Counted from the stretch's first letter, positions 1 to 64,000 are shown. The stretch is 64,000 nucleotides of DNA from Setoptus koraiensis (GCA_048013815.1 CM106585.1:16616001-16680000); one strand, 5' to 3'. Made by a program: numbers and translations. Notes: a model not told the origin generated them from the letters alone.

Positions 1-498
1 GATAAATGATGATGAATAAAACTGCGGCTAAGCAGCTATCAATTCATTTGCATGCATGACTAGCCAGCTCACTGGCTAGACAGAATCACTGACAGAAACA
101 TATGTCGCGTAGCGGCCAGCCTGGCACCAGTTAATTAGTGGCTTGGCGAGCTTGACAGGTGAGCACACACAAGAGGCCGCTGCTGGCCAATGCAAGAAAG
201 TGACACGGGCGCCCCATCAGTGCGAAACGTGTACTACGATTCGTAGTGAAACAACGCGAATCAATTGCGTGAGTACGTTACGTTTTGTTACGTCACGTTA
301 CGTTACGTTACGTTACGTTACAGTGGCGCGTCATGTGCGCCAGCCGGAAGTCGGCTACTGGCAGTCGTGCCAAGTGGCGCGAATTAATCGCGCAGTACGC
401 GGCATCAGCGATTCGGAGAGGTCGATGACGCAATTGACTGGCACACAAAAGTGGCCCAACAAAAGCAAACAGAACAAAGAGAGCGCACTTACCTTGTT

Positions 499-638
499 TA
501 TTTGTCGTTGTCGTTGCTGTTGTTGTTGTTGTTTTTGTTGTTGTCGTTGTTGTTGTTTTTGTCGTTGCTGTTGTTGTTGTTGTGGTTGTTGCTGCTGTTG
601 TCGTTGCTGTTGTTGTGGTTGTTGTTGCTGTTGTTGTC
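499..638. repeat. Degenerate (GTT/GCT)n trinucleotide low-complexity tract
   Basis: Run of gtt/gct/gtc triplets visible directly. It explains the poly-Cys, poly-Leu and poly-Asn ORFs at 143-759. Confidence 0.9.
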
Positions 639-1001
639 GCCTCGTTCACTTGTTTTGCTGGCACTTGTTATGGCGACTGACTTGTTATGTTGGTTACGTA
701 ATGAACGCGCAAATGCGTCGCCTATTGTAATGAGTGTGGCTGCAAGTGTCAAGCGATGATTATCTTCATTCTATCACTGGCCGCTGGCCGACTCAATTGC
801 CACTTTTGACGGCCACCAGCACCACTGAAACGACTGAGACTCGACTGACCAATTGCGACCACTTTCAGTGGTCACTACTTTCGATGGTCACCACTCTCAA
901 TGGTCACTATCTACAATGGCCACCAATTACTCGAAGTGCCGCAAATAGGCACTAGAGCTTATTTTTGCTTGTGCGTGTGTGTGCCTACCACTGCCACTTA
1001 T

Positions 1002-1035
<34 letters not shown>

Positions 1036-1052
1036 CACACACACGCACACAC
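1002..1052. repeat. (CA)n microsatellite
   Basis: About 25 CA units with two CG interruptions. Confidence 0.95.
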
Positions 1053-4000
1053 AACTGACAACAAAAATCGGCTACTGACGGGTTAACAGGTGACTTCCGG
1101 TGCGATGTTGGCGCTTCTGTGGGTGTTTCTTGGTTGATTTGTGTTTTTTAATGATTTTGCTCGTCGCTTGGGGCGCTGTATTGGTGGGCCGTGGGTGTTG
1201 ACTCCACGTGATTGGAGTGTTGTGAGTATGTGTCAATTGGTGCCGATGTCAAGCGATAGGGGGACAAATCGTGAACGGGCGACCATTTTACATTTCATCT
1301 TGTTGGTCTTGCATACACTTGAATGGTGTCACTCGGTCTTGATGGCCTGATCTTGAAGTTTCTTTCATTTGCATTAATTATTTCGATGATGCGCGACGAA
1401 CGACCATTCTGCCCCATCACAATGGTTGCATCATACGCGGCAGCTCGTGGCGGGTATCGCAATTAAAACTCTTGTTGTGCGCTACAATCGCTCTTACAAT
1501 GTGTATAAAATATACTTATCCATCTATCTAGCTTGGTATTTATTTATTTATGCTGCTGCCTACGTATCTATATACATAATACGTTGATTCACAAACACTA
1601 ATTATATGCATATCATCACTCGTTGCTGGTTGTTGGTTGTCGTTGGTTGTCGTTGGTTGTCGTTGGTTGCCGTTGGTTGCCGTTGGTTGTTGCTGGTTGC
1701 TGCTGGTAGCTGGTTGCTGTCGGCTGCTGGCTAGCGGATCTGACAATCGGATATGACAATTGGGGCAACTTTATGCAGCGACAAAACAAGAACAAGGGAC
1801 TCGATCGGACGCGCCAACAGGGTAGCGAGATGGGTAGCCGCCAATGACAGCGATGGGCAGCCGGGCGATAATGAATTCAACATTGTTCAACGTCGCGTCG
1901 CACACTGTGTTGTCGCTGCCCTCTGACAAGATGCAGATCCCCCCGAGATCGTCGAGACTGTTTTGCCAAGACTGCACACAGCGCGGGCTGGCTGGCTGGC
2001 TGGCCGCTTTGCTGGCTCGCCAACATCGGCCGCCGCGCGGGACCCGGCGCAGCAACCCTCGAGCCAAGTGGCAAGCGACCATTTTGGGCCGACGGCGCAT
2101 TTCAATTTTCAAGCGGCCAGTGCGTCGGCGCACGCATCGACTCATTGTCGAATGGGGCCCGTCGTCAGCATTCGATCCGGTTGTCGCTGCTCGCTGCTCG
2201 GTTCAATCTGAGCTGTCGCTGCGTCTTGTGTGTCCGACCGCACCGTCCGATCGCCGGCCCAGTTCCGATCGACGCCGCGCCCGTGCCGCCTCGCCCGTCG
2301 TCCCGTCCTTATTTCGCAACAATTATTTCGGCCCGGCCAATGGGCGCCCGCCTCTCGCGCCTACCCTGGCCAACAATATCCGCGCATATCACTCGCCGTC
2401 CCTCGTGCCGGCCAGTGTTGGCCAATAAGCAAATATTGATACTTTGTGTGGGTCGCTCGCCGGCGCCCGCCGCGTTGATTCATGCGGCCGGATACGTGCG
2501 GCCGCTGATAAGCGTGCGACAGCCGCCAGATAAGAAGGGGACACTCGGCACAGCGGCGGCCGGCACAGCGGCGGCCGGCCCGGCGCCTGTGCAAGCCAGC
2601 GGCTCGGCGCCAACGGGGCGACAGTCAACACGCTGCCGGCCGCCTAATGAGACTGCCACCGCTATTTGATGGGCTGCCCATTGGCTGTGATTCGCCGCAA
2701 TTATCGCTGGCTGCAAATATTGCATTCATGGACCGGCGCCGCCCCGGCCAAGCCGACGGGTTACACAACGCGGCCCGGTTAACCCGTCTCGACGGGTTGA
2801 ACAGCGCGGCCGGGTTTGGGGCCACACGACACATAGTCAGACGGGCGCGTTTACCTTGCTGGGCGGAGGCCGCGATGGGAGGGGCCCCGCTGGCCACTTT
2901 GTCCGCCAGGCCGGGCCAGTTGGCCCGAGCCAATGGGCATCACTTTGTTTAATCTCATTATGCGCGTTTATTTGCTCTATTTGCGCACAACTTTGGCCAC
3001 TCGGTCCCCATTATCATGCGGCCGTATCATTGCGGCCGCACCGAGCCGCATATATCCGCGCTGGCCACGTGTATTTGCCCACGAGCCACGAAGCCAGTCA
3101 GTCAGCCAGTCGCCCAGCCAGCGATTGGCCGGTCGCGGGGGCCCAAAGCCAACAAAGCTCGGCCCTAATTCCGTCGCTCGTCGGGCCCATTGTTTGTGTA
3201 TGTACTTTTGGGGTTGTTGGCTCAATTATTTGCCGCCGCTTCACGCGAACCCGATATTTGCGCGCTCTGGCATTGGCATCGCACAGATTAGACCGTTAGA
3301 GGTCACATTTGGGCCCCTCTGGCCGTGCGACCGATCAAAAGTTATCTCATGCTCATCAGTAAGTAAGCAAAGTGTTTCGATAGCGGCCATTCTCGGCCGG
3401 CTCAAATTGGCCAAACCGCACCGCACCCAACCGCAACCCGGCTCGGCCAGTCTGAGCGCGGCATCCACGGTCTGGTGAGACTAGCCCGCGGTGAGGCTAG
3501 CCGCGGTCTGGCTTGCATGCTGGCTCAAGTCGGGTGGATGTGGCGAGCCGCTCCGCCCAACTTGAGCGCCCTCTGTGGGCCGAGCGGCTCATTTTCGGGC
3601 TCCGGCCGACTTTGTTGGCCGTCCGCGACAGTCGGTCATTGTTGGCCCGTGCGCGGCTCGATTTGGGCCCGCGTCACTTTGGCTTGTTGCGGGCCCAAAG
3701 TGAGCCGAAACGGGCGAAATGGGCAAAGTGGGCGAAATGGGCAAGATGGACGAGGCGGCCCGACGCACGCGACTTGCTCAAATTTGCATACGACCCCAGC
3801 GACAAACGATTGTTGGGGTCGCATGCATGGGAAATGACTCCGACTGTCAGAGTCTGGCAGCACTGAATAACCCCGACGGCACAAAATAACCCCGATGGCC
3901 GGGAACGGGGGGGCGCCACAATCGGACAGAGTTATTGCCGGGCTACCCGAAGCGGGCTGTGTGCTGCGGGAAATGGCGCCAGCGTCTCGCGGGCCGCCCC

Positions 4001-7000
4001 CGATCGGGGCCTGTGCATGACACGTCGAAACAATTACCAAAAGAATCAATTCTGGCCGTTCGAGGCGAGTTTCGTCGCCGTCTGGCTGTCGCTGGGCGCC
4101 TCGTCTGCCTATCTCGTCTGATCTCATCTCTCGTCTCACCTCACTCCACTTCACACACACTGCCTATAATGGGCCGCGATGGCACCCGAAAGACGCGACC
4201 CGCTGTCCGCGGACGGGCCGCGTCTTTCTGGGGCCCCTGTGAGCCTCGCAGGCCCGCGCTGGGGCCCCTCTGAGCGGCGCTGGGCCGCGTGGCACTTTAA
4301 AGATTTTGTCGCCCGTCGCTGGCCGGCGCCCGAAAATGGATTAGAACGGCCGGACAGATGGCAGCCACAAGATATAAGATTGGCCGGCCGGACAAAGCTC
4401 GGGCGGCCGGCTAGTGGGGCCAGCGGCGAGACGTTATTACCAGATTGGCGAACGCTGGCCGAAACAGCAACAAAGGCATTGTTATTTTTAGAAAAGCGCG
4501 GCGCAAAACGCAAAACCGACCCCGGCCCAATGTTATTAGCGAGCCAATCTTTTGCGCGTCGCATCGCACACAATCCGGCCCGCCGATGTCTCAATGGGGC
4601 CAGCACGTGTTTGCGGACAAAAAGAGCGGGCCTCAATTTGTTGCTGGCCACTGGCCAGTGCGAGTTTTTTCGCTCGCTGCATTCTTTTTCGCCCGCTAGG
4701 TTCCTTTTCGCCCACTAGGTTCCTTTTCGCCCGCTAGGTTCTCTTTCGCGGGCCAGATTCTCTTTGGCTGGCCAGATTCGCAGCCGATAGGGGCAGCGAC
4801 TCTAAAATCATATCAAATTTTCGGCGCCCGTTTGTGGCGCCTGCTAGCCCAGCCGAAATTCGCGCCTCAACGCGTCCATCCTATATAATCAATTTGCGCT
4901 GCCGGGCCGGCCTGTCGACACACGGACAGTCGGCCGCCGTCGGGGCGCCTTCTGTTGCGTCGAGCGGCGGTCGTCCAGTTCTGACAGGGGGCCCGCCGCT
5001 CCGGCTCGATATCACACCGTGCGCAGCGGCCAGCCGACTGTGAGGCCGCCTACTCTGAGGCCGCCGACATACTCCATGGGAGATAAAGTTTGCCTCCCGT
5101 TTACGAACACTTTGGGCTTTTCATTAGAGTTCGTGACAACTTTTGCGGGGCCACTTTGGCCGTTCGGTCGCCCTGAGCGCACTGGGCGCATTGTTTTTCG
5201 GGTAGCGAGCGGCCCGGCGCCGCAATCGCTCATGCGGCTTCCTTTTCGGGCCGGCAGCGCGCTCGCCACGAGCACCTTGGCAATTGTCGTGCCAACGTGA
5301 CGATGACGGGCCCCAAAATGAAAATAAATCTCATTTTGTGTCACTTGGATCAGCGAGCCATTTTGTGGCTGCCAGCGCTGGCACGCGTCGTGCAGTATGC
5401 ACGTTGCGTGCACGCGCCCACCACCGACGGCCGCCCAGCGACTTCCGTTTGGGCGAGCCGGCTCGGCTGAAATTTGCGGCCAGTGCGTGCGGCGGTGCTG
5501 CAGCGGCGCACCGGGTTGCCGCTGAAACGCTAAAATGATGTCTACAATGATGTCGGTGTCCGCTAAAATGCGGACCATTGCCGAACGGCCGCCAAACGGA
5601 TATTAGAGCGCGCTGGCCGGCGACGCGGGTCTTGCGGCCAGACGGTCCACAAGACCGTTGTCGCACACCCAGTGCACGCCCGGACGCACCCTGACGCACG
5701 CCGACGCACCCCGACGCGTTCAGACAAGTTTCGCCGGCCCGTCCCGGCGCAATCGGCCCGTGAGTTGCCCGGCGTCCTGCCGGTCGGGCACAAACTGCAC
5801 TCATGACTCATGAGTCGTGAGTGACGAACCTCGCGGTTCCCGGGTTACGCGGCTATCGCCGCGAGTCGCCGCCAGCCGCCGCAAGTCGCCGCGAGTCGGT
5901 TCGCGGGGCCCGCTGGCCACACGAGCGCACAAGTGGCGCTGCTCGGCCAAGTCAAGTGGACAAATCAGCACTTAATTAATCTAACTCGAACGCTGGGCCC
6001 GTTCCGAACGGGGCCCCCGCCGATGGCTGCCAGGGGCCCCGTTCAAAATGGGGCTCAGCGTTCGAAGTGGGGCCCAGCGTTCAAAGTGAGGCCCAGCGTT
6101 CGAAGTGGGCCGAAGCTGAAGCTGGCTCGGCCAGGTGAGCCCAGGATTGGCTGGCGTTGTTTTGGGCTTGTCGTCGCGCGAAACACACTGGCTCGCGATC
6201 GAACTGGGGCCCTCGCTGGCGCTGCTGCAACAAATAGGCCCAGTTAAGCGAGCCAAATAAAGTGCCCGACGAAACGCGCGCGCGGGGGGGGGCGAAATCA
6301 AGCGATGCGATAGTTGGCAACGTGACAGGAATTGTTGATTCATCACGACGACGACGACATTAGACACAGAGACAAATATGCTGCCGGCGCCCTTTCTGGG
6401 GCCCCGTTAATCGGCCCGATGTGTACCATCATGTGCATTCATCACGCCCGGATAAACTCGACACAAAATGAACACACACACACACACACGACCGAGCCAA
6501 TGGGCATCGAACGGGGGCCGGCGGGCCAACGAACGGAGGCCCCACTGAATACATATTATGCAATCATTGACGACAATTACCAACTAATAGGTGCGTAACA
6601 ATATCTTATTACCTCTATTCTGTTTGAGTGGCTCGATACCCTCATTTTGCCGCGTGCCCTCCCCGCTCTGCGCGTCTGCCGGCCCCCAGTCGGTCGCTCA
6701 GCCGGCCGCTCGCTTGCCCGCTCGCCCGCTGCGGCTGGTTGCGGCACCCGCTCGCGCACGCCCGGCCCGACCGACGCCAACAGCCACAACCGCGACGCCA
6801 ACAACAACGCCGACAACAACAAATAAAGAGGCCAATGCCTGCCCAGTGGCCTAATTGGAAATGGTGTTTTATTGTCAGATGTTTGCGCTCACATCATGCG
6901 ACTTACATCATGCAAGTCATACCAGGCGAGCTGTATCAGGCGAGTTATATGATAATTATAAGTGAGTGCGCCCAAAAACAACAACAACAGCAACGAGGTT

Positions 7001-7464
7001 AGCCTAATTAATATGGTCCGTGCTGGCGCTGCCGGGCCGGGCTTTGCGGCGCGCGACCCTGGCGCCATCTGCGGGGAGGCGCGCGCAGAGGCGCGCATCT
7101 TTTTCCGATCGTGCACGCATTAAAATGGCCCCTGCAAACAGATCACGGCAGTCACGTCGGCTCGCGACGCATCCCGTAGAGCGACCCCTTTGTGCCCGCG
7201 CCCCGTCGGCGCCCGCGAGCCGCGTCTCGTCGCCGCTCGGCCCCGTGCGATTTGCGCGTCTCGCCGCGAGCGGCCGGCAATTGTGTCGCTGCGAGCGGCC
7301 CGCAATTGTCTCGCCAGGCGACGCCGAGCGCAAGCGGGACCCGCCGCTCGATTCGGGCCGCAAGGCCGACAAATGTGACATTTCGCTATCATCCGCCTTG
7401 CTGACCGAGCTTGGCGAGTGTCGCCAGCGTTCGTCACTTGCGTCTGACACTTGTGTCCAATGAG

Positions 7465-7554
7465 CCCGACGTGCGCGATGCGTCCGACGCGCCCGATGCG
7501 CCCGACGCGACCGGCGCCCCCGATGCGCCCGACGTGCCCGACGTGTCCGATGTG
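7465..7554. repeat. 9-bp minisatellite (CCCGAYGYG-like) x10
   Basis: Ten consecutive 9-mers, e.g. cccgacgtg, cccgatgcg, tccgatgtg. Confidence 0.85.
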
Positions 7555-8051
7555 TCAGCTGACGGCAAATCAGATAGAGATTGACAGCGCGGGCACAACA
7601 GATGTCTTGTCGGGCCACGAGACGAGATGCGGCGCCCCTTTGCCCGCGCCTGTAATCGTTGCTGCTGGCGATATATGCTGCCGGCCAATAGTAATATTGC
7701 CCGCGCTCGTTCGCAGTTCAATTGCCGCTGTCATATTGCCATCGGACGCGTTACGTAATCGCACATATGGTCACTAGATGTGGCCCCATTGCCATTGTCA
7801 TATCTATTTCAGTCGCGAGCGCGCTGACACGCCGTCGGACGTGTGTCAAGCGCCAGCACCCGAGCCGCACTGTGTCTGGCGTGAGCGCCATTCCGTTAGC
7901 GGCCGTGGGGCCCCTGGGTCGTCGGGAGTCTAGTGTCTGGCGAGCGTGCAACTCTCTTTGTTGTGCCGGGGGCGGGGGGGGGGACGCCGTCTGAAATTGC
8001 TCGCCCGTCTGAGGTATTGCAATCTTGTCGATTTTGGCTGCAATTTTCATC

Positions 8052-8142
8052 ATCGGCTGTCACTTTGATCAGCTGTCACTTCGATCAGCTGTCACTGTGA
8101 TCAGCTGTCATTTCAATCAGTTGTCACTTTGATCAGCTGTCG
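8052..8142. repeat. 16-bp tandem repeat ATCAGCTGTCACTTTG x5.7 carrying E-box + TGACAG motifs
   Basis: Units start at 8052, 8068, 8084, 8100, 8116 and 8132. CAGCTGTCA is intact in three units. Confidence 0.9.
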
Positions 8143-9034
8143 ATGCGGCCCGCTGCGAGGCGACGTCTTGCCGGTATCTTGGCTCGGGCGGCAGCAGTCC
8201 GACTTGGCCCGAAACACGGACGACGGTCGCAAATACAATTGGGGCGTGCCGATGGCCGCCGCTTGTCGCCACAGGCCGACGATTTGCCGGCTGCGGGCCG
8301 GCAACAACGTCCCGTCGGCCCGTCATTTTTCATTGGCGCTGTCCAGCGGGCGACAAGTGGCGAGTATTGGCATTGGCGGTCGGGTATTGTCGCGCCAACA
8401 AAATGCCCATTGCTGGTGTGTCAGTAATGAATCAGTCAGACGAGGGTTTTGTTGCGCAGTTGACAGCGGCCGCAATCATTCATTACACTAATTATATTAT
8501 ATTGCGCAATGCTGGCCACACACTCGGATGTGGCCGCTCGGATGTGGCCGCTCGGACATGCCGCTCGGACGTGGCGCCGTTCGCCGGAAAGTCCGAGCCC
8601 GTCGTATAGGCGCGGTTCAAATTTTCATCTGGCCGCAAAATTTCAAGTTATGTCGCCTGGCGGCAAGCTCAACAAGCTTGGGCCCCATCGTCTATGGGCC
8701 ATCGAGCGGCACAGCGCACAGTTGCCATACGAGCGTAACTGCGCCACTGTGCCGATGGCTTAATTAATTGTGAGAGAGAGACGGCACAAGGATATTATGC
8801 AATTGGCGGGCTCTTGTCACAATTGTGCGACTCAACGAGCGCGCCCGACAGAGCGGCGGCCCGGGGCGAGACAGTAATGACATTGGACACTTACTTATCT
8901 GGCCGGTTGTCATGGCGACCGGGCGGCCAGACGAGATGGCGCCGCAGCGAGCGCCGTTGCGGAGCGCGGGCCGCATCCGCTCGCAGTGACCATGATTCAT
9001 TTCATTCCGTTCTCCGTTCATTCCGTTGGTGTTA

Positions 9035-9249
9035 ATTATGTAATCTCTGCTCTGCCTAATGGATCATGGTTGCAGTTATCGCAACTTATCCGCCGCCGCC
9101 GCCGCCTACATCGCTGGGTCCCCGTTACATAACAGTAATATGATTTGCCACGGTGGCCGCATAACGGTCGCTGTGCCGCTGTGGGCATGCAAACAGTCGC
9201 CAGTTATCGTTACGTAACATCATGCGCGCTGTGCGACATGTTACATAAC
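9035..9249. promoter_or_regulatory. Homotypic cluster of four perfect PAR-bZIP/NFIL3-type sites (RTTAYGTAAY)
   Basis: ATTATGTAAT 9035-9044, GTTACATAAC 9124-9133, GTTACGTAAC 9209-9218, GTTACATAAC 9240-9249. The motif match is direct; function is inferred. Confidence 0.6.
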
Positions 9250-10145
9250 TCGGCCCGCTTGCCGGCCGGGCGATTGTTGGCGCCCTTGTTGGAGCCGTTG
9301 CTGGCGCCGTTGTTGTTGCGGCGGCGGCGGCGGCGGCGGTGGCGGCGCGGCGCCCAACGGGCCAGCAGCAACCGCGGCGACCGCAACGGCGATACGACGC
9401 GTTTATGAATATTCATACGGGCCCCTTGAGTGGGGCCCGGCAAGGCTGAGCCGCGGCGAGCCGGCCCGAATTACAATTAATGTAGTGTGGGCATGGTTGT
9501 TTGTGACAAGCAGCAACGATTAGATAAGATTAGATTTGATTAGATTACATGGGTGGCGCCACTCGAGATATGGCTTGTTGTCGTTGGCATTATTTATTTA
9601 TTGTGTATTAACCAAACAAGCCAGCGATCTTTTTGTCATCTGTCGGCCGGCCGTCGGGCCGCGCTGGCTACCGTGCGCTGATGCCGGCTCACAATGCGGC
9701 CACCGGGTCAGCCGGGCACTCTGGGCAGTGTGGGCGCTGCGGTCACTCTGGGCACTCTGGTCACTGGGGGCGAACAGACGGGGCAAAAGTTGGAGCCTAG
9801 TTCGGTTTGGTTTGTTTGCGGTCGGCTCGTGCGGTCCGGCCCGACCGAAGCGCGACACCAAACGCGACCGTGCGATGCCCCGATGCACGCCCGAATCTGC
9901 ATAATACTCAATATGCGCCGGCCCCGGCGCGGTCCGGCCAGCGCAAGCCCGACGGCCGCGACAAACCGAACCAAACCAGACTGAACCGAGCCAAACTGAA
10001 CTGAACAAAACTGAGCCAAACTGAGCCGAACTGAGCCAGCTAATGGCCAGTGGCCAGAGACAACAACTTAATTAAATCATGATGCCAAATTAAGCGTCTC
10101 ATCATAATGACCGGCGCAGCGACGGCGAGCCCGAGTCGACACATA

Positions 10146-10203
10146 GCGCGCTCGTGGCAACATTGGCGCGCTCGTGGCAACATTGGCGCGCTCGTGGCAA
10201 CAT
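10146..10203. repeat. 20-bp tandem repeat GCGCGCTCGTGGCAACATTG x2.9
   Basis: Two perfect units and one near-complete unit. Confidence 0.95.
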
Positions 10204-10752
10204 CTTTCGCGCTACAACGCTCACTGGCAGCGGCTCGTGCAAGCCCGTGCAAAGCGCGCCGAGCTCGCCGGGGCCCAAACCAACAAAACCAGCCACCGTG
10301 GGGGCCACGCCATTGGGCCACACGGCCAAGCGCGCACAGTTGACCAGTTAAACAAAACACCAACAAAACCGGCACACAAAGCGGAAACAGAGGCCCGCTT
10401 GTTTGTTTGCTCGCTTGCTTTGCTTCGACGCGCGCGTTATATGTCGCTACTCTCTTTTATACATACTCTCTTTATATATTTTATACACACACACACACAC
10501 ACGAGCAAACAAACAAACACACACACACACGAGCACGTTATTTGGGCCCCAATCGCCGACTGGCCCCGCCATTCGGCCAGCCGCTCAACTGACCAGCCCG
10601 ACCGGCCAGCCAACCAACAAATAACGACCGTAATAACAAGCTCGCTGGCCGGACCACGCGCCGCCAATATCCATACAATATCGTGTAATTGCGTGCTCGC
10701 CCCAGCTACAAACAAACGCCTCTCGAATGCCATGCAGCTGGCATCGGTCCAG

Positions 10753-10812
10753 TGGCCAGTTTGGCCAGTCTGGCCAGTCTGGCCAGTTTGGCCGGTTTGG
10801 CCAGTTTGGCCG
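10753..10812. repeat. 9-bp minisatellite (TGGCCRGTY) x7
   Basis: Seven consecutive 9-mers; source of the WPVWPV ORF text. Confidence 0.9.
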
Positions 10813-13770
10813 GCAGCAGTGGTCGGCGGCGAGCGAGGGCGTGGGCCCGCTCGAGGGTTTTGTGTGCGCGATCAACAAACTTGCAAATTGATATGAGATG
10901 AACGCAAGATATAACCGAGATGGATCGAGTCGCCCCGCACAATGACAGCCAGCTCGCCGCCATGTCCATAACACGATACGATATGGCGCTTTCGGTCGGC
11001 TTCTTGGACACCCCAAATAGACGCGCATTCGGGGTGCCCGAGCAAACGCGAACCCGGGTGCCCAGACAATCGCTGATTTCCCGATTCGCCGACTCCCCGA
11101 TTCGCCGATTCGGGACCGAGGCATCGCCATCGCATCAGCGCCTGCCGACCTGAGCCATGATCGCTCGTCTGCGGCAAGCAATTCAATGACATACATTATT
11201 GTCATCCGGAGATTATCAGCATTGGTTGGCTGTTGGCGTCACCGGGTCACATCCGCTGCTGAGGCGCCCAAAATTGACAATTAGAGACCATCAGCAATTA
11301 GAAACAATTGACATTTAGTGACAATTAGCAATTGGAAACAATTGACATTTGCAACCCGTCAGGTTGACGGCCCGTCGTTCGGGCCGGTGCGCACCGGCCG
11401 GCCGCAGTCATATTGACAGTGGGTGGAATGGATGGCTCAAGCACACAATTTGAATTTGATTTAACAGAGGGCAATCGCGCAAACAAGCGGACGCCGTTGG
11501 CGTATGAGGGGGGCGCCGAGCAATGGCGATTTGTCATTGAATTGAATCGTTGTCATTCACTGCCAGTGATTCACTGGCCATCGGGCGCCCCCGCGAGCTG
11601 GCTTAAAATGACAAAATCACAAACGCAAAGATCGCTCGCCGGGGCTGCTGCCGGCCTCGCCAGCCAGCATCGCCAGTGTGGTCAGTTTGGGTTTGCCGGA
11701 GCCGCTCAATCGTGTCAATCTATTTTGGTCCCCCTGTCTACTTCGAATCGCCAATTCGAATGCGTGTATCCGGGGTGCATCTGCTGCATGTTTATATGTG
11801 ATACATGTGGCAAAATGGCGCGCATCACGCCGGAGCGAGCCGACAGCGGATTAGCCGAACTTGCTCGATACACTTGTCAGTGTGCGTTTGGGGCCCCCAG
11901 CAAGCGATCAAAATTAAATGAGGCGGAAATTGACTATTCAAGTAGACAATAATAACGACTATTATTATTGGCTGTGTCACATTGCCGCGTGTATTAATAT
12001 TACCACTATTATTGGGTTGTGTGTTCTATGTGGCAAGGGCCTCTGATGGCGCTCGAGCCACATAAAGTCTCGGCTCGGCACGGCTCGATCCTCTGGCCCC
12101 ACGACGAATTTCGCCCCGCGCGTCCGGGCCGGCGGATCGATGGACGATCGATTGGCGGCGGATTGATGGACGATCGATCGGCGGCGGACACAAATTGTAA
12201 AAACATAATTGCTGATTAATGTCGTGCCCACTGGCTTTCGATGCATCGTTCGATGCATCGAAGATCGCTCGATCGGCACGACATTGCGAGGCAGTGATCG
12301 CCCTTGATCCCCGTGACAAACTATCGACAAACTGCCATCCGTCTGGCAAGTGATGCCAGCGGACAAGTGAAGCTAGCGGACAAGTGCAGCGCGTGGCCTC
12401 GCCACGGCCATCAATGTCGATCTATTGACTCTATTTGCGTTTGCTGGCGCCGACACTCGATCGAAACGATTTGTTGTGTCAGAAATGGGGCGAGATCCGG
12501 CGCGAATGGCGAGAGATTCGGCGCAAATGGCGGGATATCGGGGGCAGAAATTGCGCGATGTCCGGCAGAAAATTTTGGCCAACGCCCGTCGATTTGTTGA
12601 TTTGGCCGGGAATCGCATTGGCTGCATTTGAGCGCCGGCTCGAGCGACCTGTTGAGCGGACGCACCAATTGACGCGCAAAATCGCGACGCCTCCAGCTCG
12701 CCGGCCCGGCCCGGCACTGCGGCTTCCGGTGCCCGCCTGTGCCCATCTGTGCGCGTCAGTCCAAAGTGGACACACTCTGAACGCACTCCCGAACTGGCGT
12801 GTCGACCGGCCGGGGAGGCCTCCCCAAGGACGCGCTGGCCGCAACCTGAAGTGCACCGATCTGGTATCACAATGTACAACAACACTGTATACAACAACAA
12901 TGTATAACAAGTACGAGACAACGCGCTTGTCTTAGGCGGTTGTTGCGCCGGGCCGCACTTGACAGCCACAGTGGGACCGGGCCGAAATAAGAGAAGAGGC
13001 CGTTGCACGGGCTGGCTCACCCGCGAGAGCCGGCCCGACCAAAGTGGCCGCGATCGAGTGGCCAGTTCGGCAAGCCGGGCCCCGCAGGCCGAGCAAGTTG
13101 GGCCGTGGGCGAGCGCCGAGTGTCGGGCCGACGGGCGATGATGGAAAATGATCGATTTGATTCAGTTCAAATGACGACGGTATCGGCCACCGTGTGCGGC
13201 CCGATGTCGCTGACGGCCCCACCTATTTTTGGCGCGCCTATGCGGCGGCCAAAAATAGCCGCCGCATTCGAGCTGGCGCCCCCTCCCCCCGATTGGCAAT
13301 GAGAATAACAATATCGCACAATATCCGCACAATATCCCACTCAACAGCGACACTCGATACAATTGTTTTTGTTTTGTTTTGGGGCGCCCGTTTCACTGGC
13401 ACCGCTATTCAATGGCGCATCACTGGCGCGATACCGCACACTTGGCACTGCCGAGCGAGCAGCCCGACGACGGACGAAACTTCACCTGTCTCGCCTGGCT
13501 GTGGCCGTCGAGTGCCCAGCTCGGGCCGAGTGGCCGGGCTCGGGCCGAGTGGCCGGGCGACGCTTGTCGCGGGTGCGGCGTGCCACGGACATATGGCGCG
13601 AGAGTGTTGATTTGGGCGGCCGCGGCCGAGCGTTGATTTCAACGGGCGGCCGGCCGGCCCGCTGGTGCCATTAAGTGGGCCGCCCATTGAGTGGCGCTGC
13701 GTGCTTGTGGCAGCACCACTCAACGGCGGCCCGCGTGGCGCCGCCGAGTGTCGGCCGCACCGGCCGCATC

Positions 13771-13842
13771 AATCTTGCCAATCTCGCCCATCTCGCCCAT
13801 CTCGCCAATCTCGCCCATCTTGCCAATCTTGCCAATCTCGCC
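13771..13842. repeat. 9-bp minisatellite (MATCTYGCC) x8
   Basis: Eight consecutive 9-mers. Confidence 0.9.
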
Positions 13843-16800
13843 ACTTGTGTGTGTGGCCATTTCTGGCAAAATCATTATTATTACCGCGCCACTATTATTG
13901 TATAATCGATTATGGCTCTCTAACTGTCCATTTTGACAACTATCAAGCCGGCGAGACGCGCCAGCGACACCCAGCGCCCAGGTATTGTGCGGATTGGCGT
14001 CAGCGGGCCGCAATGATAAATGTTTGCGCAATCTTGGCTAGCTGGGCACATTGTTCGTGTTGGCGCTGCCGGCCAGACACTTTGAAACAAGCAACGAGGC
14101 GGCCCGTGCGATATGACAAGTCCGCGCTCTGACAGCTCGCTCATTGGCGTTGCCGGTGCGCGACCCCGGCTACCTGGCGACCTATATTTCGATTTTCGTA
14201 TTGGCGGGCGCAACTGGCTCGAAATATTGTGTTCGCGAAATCTTTTGCGAATTTTTCGCGAGCTTTTTTCTCTAAAAGAGAGACGCCAACAGTAACGAGA
14301 GGCCGCTTGCGATCATCACAACATGATGGGACAATGCCGCCATAATCAAGCGGCGGGATAAAAATAAAACATTGCGACGCCTTGGCCGGCCGCTCGCCGC
14401 TAATCTCATTCAATTGAACCCATTAAGCTAATCTAATGCCCGACCAAACACAATGAGTCGCGGTCCAGACACAATCATCGATCATCATAAAGGAACCAGC
14501 GAGCGCACCAAAATAACCATTCCACTCTCTTGTTTATACATACAATATTGGCACCTGCCGAGGGCCCCACTGGCCGGTATCTGTTGGCCGCTCGAGAGGC
14601 TGCCCGCCGGCACGGTCGTCATAATAATGTAATATACTTTATATATATATATGTGCAATATTGTAGTGTGTATATTTAGCCGGGGAGGCCAGCATTTAGC
14701 CGGCATTTGGCCAGGCTCGGCCGGCTCGAGCCGGCCGAGGCTGTTGCAATGAGCCTGCTCGGCGACGCGCTCCATAAGTATCTAGCACACGGATCACTGT
14801 TGGGAGCGGCGCTCATTTTTCACATGTAATTAATTGAAATGTGTCTCTTTGAGGCGCCGTATCAATCTCAGTGTCACAGCGCCCATTTATTGTCTACGCG
14901 AGCGCCACACAATGGCCCGCTTGTCTTGGCCAGCGGTGCTTTATGTGACACAAGTGCCATATAGACGCCGTTATGGGCCCCCATCTCACATAATCTCATC
15001 TCATCTCATCTAATTTAATTTAATCTGTGGATGTAGCAAGCACGGCCGACATATTGCCGCCGTCGACTCGACATTGTTGTATGTGTTTTCCACGATATTA
15101 GAAAGGCCGGCCGGCCAGCACCAGGTAAATTGGACTTGATGACTGGTGCAGTTGGCTCAAGACTGGCCGCGCCAGCGCCCCAGTCACGCCAGGAATCAAG
15201 TGTCACGCGTCCGCAGCCAGCTACTGGCTTGCGCGAGCCGCCAAGCGCCATTTTAATGATGCCACTGACCATTACAACGACGCCTCGCCATTACAACAAC
15301 GCTGTCTGACCATTAAATCTTATGCGTCATATTTGCATATTGTTATGGGATATGCACAGCCGGCTGGAAGGGGCGCCACCATCGCCACCGTCAGCACGCA
15401 GCGCGATAGGTGAGCCCGACTCCGGCGCTGTAAACATGCTGCGGGCAAGGCGTAAACACTGACAGCGCAAACATTTACACAACTTGTTATGTAACACCAA
15501 ACGGCTTCATTTGCTGTCATTTATACAACAATATCATTACTATTATGCTTTGCTCGGTCATCGTGCTGCCGCCCTGCCGACAATTTATAACTATAATGAT
15601 AACACTATACTTGTCGTTGTTGTTGCTGCTGTCGTTGTTGTTGCTGCTGTCGCTGTTGTCGCAGTTGTTGCTGTTGTTGTTGTCGGTGCTGTTGTCACTG
15701 TTGGCGCTGTTGTTGTCCATAATGATGATCACCGCCGTCATGAGGCTGTCGTCGCCGCCGTTGTGTCATTGTTACATAGGTGCATGTTAACATGTATGTA
15801 ATGCAATATCGACCATGTAAGGATAATTCCCCCAAGACAGTTATTGACTGCCATATCTTTGCTCTTGTTTCTCCGTTCGTGCCAGCCCCACCGCCACCCC
15901 CGGTTGGTAATCGCGATCACACCAACGCAGATCACCGCACAATGGTAACGATTGAGCTAATGAGCTCTGGCTCGTCGTCGTCGTCACCGCCGTCGTTGTT
16001 GTTGTTTATTGGGGCTTCTTATTTTCAACAAACAACAACAACACACACACACGCACACAAGTCTGTCTATATCGAAGTCGGCCACAAGAGACGTGATGTG
16101 CCGCATATCCTTTCTTATGTAATATACGAGAGAATCTTCTTATGCGAACAAAAAAAAAACAGTAGAAAATGATTGCAACATTACCAACTGAGCCTAAATT
16201 ATGTGACAACGCCAATTTATTTATCTGCGTGTCATTGTTTGCAACACACACACACGCACTCGCTCATAGCCACTATTGGAACGCGCGGGATCGGCCCGCT
16301 CTGACACTTAAATCATTCGGACTCACCTGTAATCGAGGCCAAGCCGCTAACAAATTACAGTGCTACGTGATTGGATTGTCAACTATTAATATGAGACAGA
16401 AAGAAGTTAATCATCATCTCGATCTAATTGATATTTATTTACTATGAGCGCCAAACGTATAATAATACTACGTACTGGTATTATACTTTTGTTGTATCAT
16501 CCTGTAGTTGCTGTAGTTGGATGCGCTTCTTTTAACTAAATGACAAAAATGATGTCGGCAAACAAACTCGTTCTTTTGTCCAATCTTTTGGTCTCTAATA
16601 TAACATGGATTCCAAGCTGATATAGCCACATGTAGTGGTCAAAACCTGCTTGTTAGAGTTTCGTCACGTGGAAAAAAGCGGGCAAAAACGAAAAAAAAAA
16701 CAGGGTCATTTCTGTTATATGATTTAATGTTACTTTGCCACTTTACTTGATTGCACCATCAATCTTGTTAGCAGCTATGAAACGAAGCCAAAATAAACAG

Positions 16801-17308
16801 CTTATATATGTGTACACGCACCATGTTTTTCCTGCAATGTCTAGTCTTCTAAGCGGCTAGCCATTTAGTCGTGCAAGAATGTCATTATGATTGAGTCACG
16901 TACTAAATGGAATAAAGATTTCCTTGGTGGCTCTGATTAATATTCGATCATGGTGACAACAATACACAAGACATTGAAAGAGAAATAGAATAACGCACAA
17001 ATGCGAATGCATTCCAAGTAAGAGATCAGGAAGGTTCACTATAACAAATATATACTACTACTACTACTACTACTACTACTAAAGAAATGCACGGGGATGT
17101 TAAATTGATGGATGATTATTGAACGCCATCTACACAAAAATATAAATAAATATTTATCACTAACGTTCAAGTATACAAAAGCACGTGTCTTACAAATGAT
17201 TATGTAAGGGGCAATCTATTCTTTGTCACCGAGTTCACTTGGTCGTTCAGATTGCTCCATTAAGTTGCGAGTTTAGTTTTTGAACTTTTAAAAAAACACA
17301 ATATCCCC

Positions 17309-19396
17309 CTATAGGGAATTCCATGAAAAGTCCGCGATGAGTGATACGTGATCAGACGGAAACACTACACTAGGCAAGGCTACGTGCTTAGCTAGTTCTG
17401 CATTATCTGGCAAAGGCACTATCATCTTGCAGTCCAAATGCTGATGGCTGTAATATATGTAATCCAAGCAACCCTTAAAATCTAACGTATAGTTCGTATA
17501 GTCAGGCGTGCCATAGGCGGATGTCAGACGAAGGCTTGTCGACAGACTCAAGCCTACGACTGCTTCCTCTTTGTTACTTTTCCAGTCTTTGAGTGTCTCG
17601 GATGCATCACCGCTGGTCACCAAACTGTATATGCCACAATCAGGTGTGCTGTTAAAATCACCACACAAGATAGGAGCAACTTCCAACCCTTGCATCTCTT
17701 CCGGGGAGGCATTCGGAGTAGTAAATAGGTCACTATGCTCTAACATATAGTCTCTTATAAATTCCAAATACTTGACAATAACACCTCCTTGTAAAAGTCT
17801 AATATGATCAGCATCGGGATGGAAGTAGAGATGTGTATTGGCAATGAGTAAAAGTTGATTAGGTTTCAATTTGTTGCGCAGTATAGTCATTTGTACCACC
17901 GTGTATCTATTGAGAAAACGTTTGGCAAGGCTGCTATTGGCTTCGATAGCTTGTTTTATGGGCTCCAATGAAGGTATACAGTCACCGGATTCGTTCGTTT
18001 TAGGTAATGCAATCTTGTCTATTGGGGTGAAAAATTGATCCTCCTCCCTTCCGGAGTCGTTGAAACCACCGCCACCGCAGCAACCAGGACTATCATCATC
18101 TATCTTTATGCTCCTTTTAGGGTCAACCAATCGAGAGAGTTCAACACTCCACGAAGTGACTAATTCAAATTTGGTCTCTCTGTAAAATATTGCGACACCT
18201 TCAGCCACCATGCCTCCCTTGGAACTATAAATACCTTTGAATTGTCCACCCGTTAGACAGAATGTTGGCTGTAGGTCATTGCGAAATACTTTACCGTCTA
18301 CTTCTTGAAGGCACATGATATCTGCGTTGTATCCAATTAGTTCTTTGAATAAAAGCTGTTTCCTGTATTCTATGTGTAAGGCGTAAGGTGGACAGTATTT
18401 GAATAGCGTATCACGCGAATAATCGGAGTCAGCGTATAGATCTGCCAATATGTTATATGTTATGAATCTAAAATCTTGCACATCACAATTGTCTTTAGTA
18501 TATTCGAAGCGTTTCTCAAATGGGCACGGTCCAGGACCAAGCTCAACGGGCCCGCTAGATATACACTCCTCTTGGAAACCTACACGCGATCCGTTGATTG
18601 GCAAACAGCAAAATTTGAGTAGGCGACCTAAATCTTCGTCTCCCGGATGGTACACTAGCGATTCTGCCACTTTGATCCACTTGATGTTTCCACCACAGTG
18701 AAGTTCGTGCTGCACATCTTCTTGCCGGTAGGTTGCTTGATCGTCTGTCTTGTAAACTTGCCTATACCAGGCGTATTTACAATCTCTATAGTTGCAAAAC
18801 TCAAGCCTCATTCTGGGTATTACATAGAAGCCGGCCATGATGTTTTTGGTGAGAAACAATGATCTTACTTGTGGCTCGTTAACACAAATGAGAAATTTTC
18901 TATCATCAACCTGGAGTATGTTTCCTGTAACCCAAGCATTGTCGTTTGTTGTCTTAAGAATATCCAAAACCTCTCCGTCCTTGATTACGTCCAACTTAAT
19001 ATCGCTTGATCTGGCCTGGCCATGTTTGCTTTTGTGGGCCTTTAGTTTTCTCTTTTCTATGTTATTTTTTAGACGATTAAGACACACATCTAGAGACTCG
19101 GTGCGATCCCGACTCAAATTAATCAACACATAATTTCCGTTTATATCTAAAGTGAAAGTTATCTTGAGAGTTTTTTCATCTTTAATGTCGCGCACAATCA
19201 CCTTGCTTTTGGCGGATTCCGGCTGATCCATGGGAACAATTCTGAATGGACTCTGTGTGCTGAATAGTAGCCTACAGGCGAATGGGAATTGTTTAAAGAT
19301 GAAGATTCTATTATTGGTGGTAGTGGTGATTATTTTATTGCTGCCAGCTAATATTTTGTATATCACAGAATTCAATAGTGTAACGCGAGCTATCAT
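17309..19396 (-). CDS. PDE12: 2',5'-phosphodiesterase 12 (CCR4/nocturnin-family EEP nuclease, mitochondrial deadenylase), single exon, 695 aa
   Basis: EEP catalytic motifs YNILAD, LQEVD, NTHL, CGDFNS, LDYIY and PSDH. PDE12-type N-terminal half (GPGPCPFEKR). Basic presequence-like N-terminus ending RLLFST. Confidence 0.92.
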   Translation of the reverse strand: MIARVTLLNSVIYKILAGSNKIITTTTNNRIFIFKQFPFACRLLFSTQSPFRIVPMDQPESAKSKVIVRDIKDEKTLKITFTLDINGNYVLINLSRDRTESLDVCLNRLKNNIEKRKLKAHKSKHGQARSSDIKLDVIKDGEVLDILKTTNDNAWVTGNILQVDDRKFLICVNEPQVRSLFLTKNIMAGFYVIPRMRLEFCNYRDCKYAWYRQVYKTDDQATYRQEDVQHELHCGGNIKWIKVAESLVYHPGDEDLGRLLKFCCLPINGSRVGFQEECISSGPVELGPGPCPFEKRFEYTKDNCDVQDFRFITYNILADLYADSDYSRDTLFKYCPPYALHIEYRKQLLFKELIGYNADIMCLQEVDGKVFRNDLQPTFCLTGGQFKGIYSSKGGMVAEGVAIFYRETKFELVTSWSVELSRLVDPKRSIKIDDDSPGCCGGGGFNDSGREEDQFFTPIDKIALPKTNESGDCIPSLEPIKQAIEANSSLAKRFLNRYTVVQMTILRNKLKPNQLLLIANTHLYFHPDADHIRLLQGGVIVKYLEFIRDYMLEHSDLFTTPNASPEEMQGLEVAPILCGDFNSTPDCGIYSLVTSGDASETLKDWKSNKEEAVVGLSLSTSLRLTSAYGTPDYTNYTLDFKGCLDYIYYSHQHLDCKMIVPLPDNAELAKHVALPSVVFPSDHVSLIADFSWNSL

Positions 19397-19448
19397 CGCG
19401 CGTGAAACAATATGGCCTAATAATATAGTTGGCTGTGTCTGTCTATGT

Positions 19449-20074
19449 CTACAATAGCCTCTTACTGACTACGTATAGGACGCAAAAGAAAAAGAAAAGC
19501 AATGCTAGAGCAATAAGAAATCTGTCTGTCGTTTCTCGTCTTCCGTATTTAGTCAATATTATTTTCGATTGCGATAACCAGCTTCCCATAACACGAAACT
19601 CTTCGTCGGTCCTGTTCACTGTTGAGGAGGATTCAATTAGCAAGCCCAATGTTTGTTCGCTTTGTTCCACTTGCGATGCCACCAAACGACTAATCGATAA
19701 CAAGTTCTCTCTGGCTATCTGAGCTTGATTGTTGCGCTTACTCCTTTGGTGCAAAGTGTTACTAGTAGTCGTTGGTCTCGTTTTACTGTTGGCGGAGCTT
19801 GTCCTAAACTTACTGATGCTATTCATCTCTAGATGGACAAAACAAAAAGCAATCACCAAAAAGCGAGCAATAACAATAATAAATAGTAATAATAAAATAA
19901 GTTAATTCGGTTGTTATCTATCTAGTTGAGTGATTATGTGACGTTGTACTTGAATATGTCTGTAGAGAAGGAGAGCACGTTTTTTTATTTATTTAAATTG
20001 ATATAGATTTTCGATATGTTACCATTCGTTTAGCACGGTGCAGTGCACACACACTCACTTATTCGCGTATTCAT
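19449..20074 (-). CDS. BNIP1: Sec20/BNIP1-like ER SNARE, short (131 aa). Exon 2 = 19828-19449; predicted exon 1 = 20074-20059
   Basis: SISRLVASQVEQSE...KYGRRETTDRFLIALALLFF matches the Sec20 SNARE motif plus C-terminal TM. Donor A|GTGAGT at 20058 and acceptor TTGTCCATCTAG| at 19829 join in frame. Exon 1 is inferred. Confidence 0.82.
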
Positions 20075-20264
20075 TGCGAGCACTTGGGTAAATTTGCGGG
20101 AAATTTGAGAGCTTTTTTTTTCGACGACTACGACGCTGGACGTGCTTCCGTGCTACGTCCGTCAAGTGGCCGGCGTTGGTTGTGGATGGGAATCAGCATT
20201 ACACTGTATCAATACATAATGGTGGGCATCATCATCATCATCATTATTATTATTATTATTATTA

Positions 20265-20957
20265 TTATTGTTTCTGTTGTGGTGCTTGATCAAATAAGAA
20301 TAGCTTCCTCACCTCGGCGTAAACCTCGTCGGGATTGGCCGTGGCATCGATCGTTTTCAATAGATTCAATTTTCTGTAGTGTTCCACAATAGGCATAGTG
20401 TCCTGTGTGAATGTCACAAGACGCTTGCGTAGGCTAGTCTCGTTGTCATCGGATCTATTGGAGCCCATTTGGCCGCGACTCAGACATCTCTGCACACACA
20501 CATCGTGCGGGCAATCCAAGAACAACACAAATCTTGTGTCTACCTTTTCCGCCATTTGCCTGGTCCAACCGTCTAAATTATCATTGTTGCGTGGGAAGCC
20601 ATCAATGAGAAATTTCCCTCGAACTTTGTGCTCTGGTTGTTGTTGCTTGCCGTCTTGCTGGTTGTTTGTATCTGAACAATATTTGTCCGATAACGTCCTG
20701 CAGTGGTCCACCATGGCCTTCTCGAGCAGACTGCAGGTCACCTCTACAGGCACAATTCGGCCTTCTTGAATGTACTTCTCTATCATTTCGCCATATTGTG
20801 AGCCTGGGTGGTTCCTTTCGGCCCTGAGCAAATCGCCCGCAGAAAGATGAGCGTAACCAAATTCGTCGCAAATTCGCTTACATTGGGTGCCCTTGCCCGA
20901 ACCGGGTCCACCTAAAACGAACGCAACGAGCGGCCGGAATCCGTTGAATCTATCCAT
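20265..20957 (-). CDS. CMPK1: UMP-CMP kinase (adenylate kinase family), about 230 aa
   Basis: FVLGGPGSGKGTQC P-loop, HLSAGDLLR, KFLIDGFPRN and RSDDN motifs. Start uncertain: ATG at 20969 or 20957, with an acceptor-like CTCAG just before 20957. Confidence 0.93.
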   Translation of the reverse strand: MDRFNGFRPLVAFVLGGPGSGKGTQCKRICDEFGYAHLSAGDLLRAERNHPGSQYGEMIEKYIQEGRIVPVEVTCSLLEKAMVDHCRTLSDKYCSDTNNQQDGKQQQPEHKVRGKFLIDGFPRNNDNLDGWTRQMAEKVDTRFVLFLDCPHDVCVQRCLSRGQMGSNRSDDNETSLRKRLVTFTQDTMPIVEHYRKLNLLKTIDATANPDEVYAEVRKLFLFDQAPQQKQ

Positions 20958-21508
20958 CCTGAGAAGCATAAGCAGATGAGTTGTGTGTCTAATGATGAAT
21001 TGATGATGTACTAACAACGCCAAATTAGCTCATGATTGGCTCCGATCGATTGAAGATTCTTTGACGCTTGCTTAACTTGATCGAGCTTATGGACGAGCAG
21101 CACAGAACCTGAAAACTTGTCCTGTCTAGCCTTAATTCTTGCCTAGGGTGAGCCATCTAATTATTCAGTTTCGCCGGATCTGTTCGTTGCGAGAAAACAT
21201 GTTTCTGTGCAGAAAACTTTCCATCCTTTATCATGTTTGTTGTTTATTTCATGGCAAACTCATGAACACACACACACACACACGCACGCACACAACACTG
21301 ACAGCTGATATTGCATCGCTATGCGCACGCCAACACGCGCCTATCAGATACATTTTGCCTCACGCTACTCCTCCTCATGCAATCATTTGGAAATCATTAC
21401 TGAGTCAGTCGTATTTAATTTGTTACCTATATTACATAGACATACTTGATAGAAACAAGATATTTATTTATAAACAACAACCTGCTATTTGAGCATTATT
21501 CCACCATA

Positions 21509-21940
21509 ATGCCGCTTCAATGCCTTACGGACCTGCCATCATACGATGCTGGAAATTTCAAACGATATACACGGGGCGATGAACAGAATCCACCAGCGAC
21601 TAATGGTCTCAGGACGCCAGCTCCAGCCAGACCCAATTCTATTTATGCAAATATTAAAGAATGTGCCACCGAACAACAGAAAATAGTTACTGATCCCAAT
21701 CCAAATAGTCTCATCAGCTATATAAATCACAGAGCAGCAGATAAGGCAAACAATCATTCGACCAGCAATTCATCATTCACAACGACATCACCTTCTACCT
21801 CCAAATCATCTCAGGTGCTATCTAGCTCTAAAAAACGAAAAATCACTACTGAACATAATAGCACGAGTGATAGTAAGAATGTTTCATCGATCAATGCAGG
21901 CTCTCAGAGGGCAACCAAACGATGTAAGAGAAAAAACTGA
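21509..21940 (+). CDS. DDA1: DET1- and DDB1-associated protein 1, 143 aa
   Basis: CLTDLPSYDAGNFKRY and RPNSIY...EQQKIVTD..NSLISYI align with DDA1 (FLKGLPVYNKSNFSRF ... RPSVY ... EQIIVTEKTNILLRYL). Basic, NLS-like tail. Confidence 0.82.
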   Translation: MPLQCLTDLPSYDAGNFKRYTRGDEQNPPATNGLRTPAPARPNSIYANIKECATEQQKIVTDPNPNSLISYINHRAADKANNHSTSNSSFTTTSPSTSKSSQVLSSSKKRKITTEHNSTSDSKNVSSINAGSQRATKRCKRKN

Positions 21941-22415
21941 ACTATGCACATTATAAACCTAATTATCATTGGAGGACTATATGTTTTGTGATAGCTATGC
22001 AAAAACAAACAATACCCAATTAAGTCTCCACTGTGTTTGTAAGTTAAGTTTATAGACAGTTGCCTATCGTCAAGAAATCGTGTCATCTTGGGTCAAAGGG
22101 TGCTAAGATCCTATCCCCGGGATATTACATTCTAAAGTTTGAAGATATCAACGTAGATAAAACGCTCAAATTGATTGCTGCGCTAAGCTATTTGCATGGT
22201 AAGATGATAAGTCAGTACACATCAAGACACACATGGTAGTAGTGATTTGCATATTTTGCCGGAGTGTATTCAGTTATTGCTATAAAATATATTAAGCCTG
22301 ATAAAGATAAATGTAAAATAAAATGCCAATCAAAATTTTCATACTTATAAAAGTTTTATACTTAGACAGGGGGTCTGTTGCGAAAAAAAAAGATCAAATT
22401 TACAGTGTGGTTGTT

Positions 22416-24410
22416 TTAATTCTTCCCCAGAGATGGTTGATCAAGAGGATGGTTCTGAACGACACCACCAGCTGCGCAAACTTGATCCGATATCGTTTTC
22501 ATAAGTTCAAAGTTTTTCAACTTATCTTGAGCTCTGATTGCTGACAAATTTGAACTGATTCTGTCTGCTGATTCATTACATATCACTCTTGCCATATTGA
22601 GCTCGTGTTCTGAGGTGGCCAAATTTAATTTTTCAGAACGAGTCGCCCTTGACAGCACACACATACAGGCATAAATGTCGATAGCTGAATCGGCCAATCT
22701 CTTCAATAGAAATTGTTGGTGGATGATATCCTTTCCAAATTTGATCAGCAAATATTCGACTGAAGCATTGAATTGTTCCATCGAGCGCGACATCAAAGCT
22801 GCAGATTCAGCTAAACCAGGTGATACATGTTGCGATAATGATGGACCTGATGATATGCCAACAGCTCTCTTTAAATGTTTCGTGACAAAAAATTCAAAGA
22901 TCATTCCAAGATTACCAACAGGGTTAGACTTGATTGCCTTTTGTAAATCTTTCAGATGACCTCCTGCGTATTGTGCACCAGTTAGAGATACAAACAATCG
23001 CAAAATATCATTGGTGCCTTCGAAAATTCTGAAAATCCTCAAGTCACGCATAACTTTCTCAACTCCAGCCGCTCTCATGAAACCTGTTCCACCAAGAACC
23101 TGGATAGTTTCATCGGTCACAAACCAGGCAGCCTCTGAAGAGTATATTTTACTTATGGCCGCTTCACATTGAAAGTCCTTAAATCCCCTGTCCATGGTTG
23201 ATGATACCATATAGGCTATTGATTCGGTTGCATAATGACTCATAGACATTCTTGCTAGTTTTTCCTGAATGGCACCAAAATTGTGGATCTTGCTACCAAA
23301 TTGCTCTCGCTGTAAAGCATGTTCAGTTGCTTTTCTGATCTGGGTTCGCATACATCCAGACAATGCCGCACCCATACCGAAACGTCCACTATTTAGGATA
23401 TTCATGGCCACCTTGAATCCACCACCTACCTGACCAAGAACGTTTTCGTGAGGCACCGGAACATTGTCATAATTTACTGTTGCTGTATTGGAGGCTTTAA
23501 TGCCCATTTTTTTCTCTCCACTTGACGATGTCACACCGCCGAAACCTCTCTCGACAATGAATGCGGTTATCTTATCTTTGGTCTCTCCGGTATTAGGATC
23601 TGTGACGGGAGTTTTGGCGAATACAGTGAACACATCCGCAATATCACCGTTTGAAATCCAAATCTTTGATCCATTAAGAATCCAGTGCTTACCATCAGGT
23701 GATAAGACTGCTTTGGTTTTAATGGAACTAGCATCAGATCCCGAACTAGGCTCTGTCAGATTGAAACAGGCAATCTTTTTTCCTGCAGCCAAATCTGGCA
23801 AGTAACGGGCTTTTTGTTCGTCTGTACCGTATAGCAAGATACCTTTATAGCCGATAGACTGATGTGATCCCAATGCAATACCAATGGAAAGATCGTTTGC
23901 ACCCATTATTTCGGCCATTCGTGCATACTGAGTGTTGTTGAAACCGACGCCTCCGTATTCTGCTGGCACCTGAATTCCGAAAGCACCCATTGGCTTCAAT
24001 GAATCCCATAGTTTATCGTCAATTTTTTCATTGTAATCATTGAGAAGGGGATCATTGTTTTCGTTCCAGTACTTTTCAGTTGGTCCCAACACCATGTTAA
24101 GGGTCTCTGCTTGATCATTGTCCAACACATGAGGGTAAGGGAATATCTGGTCGAAGTTAGAGCTACCAGCGAACATATTCATGACAAACGATGTACTCTG
24201 CTCATGTTTTCGTTGTTTTATCTCAGGCTGGACCGGTTGCTCTGTGTTCTTGGTTGAATTATCATGCTTTGTTTGGGCAGCTGTCTGCTTCCTGGACTCC
24301 GTGACGGAGCTGTAAAGTCGATTGTGAACATTGTACAAATTGTTCATGGACAAATTTGGTGCGACATTTTGCTTCAGAAGCAATCTTATGGCGGACGCCG
24401 AATTTAACAT
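22416..24410 (-). CDS. ACADVL: Very-long-chain acyl-CoA dehydrogenase, mitochondrial, single exon, about 664 aa
   Basis: FNLTEPSSGSDA, LNGSKIWISNG, TPVTDP...KITAFIVERGFGG, EKKMGIKASNT and catalytic RIFEGTNDILR. The VLCAD-type C-terminal extension is present. First ATG at 24410. Confidence 0.92.
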   Translation of the reverse strand: MLNSASAIRLLLKQNVAPNLSMNNLYNVHNRLYSSVTESRKQTAAQTKHDNSTKNTEQPVQPEIKQRKHEQSTSFVMNMFAGSSNFDQIFPYPHVLDNDQAETLNMVLGPTEKYWNENNDPLLNDYNEKIDDKLWDSLKPMGAFGIQVPAEYGGVGFNNTQYARMAEIMGANDLSIGIALGSHQSIGYKGILLYGTDEQKARYLPDLAAGKKIACFNLTEPSSGSDASSIKTKAVLSPDGKHWILNGSKIWISNGDIADVFTVFAKTPVTDPNTGETKDKITAFIVERGFGGVTSSSGEKKMGIKASNTATVNYDNVPVPHENVLGQVGGGFKVAMNILNSGRFGMGAALSGCMRTQIRKATEHALQREQFGSKIHNFGAIQEKLARMSMSHYATESIAYMVSSTMDRGFKDFQCEAAISKIYSSEAAWFVTDETIQVLGGTGFMRAAGVEKVMRDLRIFRIFEGTNDILRLFVSLTGAQYAGGHLKDLQKAIKSNPVGNLGMIFEFFVTKHLKRAVGISSGPSLSQHVSPGLAESAALMSRSMEQFNASVEYLLIKFGKDIIHQQFLLKRLADSAIDIYACMCVLSRATRSEKLNLATSEHELNMARVICNESADRISSNLSAIRAQDKLKNFELMKTISDQVCAAGGVVQNHPLDQPSLGKN

Positions 24411-25329
24411 CTTAAGTAATTTACACGTATGATATATGCGGCGACAATTTTCTTTTCTCGTAACTACCAACTACAGGTTGATGATTTTAAGGGAACTTGC
24501 AAGCGAGTATTTGAGCGAATGTTTTTCTTCTATTTGATCAGATAAACACTGAACTATCTGATGGTTCAGTTGCTACAATTATATGACTCAACCAATAATA
24601 GATGATTTATGGGATAATAAATTTGATGCGAGTCGTCATGATAACATGTATGCTTTATTTTTCGTTTGTTCTACACTAAATGTGTGATACAAAGGTGGAG
24701 AGTGGTTTAGATGGCTTGATAAATACAAACAGATTACGGATGCTTGCATTTGCGACGTCATGACGCAAGTGAAACTGGATAGCCTAGCTTGAATACTATT
24801 TGTATGGTACAGTTACGATGTGCAAAACGAAAACAATCTAACTTTTCGCGCGAAATTCAGTTTAGTTTAGTGTCTCATTGCGCACAGTGCACAAAACTAT
24901 GCAACGAGCGAGAGAGGCTCCTTTCAATGGTGATTCTGCGGTCGTTCTACCAGGCTTTGTAAACTTTTCTTCACTTTTTATTGTTCCTAAGACCTGAAAA
25001 AGACGAATCATTTGCATAAAACAACCTCCAGATCTTCATCCCGTCAGAAATCACCAGTGAAAAGAGCTAGACAGAGCAACAATGATGCAATCCTGTCCCA
25101 AACCATTTCCTTTTGCCCCTCTTCACACCCCCACCTGGCGCGCAACCTGGTGAGCGGTTTGAGAAATATTCAAAAACAAATTATACAGATCTTGACTGAG
25201 ACACCCTGTACATTCGGATGAAGAATTACGGAGATCGAGGCTCGCTACTTGCTCTATATTCAATGCATTTTTACTTCTGCACTAACTCAAAAGTCCTCTG
25301 ACACCCTATACCTGTACCTGTCTCTGACA

Positions 25330-26058
25330 ATGCCTTTACCTCCATTATTAGCCCAGCGACTTCGTCAAAGAAATATCCTTAGGAATGAGGAAAATGCTGC
25401 AGACAGCCCCGACGGTCGCCAAAACACGGCTACAAGGACCGACGACAGAGAGGGGCCTCTCTCCAACCAGACTAGTCAGGGCGGAACGGTGGTCCCGGCG
25501 GCTGTAGCAATAAACAACCTGGAAACACAAGACCAAGAAGAGGTGTTTGCCGAAGACTATTCCGACGACGATGATGAAGATGAAGACAATGGTGTAAATA
25601 ACGAGGACTCAGGTGAAAATCGTTCCACTGATTCGGATGATAACGCGCAAGATGAAGTTAAAGATATTGAAGAAACTATACATAATGTGAGCTTTAGTGA
25701 TGTAAACCCACCGGAGGAGCCAACACAGACAGTAATAGGTTGCCCTAACAAGTATAATCTATACCACAGATGTTCTAAATATTGCGAAGACAGATATTCC
25801 AACCCCAGACTTGAGCCAAGAAGATCTCAATTAAAACTCTTAGCTGCTCTACTCCACCACTACCCAATCTCTCCTGATTGGAAGCCAATATACGATCCAG
25901 GTGTAGAGACTTTCTATTTTTGGAATACTATAACAGACCAAGTGACTTGGCTGCCATTTGGCCATCCTGGCGCCAACATAACTGTACCTGTCGACATCGT
26001 TCGACAGATGATGGTAGGTCAAGAAAAATCACTTGAGAGATCCAATGTAGAAACATAA
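25330..26058 (+). CDS. PQBP1: Polyglutamine-binding protein 1-like WW-domain protein, 242 aa, C-terminal domain not found
   Basis: N-terminal MPLPPLLAQRLRQRNIL (cf. MPLPVALQTRLAKRGIL), arthropod-type GCPNKYNLYHRC motif, and WW domain (DWKPIYD...FYFWNTITDQVTWLP). AATAAA at 26106. Confidence 0.85.
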   Translation: MPLPPLLAQRLRQRNILRNEENAADSPDGRQNTATRTDDREGPLSNQTSQGGTVVPAAVAINNLETQDQEEVFAEDYSDDDDEDEDNGVNNEDSGENRSTDSDDNAQDEVKDIEETIHNVSFSDVNPPEEPTQTVIGCPNKYNLYHRCSKYCEDRYSNPRLEPRRSQLKLLAALLHHYPISPDWKPIYDPGVETFYFWNTITDQVTWLPFGHPGANITVPVDIVRQMMVGQEKSLERSNVET

Positions 26059-27065
26059 TAGTAGTATAGTTGTATAGTCTGCAATACTAATATTTTAAAA
26101 ATCTAAATAAATAGATGCAAGAGAACATCGTTTGCTGATCACATAATCAATATACAATCTCCATTGGGAGAAGTTATCAATAAAAAAATATAATATAAAA
26201 CAGATGTGCTAGTGCATGTGATAGATTCTCCATTCACAGTTGGAAGGAATTACGTCGTTGAGCGTTTCACTGCATGTGTAACTCAATATATTGGTAGAAC
26301 TAATAGCAAATAACAGTTTTAGTTGCTCTCACTCACAAGCGCTATCTGTCATCATGCAAATATCACAAGTACACACAGACCGGACTTCAGGTTAATAATA
26401 TTTACATTGACTATATCTCGAACTCAATGATGGCAGAGCAATTATTTGTATATTATTATTATTATATATCATAATCTCTCATAATAAGTAATTACAACAT
26501 CATTATGAAGACCATATCTCTATTTGCGGTCACATATTTATTATTATTATCACAACACTACTATCTCTGCAATCTTAGCTCTATTATACAGTAGGGTCCG
26601 TAGGCGAAGGACCTCTTAATTATTATTATTATCACTCAAACTTCATTTGACAGAAAACCGAAACAAACAAGACTTATCAAGCGACCGTTTGATGAGAAAC
26701 ACTCCATAGAAATAATAATGGTGATTAAACAGCCAAGATAGTAGAACTAAAGATGAGATTCTGTTAATCGATTCTAGTTTGCCATGATTGATCAAAAGTG
26801 AACTAATTGAGACATTCTTTATTATCATTAGTAACACTACCCATTCAATATTATTATTAATATAAATTTTTATTTGTTTTGTTGAACAATTAGAAACATG
26901 ATGGTATCTACTATCAGACATTACTATAAACCACCTCGTGACCACGACTACTTCATATAGAAATAATATATAAAATAGTATAGATTTATTATAATATATA
27001 AAGCGGAACATATATTTACTCAGATTAATAGCATAATCTTAGTGTAAACGTAAAATACCGTCTAC

Positions 27066-28412
27066 ATGATGGCCTCAAAAAATGAGAAAACCAGAGAGGT
27101 CTCTGAGGAAGATGAGCCGACAATACCAAAAGCGTCCGTCAACCAGAAGGTAGATTTCAGTACAAGGAAGAGATCGTCCGATTCTGGGAACTCTTCTTGC
27201 GACGATACTAGTGCAACATACTACGCAAGCTTTCAAACTTCAAAACACTTTAATAATAAGGATACTGACGAAGTAAAAGGCTTTATAGAATTATCTCATA
27301 AGCAGCAAATCAATTTTCAGATTGGATCTACTCATCTTAACAACAATAATAACATGAAAAAGAAAATTAAAGACAGCGAACAATTAGAGTCCGTTTCTTC
27401 CATTCACAAATACCCATATGATGTTACATCGGACAAAAATAATGATAAGCAAGAACGTAGTTATAGTTTCGGTAGCAACACTGCTGCTTCGTCGTCTGCA
27501 TCTTCTATAAACTCTCTTTCATACTTGTCCATTTCACCATCAAAGCCAGCATCGCTCGGATACGCAACTCCCGATGATAAACCAAAAGGGATTTTTCGGG
27601 ATTTCGCTAAAACAATATCTCAAGCCAACATTGATGGTTGTAACACTATTGATAATGATTATGTTACAAACAGAAGGGGAGAATTCAACAGTGTAGCTTC
27701 AAGAAGTGATGACAAGATCAAGCCAATACTAAAGAAGCGATCAACGTTGTTTCACAGGCATTCATTGGGTGAACAAAGTCATGAGTTCTATGCTGATAGA
27801 ACTTGTCTATCGCCCACAGATAACCAACTGTCGCCCGGTAGTACTAAACCTCAATCCATTTTGAAAAAGAAATTTAGCTTTGACACTAACATGTCCAATT
27901 TGAGACCTATACTGAAGAGAAACAGTCTCGATTCGGAGAATAGGATTGTGAATTTTCCGAAGATGTCGACAAATGAAGATAATCAAACCTGTAGCAATAA
28001 CAATATATTCAAATATACCAATAGAAACAAAAGTACTACCCAATTAAGCGCCAATGATGATGCTGCTAAAAGCTACTGCCAAACATCTGCAATTTCAGCT
28101 ACCTCAACGACCTCGTCCAATAATAATATCATGGTTTCACCTAACAACAAAAATAAGGCATCATTAAGAGAATTTAAGTCACAATCGCCAACAATATTGA
28201 AATCATCAACTATCACTGCCCGTCAATCGACGAATGCCAGAAGTACTCACTTCAATATTAACAAGCTCTCATCAACTGATCAAGAGTCTGCCGACGAGGA
28301 TGATAGGTATTTAAATCCCATTCTCAAATATCGAAATAGTGATGGCAAGTCTGAATCAAAGGAAAGCTCATTACAAAAATCAGTCAGGCCCATTCTAAAG
28401 AAGCATTCGTGA
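27066..28412 (+). CDS. Uncharacterised Ser/Asn-rich, probably disordered 448-aa protein with six [P/S/T]ILK motifs
   Basis: 1.35 kb ATG-initiated ORF in AT-rich DNA, between bona fide genes. No folded domain recognised. Confidence 0.75.
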   Translation: MMASKNEKTREVSEEDEPTIPKASVNQKVDFSTRKRSSDSGNSSCDDTSATYYASFQTSKHFNNKDTDEVKGFIELSHKQQINFQIGSTHLNNNNNMKKKIKDSEQLESVSSIHKYPYDVTSDKNNDKQERSYSFGSNTAASSSASSINSLSYLSISPSKPASLGYATPDDKPKGIFRDFAKTISQANIDGCNTIDNDYVTNRRGEFNSVASRSDDKIKPILKKRSTLFHRHSLGEQSHEFYADRTCLSPTDNQLSPGSTKPQSILKKKFSFDTNMSNLRPILKRNSLDSENRIVNFPKMSTNEDNQTCSNNNIFKYTNRNKSTTQLSANDDAAKSYCQTSAISATSTTSSNNNIMVSPNNKNKASLREFKSQSPTILKSSTITARQSTNARSTHFNINKLSSTDQESADEDDRYLNPILKYRNSDGKSESKESSLQKSVRPILKKHS

Positions 28413-28581
28413 CAAAGACGGCGCTCAATGATGGTCACACATATGTCTACAATGCTAGTTTGTTTTTGAATATTAGTAGTTTATCATAGTTTTCTTATTC
28501 AAAATTGATTAATAATAAATTGTCCTGACATAATCACGATAATTGTGGAAACTTGTTTCCTTGTTAATATCGTTAAGTAAA

Positions 28582-29049
28582 TCAAGCAAAACTAACACTA
28601 AGTTGCCTTCCGCCAATCACGTGTACATGCAATTGAAACACAGTCTGGCAAGCGTGGTAGCTATCGTTGATAACTATTCTGAAGCCTTCATTAAGTTTCT
28701 CTTCTCGAGCCAGTTTTGCGGCTACAAAAAGGAGATGACCCAAGAGAGGCTCGTCCTCCTCCTTAGCCTCGGACAATTTTGGTATTGTCTTTTTTGGTAT
28801 TACAAGATAATGAAAGGGGGCAACCGGACTAATGTCTTTGATTGCGATACACCTGTCATCTTCATGAAGGAAGGTTGCAGGTATCTCCTTCTTGATGATC
28901 TTATGAAAAATAGTATCGCCTTGATTCTGTTCAGCTGTGTCGAGAATTGAAAGAAACATAGAGCAGATAATCAATTAATGAAAAGCTGGCTTCTTCTATT
29001 CAGCCTCCAGGTTTGAGCCAAGCTACACGACAAATCACTTACCTGACAT
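28582..29049 (-). CDS. HINT1: Histidine triad nucleotide-binding protein (HINT), 119 aa. Exon 1 = 29049-29043, exon 2 = 28934-28582
   Basis: DTIFHKII.KEIP, DISPVAPFHYLVIPKK, GFRIVIN and HVHVIGGRQL motifs. ATG TCA G|GTAAGT donor and ACACAG| acceptor join in frame across a 108-bp intron. Confidence 0.9.
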
Positions 29050-29566
29050 TTGGATTCTTCGAAAATACTTGGTGGCAAAGAATCCGAATAATCTGGTATT
29101 CAGTAAGAAAGCAATTTTGATGGAATCAATTTAACTTTTTAAATTTAATTTTGTTTGACAGGTTGAAATTTATTTTATTTTATTGATTTTATTTGGTGAA
29201 TTTTTTAAGATCTTAAGAAAATCAAGCTGTGGCGTGTGGCCAGTTCCGTCAGCTGATCGCATGTTGGGTGTCTAATGCTCACGGACTGAAACCACTACAT
29301 ACTGTATTTGAAGCCTATTTATCATGGCGAATTGCAATAAACTGTACAACCTGGTGGACAAAAATTGTACTTTTTGTAAACATATGAAGACATCTGATCT
29401 ACCGTTGACTTTCCATATCTACAGCTGTATCATTGATCTACAACTCTACTATTATCATCAATCTGCTGAAGTCGATATATTATTTTCTCTCCATTGTAAT
29501 TGTGAAGAATCTCGATCCTTTTGTCTGACTAGGAGGATCTAAGGACCACTATGAACGGAGTTTGAG

Positions 29567-30817
29567 ATGCCACTATACGATGATGTAATATCTAGCGATA
29601 AAACTAGCACAAAGAAAAGTTCTTGGTCGCACAGTCCTGGTATAAAACTATTACAAGATCATCTGCAAGCGAAAAAAAAGATTGGCCACCTCAATGCGTC
29701 TGATGGATCCTCAGCGAGCTCGACAAAGAGTTCAAATCAAGGGACTAACAACTCCTCTTCGAGTCGCTCAACAATTATTACCGCCTCGATACATAGCCAA
29801 CACAGTGCCGGCTCCGGCTCGATGCTCGGTGGAGATTGGGATCCTAATGATGAATATGATCCATTGTGGCCAAATGAATATGAGATCTTGCAGCGTCAAT
29901 ATTTAGAAGAAGAAGAGAAGAGAAGATTGGAGGAATATGAGCTAAAGCAGCGAAACAAGCAAGAATCTACAGGATTGACAATGATGACCGCATTGAGGGG
30001 TATGCAAGACTATGACGAGGACGATAATGATGATGATGATCTAATGGCGCAAAGAAATGCCGCTGCATCACGTCAAAGTCGTGGAATCGCGATAGCCCCT
30101 CCACCCTCGCTTACCAAGTCAACTACTTCAATTGAGAATAACAGCACCGAATCTGGATCTAGTATTACAAGCACCACTTCAGTAGCTTCTCAGCAATTTG
30201 GTGTTAGTTCAGTAGCGGCAAAAATAATGAGCAAAATGGGTTATAAAGAAGGTCAAGGTTTAGGGAAAGATGAGCAGGGCATAAGTAAACCGCTGGAAGT
30301 AGAAAAAACCAGTGCCATTTCAGGAAAAATCATAGCCGAGGCCAAAGCAAGCGTTAGTTCATTTTTGGCTCCGCGAACTATTATCGAGACCCACAAACAA
30401 CCCTCAGAGCCATCGGTCGTCACCAAGCAGTCTACTGACACTTCCCAATCAACCTCACCCGAATCTAAGAGTGAGCCCATAACGGAACTAATCAAGAATC
30501 CCACAAAGGTAATTTTATTGCGCAATATGGTTGGGCCTGGTGAGGTGGACGATGACCTAGAGAGTGAAACTAAAGAAGAATGTTCTAAATATGGCGAGGT
30601 GATACGCTGTCTCATCTATGAGATACCAAACAAGAAAGTTCCTGATGATGAAGCCGTTAGAATATTCCTTGAATTTAGACGCGTTGAATCAGCTATAAAA
30701 GCAGTGGTGGATCTAAACGGCAGATACTTCGGTGGACGCGTCGTGAAGGCTTCATTCTTCGATGTAGACAAATTCAATCGTTTCGAACTCGCTCCAACGC
30801 AATTGGTCAAGAACTGA
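29567..30817 (+). CDS. RBM17: Splicing factor 45 (SPF45/RBM17), single exon, 416 aa
   Basis: SPF45 motif YDPLWPNEY, G-patch (AAKIMSKMGYKEGQGLGK.EQG) and C-terminal UHM (LLRNMVGPGEVD...GRYFGGRVV). AATAAA at 30964. Confidence 0.95.
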   Translation: MPLYDDVISSDKTSTKKSSWSHSPGIKLLQDHLQAKKKIGHLNASDGSSASSTKSSNQGTNNSSSSRSTIITASIHSQHSAGSGSMLGGDWDPNDEYDPLWPNEYEILQRQYLEEEEKRRLEEYELKQRNKQESTGLTMMTALRGMQDYDEDDNDDDDLMAQRNAAASRQSRGIAIAPPPSLTKSTTSIENNSTESGSSITSTTSVASQQFGVSSVAAKIMSKMGYKEGQGLGKDEQGISKPLEVEKTSAISGKIIAEAKASVSSFLAPRTIIETHKQPSEPSVVTKQSTDTSQSTSPESKSEPITELIKNPTKVILLRNMVGPGEVDDDLESETKEECSKYGEVIRCLIYEIPNKKVPDDEAVRIFLEFRRVESAIKAVVDLNGRYFGGRVVKASFFDVDKFNRFELAPTQLVKN

Positions 30818-32159
30818 CCACACTGTACAGATCCTCTTCACATATATGTTCACATGTATATAAATGTACATATTTATATATAACGGATAAATATATATAT
30901 TTATCCGTGTAAAAAGATATCTCTCGAAATTTGCAGATCTTCCAAAATTTAGACATATTTGTAAATAAAATTTGCTTTATACATCATTATTCTGTAATAC
31001 TCAGATGTTTAGTGCTTCTATGGACTGTGTAAATTGAAAAACTATAAAAACTGTTCATCTCTGTTTCAGATAAAAAATTCTGGAGGGGGGGGGGGGAGAT
31101 TTATCTAGAGGAATTCGTGACACAACATGTATCAGTATAATCATTTGGTGGCATTACAAAACTCGATTCTATATCTATATACCGCTAATTAGATGAAAAA
31201 GAAAAAAATGAGTTCAGATAGGACGATTCCTGTTGAAGCCGACACAATTCTCATTTACTTCCCTTTCAGTTATTTCTTGGCTTACTTGTTGTCGCTTAGT
31301 CTGTAGTGGGCTGATCACCGAATCGCTTAGAGAAGCACCCATATCAATCGTTGTTTATATGCAAATAAGCACTCGTTGAGGTGCGTTACTTAACCCTTTT
31401 ATGAAGAAATCAATTTCGTTGCTGTGAAAAGTGCCTGACAAGAGATTGTTCAAATTTGGGAACATATGAAACCAGAAAAGACGTTGGTGATTTGGCGGCC
31501 CGCTTCAACACGTTATTGGTGGAACGTACAATGGACACTTTTGTTCAAAATTCTTTGCTTGTTTACAAGCCGTTGTCCAGCTAAAGCGCATAGTGGTCAG
31601 TGATACAGTTGCTCTATTAACACAACAGTCCAGCAAACACACTCACATTCACACAGATCTGCTTGGCTACCTGACAGAACGGCGAGAAGATTGCAAACAA
31701 TCGGCATTCATGACTATAACTAGTAATTAGTGAGTGTATCGCAATGCGTCGTTTCTTTCTCATTGGAATGTCGGTTGGATTGTTTGCTTGGAATTCGACA
31801 ATTACCAAAGGGCGCCATTCTTTGTGCAATATTCAGTGCAATTGTGTGTTAAGTATCGCCGGTGTTTGTTGTTGTTGTTGCTGTTGCTGTATGAGCGGCG
31901 AGTGTGAACATTCTCGAAGGAACAGCTCGAATCAGCAACAACAGCTCGAATCAACAACAACAACAACAACAATTCCAAACTGAAGCGATTCTCGAGAATT
32001 GGCGACTGACCGATGCGGCAACATGTGACCATGTGTAACACAACATTGTGAACACATTGTACAGCGTTTGTGTGTGCATATAGGCCGGCGGGCACCTATA
32101 GTGCACCTATATTGCGACAATGGCAGTATAGTTACACAGCAACGACATTGGTCACAGTC

Positions 32160-32160
<1 letters not shown>

Positions 32161-32200
<40 letters not shown>
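32161..32200. repeat. (GT)20 microsatellite
   Basis: Pure GT run, seen directly. Confidence 0.95.
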
Positions 32201-32203
<3 letters not shown>

Positions 32204-34403
32204 TGTGTTTAAAATGTCCGATTATTAATCACACACACACACACACACGCACACAGATGAGCATTCTGGTTGTGAGTTGTTTCTGGTTTTGAGTTGTTTC
32301 TGTGAGTCTGGGTTGGTTCTGCGAGTTTGAGTTGGTTTTGTAATGGATGGCGCATTTGAAGCATGTCGTCTATGTCTCTATTATGGCCGCTGGAGAGCGG
32401 TCAATGGCGAAATGGTTAGCGATGTGCGCCACACAATCCGGTGCCTATTACCAGCGATTGCACTTGGTCAAGTCGGTGTAACTTGGCTTGCGGATTGGCA
32501 CAACACAAGCGAGCGGGCGGCGGGCGGGCGGGCGGGTCGGGGCGGATGAAAATTAATTAGTAAGCTTAAGTCATAAGAGGCAACAGGCTGCAGCAACAGG
32601 CCGCAGCATGTCAGCTGATCAGCCTGTTGGCATGAGCGAGATGAAAGATGAACGATGAAACATGAGGCAGGTTGATTATATGCGCGTATCGTTGATTATC
32701 GGCGCACCAGTGCCAATAAAAGTTTCAGCTCACAAGGCATTCACTGGACGCTAGATGCAGGCTTGCAACTTTGTGTCTTGTGTGGATTGGATGGCACATA
32801 TGTATGATGATCACACTATGATGATCATGCTATGATTATCATGGACAACAAGACAAAGTTTGACCAGACATTTGCGCAAATTTTACCTGTTAGCGGCGGC
32901 AGTGGCCACGGGGCTGGCGTTAGTGGGCCAATAGGAAATAATCAACAAACAATCTTAATCTTGCGCTTAATCTTATGCTCGTTGCCCTTGCAACCATGCA
33001 AAAGCAACCATAAGATTGCCAGTGCAACAACAACAGCAACACCAGTGACGCGCGCTGTTGCAGATTGGTTGTGGCGGTTGTTGTTGTTGTTGCTGTGGCT
33101 CATGTTGCAAAGCTGCACGTTCGCTCGGACATATCAGCTTATTTAATCACCCAAAACGAGTGTGCATCGCGCCAAGAAAGCAGCTATGCGGCGCGCATAC
33201 GTAAACTGTACGCCTACAATAGCTGGCCGATTGGATGATGATTTTGTGTCGAATGTGTTTTGTGTGCGTGTGTGTGTGTGTGCGCGCCAGCCAGGTAAGA
33301 GTGTGCGCCAGCCAGGTAAGCGAGCGCCGCTGTGCCGGCCGGCCAGCAGAACGCTTGTTCGGTTGGTGCGGCAGGTAAGCGGCGGGCAGCGAAGGATTCT
33401 CAGGTGTGGATTTACTCTTCTTCTGGGTCTTCTTTATCTTTCTGTGGCCATTCTCTGGGGCTGTGTGTGCGCGTATAATAACCCTCTCTTTGTTGTCGAT
33501 ATTGGCAACATGGTGATCGGCAGCGCCAACGCCAGCACCAACGAGCGCCAGCAACAGGCGTGCTGGTGTGTCAGTGACGAGCAGCAGGCGTAGTCAACAA
33601 CAAAATTGCTTATCTAAAGAGAGTGAGAGCTCACTCTTTACATCCATTAGAGGGAGAGAGTAAAGTACGGTAGTTTGTGTGTCGCTGTTATAGCTGGTTA
33701 TACGGAACGCGCGGAGTGGTTATACAGCGAAATACGGAACACGCAGTGGTTATACAGCGAAATACGGAATGGTTATACAGCGCGCAGAATGTGTGTGTGT
33801 TATAGCTGCTTCGAAATGGTCGATGCGCCGCACACAAGTAACATCCATTTAGAATTATATCTTGTGGCGTTTTCTGGTTGAGTGTGTTCCGCGTTCCATG
33901 ATCAAATCATTTGCGCGAATCATTGGAACCATTCGAATGTCTGGTGTGCCGCTCTATGTTTGCAGAATTTTGCAGCAGAGCTCTGCAGCAGAACGAGCAA
34001 AGAAAAGATGCGCTCCTTCTAACGGTGCTGCTCATCTTGTGCTGCTGCTTCTTTTATTATACTTTCGTTGGCTCGTTTCGGCGCTCGAGCTGCATGAGCC
34101 CGCCGATGCCACGAGCGCCGCTCATGCCAGCTTCTCAGCGTCTCATGCTCTGCTCGAGTGGCGCTGCAGTAGCATGAGGTGGTTAAGATTATATACATTA
34201 TACATACAGTGTGTACACATGTTGTGCATATTTGCAACACACACACACACACACTCACTGCCGGACTGTCCGAACTGCGGGCACAACCAGTCGCTGGTTA
34301 CCAGTCACTGGTTGCCAGTCACTGGTTGCCAGTGGAAGAGAAAGGGAAAAAACGGAGCGCGTTACAACTGACCATCAACTTGTGTCTGTCTATGCAGAAA
34401 ATT

Positions 34404-34410
<7 letters not shown>

Positions 34411-34495
<85 letters not shown>

Positions 34496-34503
34496 ACGTG
34501 TGC

Positions 34504-34534
<31 letters not shown>
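34411..34534. repeat. (TG)40 microsatellite with degenerate extension
   Basis: Pure TG 34411-34490, interrupted TG continuing to 34534. Confidence 0.95.
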
Positions 34535-35037
34535 GAAGACACGCGCTAACACGCACTAGCCAGTGCATATGTGTGTGCGCGTGTGTGTTTGTATATAATA
34601 CAATGGTTACCGCGAATTCATCCTTTATGTGTGTGTGTGTTATGCCAAAGGCAAAACTCGCTGCGGCATCAACAGCAGCATCAACAACAGCAACATCAAC
34701 AGCAACATCAACAGCAGCATCAGCAGTGGCAGCAGCAGCGAGAGACAGCAACCGTCATGCGCAGTTGTCACTTGGCCTACTGATATACATATAAATATAT
34801 GTATATGTATATATCGCATTGTAATCGACAAAACTTACCCACTCAACTTTCAGACCGGCTACAGTGCACACACTGCCCACTGTGTTACAACAGCTCGCAC
34901 TGTTACAGCTCGCACCACCCATCTCACCCACTCACCACCACCCATCATCATCATCGTCATCACATCACCCATTACTACCCATCACACCCCACCACACACA
35001 CGGGCCCCACCGCCGCCGCCGTCACCACCACCACAAC

Positions 35038-35388
35038 ATGAACAAAATCATGGACCCCGAGCAGCCCCTCGATTTCAGTGTCAAGTCACCTTGCAGCGGC
35101 AGCAGCGGCATCAGCACAAGTAGCAGCTCGTCGAGGAAACGCGCAAGCCAATTGCCAGATAGCCAAAAGGACGACACATATTGGGAGAGGAGAAAGAAAA
35201 ACAACGAGGCCGCCAAGAGGAGCAGAGACTGCAGACGCCAAAAGGAGGAAGAAACGAGAAAGAAGGCGCTCTATTTGGAGGCCGAAAATTACACGCTCAG
35301 ATACAAATTGGCCAATCTCGAGGAGGAGCTCCAATTCAAATCAAACTGCCCAAATTGCAGCAAGTCCAAGGGAGAAAAGTATTATTGA
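35038..35388 (+). CDS. PAR-subfamily bZIP transcription factor (giant/CES-2-like); may extend 5' to the acceptor at 34853
   Basis: KDDTYWERRKKNNEAAKRSRD.RRQKE basic region plus short zipper, PLDFS motif, AATAAA at 35429. The frame is open back to a CTTTCAG| acceptor at 34853, so the true start is uncertain. Confidence 0.88.
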   Translation: MNKIMDPEQPLDFSVKSPCSGSSGISTSSSSSRKRASQLPDSQKDDTYWERRKKNNEAAKRSRDCRRQKEEETRKKALYLEAENYTLRYKLANLEEELQFKSNCPNCSKSKGEKYY

Positions 35389-35504
35389 ACACACAATTCA
35401 CTTTCCAAATGTTTGCCTTCAACTTTCGAATAAAGAAACTTATAATTTTAACAATAATCTCAGCAGCAACTTGTCTTGTAATCAGAGCAACTGTTGCGTG
35501 CTTC

Positions 35505-35609
35505 TCGTATTTATCCCATTCATTGCGGGCTACAATTTGTCGTATTAATCCCATTCATTGCGGGCTACAATTGGTCGTATTTACCCCATTCATTGTGAGC
35601 TACAACTTG
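35505..35609. repeat. 35-bp tandem repeat x3 (TCGTATTTATCCCATTCATTGCGGGCTACAATTTG)
   Basis: Units at 35505, 35540 and 35575, each with a few substitutions. Confidence 0.9.
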
Positions 35610-36719
35610 TGGCCCGTCGCGCGTAATTTGTCGTATTTGTCGTATTCATTGTTCATTGCGATTCGCAGCTCGTCGTGCGCAATTGTCACATAATGTTTTC
35701 GCGTCGCGCCTAACGCAACTTGTGGCTGCCCCCCACAGGCGCGTTTGTTCTATCGCGGGCACGGTGGCGCGCTGCGGTTGCGTCTTGCAGCGTCTCGCAT
35801 TGTGACCGGCATTGCGTCTCGCGTTGGAGCCGCTTGCGTCTTGCGAGTCGCTCGCGTCTCGGGACTCACGAGTTGTGAGTCACGAGTTGTGAGTCCGGGA
35901 GGGGGGCGGCAGCGGCACTCTCACTTGCTGGCAGCGAGTGGCTGCCCAACAGGCCGCGTTGAGTCGTGCGCGCCGCTTGCGAACTCTAGCCACCGTGCAC
36001 ATGTAACAATAGCGCCAATTCGGCAAATTCGCCAAATTGTGCAACATTGTGCGTTAACACATGCGCCACAAGTAGCGGCGGCAGCGTGTTGCATTGCGAT
36101 CATTTGTCGCTCTCAACTTGAGAGTCTCAAGTCAGCGACCGTCGCTGCTATCGTTACTGTTACTTGCTGTGCCTGCATACTAACACCAATACTAACACCA
36201 ATACTAACACCAATACTAATACCAATACTAATACTATGATAGTAAGCATAGAGAGCGTAACACTTTTTCGAGAATGTCGACGCACGGACCAGCTAGCTAT
36301 CGAGAGACTATCGCACGATAATGACGCGTTGCGTGACGGCGCTGAGTCGGCCAAAGGTCGGCCGTGTGGCGACAACTTGCGTGGCCGCACTGCCGCCGGA
36401 GTCGCATAACCGGCGCTGCCGCGTAATCGCTGCTCGCATCAACGTAAACAACCTAAACCATCTTGCCTACAACCAACAAAATCTTGCCTTACAACCAACA
36501 AAATCTTGCCTTACGACCAACAAAATCTTGCAAATAATCGCCAATTATCGCCAATTTTCACCAATTATCTCACCAGTTATCGCAAGCTATCTCAGGCTAT
36601 CACACGAGCTATCACAAGCCGTCGCAAGCCGTCACAAGCGGATTACTGCAAGTTGTCGCGCGGATCGCTCAATCAAATTATTACAAATTATTACAAATCA
36701 ACCAAACCATTCGTCGGCC

Positions 36720-39700
36720 ATGTTGTTGTTGATCGCGATAACAATGCTGGCCTGGTGCACGGCCGCTTGCCGCTCAGATCCACAGCAGCCGCAGCACCAC
36801 CATCACCACCAGTATCAGGCGGAGGAGGACGCCATGACACAGCACAACAGCAAGCTAGAGCTAAAGTCTTGCTACAAACACAACAATCAGCCCCAATTGT
36901 GCCTGTCCACATTCTACAACATTGCGTACGGGCGCACGCTTGACGTTACAAACACTTGTGGCATGCCAGACAAGGGCAAACAGGAATTCTTCACCACAGA
37001 CACCAATACGCTGGACAATTGCGATGCCACACACGATAAATATGCCCATCTACCTAGGCACATGACAGACTCAAACGACAAAACATGGTGGCAAAGCGAA
37101 ACAATGGCCGACGGTATCAAACAGGTCAATCTCACCATGAACTTGAAGAAACGCTTTGTTATATCGTACATATTTCTCAAATTCAAATCGCCTAGACCCG
37201 AGAGCATGGCCATCTACAAACAGAACAAGGTCGGGGGGCCGTGGCTGCCCTACAGGTACTACAGCACGCTATGTCCGCAACAGTATAAAACGAGGGATCT
37301 CAGAAGGATTGTTAACACGACCAAAAACGAAGATCTCGCCGTACCGCTCTGCTCCTCGGACGCTGGCTCAATTTCGCCTCTCACGGGGGGCGAGATACTG
37401 TTCTCGCCGCTCAAAGAGAGACCAGGAAGAAATCCCGACCACATACCCGTGCTAAGAGTGAGTTGCTGCAACCATAATCGTAAACAATAACAACAATCAA
37501 ACTCGCTACTGCTGCTGCTGCTGCAACGTCTTTGATCATTATCGACTTATCTTATCAAATCAAATTATGCATTCTTGTTTTCCGCTCCTGCATCTAACCT
37601 CTCCAATCTGATTATCATCCCGATCATCATCATCCCGATCGTCCTCATCACCACCACCATCATCGTCATCACCACGATCATCATCGTGACCATTGTCATC
37701 GTGATCATCATCACCACTATCTTCCCTATCATCATGCTAGGAATTTATTGGCGCGGCTGGCATCCGCATATCCCTTGATGGGATGAACACCTTCGGTGAT
37801 GAAATTGTTCATGGAAACATCGATATTAAACAAAAATATTTTTATGCAATTATTGACATATCTGTTGGGGGATAGTGAGTATTATATATCATTGAATCTT
37901 GGTAGTTTGTCTTGTCAATTTGAAACTTTTAACTTCTTATCAATTCTGATCAACTCCTATCTGAACCATATCAGTTGTGACTGCAATGGACATGCGTCGC
38001 ACTGTAATCCTATTGAGCCAGGCTCGGAAGAGTTTAAGTGTTCGTGCGAGCATAACACTTGGGGAGAAGATTGTCAACTATGTGCACCATTCTACCAGGA
38101 CGCCCCCTGGGGACCAGGTACTGAGTTGAACGCAAATGATTGTAAAAGTAAGTAAAGTTCCGATATCAAAACTAAGAAGTGGGTGGCTGAAGGCACACCT
38201 TCTCAATTCTATTATAACGGGGGTTAGATATGCGAGATGTATGCACTAGAATACTACAGGGCATCGTAGCCTTCTTCGAACAAACGCACACAAGCTAAAA
38301 CAACTTTTTCCAAGGGTCTCTAGTGGATCAAGTTAGTTTAATGTCGCCCACGCAATATCGAATTCAGCGATGGGTAGCTCGAGAAACACTTGAGGGGAAA
38401 AAGCGGTCTTATCCCTGTTACTTCTAAATAGGGGATGAACATATGCTTACTTTTCTCAAGTCAATCTCCTACCTGATGAGCTAACTACGCGTACAATGGA
38501 TCCTGAGTCTCGTCTACTATTCGTTACGAAAATACTGACACACAAGGCAAAGGTTGCTTCTGATATCTGATAGTATTTTGGAACTTGGGAATTTGCATTG
38601 GACATTCAGAAATTTGGATCGTTGCATAATTTTTTGTTTCAATTTGAATCCAGAGCCATAAAGGAACCTATTATTATCACTTAAGCTCGCTTCAGGTAAC
38701 AGGTGGCCACGACGATCACATTCGCACAATTGGACGCCGGACTTGATTTTGGACTATAATCAATTTAATCTATGGAGATAAAATATGACAATATTATCTT
38801 GACTGTTTAAACCGACACCCCTAATAGCCTATGGGATAAATCTTCAGATACTTGTTAGAAAAACTTAAGGATTTATTCGATACTCCTATTTGAAGAAACA
38901 ACCTTTGCAAAAATGTCATATTGTCTAAAAAGGACTGTGCTCTTCACGCTAGTATACTTCTATTGTCTTGCAGATCTTCTCTCATACCTGACCTCTGCTC
39001 AAGATGTGCCTGGCAAGATGTGGACCGGGTCAAAATGGGAAGGTGATTTTCGATTGATTTTTTTATTTGATATCTTGACACGGCGAGATGGTGACTAAGG
39101 CGGCCTAATTACGCAATATCCTGTTCTAACCCAATTTTTCTTTACTCTTTATCTCTCCTACGAACGATAAAATTTAGTTTGCAACTGTAACGATAAGTCA
39201 GATAAATGCGTCTTTGATGCAGAATTATTCAGGACCACCGGACATGGAGGGCGCTGCTTAGAATGTCGCGACAACACAGATGGTCCTCACTGTGAGAAGT
39301 GTAAACAAGGATACTATTTTGATAAGACTACAAAACAGTGCCAATTGTGTGGCTGCGACGCGTTAGGAACTGAGACATCTTCAAGTGGTTTCTCAATATT
39401 TAGCTTTGGTGCCTCCCCATCCAACAATACTCTACCAGACTGTGATGTAATAACCGGTCAATGCAAATGTAAGCCACGTGTTGGCGGGAGAACTTGTGAC
39501 CGATGCATGGAGGGCTACTTTGGTGTTCATGATGGCTGTAAAAAATGTGACTGTGATCCGATTGGTTGCACTGAGAGTGTCTGTGATCCTTCAGACGGTC
39601 GCTGTCTTTGCAAGCCTGGTGTCACTGGAGAAAAATGCAATAAATGTATGGATTTGCATTATGGATTTTCTGCGAATGGCTGCTCCAAATGTGATTGTGA

Positions 39701-41627
39701 CACTGAAGGTTCACTTGCCTCACAGTGTGATGAGAATGGCCAGTGCCAATGCAAACCAAACTTGGAAGGATTAAAATGCGATCGGTGTAAAGAAAATATG
39801 CACAATAAACAAATTGGTTGCGAAGATTGCGGGCCTTGTTATCAAATTGTTCAATTGGGAGTGGAGCATCATCGAAAAATGTTGAAAAATCTTACCGACA
39901 TGATAAACAACATAGAGAACAGCCCTCAGACTATACAAGATCCAGAGTTCAATCGTCAACTGCTAGATCTAATAAACAAGGTTGATATTCTAGCTAGCCA
40001 AGCAGAGGTTGCTCAATCTGTCGAACTAAATTTATTAAGTCAGCTAGATAACCTAGCTCAACGGATAAAAAAAATCAGAGACTCTTCAGAAGTTGTCTCA
40101 AGACATCTTGATTCCACACGCCCAATGCTCGATGAAGCTAGGGATAATGTGACAACAGCCGAAAATATTCTGAAGAGAATTCAGGATGAGCTTCTCCGGG
40201 CCGGAAATCATATCCGTATAGATGGTCAAGCAGCAATATTAAAAGCCAATGAAAGATCTCAAAGATTGGGGGAACATTATAAGCATATTTCAGAAATGGC
40301 CAAACAATCGCGTGCTATAGCCGAGGATCATAGATCGCAGGCTGAGACCATTCTGTCATTAGCTAATCAAGCGCTAAGAAATTCTAGCGAGGCTTTCAAT
40401 CTCGCAAAAGATGCTGTGGTAACGCACGAAGCCCACGCAAAAAATATTCAGTTATTGAATGCTGCCCTAAAGGAGGCGGTTGAACTGATGGAAAGAACGC
40501 AGAAGATGTCGATTGAGTCGAATGCGCAAGCAAAGAAAGCTTATGAAGAAGCTCTAGCTCTATTCACGGCCATCAAGAACCTGGAACTTTCTCCATATGA
40601 CCTAGATAAACTTCGAAATGAAGCAAATGACCATCTCAAGAATGCAAGAAGACTCCAAACAGAGGTGGAAGAATTTTTGAAGAGGCATCGTCAACTGTTA
40701 GATTCTACTTTCATCACTATGCAAGAAATGAAAGACCTCCTGGAAGAAACCAGGCGGCAGCAGCAAATAACCGACAAACAATTGGCAGATATCGATAAAA
40801 CTATACAAGAGTCCAAGGCCGCTCTAGCATCCGGCGAGAAGATACTAAAAGATGGCATGGATACTCTCAAGGCATTGAAAGAATTCGACGTCCTAGTTGA
40901 AAGAAGTAGGCTTGAATCTGTTACTGCGTTGAAGATGATTCCCCAGATTAGAAAAATAATTTCCGACGCCGAGAACAAAACACGAGAAGCTGAAGGAAAG
41001 TTGGCTACAGCTCTCGAGGATGCAACGGACGCGAGGGACATCGCTCGCAATGCATTCGAGATTGCTAACAAAACTATAATTGATGCACAACAAATTCGAA
41101 GTCTTGCATCTGAACTCAAAGATAAATCTACTCAGCTCCGACAACAAACTAAAGAGTTGGCTGACAACGTCAATGCAACTGATGCAATGATGACACAGTA
41201 TGAAAATATAGCTAGAGTTGATGGTGAAATGTCTCAAAAAGTTCTTCGAGATGCTAATCAGGCCGCCAACTCAGCTCAAAATGCAACAGACACCGCCAGA
41301 TTTTTGCTAAATTTATTGGGACCATTACTCAAGTCTATCGATGAAATGGAGGGTATAAATCCCAAACAATTAGCGGATTTGGAATCTTTACTGGCAAATC
41401 TGAAGAAGATGTATGCTGATAGTGGCATCAGGAGCTGGCTGGACAAGGTACAAGATGACCTTGCGAAACAAAAATTAAAATTCAAAATGTATGAAGCCGA
41501 AATTGAATGGCTCAAAAATGAAGTGGCGAACATAAGGGAGATAAGAGACTCTTTGCCTGATAAATGTTTTAAAAGAGAACGCCTTGAAGTTGAAAGTGCT
41601 AATAGTAAACCTAGTGATTGGAATTAA
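36720..41627 (+). CDS. LanB2: Laminin gamma chain (LanB2/LAMC1-like), shortened, 1164 aa. Exons 36720-37457, 37741-37874, 37975-38147, 39178-41627
   Basis: Signal peptide; LN domain (TWWQS, RPESMAIYK, ISPLTGG, NTFGDE); gamma-type LE2 (FRTTGHGGRC); five LE repeats; coiled coil; LPDKCF tail. All three introns are GT-AG and the phases (0, 2, 1) join in frame (3495 nt total). Confidence 0.93.
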
Positions 41628-43476
41628 GCCTAATGAAATTAATCTGATGTGCCATCAATTTATCACCAGAAAGGGTATAATATTACATCAGCATAATTAT
41701 GTACTAGATTTCCAACTAAAATAAGATTTTAACTATTGCAACCCGAATGGGATAGAGCATTTACTAAATCGACTGCTTTGAACTGAGCGAATTGACATTA
41801 TAATTACTATTTTTATAATTATTTTAACAACAATAAAACACTTTTACTCGAAGATAATGAGAATCATAGGCCCACGTTAAGAAGAAGGGGTAATGTTTGT
41901 ATTGCGAGCTATTACCATGCGTGGGAGTAGTACATTGAATTTCATTGTATGAGAATATAACAATATGTTTGCTTCCTCGAAGAACTAGAAGCACACCAAA
42001 GAACGTGCACAACAGAGGCACCCCGTTAAGATGTCAGTGAGATAGTTAAAGAGCGCAAACTCGTCATACCGCCGTAACATTCCAGACCCCTCAGATCTAA
42101 ACTTAGAATATTGGATAGTCTGAGGCAGTGAGATAAACTGGATGATTTATAGAGCTACATTGAGGGTCCAAACACAAGGTGGGAAGTACAATGTGTTGTT
42201 GTAGCGCAGTTGTAGTTCAAAAGCTTAGTACACAATCTGCTAGAGTGTGAGTTATTAAAATGATGACACAAGCTAACCTCATAGATTGGGGCTTTTACTT
42301 TTCGTCTTTTTCCTACATTGATTAATTTTATTATAATATGCAGCCATATGAGGGATTCTTTCATATCGATTGGCGCATTACAGCCAATAGAATGCATCGA
42401 TCGCGTTCGGATAGCAACGGCGAAGTCCCACAATGAGAACAGTTTAGGTAGAGCCTCATCACTGGTCCATGACGAATGTGGTTCGGATGAGAGGGAAGAT
42501 ACCCTTTGTATTGTAGGTAAACAACTCATGAAGCTTCCCAATAGCTTTACAGATTAGTGTGCTCTATTGTGTATTCCCCAGATCATGCATACAATGTATT
42601 GCGAAGTTACATTACATTTTATGTAACTGCCATGTTGTTGATAGCAGGTACAACCAGCATAGTTGAGAACACAAGGTAAGAAATTCAAAGAGTGCAATAA
42701 AATTCTGTTGCTAGTTGACGTGCACCTTTATAACCGACATGGCTAATGTGTCAAAACACAACTGTTCCACATTGTGTGTGAGTGAGTGAGTGGCAAAAAT
42801 GTTGCAAATGCATTCGAGCATTTCGCCGCTGCAAAATAATCATCTTATGATATATATTTATTTGTTTATTTATCCATCTATTCCATCTATATCTTTGTCC
42901 GTCAAGATGATGGCGACCAGTAACAAGCATCATCCCAAATAAATGAATGCTTCCATAACGACGAATAGATGGATCTCAAGGATATGGAACACTCGACAGA
43001 GAGATCATACGTGCAGCAACATACACATTCCATCGAAAAATTAACCAGTAATTAGTATAGAGAAGAACAAAATTAAAATTATGCATGTTATGTTACAGCG
43101 TGTCAACATCATCTGAGGCCAGAGACGTGTATGTATCATCAAAATTAGATCGATTACAAGCAATATATAAATGGCATTCTGTTTAACCATGCCGGGTCTT
43201 GTGGCAACTAATACAGAAAATAGGATAAATAAATATTGAAATCCAATACATATCAATGGAAGTCAAGTGAAGTGCAATATTTATATCAAGTCATAAATAA
43301 GAAGAAATCGGCGAACAAAATTCTGTGAACTGGTACCATCTAATGGAGAAGACCTTCTCTGGAGAGATTTGTTGAATAGTTTTATATCAATTTAAAAAAT
43401 TTTGTTATATTATTGATTCCGTGAGCTTTAATCTAAGTAAGAATAGAAGAACATATCGTCGTTGACATTATTGATA

Positions 43477-46452
43477 ATGTTCCAAATGTTTGAAACTATT
43501 CGACGGCCGCTGCCGCCGGACGCCCAACCTGCAAATCCAGACAAGTCACTCAGAAATCAGGAGACAAAGAATGATTATGACAGCTTGATATCCGAGAATC
43601 GTGACCACTATGACAACTGGTTGTATAGTCTCAATTCAAATAACTATCTAGGATCTCGGCGGAATAGCAAAGCATTCAACATTGTATCTATTGTGGGCAC
43701 TATTTATAATGAGAAAGTCCCAAATTATTATCATAGAGTAAATCAAAAAATATGGTCGCTATCATCATTATTAAAATCAATCCTAGTACTATTATCACTA
43801 AGTCATGTATTACATGTCAATTGCGTTACAATTGATGACAACGAACGCTCTCCAGTATACGTTCAAAATGACATATACACTGAGAGTGTATTTATGCCGG
43901 ATGTTACACCAACTCAAGACGATGACTACTTATGCACATCTACTAAATTAAATGTTAGAGATTCGTATATCATCGGTTTTGAGCCTCATGCAGATATGAA
44001 TAAAGTCCACCATATGCTTGTATTTGGTTGCAGTAGCTTGGGAACAAGCTCAAATCATTGGCAATGCGGGCACCACCATCTGCTATGTCACGGAATGTCC
44101 ATAATTTACGCTTGGGGCCGGAACGCTGATCCTTTGAAGTTGCCTGACGGTGTTGGTTTTAAAGTTGGACGCCAAGCTGATGTCAATCACATACTGTTGC
44201 AGGTCCACTACTTGCATAAATTGCCAGAGAAAACTTACGATAGGAGCGGAGTTACTATGCGACTAACACGTAGTCCTCAACCCTTCTTGGCAGGAATACA
44301 ATTAATTGCATCTGGAAAGGGTCTAATCCCAAAGCACACTAGCAGAAGCATCATCGACATCACATGCCAGGTTGACAGAAATATAAACGTATTCGCCTAC
44401 AGAGTTCACGCTCACAGCTTAGGCAGAGTCATCGTTGGTTACAAGTATAACCCGAACACAGCCGAATGGACTATTTTATCTAGAGGAAATCCTCAGTGGC
44501 CGCAAGCATTTTATCCGACGAGTGAAATCTTCACAATTACACCAGACGATTATCTAGCAGCACGGTGTGTATATAATTCTACATTACGCGACATTGACAC
44601 GACCATTGGAGGAACATCCATGGATGAAATGTGCAATCTATATCTTATGTATTATGTTGATAACGCTTTGGATCCTACGTATTCAACTACTACCAGTGGC
44701 AATGGTCTTGCTTATGGCAAATGTGTAACTAAATCCGAACAAAGTCCTTTAAGACCTCCACGTGGAAGCGATGATGAATTGCCACCAAATCCAATTTTAG
44801 ATATGACTACCAATTCGGACATTACTGCTGGAGGTCAAGCCAAGAGCGAGAAGGCTGCAAAAGAACAACAAAGCAGAGATATCAGGTTGTCATTTAGTTA
44901 CACACTTGATGAAGGATATCCTATTGGCCAAAGGACATTTGGTGAGATATCCGGAGTAGATATTGATAAGAATAATAATGTTATAATTTTTCATCGTCAT
45001 GATCATGTTTGGGGTGGAGAAACTTTTGATTACAATGGAAAATATCTTCTATCTCAGAACGCTCCAATCTCGTTGGTCACTGTCATAATGATAGATCCAA
45101 TCGGAAAGAAGATCCTCAATTCTTGGGGCAAGAATCTTTTTTTCATGCCTCACGGTCTCAGTATTGATCTCACAGGAAATTATGTTTGGCTTACAGATGT
45201 GGCTTTACATCAAGTGTTCAAGTTCCCTATCAACGGCACAGAGCCAAATGCTCCGGCTGGTGCTCAACCCACTGCTTTGATTACATTAGGTAAACGTTTC
45301 GAGCCAGGCTGGGACGAAAATCATTTCTGTCAGCCGACAAGTGTTGCTGACACAGGTGACTATATATTTGTTGCTGATGGCTACTGTAATGGAAGAGTGA
45401 TGAAATTTACCTCAGACGGACGCTTTGTTAGCCAGTTTGGACAGTCACCTGATGCAGCCTACTTGTCGACTGCTAACAAGGATCAGCCGATATTCTCAAT
45501 ACCGCACAAAATAACTTATGCCCGCGATCAGAATCTTCTTTGTGTAGCGGATAGAGAACATGGAGCTATCAAATGTTTTCAGCTCGACTTACAAGCTCAT
45601 GATGACTCTATTGGTAAAGGAACAAAACACAAATTTACGGTCACAAATGAAGCCTTCAATGGGAGACTATTTTCAATCGATTACAGTTCAGTCAGTGGAG
45701 GCATCTTAGTTGCGGTATCAGGTCCCTCTCTATCCATCTCTGGTTCCACTAATGATAAGCCCGTAAGTGGTTTTGTGTTCAATATTACATCTGGCCAACT
45801 TATATCGAGATTTGCGCCACCGACCACCAAAACATTTGGAATGGCACATGATATTGCTATTAGCGAATCTGACGGTGAGACCATTTACGTAGTTGAAGTG
45901 ACACCAAGTAACTTGTGGAAATTCTCACGACCTAAAGCATTATTACACACTGATGGAGGATCAACTAGCGCAGCAGATTCGGCGTCTACTGATCTTACAA
46001 GCTTGGCCCGAGCGAAACTTGATATGGCACTGACAGCTCTGAAGAGTAGAGGTACTTTGGGTTCGAAATCTCTCATTGTTTTTGTTCTGGTAATTCTGCT
46101 AATATTAATATTCGTTGCATATTTAGCTCGAGATAAAAGATTGTTGCTCTACAGGAGTAAGCATAGCTACGACGCAACGTCATTATATAATGCCTCATCA
46201 CTTTTGGGAGCCAGGTCCAAACATAATCGGTGTGAGCGCTACAGAAGCAATTCCAATAATCGACTTGGTGCAATATTCTCTCGACGAGGCATCTATAATT
46301 TATTCAACAATACAAAACGGAGCGATTTTTACAGAATTCCTCTGGAGGATAGTGACGTAGATAATAATTCAGATAATGATAAGAGTGACTCAGATGTTGA
46401 AGAGTTCAACATAAGTCAAGCGACTTCCAGTCAGATGAAAATAGAAGTTTGA
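43477..46452 (+). CDS. PAM: Bifunctional peptidylglycine alpha-amidating monooxygenase (PHM + PAL + TM + acidic cytosolic tail), single ORF
   Basis: PHM copper ligands VHHM, QVHY, VHAH and DEMC. PAL motifs PHGL, DGYCN.R, PHKI, ADRE and AHDIA. TM LIVFVLVILLILIFVAYL. Start codon uncertain. Confidence 0.93.
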   Translation: MFQMFETIRRPLPPDAQPANPDKSLRNQETKNDYDSLISENRDHYDNWLYSLNSNNYLGSRRNSKAFNIVSIVGTIYNEKVPNYYHRVNQKIWSLSSLLKSILVLLSLSHVLHVNCVTIDDNERSPVYVQNDIYTESVFMPDVTPTQDDDYLCTSTKLNVRDSYIIGFEPHADMNKVHHMLVFGCSSLGTSSNHWQCGHHHLLCHGMSIIYAWGRNADPLKLPDGVGFKVGRQADVNHILLQVHYLHKLPEKTYDRSGVTMRLTRSPQPFLAGIQLIASGKGLIPKHTSRSIIDITCQVDRNINVFAYRVHAHSLGRVIVGYKYNPNTAEWTILSRGNPQWPQAFYPTSEIFTITPDDYLAARCVYNSTLRDIDTTIGGTSMDEMCNLYLMYYVDNALDPTYSTTTSGNGLAYGKCVTKSEQSPLRPPRGSDDELPPNPILDMTTNSDITAGGQAKSEKAAKEQQSRDIRLSFSYTLDEGYPIGQRTFGEISGVDIDKNNNVIIFHRHDHVWGGETFDYNGKYLLSQNAPISLVTVIMIDPIGKKILNSWGKNLFFMPHGLSIDLTGNYVWLTDVALHQVFKFPINGTEPNAPAGAQPTALITLGKRFEPGWDENHFCQPTSVADTGDYIFVADGYCNGRVMKFTSDGRFVSQFGQSPDAAYLSTANKDQPIFSIPHKITYARDQNLLCVADREHGAIKCFQLDLQAHDDSIGKGTKHKFTVTNEAFNGRLFSIDYSSVSGGILVAVSGPSLSISGSTNDKPVSGFVFNITSGQLISRFAPPTTKTFGMAHDIAISESDGETIYVVEVTPSNLWKFSRPKALLHTDGGSTSAADSASTDLTSLARAKLDMALTALKSRGTLGSKSLIVFVLVILLILIFVAYLARDKRLLLYRSKHSYDATSLYNASSLLGARSKHNRCERYRSNSNNRLGAIFSRRGIYNLFNNTKRSDFYRIPLEDSDVDNNSDNDKSDSDVEEFNISQATSSQMKIEV

Positions 46453-47317
46453 GCGTATATACCAAAAGTTGTATACTACCTGCACCAATATAAAGTCTAT
46501 TATATAATAAAGCTGTCTATTATGTGTTATAAGCTCCCACAATTCATCGCGCCTTTCTGCTTTTTTTTTGGTTAAAATTGTAAACATTGAAAACTGTTCA
46601 TTGGTTCATCTCGAAATCTCGGGCATCGATTTCATAATATAGTTCCTTGTTCTGACCCAATTCTAGTGGTTGTTTACAGCGGAACAAACTTTCAGTGTTC
46701 GACTATAGGTGACGCCAGAGAACAGCAGCGGCAGCCAGTGGAGCTACTTGTTCTCTGCCACCATTCCAATAGCATGTGACGGCGAATGGTCAATGTTAAT
46801 CTGCCACCTTTCCCTCCCCCTCCTGTGTCGTAGTGTTGCTGCGCACAAGCGGAGGCATCGCAGCTTGCGTCCGTTGTCCGCTTTGGTTGAGTTAGTTTGC
46901 GAACGCGCGTTGCGCATCGAAACTTCGGGGGCAAAAAACTAATGGTCACTTTACCATTGGTGTTCTTTGTTGTTGTTTGTGCTGTTGTTAGTTTGTTTAC
47001 GGAACTGCATCCATTCATTCAGTTTCGAATCGTCCATTGTCCGAGCAGCAACATCTATCGCAAACGACAGTGCATGCACGCACACATACACATGTGCACG
47101 AGCAGCAAACAAGTGAATAGGTTGAAAAAGTTATCATTATTCAACACACATGCATCTCATCACCACCTATAGCCGACCAAAGTTATATACCCTCAATCGC
47201 CCCCAAAGCGATGCTGATACAATGCGAGAGATAAAGGAAACAACAGCAGCAGCAGCAGCATTTTCCTCGAGCAGAGAGAGCAAATTGTTACAAATACAAA
47301 ATAGACACTCGTTCATC

Positions 47318-48727
47318 ATGTATAAATCAGTTGTTTTTACTCTCTTACTTATTAGTTTTTTAACACTGACACATTTATTTCATCATGTGATACAAGCCTC
47401 ACCGATAAGCGGCAATATATTGCAAGCCGGCGCGCCTCTCCGACAAGTATTTGTGAACAACAACAACAATAACAATCCCACAGTGAGTCAACAATCGCCC
47501 TCTGTTTTATGGAATCGTCTCCACCAGCCAGTACAAATTGCCAAAATTGTCCAGCCACAATTAACGGTTTGTCACCTGCCACCAGGCGGTAGCTTGTCGC
47601 TGTCGAGTCAGTGTCGACCATCGTTAGAGCCGTCCCTCAAGAAAACTGCCGTGGCTAACCTACAACAGGCCCTACAAGCGACATCAAATGAAACAAGCTC
47701 ACTGTTAGATAGTTACTTTGAGGAATTCAGGGCCTATTTCCTGGATCTCGTGTTTGTGTCAAAAAACAAATCAATGTCATTGTTCCAACAACAGCAACAA
47801 CAGGATTCCTTCATCTTTGACAGAGTAATGCTGGATAGAGGCGCTGAATTAACTCGACACCTGTTTGAGTCAATCAAAAATCATCTCATGTTTGCCAAAT
47901 CAACTGGTTATCCAGTTCATTCAATTCATCACCATCATCACTATCATCATCATAACAACAGCGCTAGCGGCAAGCTAGCAGCATCAACAACATTTTCGCA
48001 ACACAATGATGTCAACAACGAAATCAATCACTATTTTCGCCAATTGCAACTTCTCATCATTCAGAAACAAGTAGCTTTGCTTCAACATAATAAACGCAAC
48101 AATTATGAAGACAATTATGATGGGGTCGCCCAGGTCAACGCTTGCATCAATGATTCTCTGAGCAGCCACAATCTAGAGTGGCTTCTCCACGACCAGGAGG
48201 GGCACCTAGGCATTGACTCATTAAATGAGCGTTTACCTGTTGCCCTGAAACAATCACTTGATTCGGCACATACCCTACTAGGGGCCCTGGCCTTAGGCTA
48301 TGAAATATTTCACAATCTCACCAATCAAGCCTCAACCTGGATTCCACTAGATTCGTGTCATTCGGCTCTAGCAAGGATGTTGATTTGTCCAAATTGTTAC
48401 ACTTACCAGCAGCCAGCGCAGCAGTATCAATATCAGCAACAGAATAGGTATCACATGCAAACAGGAAGCGATTATCAAGCTATCCCGTCGTTGCCATCAA
48501 CAGCACCATGCCAGAATTTCTGCTTGAATGTCTTGCGAGGCTGTATGAACGATGTTTATGAATTGAACAAATTTTGGACAGATCATGTGACAGGTATACA
48601 ACGCCTCAAGATGAATATGATACAAACAAATAATATTGAAAATGTTTTTAGCACACTAGACGAGAAACTTCTACAAATGATCAAAATGAATTCCTCACCT
48701 GAAGTTGGAAAACGCATACTAGAAAGG
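47318..48727 (+). CDS. Glypican (dally/dally-like family), first coding exon
   Basis: Signal peptide MYKSVVFTLLLISF..., CHSALARMLICPNC and PCQNFCLNVLRGC glypican cysteine motifs. Phase-0 donor AGG|GTAAGT at 48728. Confidence 0.9.
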
Positions 48728-49594
48728 GTAAGTTTCAGAGGTTTACTTTTCAAAAAATCAACGTCAATCTATTTCTGCGTGTCATATCTCATGACTCTGA
48801 CATCTTCGAAGGCAATGAAACAACAAGTTGCTCTTTTAAAGTGTCTCTCTATACAAGAGTGTGATTATCAATGAATCCATCTCATACTAGGAAACACCAA
48901 GAAAGATGGTCGACAACAAAATAAGGAATGCTGTTGTTGCTGTTGGTGGCCCGTAGATCGGCCATATCGGTAGATCAACATTTCTAGTCGTATACATCCG
49001 CTCATGGTGAAAGCATGAATGTATCTAAGGGAGGTTGGCAAATTTTGTTGTTAATCTTCATTCAATCGATATACGTACGTACGTATGTGTGTGTGTACAA
49101 ATGTGAAACATTGAAATTGCTAATGAGCTTTGATGATGCCAAGATAGCCAGTACCGATGTCACCATTGGCAGTTGGTGGCTGCAGCCGAAACTATCACCA
49201 TATCGTATACTTGGATATGGAAATGTCTGCATTCAATTGATACCATCAAGTATAATAGTCTAATGTGTTGGCTGCAGCCAACAAATTACTTCTAGTTAAC
49301 CATCAATGGCCATTCAAAAGATCATATTAGAACTGTCATCCGTTGGATTGCATTCCTATAGGATCAGATTCATATGTGGTGTCGTCTGTCTGGTCAACGT
49401 TAACACCAACCATTGACAGCGTTTATTGCAGGTTGATCTCCCACAAACTCACGGGAGGTGCGATATCATTCTGGTCATCCCATGGGGTGGCCTCCTGGTT
49501 GCTCCACTGACATTGACATGTAACTTCTTGTCACACGAATCTCACACAAAGGTTGACGGCTCAAAATAGAGATGTGCACGTCTAGTAATGGTAC

Positions 49595-49597
<3 letters not shown>

Positions 49598-49637
<40 letters not shown>
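49598..49637. repeat. (AG)20 microsatellite in glypican intron
   Basis: Pure AG run, seen directly. Confidence 0.95.
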
Positions 49638-49640
<3 letters not shown>

Positions 49641-52600
49641 ATTATATCAATAGAGTGACCATGTGAAATTCAAAAACTATAGCGCGGATGAATAGTAGCT
49701 CTGGAGTTCAACAGGGTCGAAAAACCCTGTGTCAGACCGCTGTGTATCCACACTTGAATTATGGTTTCCTTGACGCAGTTCAGATACTCCGATTGGCATC
49801 ATAAACAATCAAGTATAGCGCTTGAACTTGTCGGCAAGCCATTGAATGAGCCTCATGGTCTTCCTCCGACGACATTACTAGACCATGAGTCCTATAATCA
49901 TTGTAATGACAGTGGTGCGTGTCCATTCGAAAGTGATCACCACCACTCAGTCTTTGTGGGATGGAGCTCGCGTTGGTGGCCTTTTGATTGTCAATGAGCT
50001 TAATTATCAGCATCAACATGTTACCAGAGAGGAGCTTCACTGCCACCAGCCATTATTCGAATGTCCATCGACTTGTTTGTAGGAAGTGTCTGATGATTTT
50101 TATTATTATTATTATTGTTGTTGTTGTTGTTGTTATTATTATTATTTTTGCTGTTGCCGGCAGCGACGGCGCCAGCAGTGGCGGTATCATCAATTGATGC
50201 TGAACAAATTCAAAGTTTGTGAAAGCTTGCCTCGAAATTTGTGGATCCAAAACTGCAACGATCATGCCGCTGCTGCTACATTCCATAAGTCGACACGAAC
50301 AACTGAATGAATCTCATGCTATCCTATCCTCTCTCGCTCTCTCTCTCTCTTTTGGTTATCCTTCCTGATTCATGAATCATCATCATCAGCGCCACTCTAC
50401 GAACTATACTAGCAGGCCATGAGTGTGCATATCTGAGCAGCTGAGATAAACTTATATACTGAAGGAGGCTCCTACAACATCATAATGAGGAGTGACTGCT
50501 ATTGTTAGTGGCTGTTGTTGTCTCTCGCGAGCATGACAATGAGGCAAACGAATCGTTGTTTCTAACAACGAACGTATCGAAATAGCCTATGGTCGCAAAA
50601 AGCATTTCATAATGATTATTCTTCGTTTCTTTCTATGTTTACACAAATTCTTTCAGTAATCAGTATTATTATTTACAGCGCATTTGCCACCGCCATAACC
50701 ACTTCTTTGGCGCCAGAGCGGTGATTCTTCATCATTTTAACCACCACGTACTACTGCTGACCACTCATGACCAATTGGCCTATCCTTCATCCATTCACTC
50801 CTGTCTACTGGTGTTGAATGACTGACTGTGCATGGACACACACACACACGTGGACATGTAAAGCTGCTTCATCATCTAAACAAACAAGAGAGAGAACAGG
50901 GATAATGAGGCACGATTTAAAATTGGTGTTACTGTAATCAGCAGACTTATCACCACAATTGCCCATGAGTGAGAGAGAAAGATCCAAAATCTCTACAAGC
51001 GAGTATCTCTTTCTTTTCTGCTCGAGTCCTTTGGACAGCAATCAATAGTGTCCTATGATGAACAATTTCCAGCGACCATGAAAGCACAGCGCGCATTTCA
51101 TGTCATGGCGGTCAGGTAAAAGGCCCTCCAAAGGCGACACGGACTTTGTTGTTGCTTAGTTATCAACAGGCTCAACAATCATTGTCGGCGGAAAGAACGA
51201 ATTAGAGGGTTGTCCTGTCCGATTCTTCAAATCAAAGGTACCTTCGTGTCGAATGTGTGTGTGTGTTTTTCTCTGTATGTCTTTGTCGGGCGTTAAACTG
51301 ATTGTCAACGTTAGCCATTGTCACGCTACATCTCATCATGTTTCTTCGAATCCTGGAAACAAAATCACCTGGTTATTGTTTCTGTCAACGCTGCTATGCC
51401 GGTATACTCAGATAAATCCCAGAAGACGTCCTCGAAAATAAGTTGCAACTTCTCAATAGTAATAATACAATAGTTCCGGTCTATGCTTCTTCAACCGGTA
51501 AATTTTGTTTGTAATTTAATCACTCAGACATCAGTATACCATGCCGATAGAACAGGCACAATAAAGTGACCATTAACTAGCATTTATGGCCCTCTTTTTG
51601 GCCAATTGTCGTGTAGGTTGGATCAATATTTATAAATAAAATAGCGCTGCAATTGACAGCCCTAATAGCTACCTGAACATTTGAATATTATGCCAGTTAC
51701 TATGGTGCAAATTTACAATAGCAGTCGAGTGGAAACAGACTCAGTGCAGCCGTTGTCACCACTTGTTGATAATGACCTTATTGCTGCCTTATCTTTTTTT
51801 CCGCCACAGCGTATCAGATCTGATTGAGGTAGGCTATTGTTGTGCGCAAAAATAGTCGATTTGCTATAATTTTGTTGGATACGCGAATACGTTTCATATG
51901 AGCAAAGAGGAACGGCCAAACCCAAAATCGGCCCTTTTGGCAGATAGAGAAGTAAGAAAAGTGACACTTTCCCCGTTGATTGTTCTCACTCGTGTATAGT
52001 TCACACTATTGTCGTTCTTTTTGAGAGATTGCTTTTATTGGAGTAGCAGTAACAGTAGCAGTAGCAGAACCACTCCTTGAGTTATGGTTGTCCATTGTGA
52101 TGATGGCACAGAATCAGAAAACAGCAGAAATTCTGGTGTAGTTGGAATTCCAATTATAGTGTTAGTGGCGCCTTTGGCAACTTTGAATTTTGCTTATACC
52201 TGTTGGCTGAATGGCCTGAAATTGAATTTACTACCATGCATGGTCATCGGTTGTCATCAACAGTGTCCAGTTTGGCTGGTATTCATTTTATCATTGGTAC
52301 CAAACTGGAAACTTCTTACTATCGCGCATTGTATTATTGTTTCTGTCATGCATTGTGAGGTATATAGTTCCAGGTACAATTTTAAGCAAGGAATTCTAAG
52401 CTGTTTTTATTGTTATTTGGGTAGTGCGAACGGCACGTGATAAACGATACTTTATATGGCAGTGTCCATTCTATTTGGCCGCTGGTCAATTGCGAATGTG
52501 AAGGTGTCCCTCATTTGAAATGAGCACAGCCGATATATATCTCTGATTGATCCGAATCCTATATTAGGCCCCCTTGGTTGATGTTAATTTGTTTTGTTTG

Positions 52601-55600
52601 CCAATAAAATATAGGTGCCCCCGTTGAAAGCGATAAGTCAAGCTGGGAGGTCGAATAGAGTGATTAACTGTTATTACTGTTGCATCAGAGCTGGTGTGAT
52701 GATTGTTTGGATTGAGCGCCAGAATGCAAATATTTACCCGCTTAGGCGGCCTGTTTTCTGAGCTAAATACACACATTATCTGTAGCGGGCAGGTACGTAT
52801 ATTTATGTATCAGCGACACAATGGTTGGTTTGTTCGTTCCGGCGGCGTCCATTCAACAATGGCCCAGTGTGCTGATCGCGGGGCAGCAACAGGCTCACGC
52901 GCATAAACATGCGATGAGACGATGCAACTTTGTTGTTGTTTGTCATCTTTGCTCTAGTGCACGAATTACCTCCGCCAACCACAAAGGAAGAGAGCTCCAG
53001 AATTTGCACGCACATAATCGCCACTTATCAGCGCACTGATTCTACTTTTTACACTTATTGCACTTGTGTGCATCGGCACACAAACGCGCCAAACGCAGCG
53101 CTTTACCGTGATGGCAAGCGGAGTGATTAGTGGTTCACAAAGAGAGAGCGAGTTCATCAAAGTGGCGATCATCGCCACTCAAACACGAACGGCGGTCGTT
53201 TATTTTTATCACAAACCAAGATGGCGGCAGCAGAGACTCAAAGCTTGAAGCTAGCGAACTGGCGAGCATTAATACACATATAGGCAAGAAAAGTGCGAGA
53301 TTAATAGAGTGCAAATGTTTACATTTCCGCTGCTTCATAGAGTCAGTGTGCGCACACGCATCATTGAGCGAAGGCAGAGAATAATGGCGGTGAGGCGCAC
53401 ACATAAAGAGCAAGTGTTGCGCGAAAGTGTCGCCCTGTTAGTGTGTGTCGGCGCTGATCACGCACGCGAGCCGCTTCATTCGCTGCCCAGTGTGTGCCCA
53501 GCGTGCAGTGTCCCCAGCGACGCAATGGCGAATTGAGTCTAAATCGAATAAAATTGGTTTCGAGTTGAGTCGCGCCGCCGACAAGTGGAGCGAGATCGAA
53601 TGAAATGAAACTGTCTCGCACAGTGTCTCTATCAGCGAGCGGCCATCTTGGCCGGTTCACCACCGACGGCCGCCAACCGAACGGTCGGTGTGCGTGTGTG
53701 AGCGTGCCAGCGTCGCAAGTTGAATCGATTTCGGCGATTGCTCGTTAATTGGCCGCTTGTTCGTGCCCCGTGTACGCGAACCACTCACAGCCTGTGTGTG
53801 CGTAAATGGTGCAACGAATCGCCGAGCGCCACATAATAAATTCAACAAACATAATAAAGAGAGACACACGGAATCGAGTGAGAGGAAATTAGAAATTATT
53901 TATTATTATTATCATCTCCATCTTGGTTATGGCGCGAGAAATAGATAGACAGACAGACAGACAGAGAGAGCGAGAGAGGTATATCAACAATATCACTGGA
54001 GCCACTAAATGGATCCGCGAAACGACCGCGATTGGAGCACAGCGAGGGAACTTGACCGTCCAATTATTGCGAAATGCCCCTCTTCCGAAAATCGCTGGCG
54101 TCTCCTTCGAGCCAATAGAGCACCGTCGAGCTCAAGTTGACGAGTGAACTCTATTGTGGAGCCGCCACAGACGGCATATGGATGACCAAGGACGCAGGAA
54201 GAGCGCAATCAACACCGTGCCACTTGAAACTGTTGAGCGCTGCCATCCGAGGATATTAATCGGCCACGATGCACATGGGCCACAACAAAAGTGATTCAAG
54301 TAGGCATCGTCGAGAAAATAATGGCCATCATTCCAGTGCTCTATTAGCTCAACACAGAATAATAGAATAAGAGATGAGAATATGAGAGACAGAGACGCGA
54401 GCCGAGCCATTGCACAAACTACTTTGCGCGCTTTATCCGCATTCCATAGGCACGAGTCTTGACTGATTTGCCCGCCGGAGCCCAGCTCCTGGCGAAAAGA
54501 ATGTGCTTGTGCCAGAGCGTATATGCGCCCAATGTACACACAAAATTATTTCTTGCCTACTCCAATCAATCGCTATTACTGCGGCTGCTGCTGCTGCTGC
54601 TGCTACACTCCTCTCAAAGAATTGTGCCCTCAAGTAGGAGTTTCTTTGTGTGCGACGTGCGCTGGCAATAACAACAATATAATACATTTATAGCTAGATT
54701 ATTCTCTCTATTAGCCATATCGTCTGTGTGTGCTACGTCTCTCTGAGGATGCCGGATCTTTATAAGCATTTGCTCACTAGTTGCCATAATGGCCCGGCAT
54801 TGGTGGCGATGCTGGCCATGATGGTCATGTTCAACGATGACGGCGAACACAATCAACTGGTGGTGGTGAACAACAACAGAAACAATGATTCTCGCCTCGT
54901 CATAATTGTTATCGCTATCGTTAGCACCGGCATCATTATCGCCATCATCATAAACGCATGAACTTAATGAAAACAAACGCGCAATCAACCAACGAGCCAC
55001 TCGCGGCTAACATTGCCAAAATATTTTAATAATCTATATATATGCTCATGTACCATACCATGAACATCATATTGCTCTTTAAATTTTGAACCTGTTATGT
55101 GCGCTGGAGACTGCCTCCTTGAATCAAAGATCACCGGTGACCACCACACAAGCATTCTTACCAACTGGGCGCTCCTTTGGCGGCTACCAGCACCTCGAGA
55201 GTAACCAAGAGCTATTGTACAACAATAGGTTCGTGGTGTAGGGCTGTTACATACATGTCCGTACCGAAACAACTGTTGCAGAATAACGGAAGAAAGATAA
55301 AATGGTAGTTGATAGGAGTGATGCACGACTATATAACTACGATTGTCAATGAATTCATGAACAATTCATACTTCCACTACCTTAAATGATACTTTCCTGC
55401 ACATGGAGCCACGGTTGGAGGTAGAGCGCACAAGTTAATGTGATCCTTGAGCCGTGTCGGCTCAAAAAGCTTTGATAATGAGATTGAATCGGACGTGATA
55501 AATTTCCTACAAAAACAAAAACAGTCGGACTGATGGCGAGAGGCAGAGAAAGAAATACAGATAGAGGGCAGAAAAAGGCACACAGTTTTCGCTATGGGCG

Positions 55601-58600
55601 CCCGTTAATTAAAACTTAATGATCGTCAATGGAAATCAGCCTAGTGTCGGCATCATCGTTTATCAATTACCTCTAAGTCATGTCAATAAGGCTCAGAACT
55701 TATTATCAAGCAGACGTTAGTTAATCATTCGGTCGGCAAATCTGACAGGCTCAAGAACTTAAAGGAATCGTACCCTCATAAAAAAAGCAATGATGATGAG
55801 CTCTAGCGATCCTCTTATCAATTCTTGAAATTTAAATAACGAGCCTAGTTATGAAGATTCTAACAGGCGAAAAAAGTTATTTATTAATTTATTGCCTGTA
55901 AGATCACTGCTAGAGATGATGTCTATGCATCATAAGCGTGGCCTTACTAAAATGTCCACGATGCAAAACTTAACGAGCATGAAAATTGATTTTGTCACCT
56001 TCACAAGCATATTATCCAGTCTAAGAGGTAAATTTTTTGCTTCGTGTTGAATAACCCCCTCTGCTTCGTTGGTCGACTCTACACGGAGACATCCGATCAT
56101 GATTCAGCTGTCCCTATGCAATATAACTAAAATGCAGAAATTGATAGGTGTTATAAAAAGAGATTAGTTTATTATTGTTGTTGATATTAATAATAATCAT
56201 TATTATTAGAGAATAATTAGATGAGTATTAATAGAAGCTTACGCCACACTAACGTTAGTTCTGACTGACCAATTGCTCACGCAGCGCGGACTTCAATAAA
56301 AGCAACAAAATGCGAAATTGATTTCTATGCATCTGAGGGCGGTGATTCCATTATATTATCCATCATTGTAGCTATCATACATGACAAGCAAATCGACACA
56401 CAGCATATGTGGTAACGCTTTAACAACGGGGCACATATTAGTGTTGTTGTTACATAACATCCCCGGCAATCGGGTAAAAGGTAGCTCACAACAACAAGGA
56501 CTAACTCATGCTGTAGCAAGCCTGTAGCGTGCCTCACATCCCATCAATCCTATTACTGAGCCACTTAATCTAATCATTGAAACTGTTGCTATCTAATGGA
56601 GATTGTACACACACAATTACAATATAAGCGATAGAGCATATATAGATGAGCTAACATCAAGCTTTTCCAGAGAGACAAATCATTATGACTGAACCAATGG
56701 TATCAGTGGGGGACCAAAATTTTAACAAAACGATGCGGCTTCTCAGTGAGCACAATAGCCATTACTACCTTGAATATTTATAATGAATAGTCAAGTTGCA
56801 TCAACTCTATGGCGTCACTGGCAGAATGTATTGATGATGACGATGATATTGAGTAGACCTGTCTAGTATAAGTTGTTAGTAACTAATTTTACAAGAGGCA
56901 TAACAACAACAGCAACAACTACAACAAGAGAAGTTGTAATTAAGGAATGATGAATGATAATAGGACAGGTACACTATCCTGGGTCTGGTGCAGTATTCAT
57001 GGGCATTCATTGACCGCTTGCTGTGATGAGCCACTTGTTGTTCCGTGCTTGTTGCTTATTTTCTTGTTGGAGTCATATATCTCTATATGGTAATATGATT
57101 TTCAGATACTTATTAAACAAAAAAGTTTAATAGAAGCGTCCCATTACTATTTTAATAAGTGCACAGGATATGGCCATCGTGCATATGAACAAAAAACTAT
57201 TAAGGTTTTTCAAAGAATCCCAGCCAAAATGTGTGGTTTCATGTAAATCGATCCATTACATGCGCTCATTGCAGAGGCTTTGTTCAGCATATAATGTAAA
57301 TATTGTGACAGAGAGATCTTAGTATCCAATACTAAACTAAAGCTCTTTAACACGCAACACTCGAGCACAATTTGGCAGTTTGTTTAAATAGATTGGATTC
57401 TTTTCATCAAGAATGGTGAATATTTTTCTCCGTGCACTCCTCTTCACAAGTAGTCAGAAGTGGACTTTAGTCAAGTGTCAATACTAACAACTAAGGAAGC
57501 GAGTCGAGAAATATTCTAGGAAAACAGATCTTTTGCAACACATTGAATGGTGTCAATAGTGGGGGATTCACATTGAACTGCTCTCAAGAAGGTAGACGGA
57601 TGATGCGCGTTAGATGAATACGAGGTTTGTTGAAGGTGATGATGATTGCAGCAATTCTCGTCACCTTGATCCTTATCATAAGGGAACACAGTTGGCTCTC
57701 TATCATAATCATTATGATTGAAATTAGATCAAATCTAATTCGGCCGTGCTCTGCACACACACACAAACAGACATCGTAAGAAATCGTGCAGTCTCTTGGC
57801 ACCGGCGCCATCATTGCCCCAACTGAACCGACGACATAACCATTATCAATGTTTACCTATGTGTCCATATAAGTGTTTTCAGATAGTAACAAGTGGTGGT
57901 GGATATTTGCAATAGAGGAGCATTTCTAGTATTTGTTCGTCTTCAGTCAGAGGCCACTATCTCAGGTTATAAATTAGTCAGTGTTCTCGAGCGATCCTGG
58001 CAAAACTTTGATGAGAACCATTTGTCTCTTCAACTATTGAACTACGAACACTGCTATCTGTCCACTCTACAGTCTATATATGTTGACACGGTGGGCAAAG
58101 GCACATCAACAACAACAGCGGTAGCAATGCAAACACGGCGGCAATAATAAATTTGAATTAAGACAGAGAATGATAATAGATGGAGAGAGATGTCCGAGAA
58201 GCTCCTATTTATCGTTCGTTGTGTAGGCTCGTTCAGTTGTATGACAACATTTGATTGTGTGTGTGTGTGCAGAATAAATCGTCATGATGATTGACAAAAC
58301 TTTGACGAAGAAGTCATAATCATAGGTAGGCACATCGTGGGAATCATATGGTGTAAAAAAGTAAAGCCAATGGCCAAATGACATCACTTCGCCGAGCTGA
58401 CGGACAGCAAATATTAACATTTCATTATCTGCTATCGAACGAACACAGCAGCATTTCTATAAACTATGGCCACTTAACATCTTTGTCAAGTGCGAACCGA
58501 TGGCCACCGCAATTGCTGAACAAGTGCTACTGCAGTAGAGTTATCACCTAACCATTGTGTGTGTCCCTAAGAAACATGAGAAGTTTAAGGTCTAAAGGAA

Positions 58601-61600
58601 GGTGATATGGTCATTTTGATATGTCACCTGTCATCTAGGATTAGATCGGTGCGCTGTCTTGGTAGATGCATTTGGTCATGCAATAGATAGATCTGTCTGC
58701 GTATAGGACATTCTTATGTGTTCCTTCAGCAACATACAACTTTATATAAAGCATATGTTTAAAAAAACTATATGACCATATAAGACGAAAAGAGACAAGA
58801 GATAGAAATGAGAAGTGGCAGAGAATTGTAAGTTTTGATCATTACCCAATGGGACAACTTGGACACGCGCTACTGAATACCGGGCAAGCAGTACGTGCAC
58901 TGATCCATGAACTCGATCGTTGTGATGAATAAGACGAACTGCTGCTGTTGCTACTGCCGCTGCAGAATAAGGCAACAATGGACGGCACAATTCTTACAAT
59001 ACTGTTCTTATCCGATTTTCTCTTTATTTAAACTAATGCCCGTTGTTACTGTTGTTGTTCCGAGAAGTACCTGTTGTTGGCTCGTCCTGTTATAGAAGCA
59101 CCGCGAGCTGCTGTTATACTTTGAACATAGAAGAGAGCAAAACAAGCGACGATGCAAGTGGAAGAACGTTTCTTCAACTAAGTTTAATTGTTGTTCGACG
59201 GCTACAGCACACATGAGAGCTAGTGTGTTTGTGTGTGGAGTTTCCTTCTTTGTTGGTCATCCCATCAAGTGCATTCGGAGAAACTTCCACTGTACAACAA
59301 TCGCCAACAGGTGAGTGTGTGTCTTCCTGCTCAAGAGGATTCAAGTTCAAAAGTTGAAGATTGGCGGACGTCGATTGAGCAGAGAGAGCGCACACAAGCC
59401 ATGCGCAAGTGATGTAAAAATCTCTTCAAATAGTCCCAAATTATCAGAGTTATCAGAGTGTTGCAGTTGCTTGTTAGAGATGGCAGCCACCGCTTATCCG
59501 CCATCTAACATTGCGCAACACACACACACGCCAAAATAGGCAGGTCGTCGCCGTTTTTACTTTTGGCCACTTCCGATAACGAATTTTGCAGCGATTGCAT
59601 CATTGGCAGCAGCAACAGCAAAGAAGAAGAAGAGCACCTATTGCATCATCATTGGCATCGGAGAAAATCGGTCGTGCTCCATTTTCGGAGCGTTGGCCAT
59701 TTGTGTGCGCCCGCCATTATGTTGTCTATGGCAGACACAGGCACTGTTACACAAGCAGCACGTCTGAGGCTCACAGCTTGAATAAGCTGCTCGGACAAAA
59801 CAAAGGACGTAGCACATAATCAATTAGTTGACTAAACGAGCATAAGTATCCCAAAGAGAGGATCTCAAAAAATATGCACACACACACACAGATATTTGTT
59901 TGCGAGCCATGGCCGTTGTTGGCACACACACACACACACACACTGACACAAACAGTCCTCAACAGACAGCCAAGATTCTCACAAACATAGAGGCGTGCCC
60001 TCGAAAAGGATACTGTCAGAGAGATTGGCCAGAGATTGGTGTTGCGGTCGCTTAATGGTTGCATATTAGTTTTGTAGTTGTAATAACAGCCTGCATTGTT
60101 GTTGCTGGCGGTGGTTGTGTGGTGCTGGGCAGTTGAGTTGTGTGCAAGTTTCATTTTGAGCCAGCGAGCGGACAGCACAACAGAGATACAAAGAGCATCA
60201 AGCCAACAGCAGAGAGAGAGAGAGATAATTTGTTTGCGTGTCCCATCATCGGGTTCCAATATTGCGTTGCGTTACGTTCGTTTTCATGCTCAGGTGCATT
60301 GTAATGATCCAAATAGAATCATCATCAGTTTATACAAGTTGGCCAATGTGAGTGCGTTGCGTACAATACTGACGGTGATCTTGTTGTTGGCCGAGCGCGG
60401 CATAAGCAACGCGGCTGCGGCGACGGCGTCTGCGGCCAACCAGCCCCGACAGAATAAATGTTGTGTTGCACAACAAAGCGAGCCCATTAGAGAGCGGCTC
60501 GACCATTCTCGATCACTTTCGAAGGTGTGTTCTGGCGCACACTGTCCACGTCTCCGACTGGCCGGTCGGTCGCTCCGTTGGCCGGCTGACTGACCGGCCG
60601 GGCGGCCGGCCGACTGGCTGGTAGCCACGATCGTGGCCATGATAGCATTGCGTTGCTCATTTAGCGACGGTAATAGTTGTTTATAACAACAACAACTTGA
60701 CGGCTTCTATATTCGGCCAACAACAGCGAACAACACGACACAAGGTGCACCGTGCACTATTGTGAGTGCGTCTCCCCGTAACAGGTGCCATTCGGGCTGC
60801 TTCGCCGACATTTGCATCTCAACTGTGCTCATCGAAAACATGGAGCGAGACACGCAGCGAGAGAGAGAGAGCCCGAACCTTTTTCTTCTCTCAGTTCTGC
60901 CAGCTAGCAGCCACATGATATATTTGTGGCGGCCACTTTGCCCGCACTGCCGACACAAATATAATATACATTATGTAATGTGCAACTAACATGTGAGTGT
61001 GTGTGTCGCTACCAAGATCGATGCCGGGTCGCTCCACAAGACGCCGCCTGGCGGCCTGGCGCAAGCAACGTGTCGGATGCGCTTAATCTCGTCTACATAC
61101 GGAACATCGCATGTGTCATCGTCAGATTATGATTAAGCACACATGATTGAGAGCGACACTTCCGTCGTCGCTTGAGCGTGTCAACAGTGCCAACAGAGTG
61201 TGATTTACTTGCCAGATTAGCCAGCAATCGCCGGGGATAATCGTCCCAGGCGAGCACGATTGGGGTCTGATGAGCCAAAACACGGCCGGACAGACGGACA
61301 AATTATTATCTTGTTCTGCATCAGCACCCTTGTTGCCCACTGACAACTCTGAATGAACTGGCTTTTGAAGGCTGGCAGCCCCGATGCGGCCACAGCAACA
61401 AAAATCATTAATAATTATATCATCGCCATATATGCTGCCGTTGATTCACAAATTGTGCATATATACAATTCTCACAGTGAGCTTATCAGAACTCAACTCT
61501 GTTGTTGGCTCATTAAAAGCGCCCCAAGCGGCCTAATGACCATGTTGGCGACTGCAAATCTCTCTGAACGGGCACGGATGAAGTCGACACTGGAGAGCTG

Positions 61601-62311
61601 TCTGTAGACAGTTTAACATTGAGCCATCATTGACCATGTGTCACTGGCCGCTGGATAATGCGCAACAGTTTGTCATGATTAATGAATAATTGGCGCCCAA
61701 CAAACACACCAAACAAACAACTCAGCAGAAAACAACATTTGCCGTTGGAGTATGCCAACATTGCACGAAGGATCAGACCGAAACTAGTTTGTCGGCCGGT
61801 TGGCGTTGAAAGCGCGTGCCCGCATTCTGGCCAGACCGAGCGCTGTTATGATCCGGATAGCGAGTCCTAGAGCAATTGCGAGCGGCGCTGCCCGGAATGG
61901 ACTGTTGCGGTCTTGAACGGCGCTAACACGTTCAATGTTTCGCCAATCGCTTGTGTCTGTGTGTGTGGTCGATGGGGGCGCCAGAGGCTCGAGAGATTTT
62001 GGCCGGCTTTTGGCAGCAGCAGTTTCAGATAGTTAGTCAGACACTGACTGTTAGATGGTCAAGTGCAGGTCGGTGCTGTGAGGCTGGCTGCCCGGACACT
62101 TGTGCCAGTGAGACAGACAACACAAATAACTAGCGATAGAAATAATATCCCGGGCCAGTGGTATTTGAATTGGAATTTTTCAATAGCTGATAGCTAATTC
62201 GCAGCTCGCTAATAGAGCAACAACAGCCAAGCGATAGAGAATAAGAGGAGAAAAAAAAACATGTTAATCAGCGCGTCAGTTTGTGTCGTCGCCTGTCCAC
62301 TATTCACGCCC

Positions 62312-62340
62312 ATCTCACGTGAAATGACTTCACGTGAGAT
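62312..62340. promoter_or_regulatory. Perfect 12-bp inverted repeat with two TCACGTGA E-boxes
   Basis: ATCTCACGTGAA-atgac-TTCACGTGAGAT. The sequence is direct; function is inferred. Confidence 0.5.
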
Positions 62341-63062
62341 ACAAATACAAATGCTTGCAGGGCTATTAGTGCCCCTACACACTTACACTAGCATGTAGCG
62401 TATGTTGTTGTCGATGTGTTCGCCACGAGGATAATCGATTAGTTTGAACAATGGGGAATTAGTGCACACAATTGGAGAAACTGGATCAACGGCAACAGCA
62501 GCAGCAGACACACAAAAAAGATTGATCTGAGAGAGCTGTTAAACGATTGGGCTGAGCCCGGCCGTCAGCCGGGCCAAGCCGAACGAGAGAACGTTGGTGA
62601 CCTATGCCTCTTAGCAGTGATGGAATCCTAATGTCTCTCGAATGTCCGATGGAACAAGAGATCTCATCAAATACAAGACCAACTATCTGAGCTGGCGGAC
62701 CCCACACTGGCGTAGGCGCGACGTGTGAGGTCCAGCCCACACAAAACAAGCGCTCTGTTTAATGGCAGCAACTCTAAACAACAAACACTAATCTTCTTTA
62801 TCATGCATTCTTTTTTTCCTCTCTCTCTCCACAAATGATCCCTCTGTCCGCCTCCAATCAACGCTCAACAATGTAACCTGATGATATTTGTTGCCGAACC
62901 CAACTCCCAATCCAATCACCACGCCTCGCACCTAAATCAATCAATCAACTTGCGGTGGTCAAATTTGTGTTTGCGTCCCTCGCACGGCACCAACGACGCC
63001 GACGACAACAACAACAACATCATCAACAACAACAACAACAAATTGCGTCAACGCGAAAACAG

Positions 63063-63442
63063 GCTCGCGCTAAATGCGGACGAAACAGACGAGCGGCCGC
63101 CGCTCACCTGGCCAACAGCGCCTCATTGCGCTCGCTGATTGTGCCCGTCTCGCCGGCCCTCAATAGCACGTCGGCGCTGGAGCTGGTCCAGTTGGCCCCG
63201 CAGCCGCTGGGTCAGTTGGCCGCGCTGGCGCAAACGTCGCCCCTGCTGTCGCTATTCAATCGTTTGGACGGATTTGTGCACGAGCTGCAACAAACGCGTG
63301 GCTTCTTCGCTACCTGGCCCGATCGCATTTGCGAATACAAATCGAGCGTCTCAGCGGATTCGCCGGACAACACCCAACAACAACAACAACAGCAACAACA
63401 AAATGGATCTGCCTCTTGTTGGAATGGACGCGACTTCGCTCC
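63063..63442 (+). CDS. Glypican, second coding exon (gene continues beyond the window)
   Basis: Phase-0 acceptor CAG| gives ...KRILER|ARAKCG. It contains FFATWPDRIC and SCWNG (cf. GPC4 FWSSLPSNVC...DCWNG). Phase-2 donor CC|GTAAGT at 63443. Confidence 0.85.
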
Positions 63443-64000
63443 GTAAGTATTATGGCCATAGCATGTTTTAGTGACACACATTATATCTGCTCTGGAATCT
63501 GCGTGTGTGTGTGCTTGATCAGATGATTCATTAGCGCGTCGTTTTCTTTCGCGACGTTTTCTCACGGCCCGCTCCGGCCGCTCGGGACCACCGCTCATAG
63601 CGGTAGCAACCGGCAAACATTCAGAAGCGGCGGCGGCGGCGACAACAACAGCAACAAGTAGACCCACAATTCGTGCATTAATTAGGTGGAGGTCAACGAT
63701 CTTGATCTCGGGCACGCATTGTCAGTGCGAAGAAGTTTTTGGTGCTTGTTTGCACGTCACGTCACGTCATCTTCTGCTGCTGGCCGCAGCGTTGCGCCGT
63801 TGGTGCACGTTGGTGCGGTTCGCATGCCATCGCTGACCATCACCGACGGTCAGTAATGGCACCGCAAGTGTACAATTGTCACCGCATTAACTGGTGTTGC
63901 ATTCTTGTTGTGTCGCACAAATATAAAAATTTATGTGCGCCGACACACAATCGGGCACCTCCGTGCACCGCGTCGCAATGGGTGCCCGACGGTGCGATGC

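What the first reader, a model, noticed from the sequence alone, without database searches (positions are those of the whole stretch)
39178..39830. Mini laminin gamma: no L4 domain and no nidogen-binding LE module, deleted within a single exon
Canonical gamma chains have LN, about 11 LE repeats with an inserted L4 (domain IV) globule, then the coiled coil (about 1600 aa). Here LN is followed by only five LEs. LE1-2 are N-terminal type, and the last three resemble LE9-11 and run into the CxxCY coiled-coil start. The junction (KQCQL|CGCDALG, near 39345) lies inside one continuous exon, so missed splicing cannot explain it. The missing 450 or so residues include the N[IV]DPNAV nidogen-binding loop. 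This predicts a short-armed, nidogen-independent basement-membrane network, which I am not aware of being described.
Basis: partly seen in the sequence, partly recalled or inferred. Interest (0 to 1): 0.8.

Follow-up and report, generated by a model that had tools for sequence, protein, structure and literature searches.

The report
Shortened laminin gamma chain in mites
This mite's laminin gamma chain, a core protein of the sheet under animal tissues, has lost the middle of its short arm including the nidogen docking site; related gall mites have lost the whole arm.

Summary
A four-exon gene (36720-41627, + strand) encodes a 1164-aa protein with a signal peptide, a gamma-type LN domain, five LE modules and a coiled coil of about 600 aa. 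It has no L4 (Laminin_B) domain and no nidogen-binding LE. LE2 to LE5 and the whole coiled coil lie in one exon (39178-41627).

- **Assembly:** a contig from an independent sequencing study spans the junction without gaps.
- **Conservation:** two related species (95% and 84% identity) have the same layout.
- **Selection:** dN/dS is 0.04-0.12 on the short arm.
- **Module mapping:** LE1-2 match canonical LE1-2. LE3-5 best match the last three canonical LEs, so LE3-8 plus L4 (about 450-500 aa) are gone.
- **Long arm:** it is intact, with the CxxC start, the C-terminal Cys and the integrin-critical Glu.
- **New here:** the sister clade has 38 sequence clusters, one named Aceria tosichella (Eriophyoidea). 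Its gamma is only a signal peptide, one LE and the coiled coil, with no LN at all.

Three things are unresolved: whether a canonical gamma paralog or a nidogen gene exists in this genome, and whether the gene is expressed (the RNA runs tried held no reads). This is a new variant of a known kind. The scan's notes, unchecked, also report a shortened alpha and beta chain in this genome.

The parts
36720..37457 (+). Exon 1: start codon, signal peptide and most of the gamma-type LN domain (aa 1-246)
   Evidence: Pfam Laminin_N 1.1e-42. Best solved-structure match is the laminin gamma-1 LN, 4AQT, at 1.7e-40. GTGAGT donor at 37458. dN/dS 0.08 against L002.
37741..37874 (+). Exon 2: end of the LN domain (aa 247-291)
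   Evidence: Pfam Laminin_N profile positions 192-233. AG acceptor at 37739-40 and GTGAGT donor at 37875. 82% identical in L002.
37975..38147 (+). Exon 3: LE1 (aa 292-349)
   Evidence: Pfam EGF_laminin and EGF_LMN_ATRN. Best match is canonical LE1, scores 151-183. dN/dS 0.12.
38148..39177 (+). Intron 3 (1030 bases), with no coding remnant of LE or L4
   Evidence: 14-22 stops in each frame. No tblastn hit to canonical L4 regions.
39180..39347 (+). LE2 (aa 350-405), canonical N-terminal type with the TGHGG motif
   Evidence: Scores 149-197 against canonical LE2, against 111 or less elsewhere.
39348..39545 (+). LE3 (aa 406-471), best match to the third-last canonical LE (LE9), with a conserved 28-residue loop a. 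Its 5' edge is the deletion junction.
   Evidence: Best hit 128-153 aa before the coiled coil in 7 of 10 canonical chains, by a modest margin. The junction and loop are kept in L002 and L007.
39546..39689 (+). LE4 (aa 472-519), matching canonical LE10, with one extra Cys (aa 479)
   Evidence: Best hit 90-98 aa before the coiled coil in 9 of 10 chains. The extra Cys is kept in L002 but not in L007.
39690..39827 (+). LE5 (aa 520-565), matching the last canonical LE (LE11)
   Evidence: It adjoins the CxxCxxCY start and scores 127-174 against the last LE. It is the only LE kept in the eriophyoid headless gammas.
39828..41627 (+). Coiled-coil long-arm part (aa 566-1164) and stop codon: CGPCY start, C-terminal Cys1145 (41565-41567) and Glu1152 (41586-41588)
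   Evidence: 30-37% identical over the full length to arthropod gamma-1. The C-terminus aligns to human gamma-1 chain 5XAU_C with Cys and Glu in register. dN/dS 0.016.

Best explanation
This is a real, selected orthologue of the laminin gamma chain in an eriophyoid-type mite. An in-frame loss has removed the middle of its short arm: canonical LE3-LE8 with the inserted L4 globule, about 450-500 residues. What is shown: the LN-LE1-2 head is joined through three LEs (canonical LE9-11) to an intact coiled coil. That coil keeps the CxxC start, the C-terminal Cys that links to beta, and the Glu needed for integrin binding. What is inferred: the chain still assembles with alpha and beta and still supports integrin binding. 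It can still offer an LN domain to a polymer node, on an arm roughly half as long. It cannot dock nidogen at the canonical gamma LEb3 site. The change belongs to a lineage-wide dismantling of the gamma short arm, because in the sister clade (Eriophyoidea, including Aceria tosichella) gamma is reduced to a signal peptide, one LE and the coiled coil.
For: Architecture and splice sites. Gamma identity: the LN matches gamma-1 at 1.7e-40, against beta-1 at 6e-10 and alpha-1 at 4e-9, and all named best hits are laminin gamma-1. LE mapping. Independent assembly. The same four exons occur in L002 (95% identity over exon 4) and the same exon 4 start and junction occur in L007 (84%). Purifying selection: dN/dS is 0.08 for LN, 0.12 for LE1, 0.04 for LE2-5 and 0.016 for the coiled coil, at dS about 0.9-1.2; against L007, pN/pS is about 0.1-0.15. 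C-terminal Cys and Glu are in register with human gamma-1. In the tree, the mini clade and 38 headless rows sit together, apart from canonical gammas, with SH-aLRT 100. In the headless genes a signal peptide runs straight into one LE; the upstream gene ends 440-860 bases away and no LN or LE remnant lies in 20 kb of flank. One headless protein is UniRef A0A6G1SF50, from Aceria tosichella, family Eriophyidae.
Against: There is no expression evidence. Two RNA runs offered under a related species label gave 0 reads, which is no test. I could not search the rest of this genome, so a canonical gamma paralog is not excluded. The LE3 assignment rests on modest score margins, and 2 of 10 comparisons are ambiguous. 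The C-terminal alignment to 5XAU is weak (E 0.015). An unchecked scan note says the beta chain of this genome lacks LN. If that is true, a three-chain polymer node could not form, and the role of the retained gamma LN would need another explanation.
Confidence: 0.8

Rival explanations
1. This is a lineage-specific short paralog that works beside a canonical full-length gamma, as vertebrate gamma-2 and beta-3 work beside gamma-1 and beta-1. On this reading the basement membrane of this mite is ordinary.
For: Vertebrates show that truncated chains can coexist with full ones: the beta-3 and gamma-2 hits of 1166-1190 aa. The mini plus headless clade sits on a long branch (0.72). I could not scan the genome.
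Against: Arthropods normally carry a single gamma gene (general knowledge). The scan's index for this genome lists only one alpha, one beta and this gamma, and describes the alpha and beta as shortened too (unchecked). The LN search of 1.84 billion representatives found no second gamma-type LN above 49% identity. The mid-length hits I scanned in Pfam were L4-bearing fragments of canonical chains or partial proteins, and the best full-length LN hit I traced comes from NCBI assembly GCA_013235015.1, not a mite run. The three canonical-type Logan hits whose run I looked up or noted (ERR338470, SRR18067430) came from runs other than those of the mini or headless genes.
Confidence: 0.15
2. This is an assembly or annotation artefact, from a collapse between LE repeats or from missed exons.
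For: LE repeats are similar to one another, and there is a 1-kb intron just upstream.
Against: A contig from an independent study spans 37704-41700 with no gap. Two other species carry the same junction. The junction is inside an open exon. The intron is full of stops and has no LE or L4 similarity.
Confidence: 0.02
3. This is a decaying or non-functional gene copy.
For: No RNA reads were found (which is no valid test).
Against: The frame is intact over 1164 codons. The splice sites are canonical. dN/dS is 0.016-0.12 across every domain at near-saturated dS.
Confidence: 0.02

Closest known systems
Canonical laminin gamma-1 (Drosophila LanB2, vertebrate LAMC1; about 1600 aa)
   Same: Gamma-type LN, LE1-2, the last three LEs, the CxxC start of the coiled coil, a coiled coil of about 600 aa, the C-terminal Cys and the integrin-critical Glu. 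It is the orthologue by tree.
   Different: It lacks LE3-LE8 and the L4 globule, including the nidogen-binding LE (gamma-1 LEb3, PMC11260871). It is 1164 aa rather than about 1600 aa.
Vertebrate laminin beta-3 (LN, about six LEs and a coiled coil; about 1170 aa)
   Same: It has nearly the same size and layout, an LN head on a short LE rod with no inserted globule (P0054, P0057 and P0059).
   Different: Beta-3 is a beta chain that coexists with full-length beta-1 and beta-2 and belongs to the non-polymerizing laminin-332. Here the LN and the coiled coil are of gamma type.
Vertebrate laminin gamma-2, and LN-less 'isoform X2' gamma-1 of insects
   Same: These are also truncated gamma short arms (P0046-P0052; P0020, P0021, P0023 and P0033).
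   Different: They lose the LN head but keep L4 and the LEb modules. The mite chain does the reverse.
Eriophyoid 'headless' gamma (for example UniRef A0A6G1SF50, Aceria tosichella, 687 aa)
   Same: It is the sister orthologue, about 52% identical over the last LE and the coiled coil, with the same C-terminal CFKRxRLE tail.
   Different: It has no LN and only one LE. The window's chain keeps LN and five LEs.
Dicyemids (secondary loss of basement-membrane genes)
   Same: A miniaturised, simplified bilaterian lineage in which laminin has been reduced (PMC6543705).
   Different: In dicyemids the LN-domain and collagen IV genes are reported absent altogether. In the mite a trimmed, selected gene persists.

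Membership tests
Laminin gamma chain | Gamma-type LN domain (ISPLTGG-type, closest to gamma-1 LN) | tested here: met
   4AQT and 8DMK chain G at 1.7e-40 and 7.9e-40, against beta-1 at 6e-10 and alpha-1 at 4e-9. Pfam Laminin_N.
Laminin gamma chain | Long coiled coil starting at CxxCxxCY, with a C-terminal Cys and Glu tail | tested here: met
   30-37% identity over 96-99% of exon 4 to arthropod gamma-1. Cys1145 and Glu1152 are in register with human gamma-1 5XAU_C, a weak match at E 0.015.
Laminin gamma chain | L4 (Laminin_B, domain IV) globule inserted in the LE rod | tested here: not met
   No PF00052 hit. No tblastn match to L4 regions anywhere in the window.
Laminin gamma chain | Nidogen-binding LE (gamma-1 LEb3, N-I/V-D-P-N-A-V loop) | tested here: not met
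   No N[IVL]DP motif. No query LE maps to the fourth-last canonical LE.
Laminin gamma chain | Orthology by descent (groups with gamma chains) | tested here: met
   All named hits are gamma chains, and the tree places the protein with the eriophyoid gamma next to arthropod gamma-1.
Laminin gamma chain | Forms a heterotrimer with alpha and beta and is deposited in basement membrane | not testable with these tools
   This needs biochemistry or imaging. The alpha and beta genes of this genome could not be read.
Laminin beta-3-like short chain | Beta-type LN and a beta-type coiled coil with the L-beta knob | tested here: not met
   The LN matches beta-1 only at 6e-10. No beta-specific Pfam families (PF21199, PF23219) hit exon 4.
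Netrin | LN, three LEs and a C-terminal NTR domain, with no coiled coil | tested here: not met
   There are five LEs followed by a 600-aa coiled coil and no NTR hit. Netrin LN matches are weaker than gamma-1.

The most novel reading that the evidence does not exclude
This short chain is the only gamma in the genome, and eriophyoid-type mites as a lineage have dismantled the laminin short arms. One branch keeps an LN head on a half-length arm with no nidogen site. The sister branch (Eriophyoidea proper) has no gamma short arm at all. These free-living bilaterians would then build, or do without, basement membranes that lack the canonical three-arm laminin polymer and the nidogen bridge.
Probability: 0.45. 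Interest if true: 0.8.

Novelty: new variant of a known kind. Interest (0 to 1): 0.64.

Why it matters
Laminin polymerisation through the three LN-tipped short arms, and the nidogen bridge from gamma LEb3 to collagen IV, are textbook steps of basement-membrane assembly (PMC11260871). Truncated chains are known only as extra isoforms beside full-length ones. A lineage whose gamma chain is trimmed, or in gall and rust mites reduced to one LE plus the coiled coil, while under strong purifying selection, would be a natural experiment. It could show which parts of the short arm are dispensable in a whole animal, and how small-bodied animals simplify their matrix. The retained parts are the LN-LE1-2 head, the coiled coil and the integrin Glu. 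They point to what selection still requires.

Tried and rejected
- **RNA evidence:** two poly-A or oligo-dT runs offered under a related species label gave 0 reads on 5.1 kb. That label probably does not denote this mite, so this is no test.
- **Run accessions in papers:** none found.
- **Synteny:** none of the neighbouring genes around the headless genes (L001) is found in the window.
- **Other mini-gammas:** I searched 1.84 billion representatives with the LN. The best hit is 49% identical. The ten hits I scanned in Pfam either carry Laminin_B or are partial.
- **Canonical paralog by run accession:** the run accessions of canonical-type Logan hits (ERR338470, SRR18067430) differ from those of the mini and headless genes. 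This is not decisive.
- **Beta-chain reading:** considered because LE2-5 align colinearly with beta-1 LE2-5 in 4AQS. Rejected because the LN, LE2 and the coiled coil are gamma-type.
- **Nidogen:** no nidogen query sequence was available by reference, so I did not search for nidogen.
- **Scan notes:** searches for nidogen, basement membrane and collagen gave nothing usable.
- The reads call used 5101 letters.

Full report
**Gene and architecture**

Translating the three + frames and reading the splice sites gives a four-exon gene: 36720-37457, 37741-37874, 37975-38147 and 39178-41627. Every intron is GT..AG, and the coding sequence is 3495 bases, or 1164 codons. Pfam finds Laminin_N across exons 1-2 (1.1e-42 and 2.5e-6) and Laminin EGF in exons 3 and 4. 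It finds no Laminin_B.

Cysteine spacing defines five LE modules (aa 292-565) directly before the CEDCGPCY start of a 600-aa coiled coil. Exon 4 holds LE2-LE5, the whole coiled coil and the stop codon.

**Not an artefact**

A contig of 8994 bases at depth 108, from a different study and organism label, covers 37704-41700 with two substitutions and no gap. A second independent run tiles the region. Intron 3 has 14-22 stops per frame. tblastn with seven canonical gamma chains finds no L4 or extra LE coding anywhere in the 64 kb.

**It is a gamma chain**

The LN matches mouse and human gamma-1 LN at 1.7e-40 (4AQT, 8DMK chain G). It matches beta-1 at 6e-10 and alpha-1 at 4e-9. Exon 4 is 30-37% identical over 96-99% of its length to arthropod laminin gamma-1.

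The C-terminus aligns with human gamma-1 in the integrin-binding E8 fragment (5XAU_C). The Cys (aa 1145) and the Glu seven residues later (aa 1152) are in register. That Glu is the one reported as required for integrin binding (Ido et al. 2007, as cited in PMC11260871). The match is weak, at E 0.015.

**Which LEs remain**

Each LE was scored against ten canonical gammas without prior segmentation.

| Query module | Best canonical match | Strength of the match |
|---|---|---|
| LE1 | canonical LE1 | scores 151-183, in the five chains that include LN |
| LE2 | canonical LE2 | scores 149-197, runner-up 111 or less |
| LE3 | third-last LE | 7 of 10 chains, modest margin |
| LE4 | second-last LE | 9 of 10 chains |
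| LE5 | last LE | 7 of 10 chains, and fixed by contiguity with the coiled coil |

The missing block is therefore canonical LE3-LE8 with L4, roughly 450-500 aa. The N[IV]DP loop of the nidogen-binding LE lies about 50 aa before the third-last LE in six canonical chains. It is absent here. PMC11260871 places nidogen G3 binding at gamma-1 LEb3.

**Conserved and selected**

L002 (run SRR33593474) has all four exons with the same layout, and its exon 4 is 95% identical. L007 (SRR18502803, 84% identical) has the same exon-4 acceptor, the same junction and the same enlarged loop in LE3.

Nei-Gojobori dN/dS against L002 is as follows, at dS about 0.9-1.2:

| Region | dN/dS |
|---|---|
| LN | 0.08 |
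| LE1 | 0.12 |
| LE2-5 | 0.04 |
| Coiled coil | 0.016 |

Against L007, synonymous sites are saturated and pN/pS is about 0.1-0.15.

**Relatives go further**

The next relatives are about 52% identical. They form 16 clusters, and 38 clusters of 617-721 aa with those added. All consist of a signal peptide, one LE (the homologue of LE5) and the coiled coil, with the same CFKRxRLE tail.

In two of their contigs the upstream gene ends 440 and 858 bases before the start codon. No LN or LE remnant lies within 20 kb.

One of these proteins is UniRef A0A6G1SF50, named 'Laminin subunit gamma-1', from Aceria tosichella (Eriophyidae, Eriophyoidea). Trees of the last LE plus the coiled coil put the mini clade (the window, P0001 and P0002) and the headless clade together. 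They are separated from canonical arthropod gammas with SH-aLRT 100, and each is a single group. It is not known whether the L4 deletion preceded the split or the two reductions were independent.

**How it most likely works**

- **Shown:** the chain has an LN-LE1-2 head, three LEs, and an intact coiled coil with its Cys and Glu.
- **Inferred from established laminin biology (PMC11260871):** the chain still trimerises and still supports integrin binding by the alpha LG domains. It can still present an LN domain, on an arm roughly half the usual length. It has no canonical nidogen docking site.

In the eriophyoid sister clade the gamma arm is absent, so the canonical alpha-beta-gamma LN node cannot form with that chain.

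**Open points**

- I could not search this genome for a second gamma, for nidogen, or for the alpha and beta chains.
- The scan's own unchecked notes report a beta chain without LN and a half-size alpha chain in this genome. If they are right, the reduction is system-wide. The selected gamma LN would then need a role other than the three-arm node.
- The LN search of 1.84 billion representatives gave no second gamma-type LN above 49% identity and no other mini-gamma among the hits I scanned.
- No expression data could be obtained.
- No paper on mite, eriophyoid or Aceria laminin was found. The nearest precedent for basement-membrane reduction in a simplified bilaterian is the dicyemids (PMC6543705).

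**Verdict**

The functional claim is plausible but untested. This is a new variant of a known kind. Its interest is raised by the more extreme sister form and lowered by the unresolved paralog question.

Noticed in passing
L001:10001-12019; L004:10001-12043; P0003-P0018, P0219-P0240: Eriophyoid mites, including Aceria tosichella (UniRef A0A6G1SF50), encode a 'headless' laminin gamma of about 680 aa. It consists of a signal peptide, a single LE and the coiled coil, with no LN domain. There are 38 clusters at 90% identity, all with this layout.
   Followed up: partly
window:43462-46452 (+): A single 996-aa ORF encodes a peptidylglycine alpha-amidating monooxygenase-like protein (a Cu2 monooxygenase domain plus an NHL/lyase part, by the Pfam labels of the L002 copy), with a C-terminal hydrophobic anchor. 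It lies just downstream of the laminin gene. The same neighbour is kept in L002 (7623-10622).
   Followed up: no
window:39366-39440 (LE3 loop a): LE3 carries a 28-residue loop between Cys2 and Cys3 (GTETSSSGFSIFSFGASPSNNTLPD), about 10 residues longer than in canonical LE9. It has an NNT sequon and is conserved in L002 and L007.
   Followed up: partly
window:39567-39569 (Cys479 in LE4): LE4 has an extra ninth cysteine. It is kept in the 95% relative (L002) but is Val in the 84% relative (L007), so there may be a free thiol in the short arm.
   Followed up: no
window:1-15000 against the rest: G+C is 55-63% over about 2-14 kb and 34-45% over most of the rest of the window. Intron 1 of the laminin gene (37560-37740) is a CAT/ATC-rich low-complexity run, and an (ACA)n microsatellite lies at about 36170-36240.
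   Followed up: no
P0020, P0021, P0023, P0033: Insect 'laminin gamma-1 isoform X2' proteins start with a signal peptide that runs straight into LE2. These are LN-less isoforms that keep L4, the opposite truncation to the mite chain.
   Followed up: no
runs X17, X20: RNA-seq runs listed under the same species label as some DNA holders (organism C) gave no read on 5.1 kb of this gene. That label may denote a host or a different organism.
   Followed up: no
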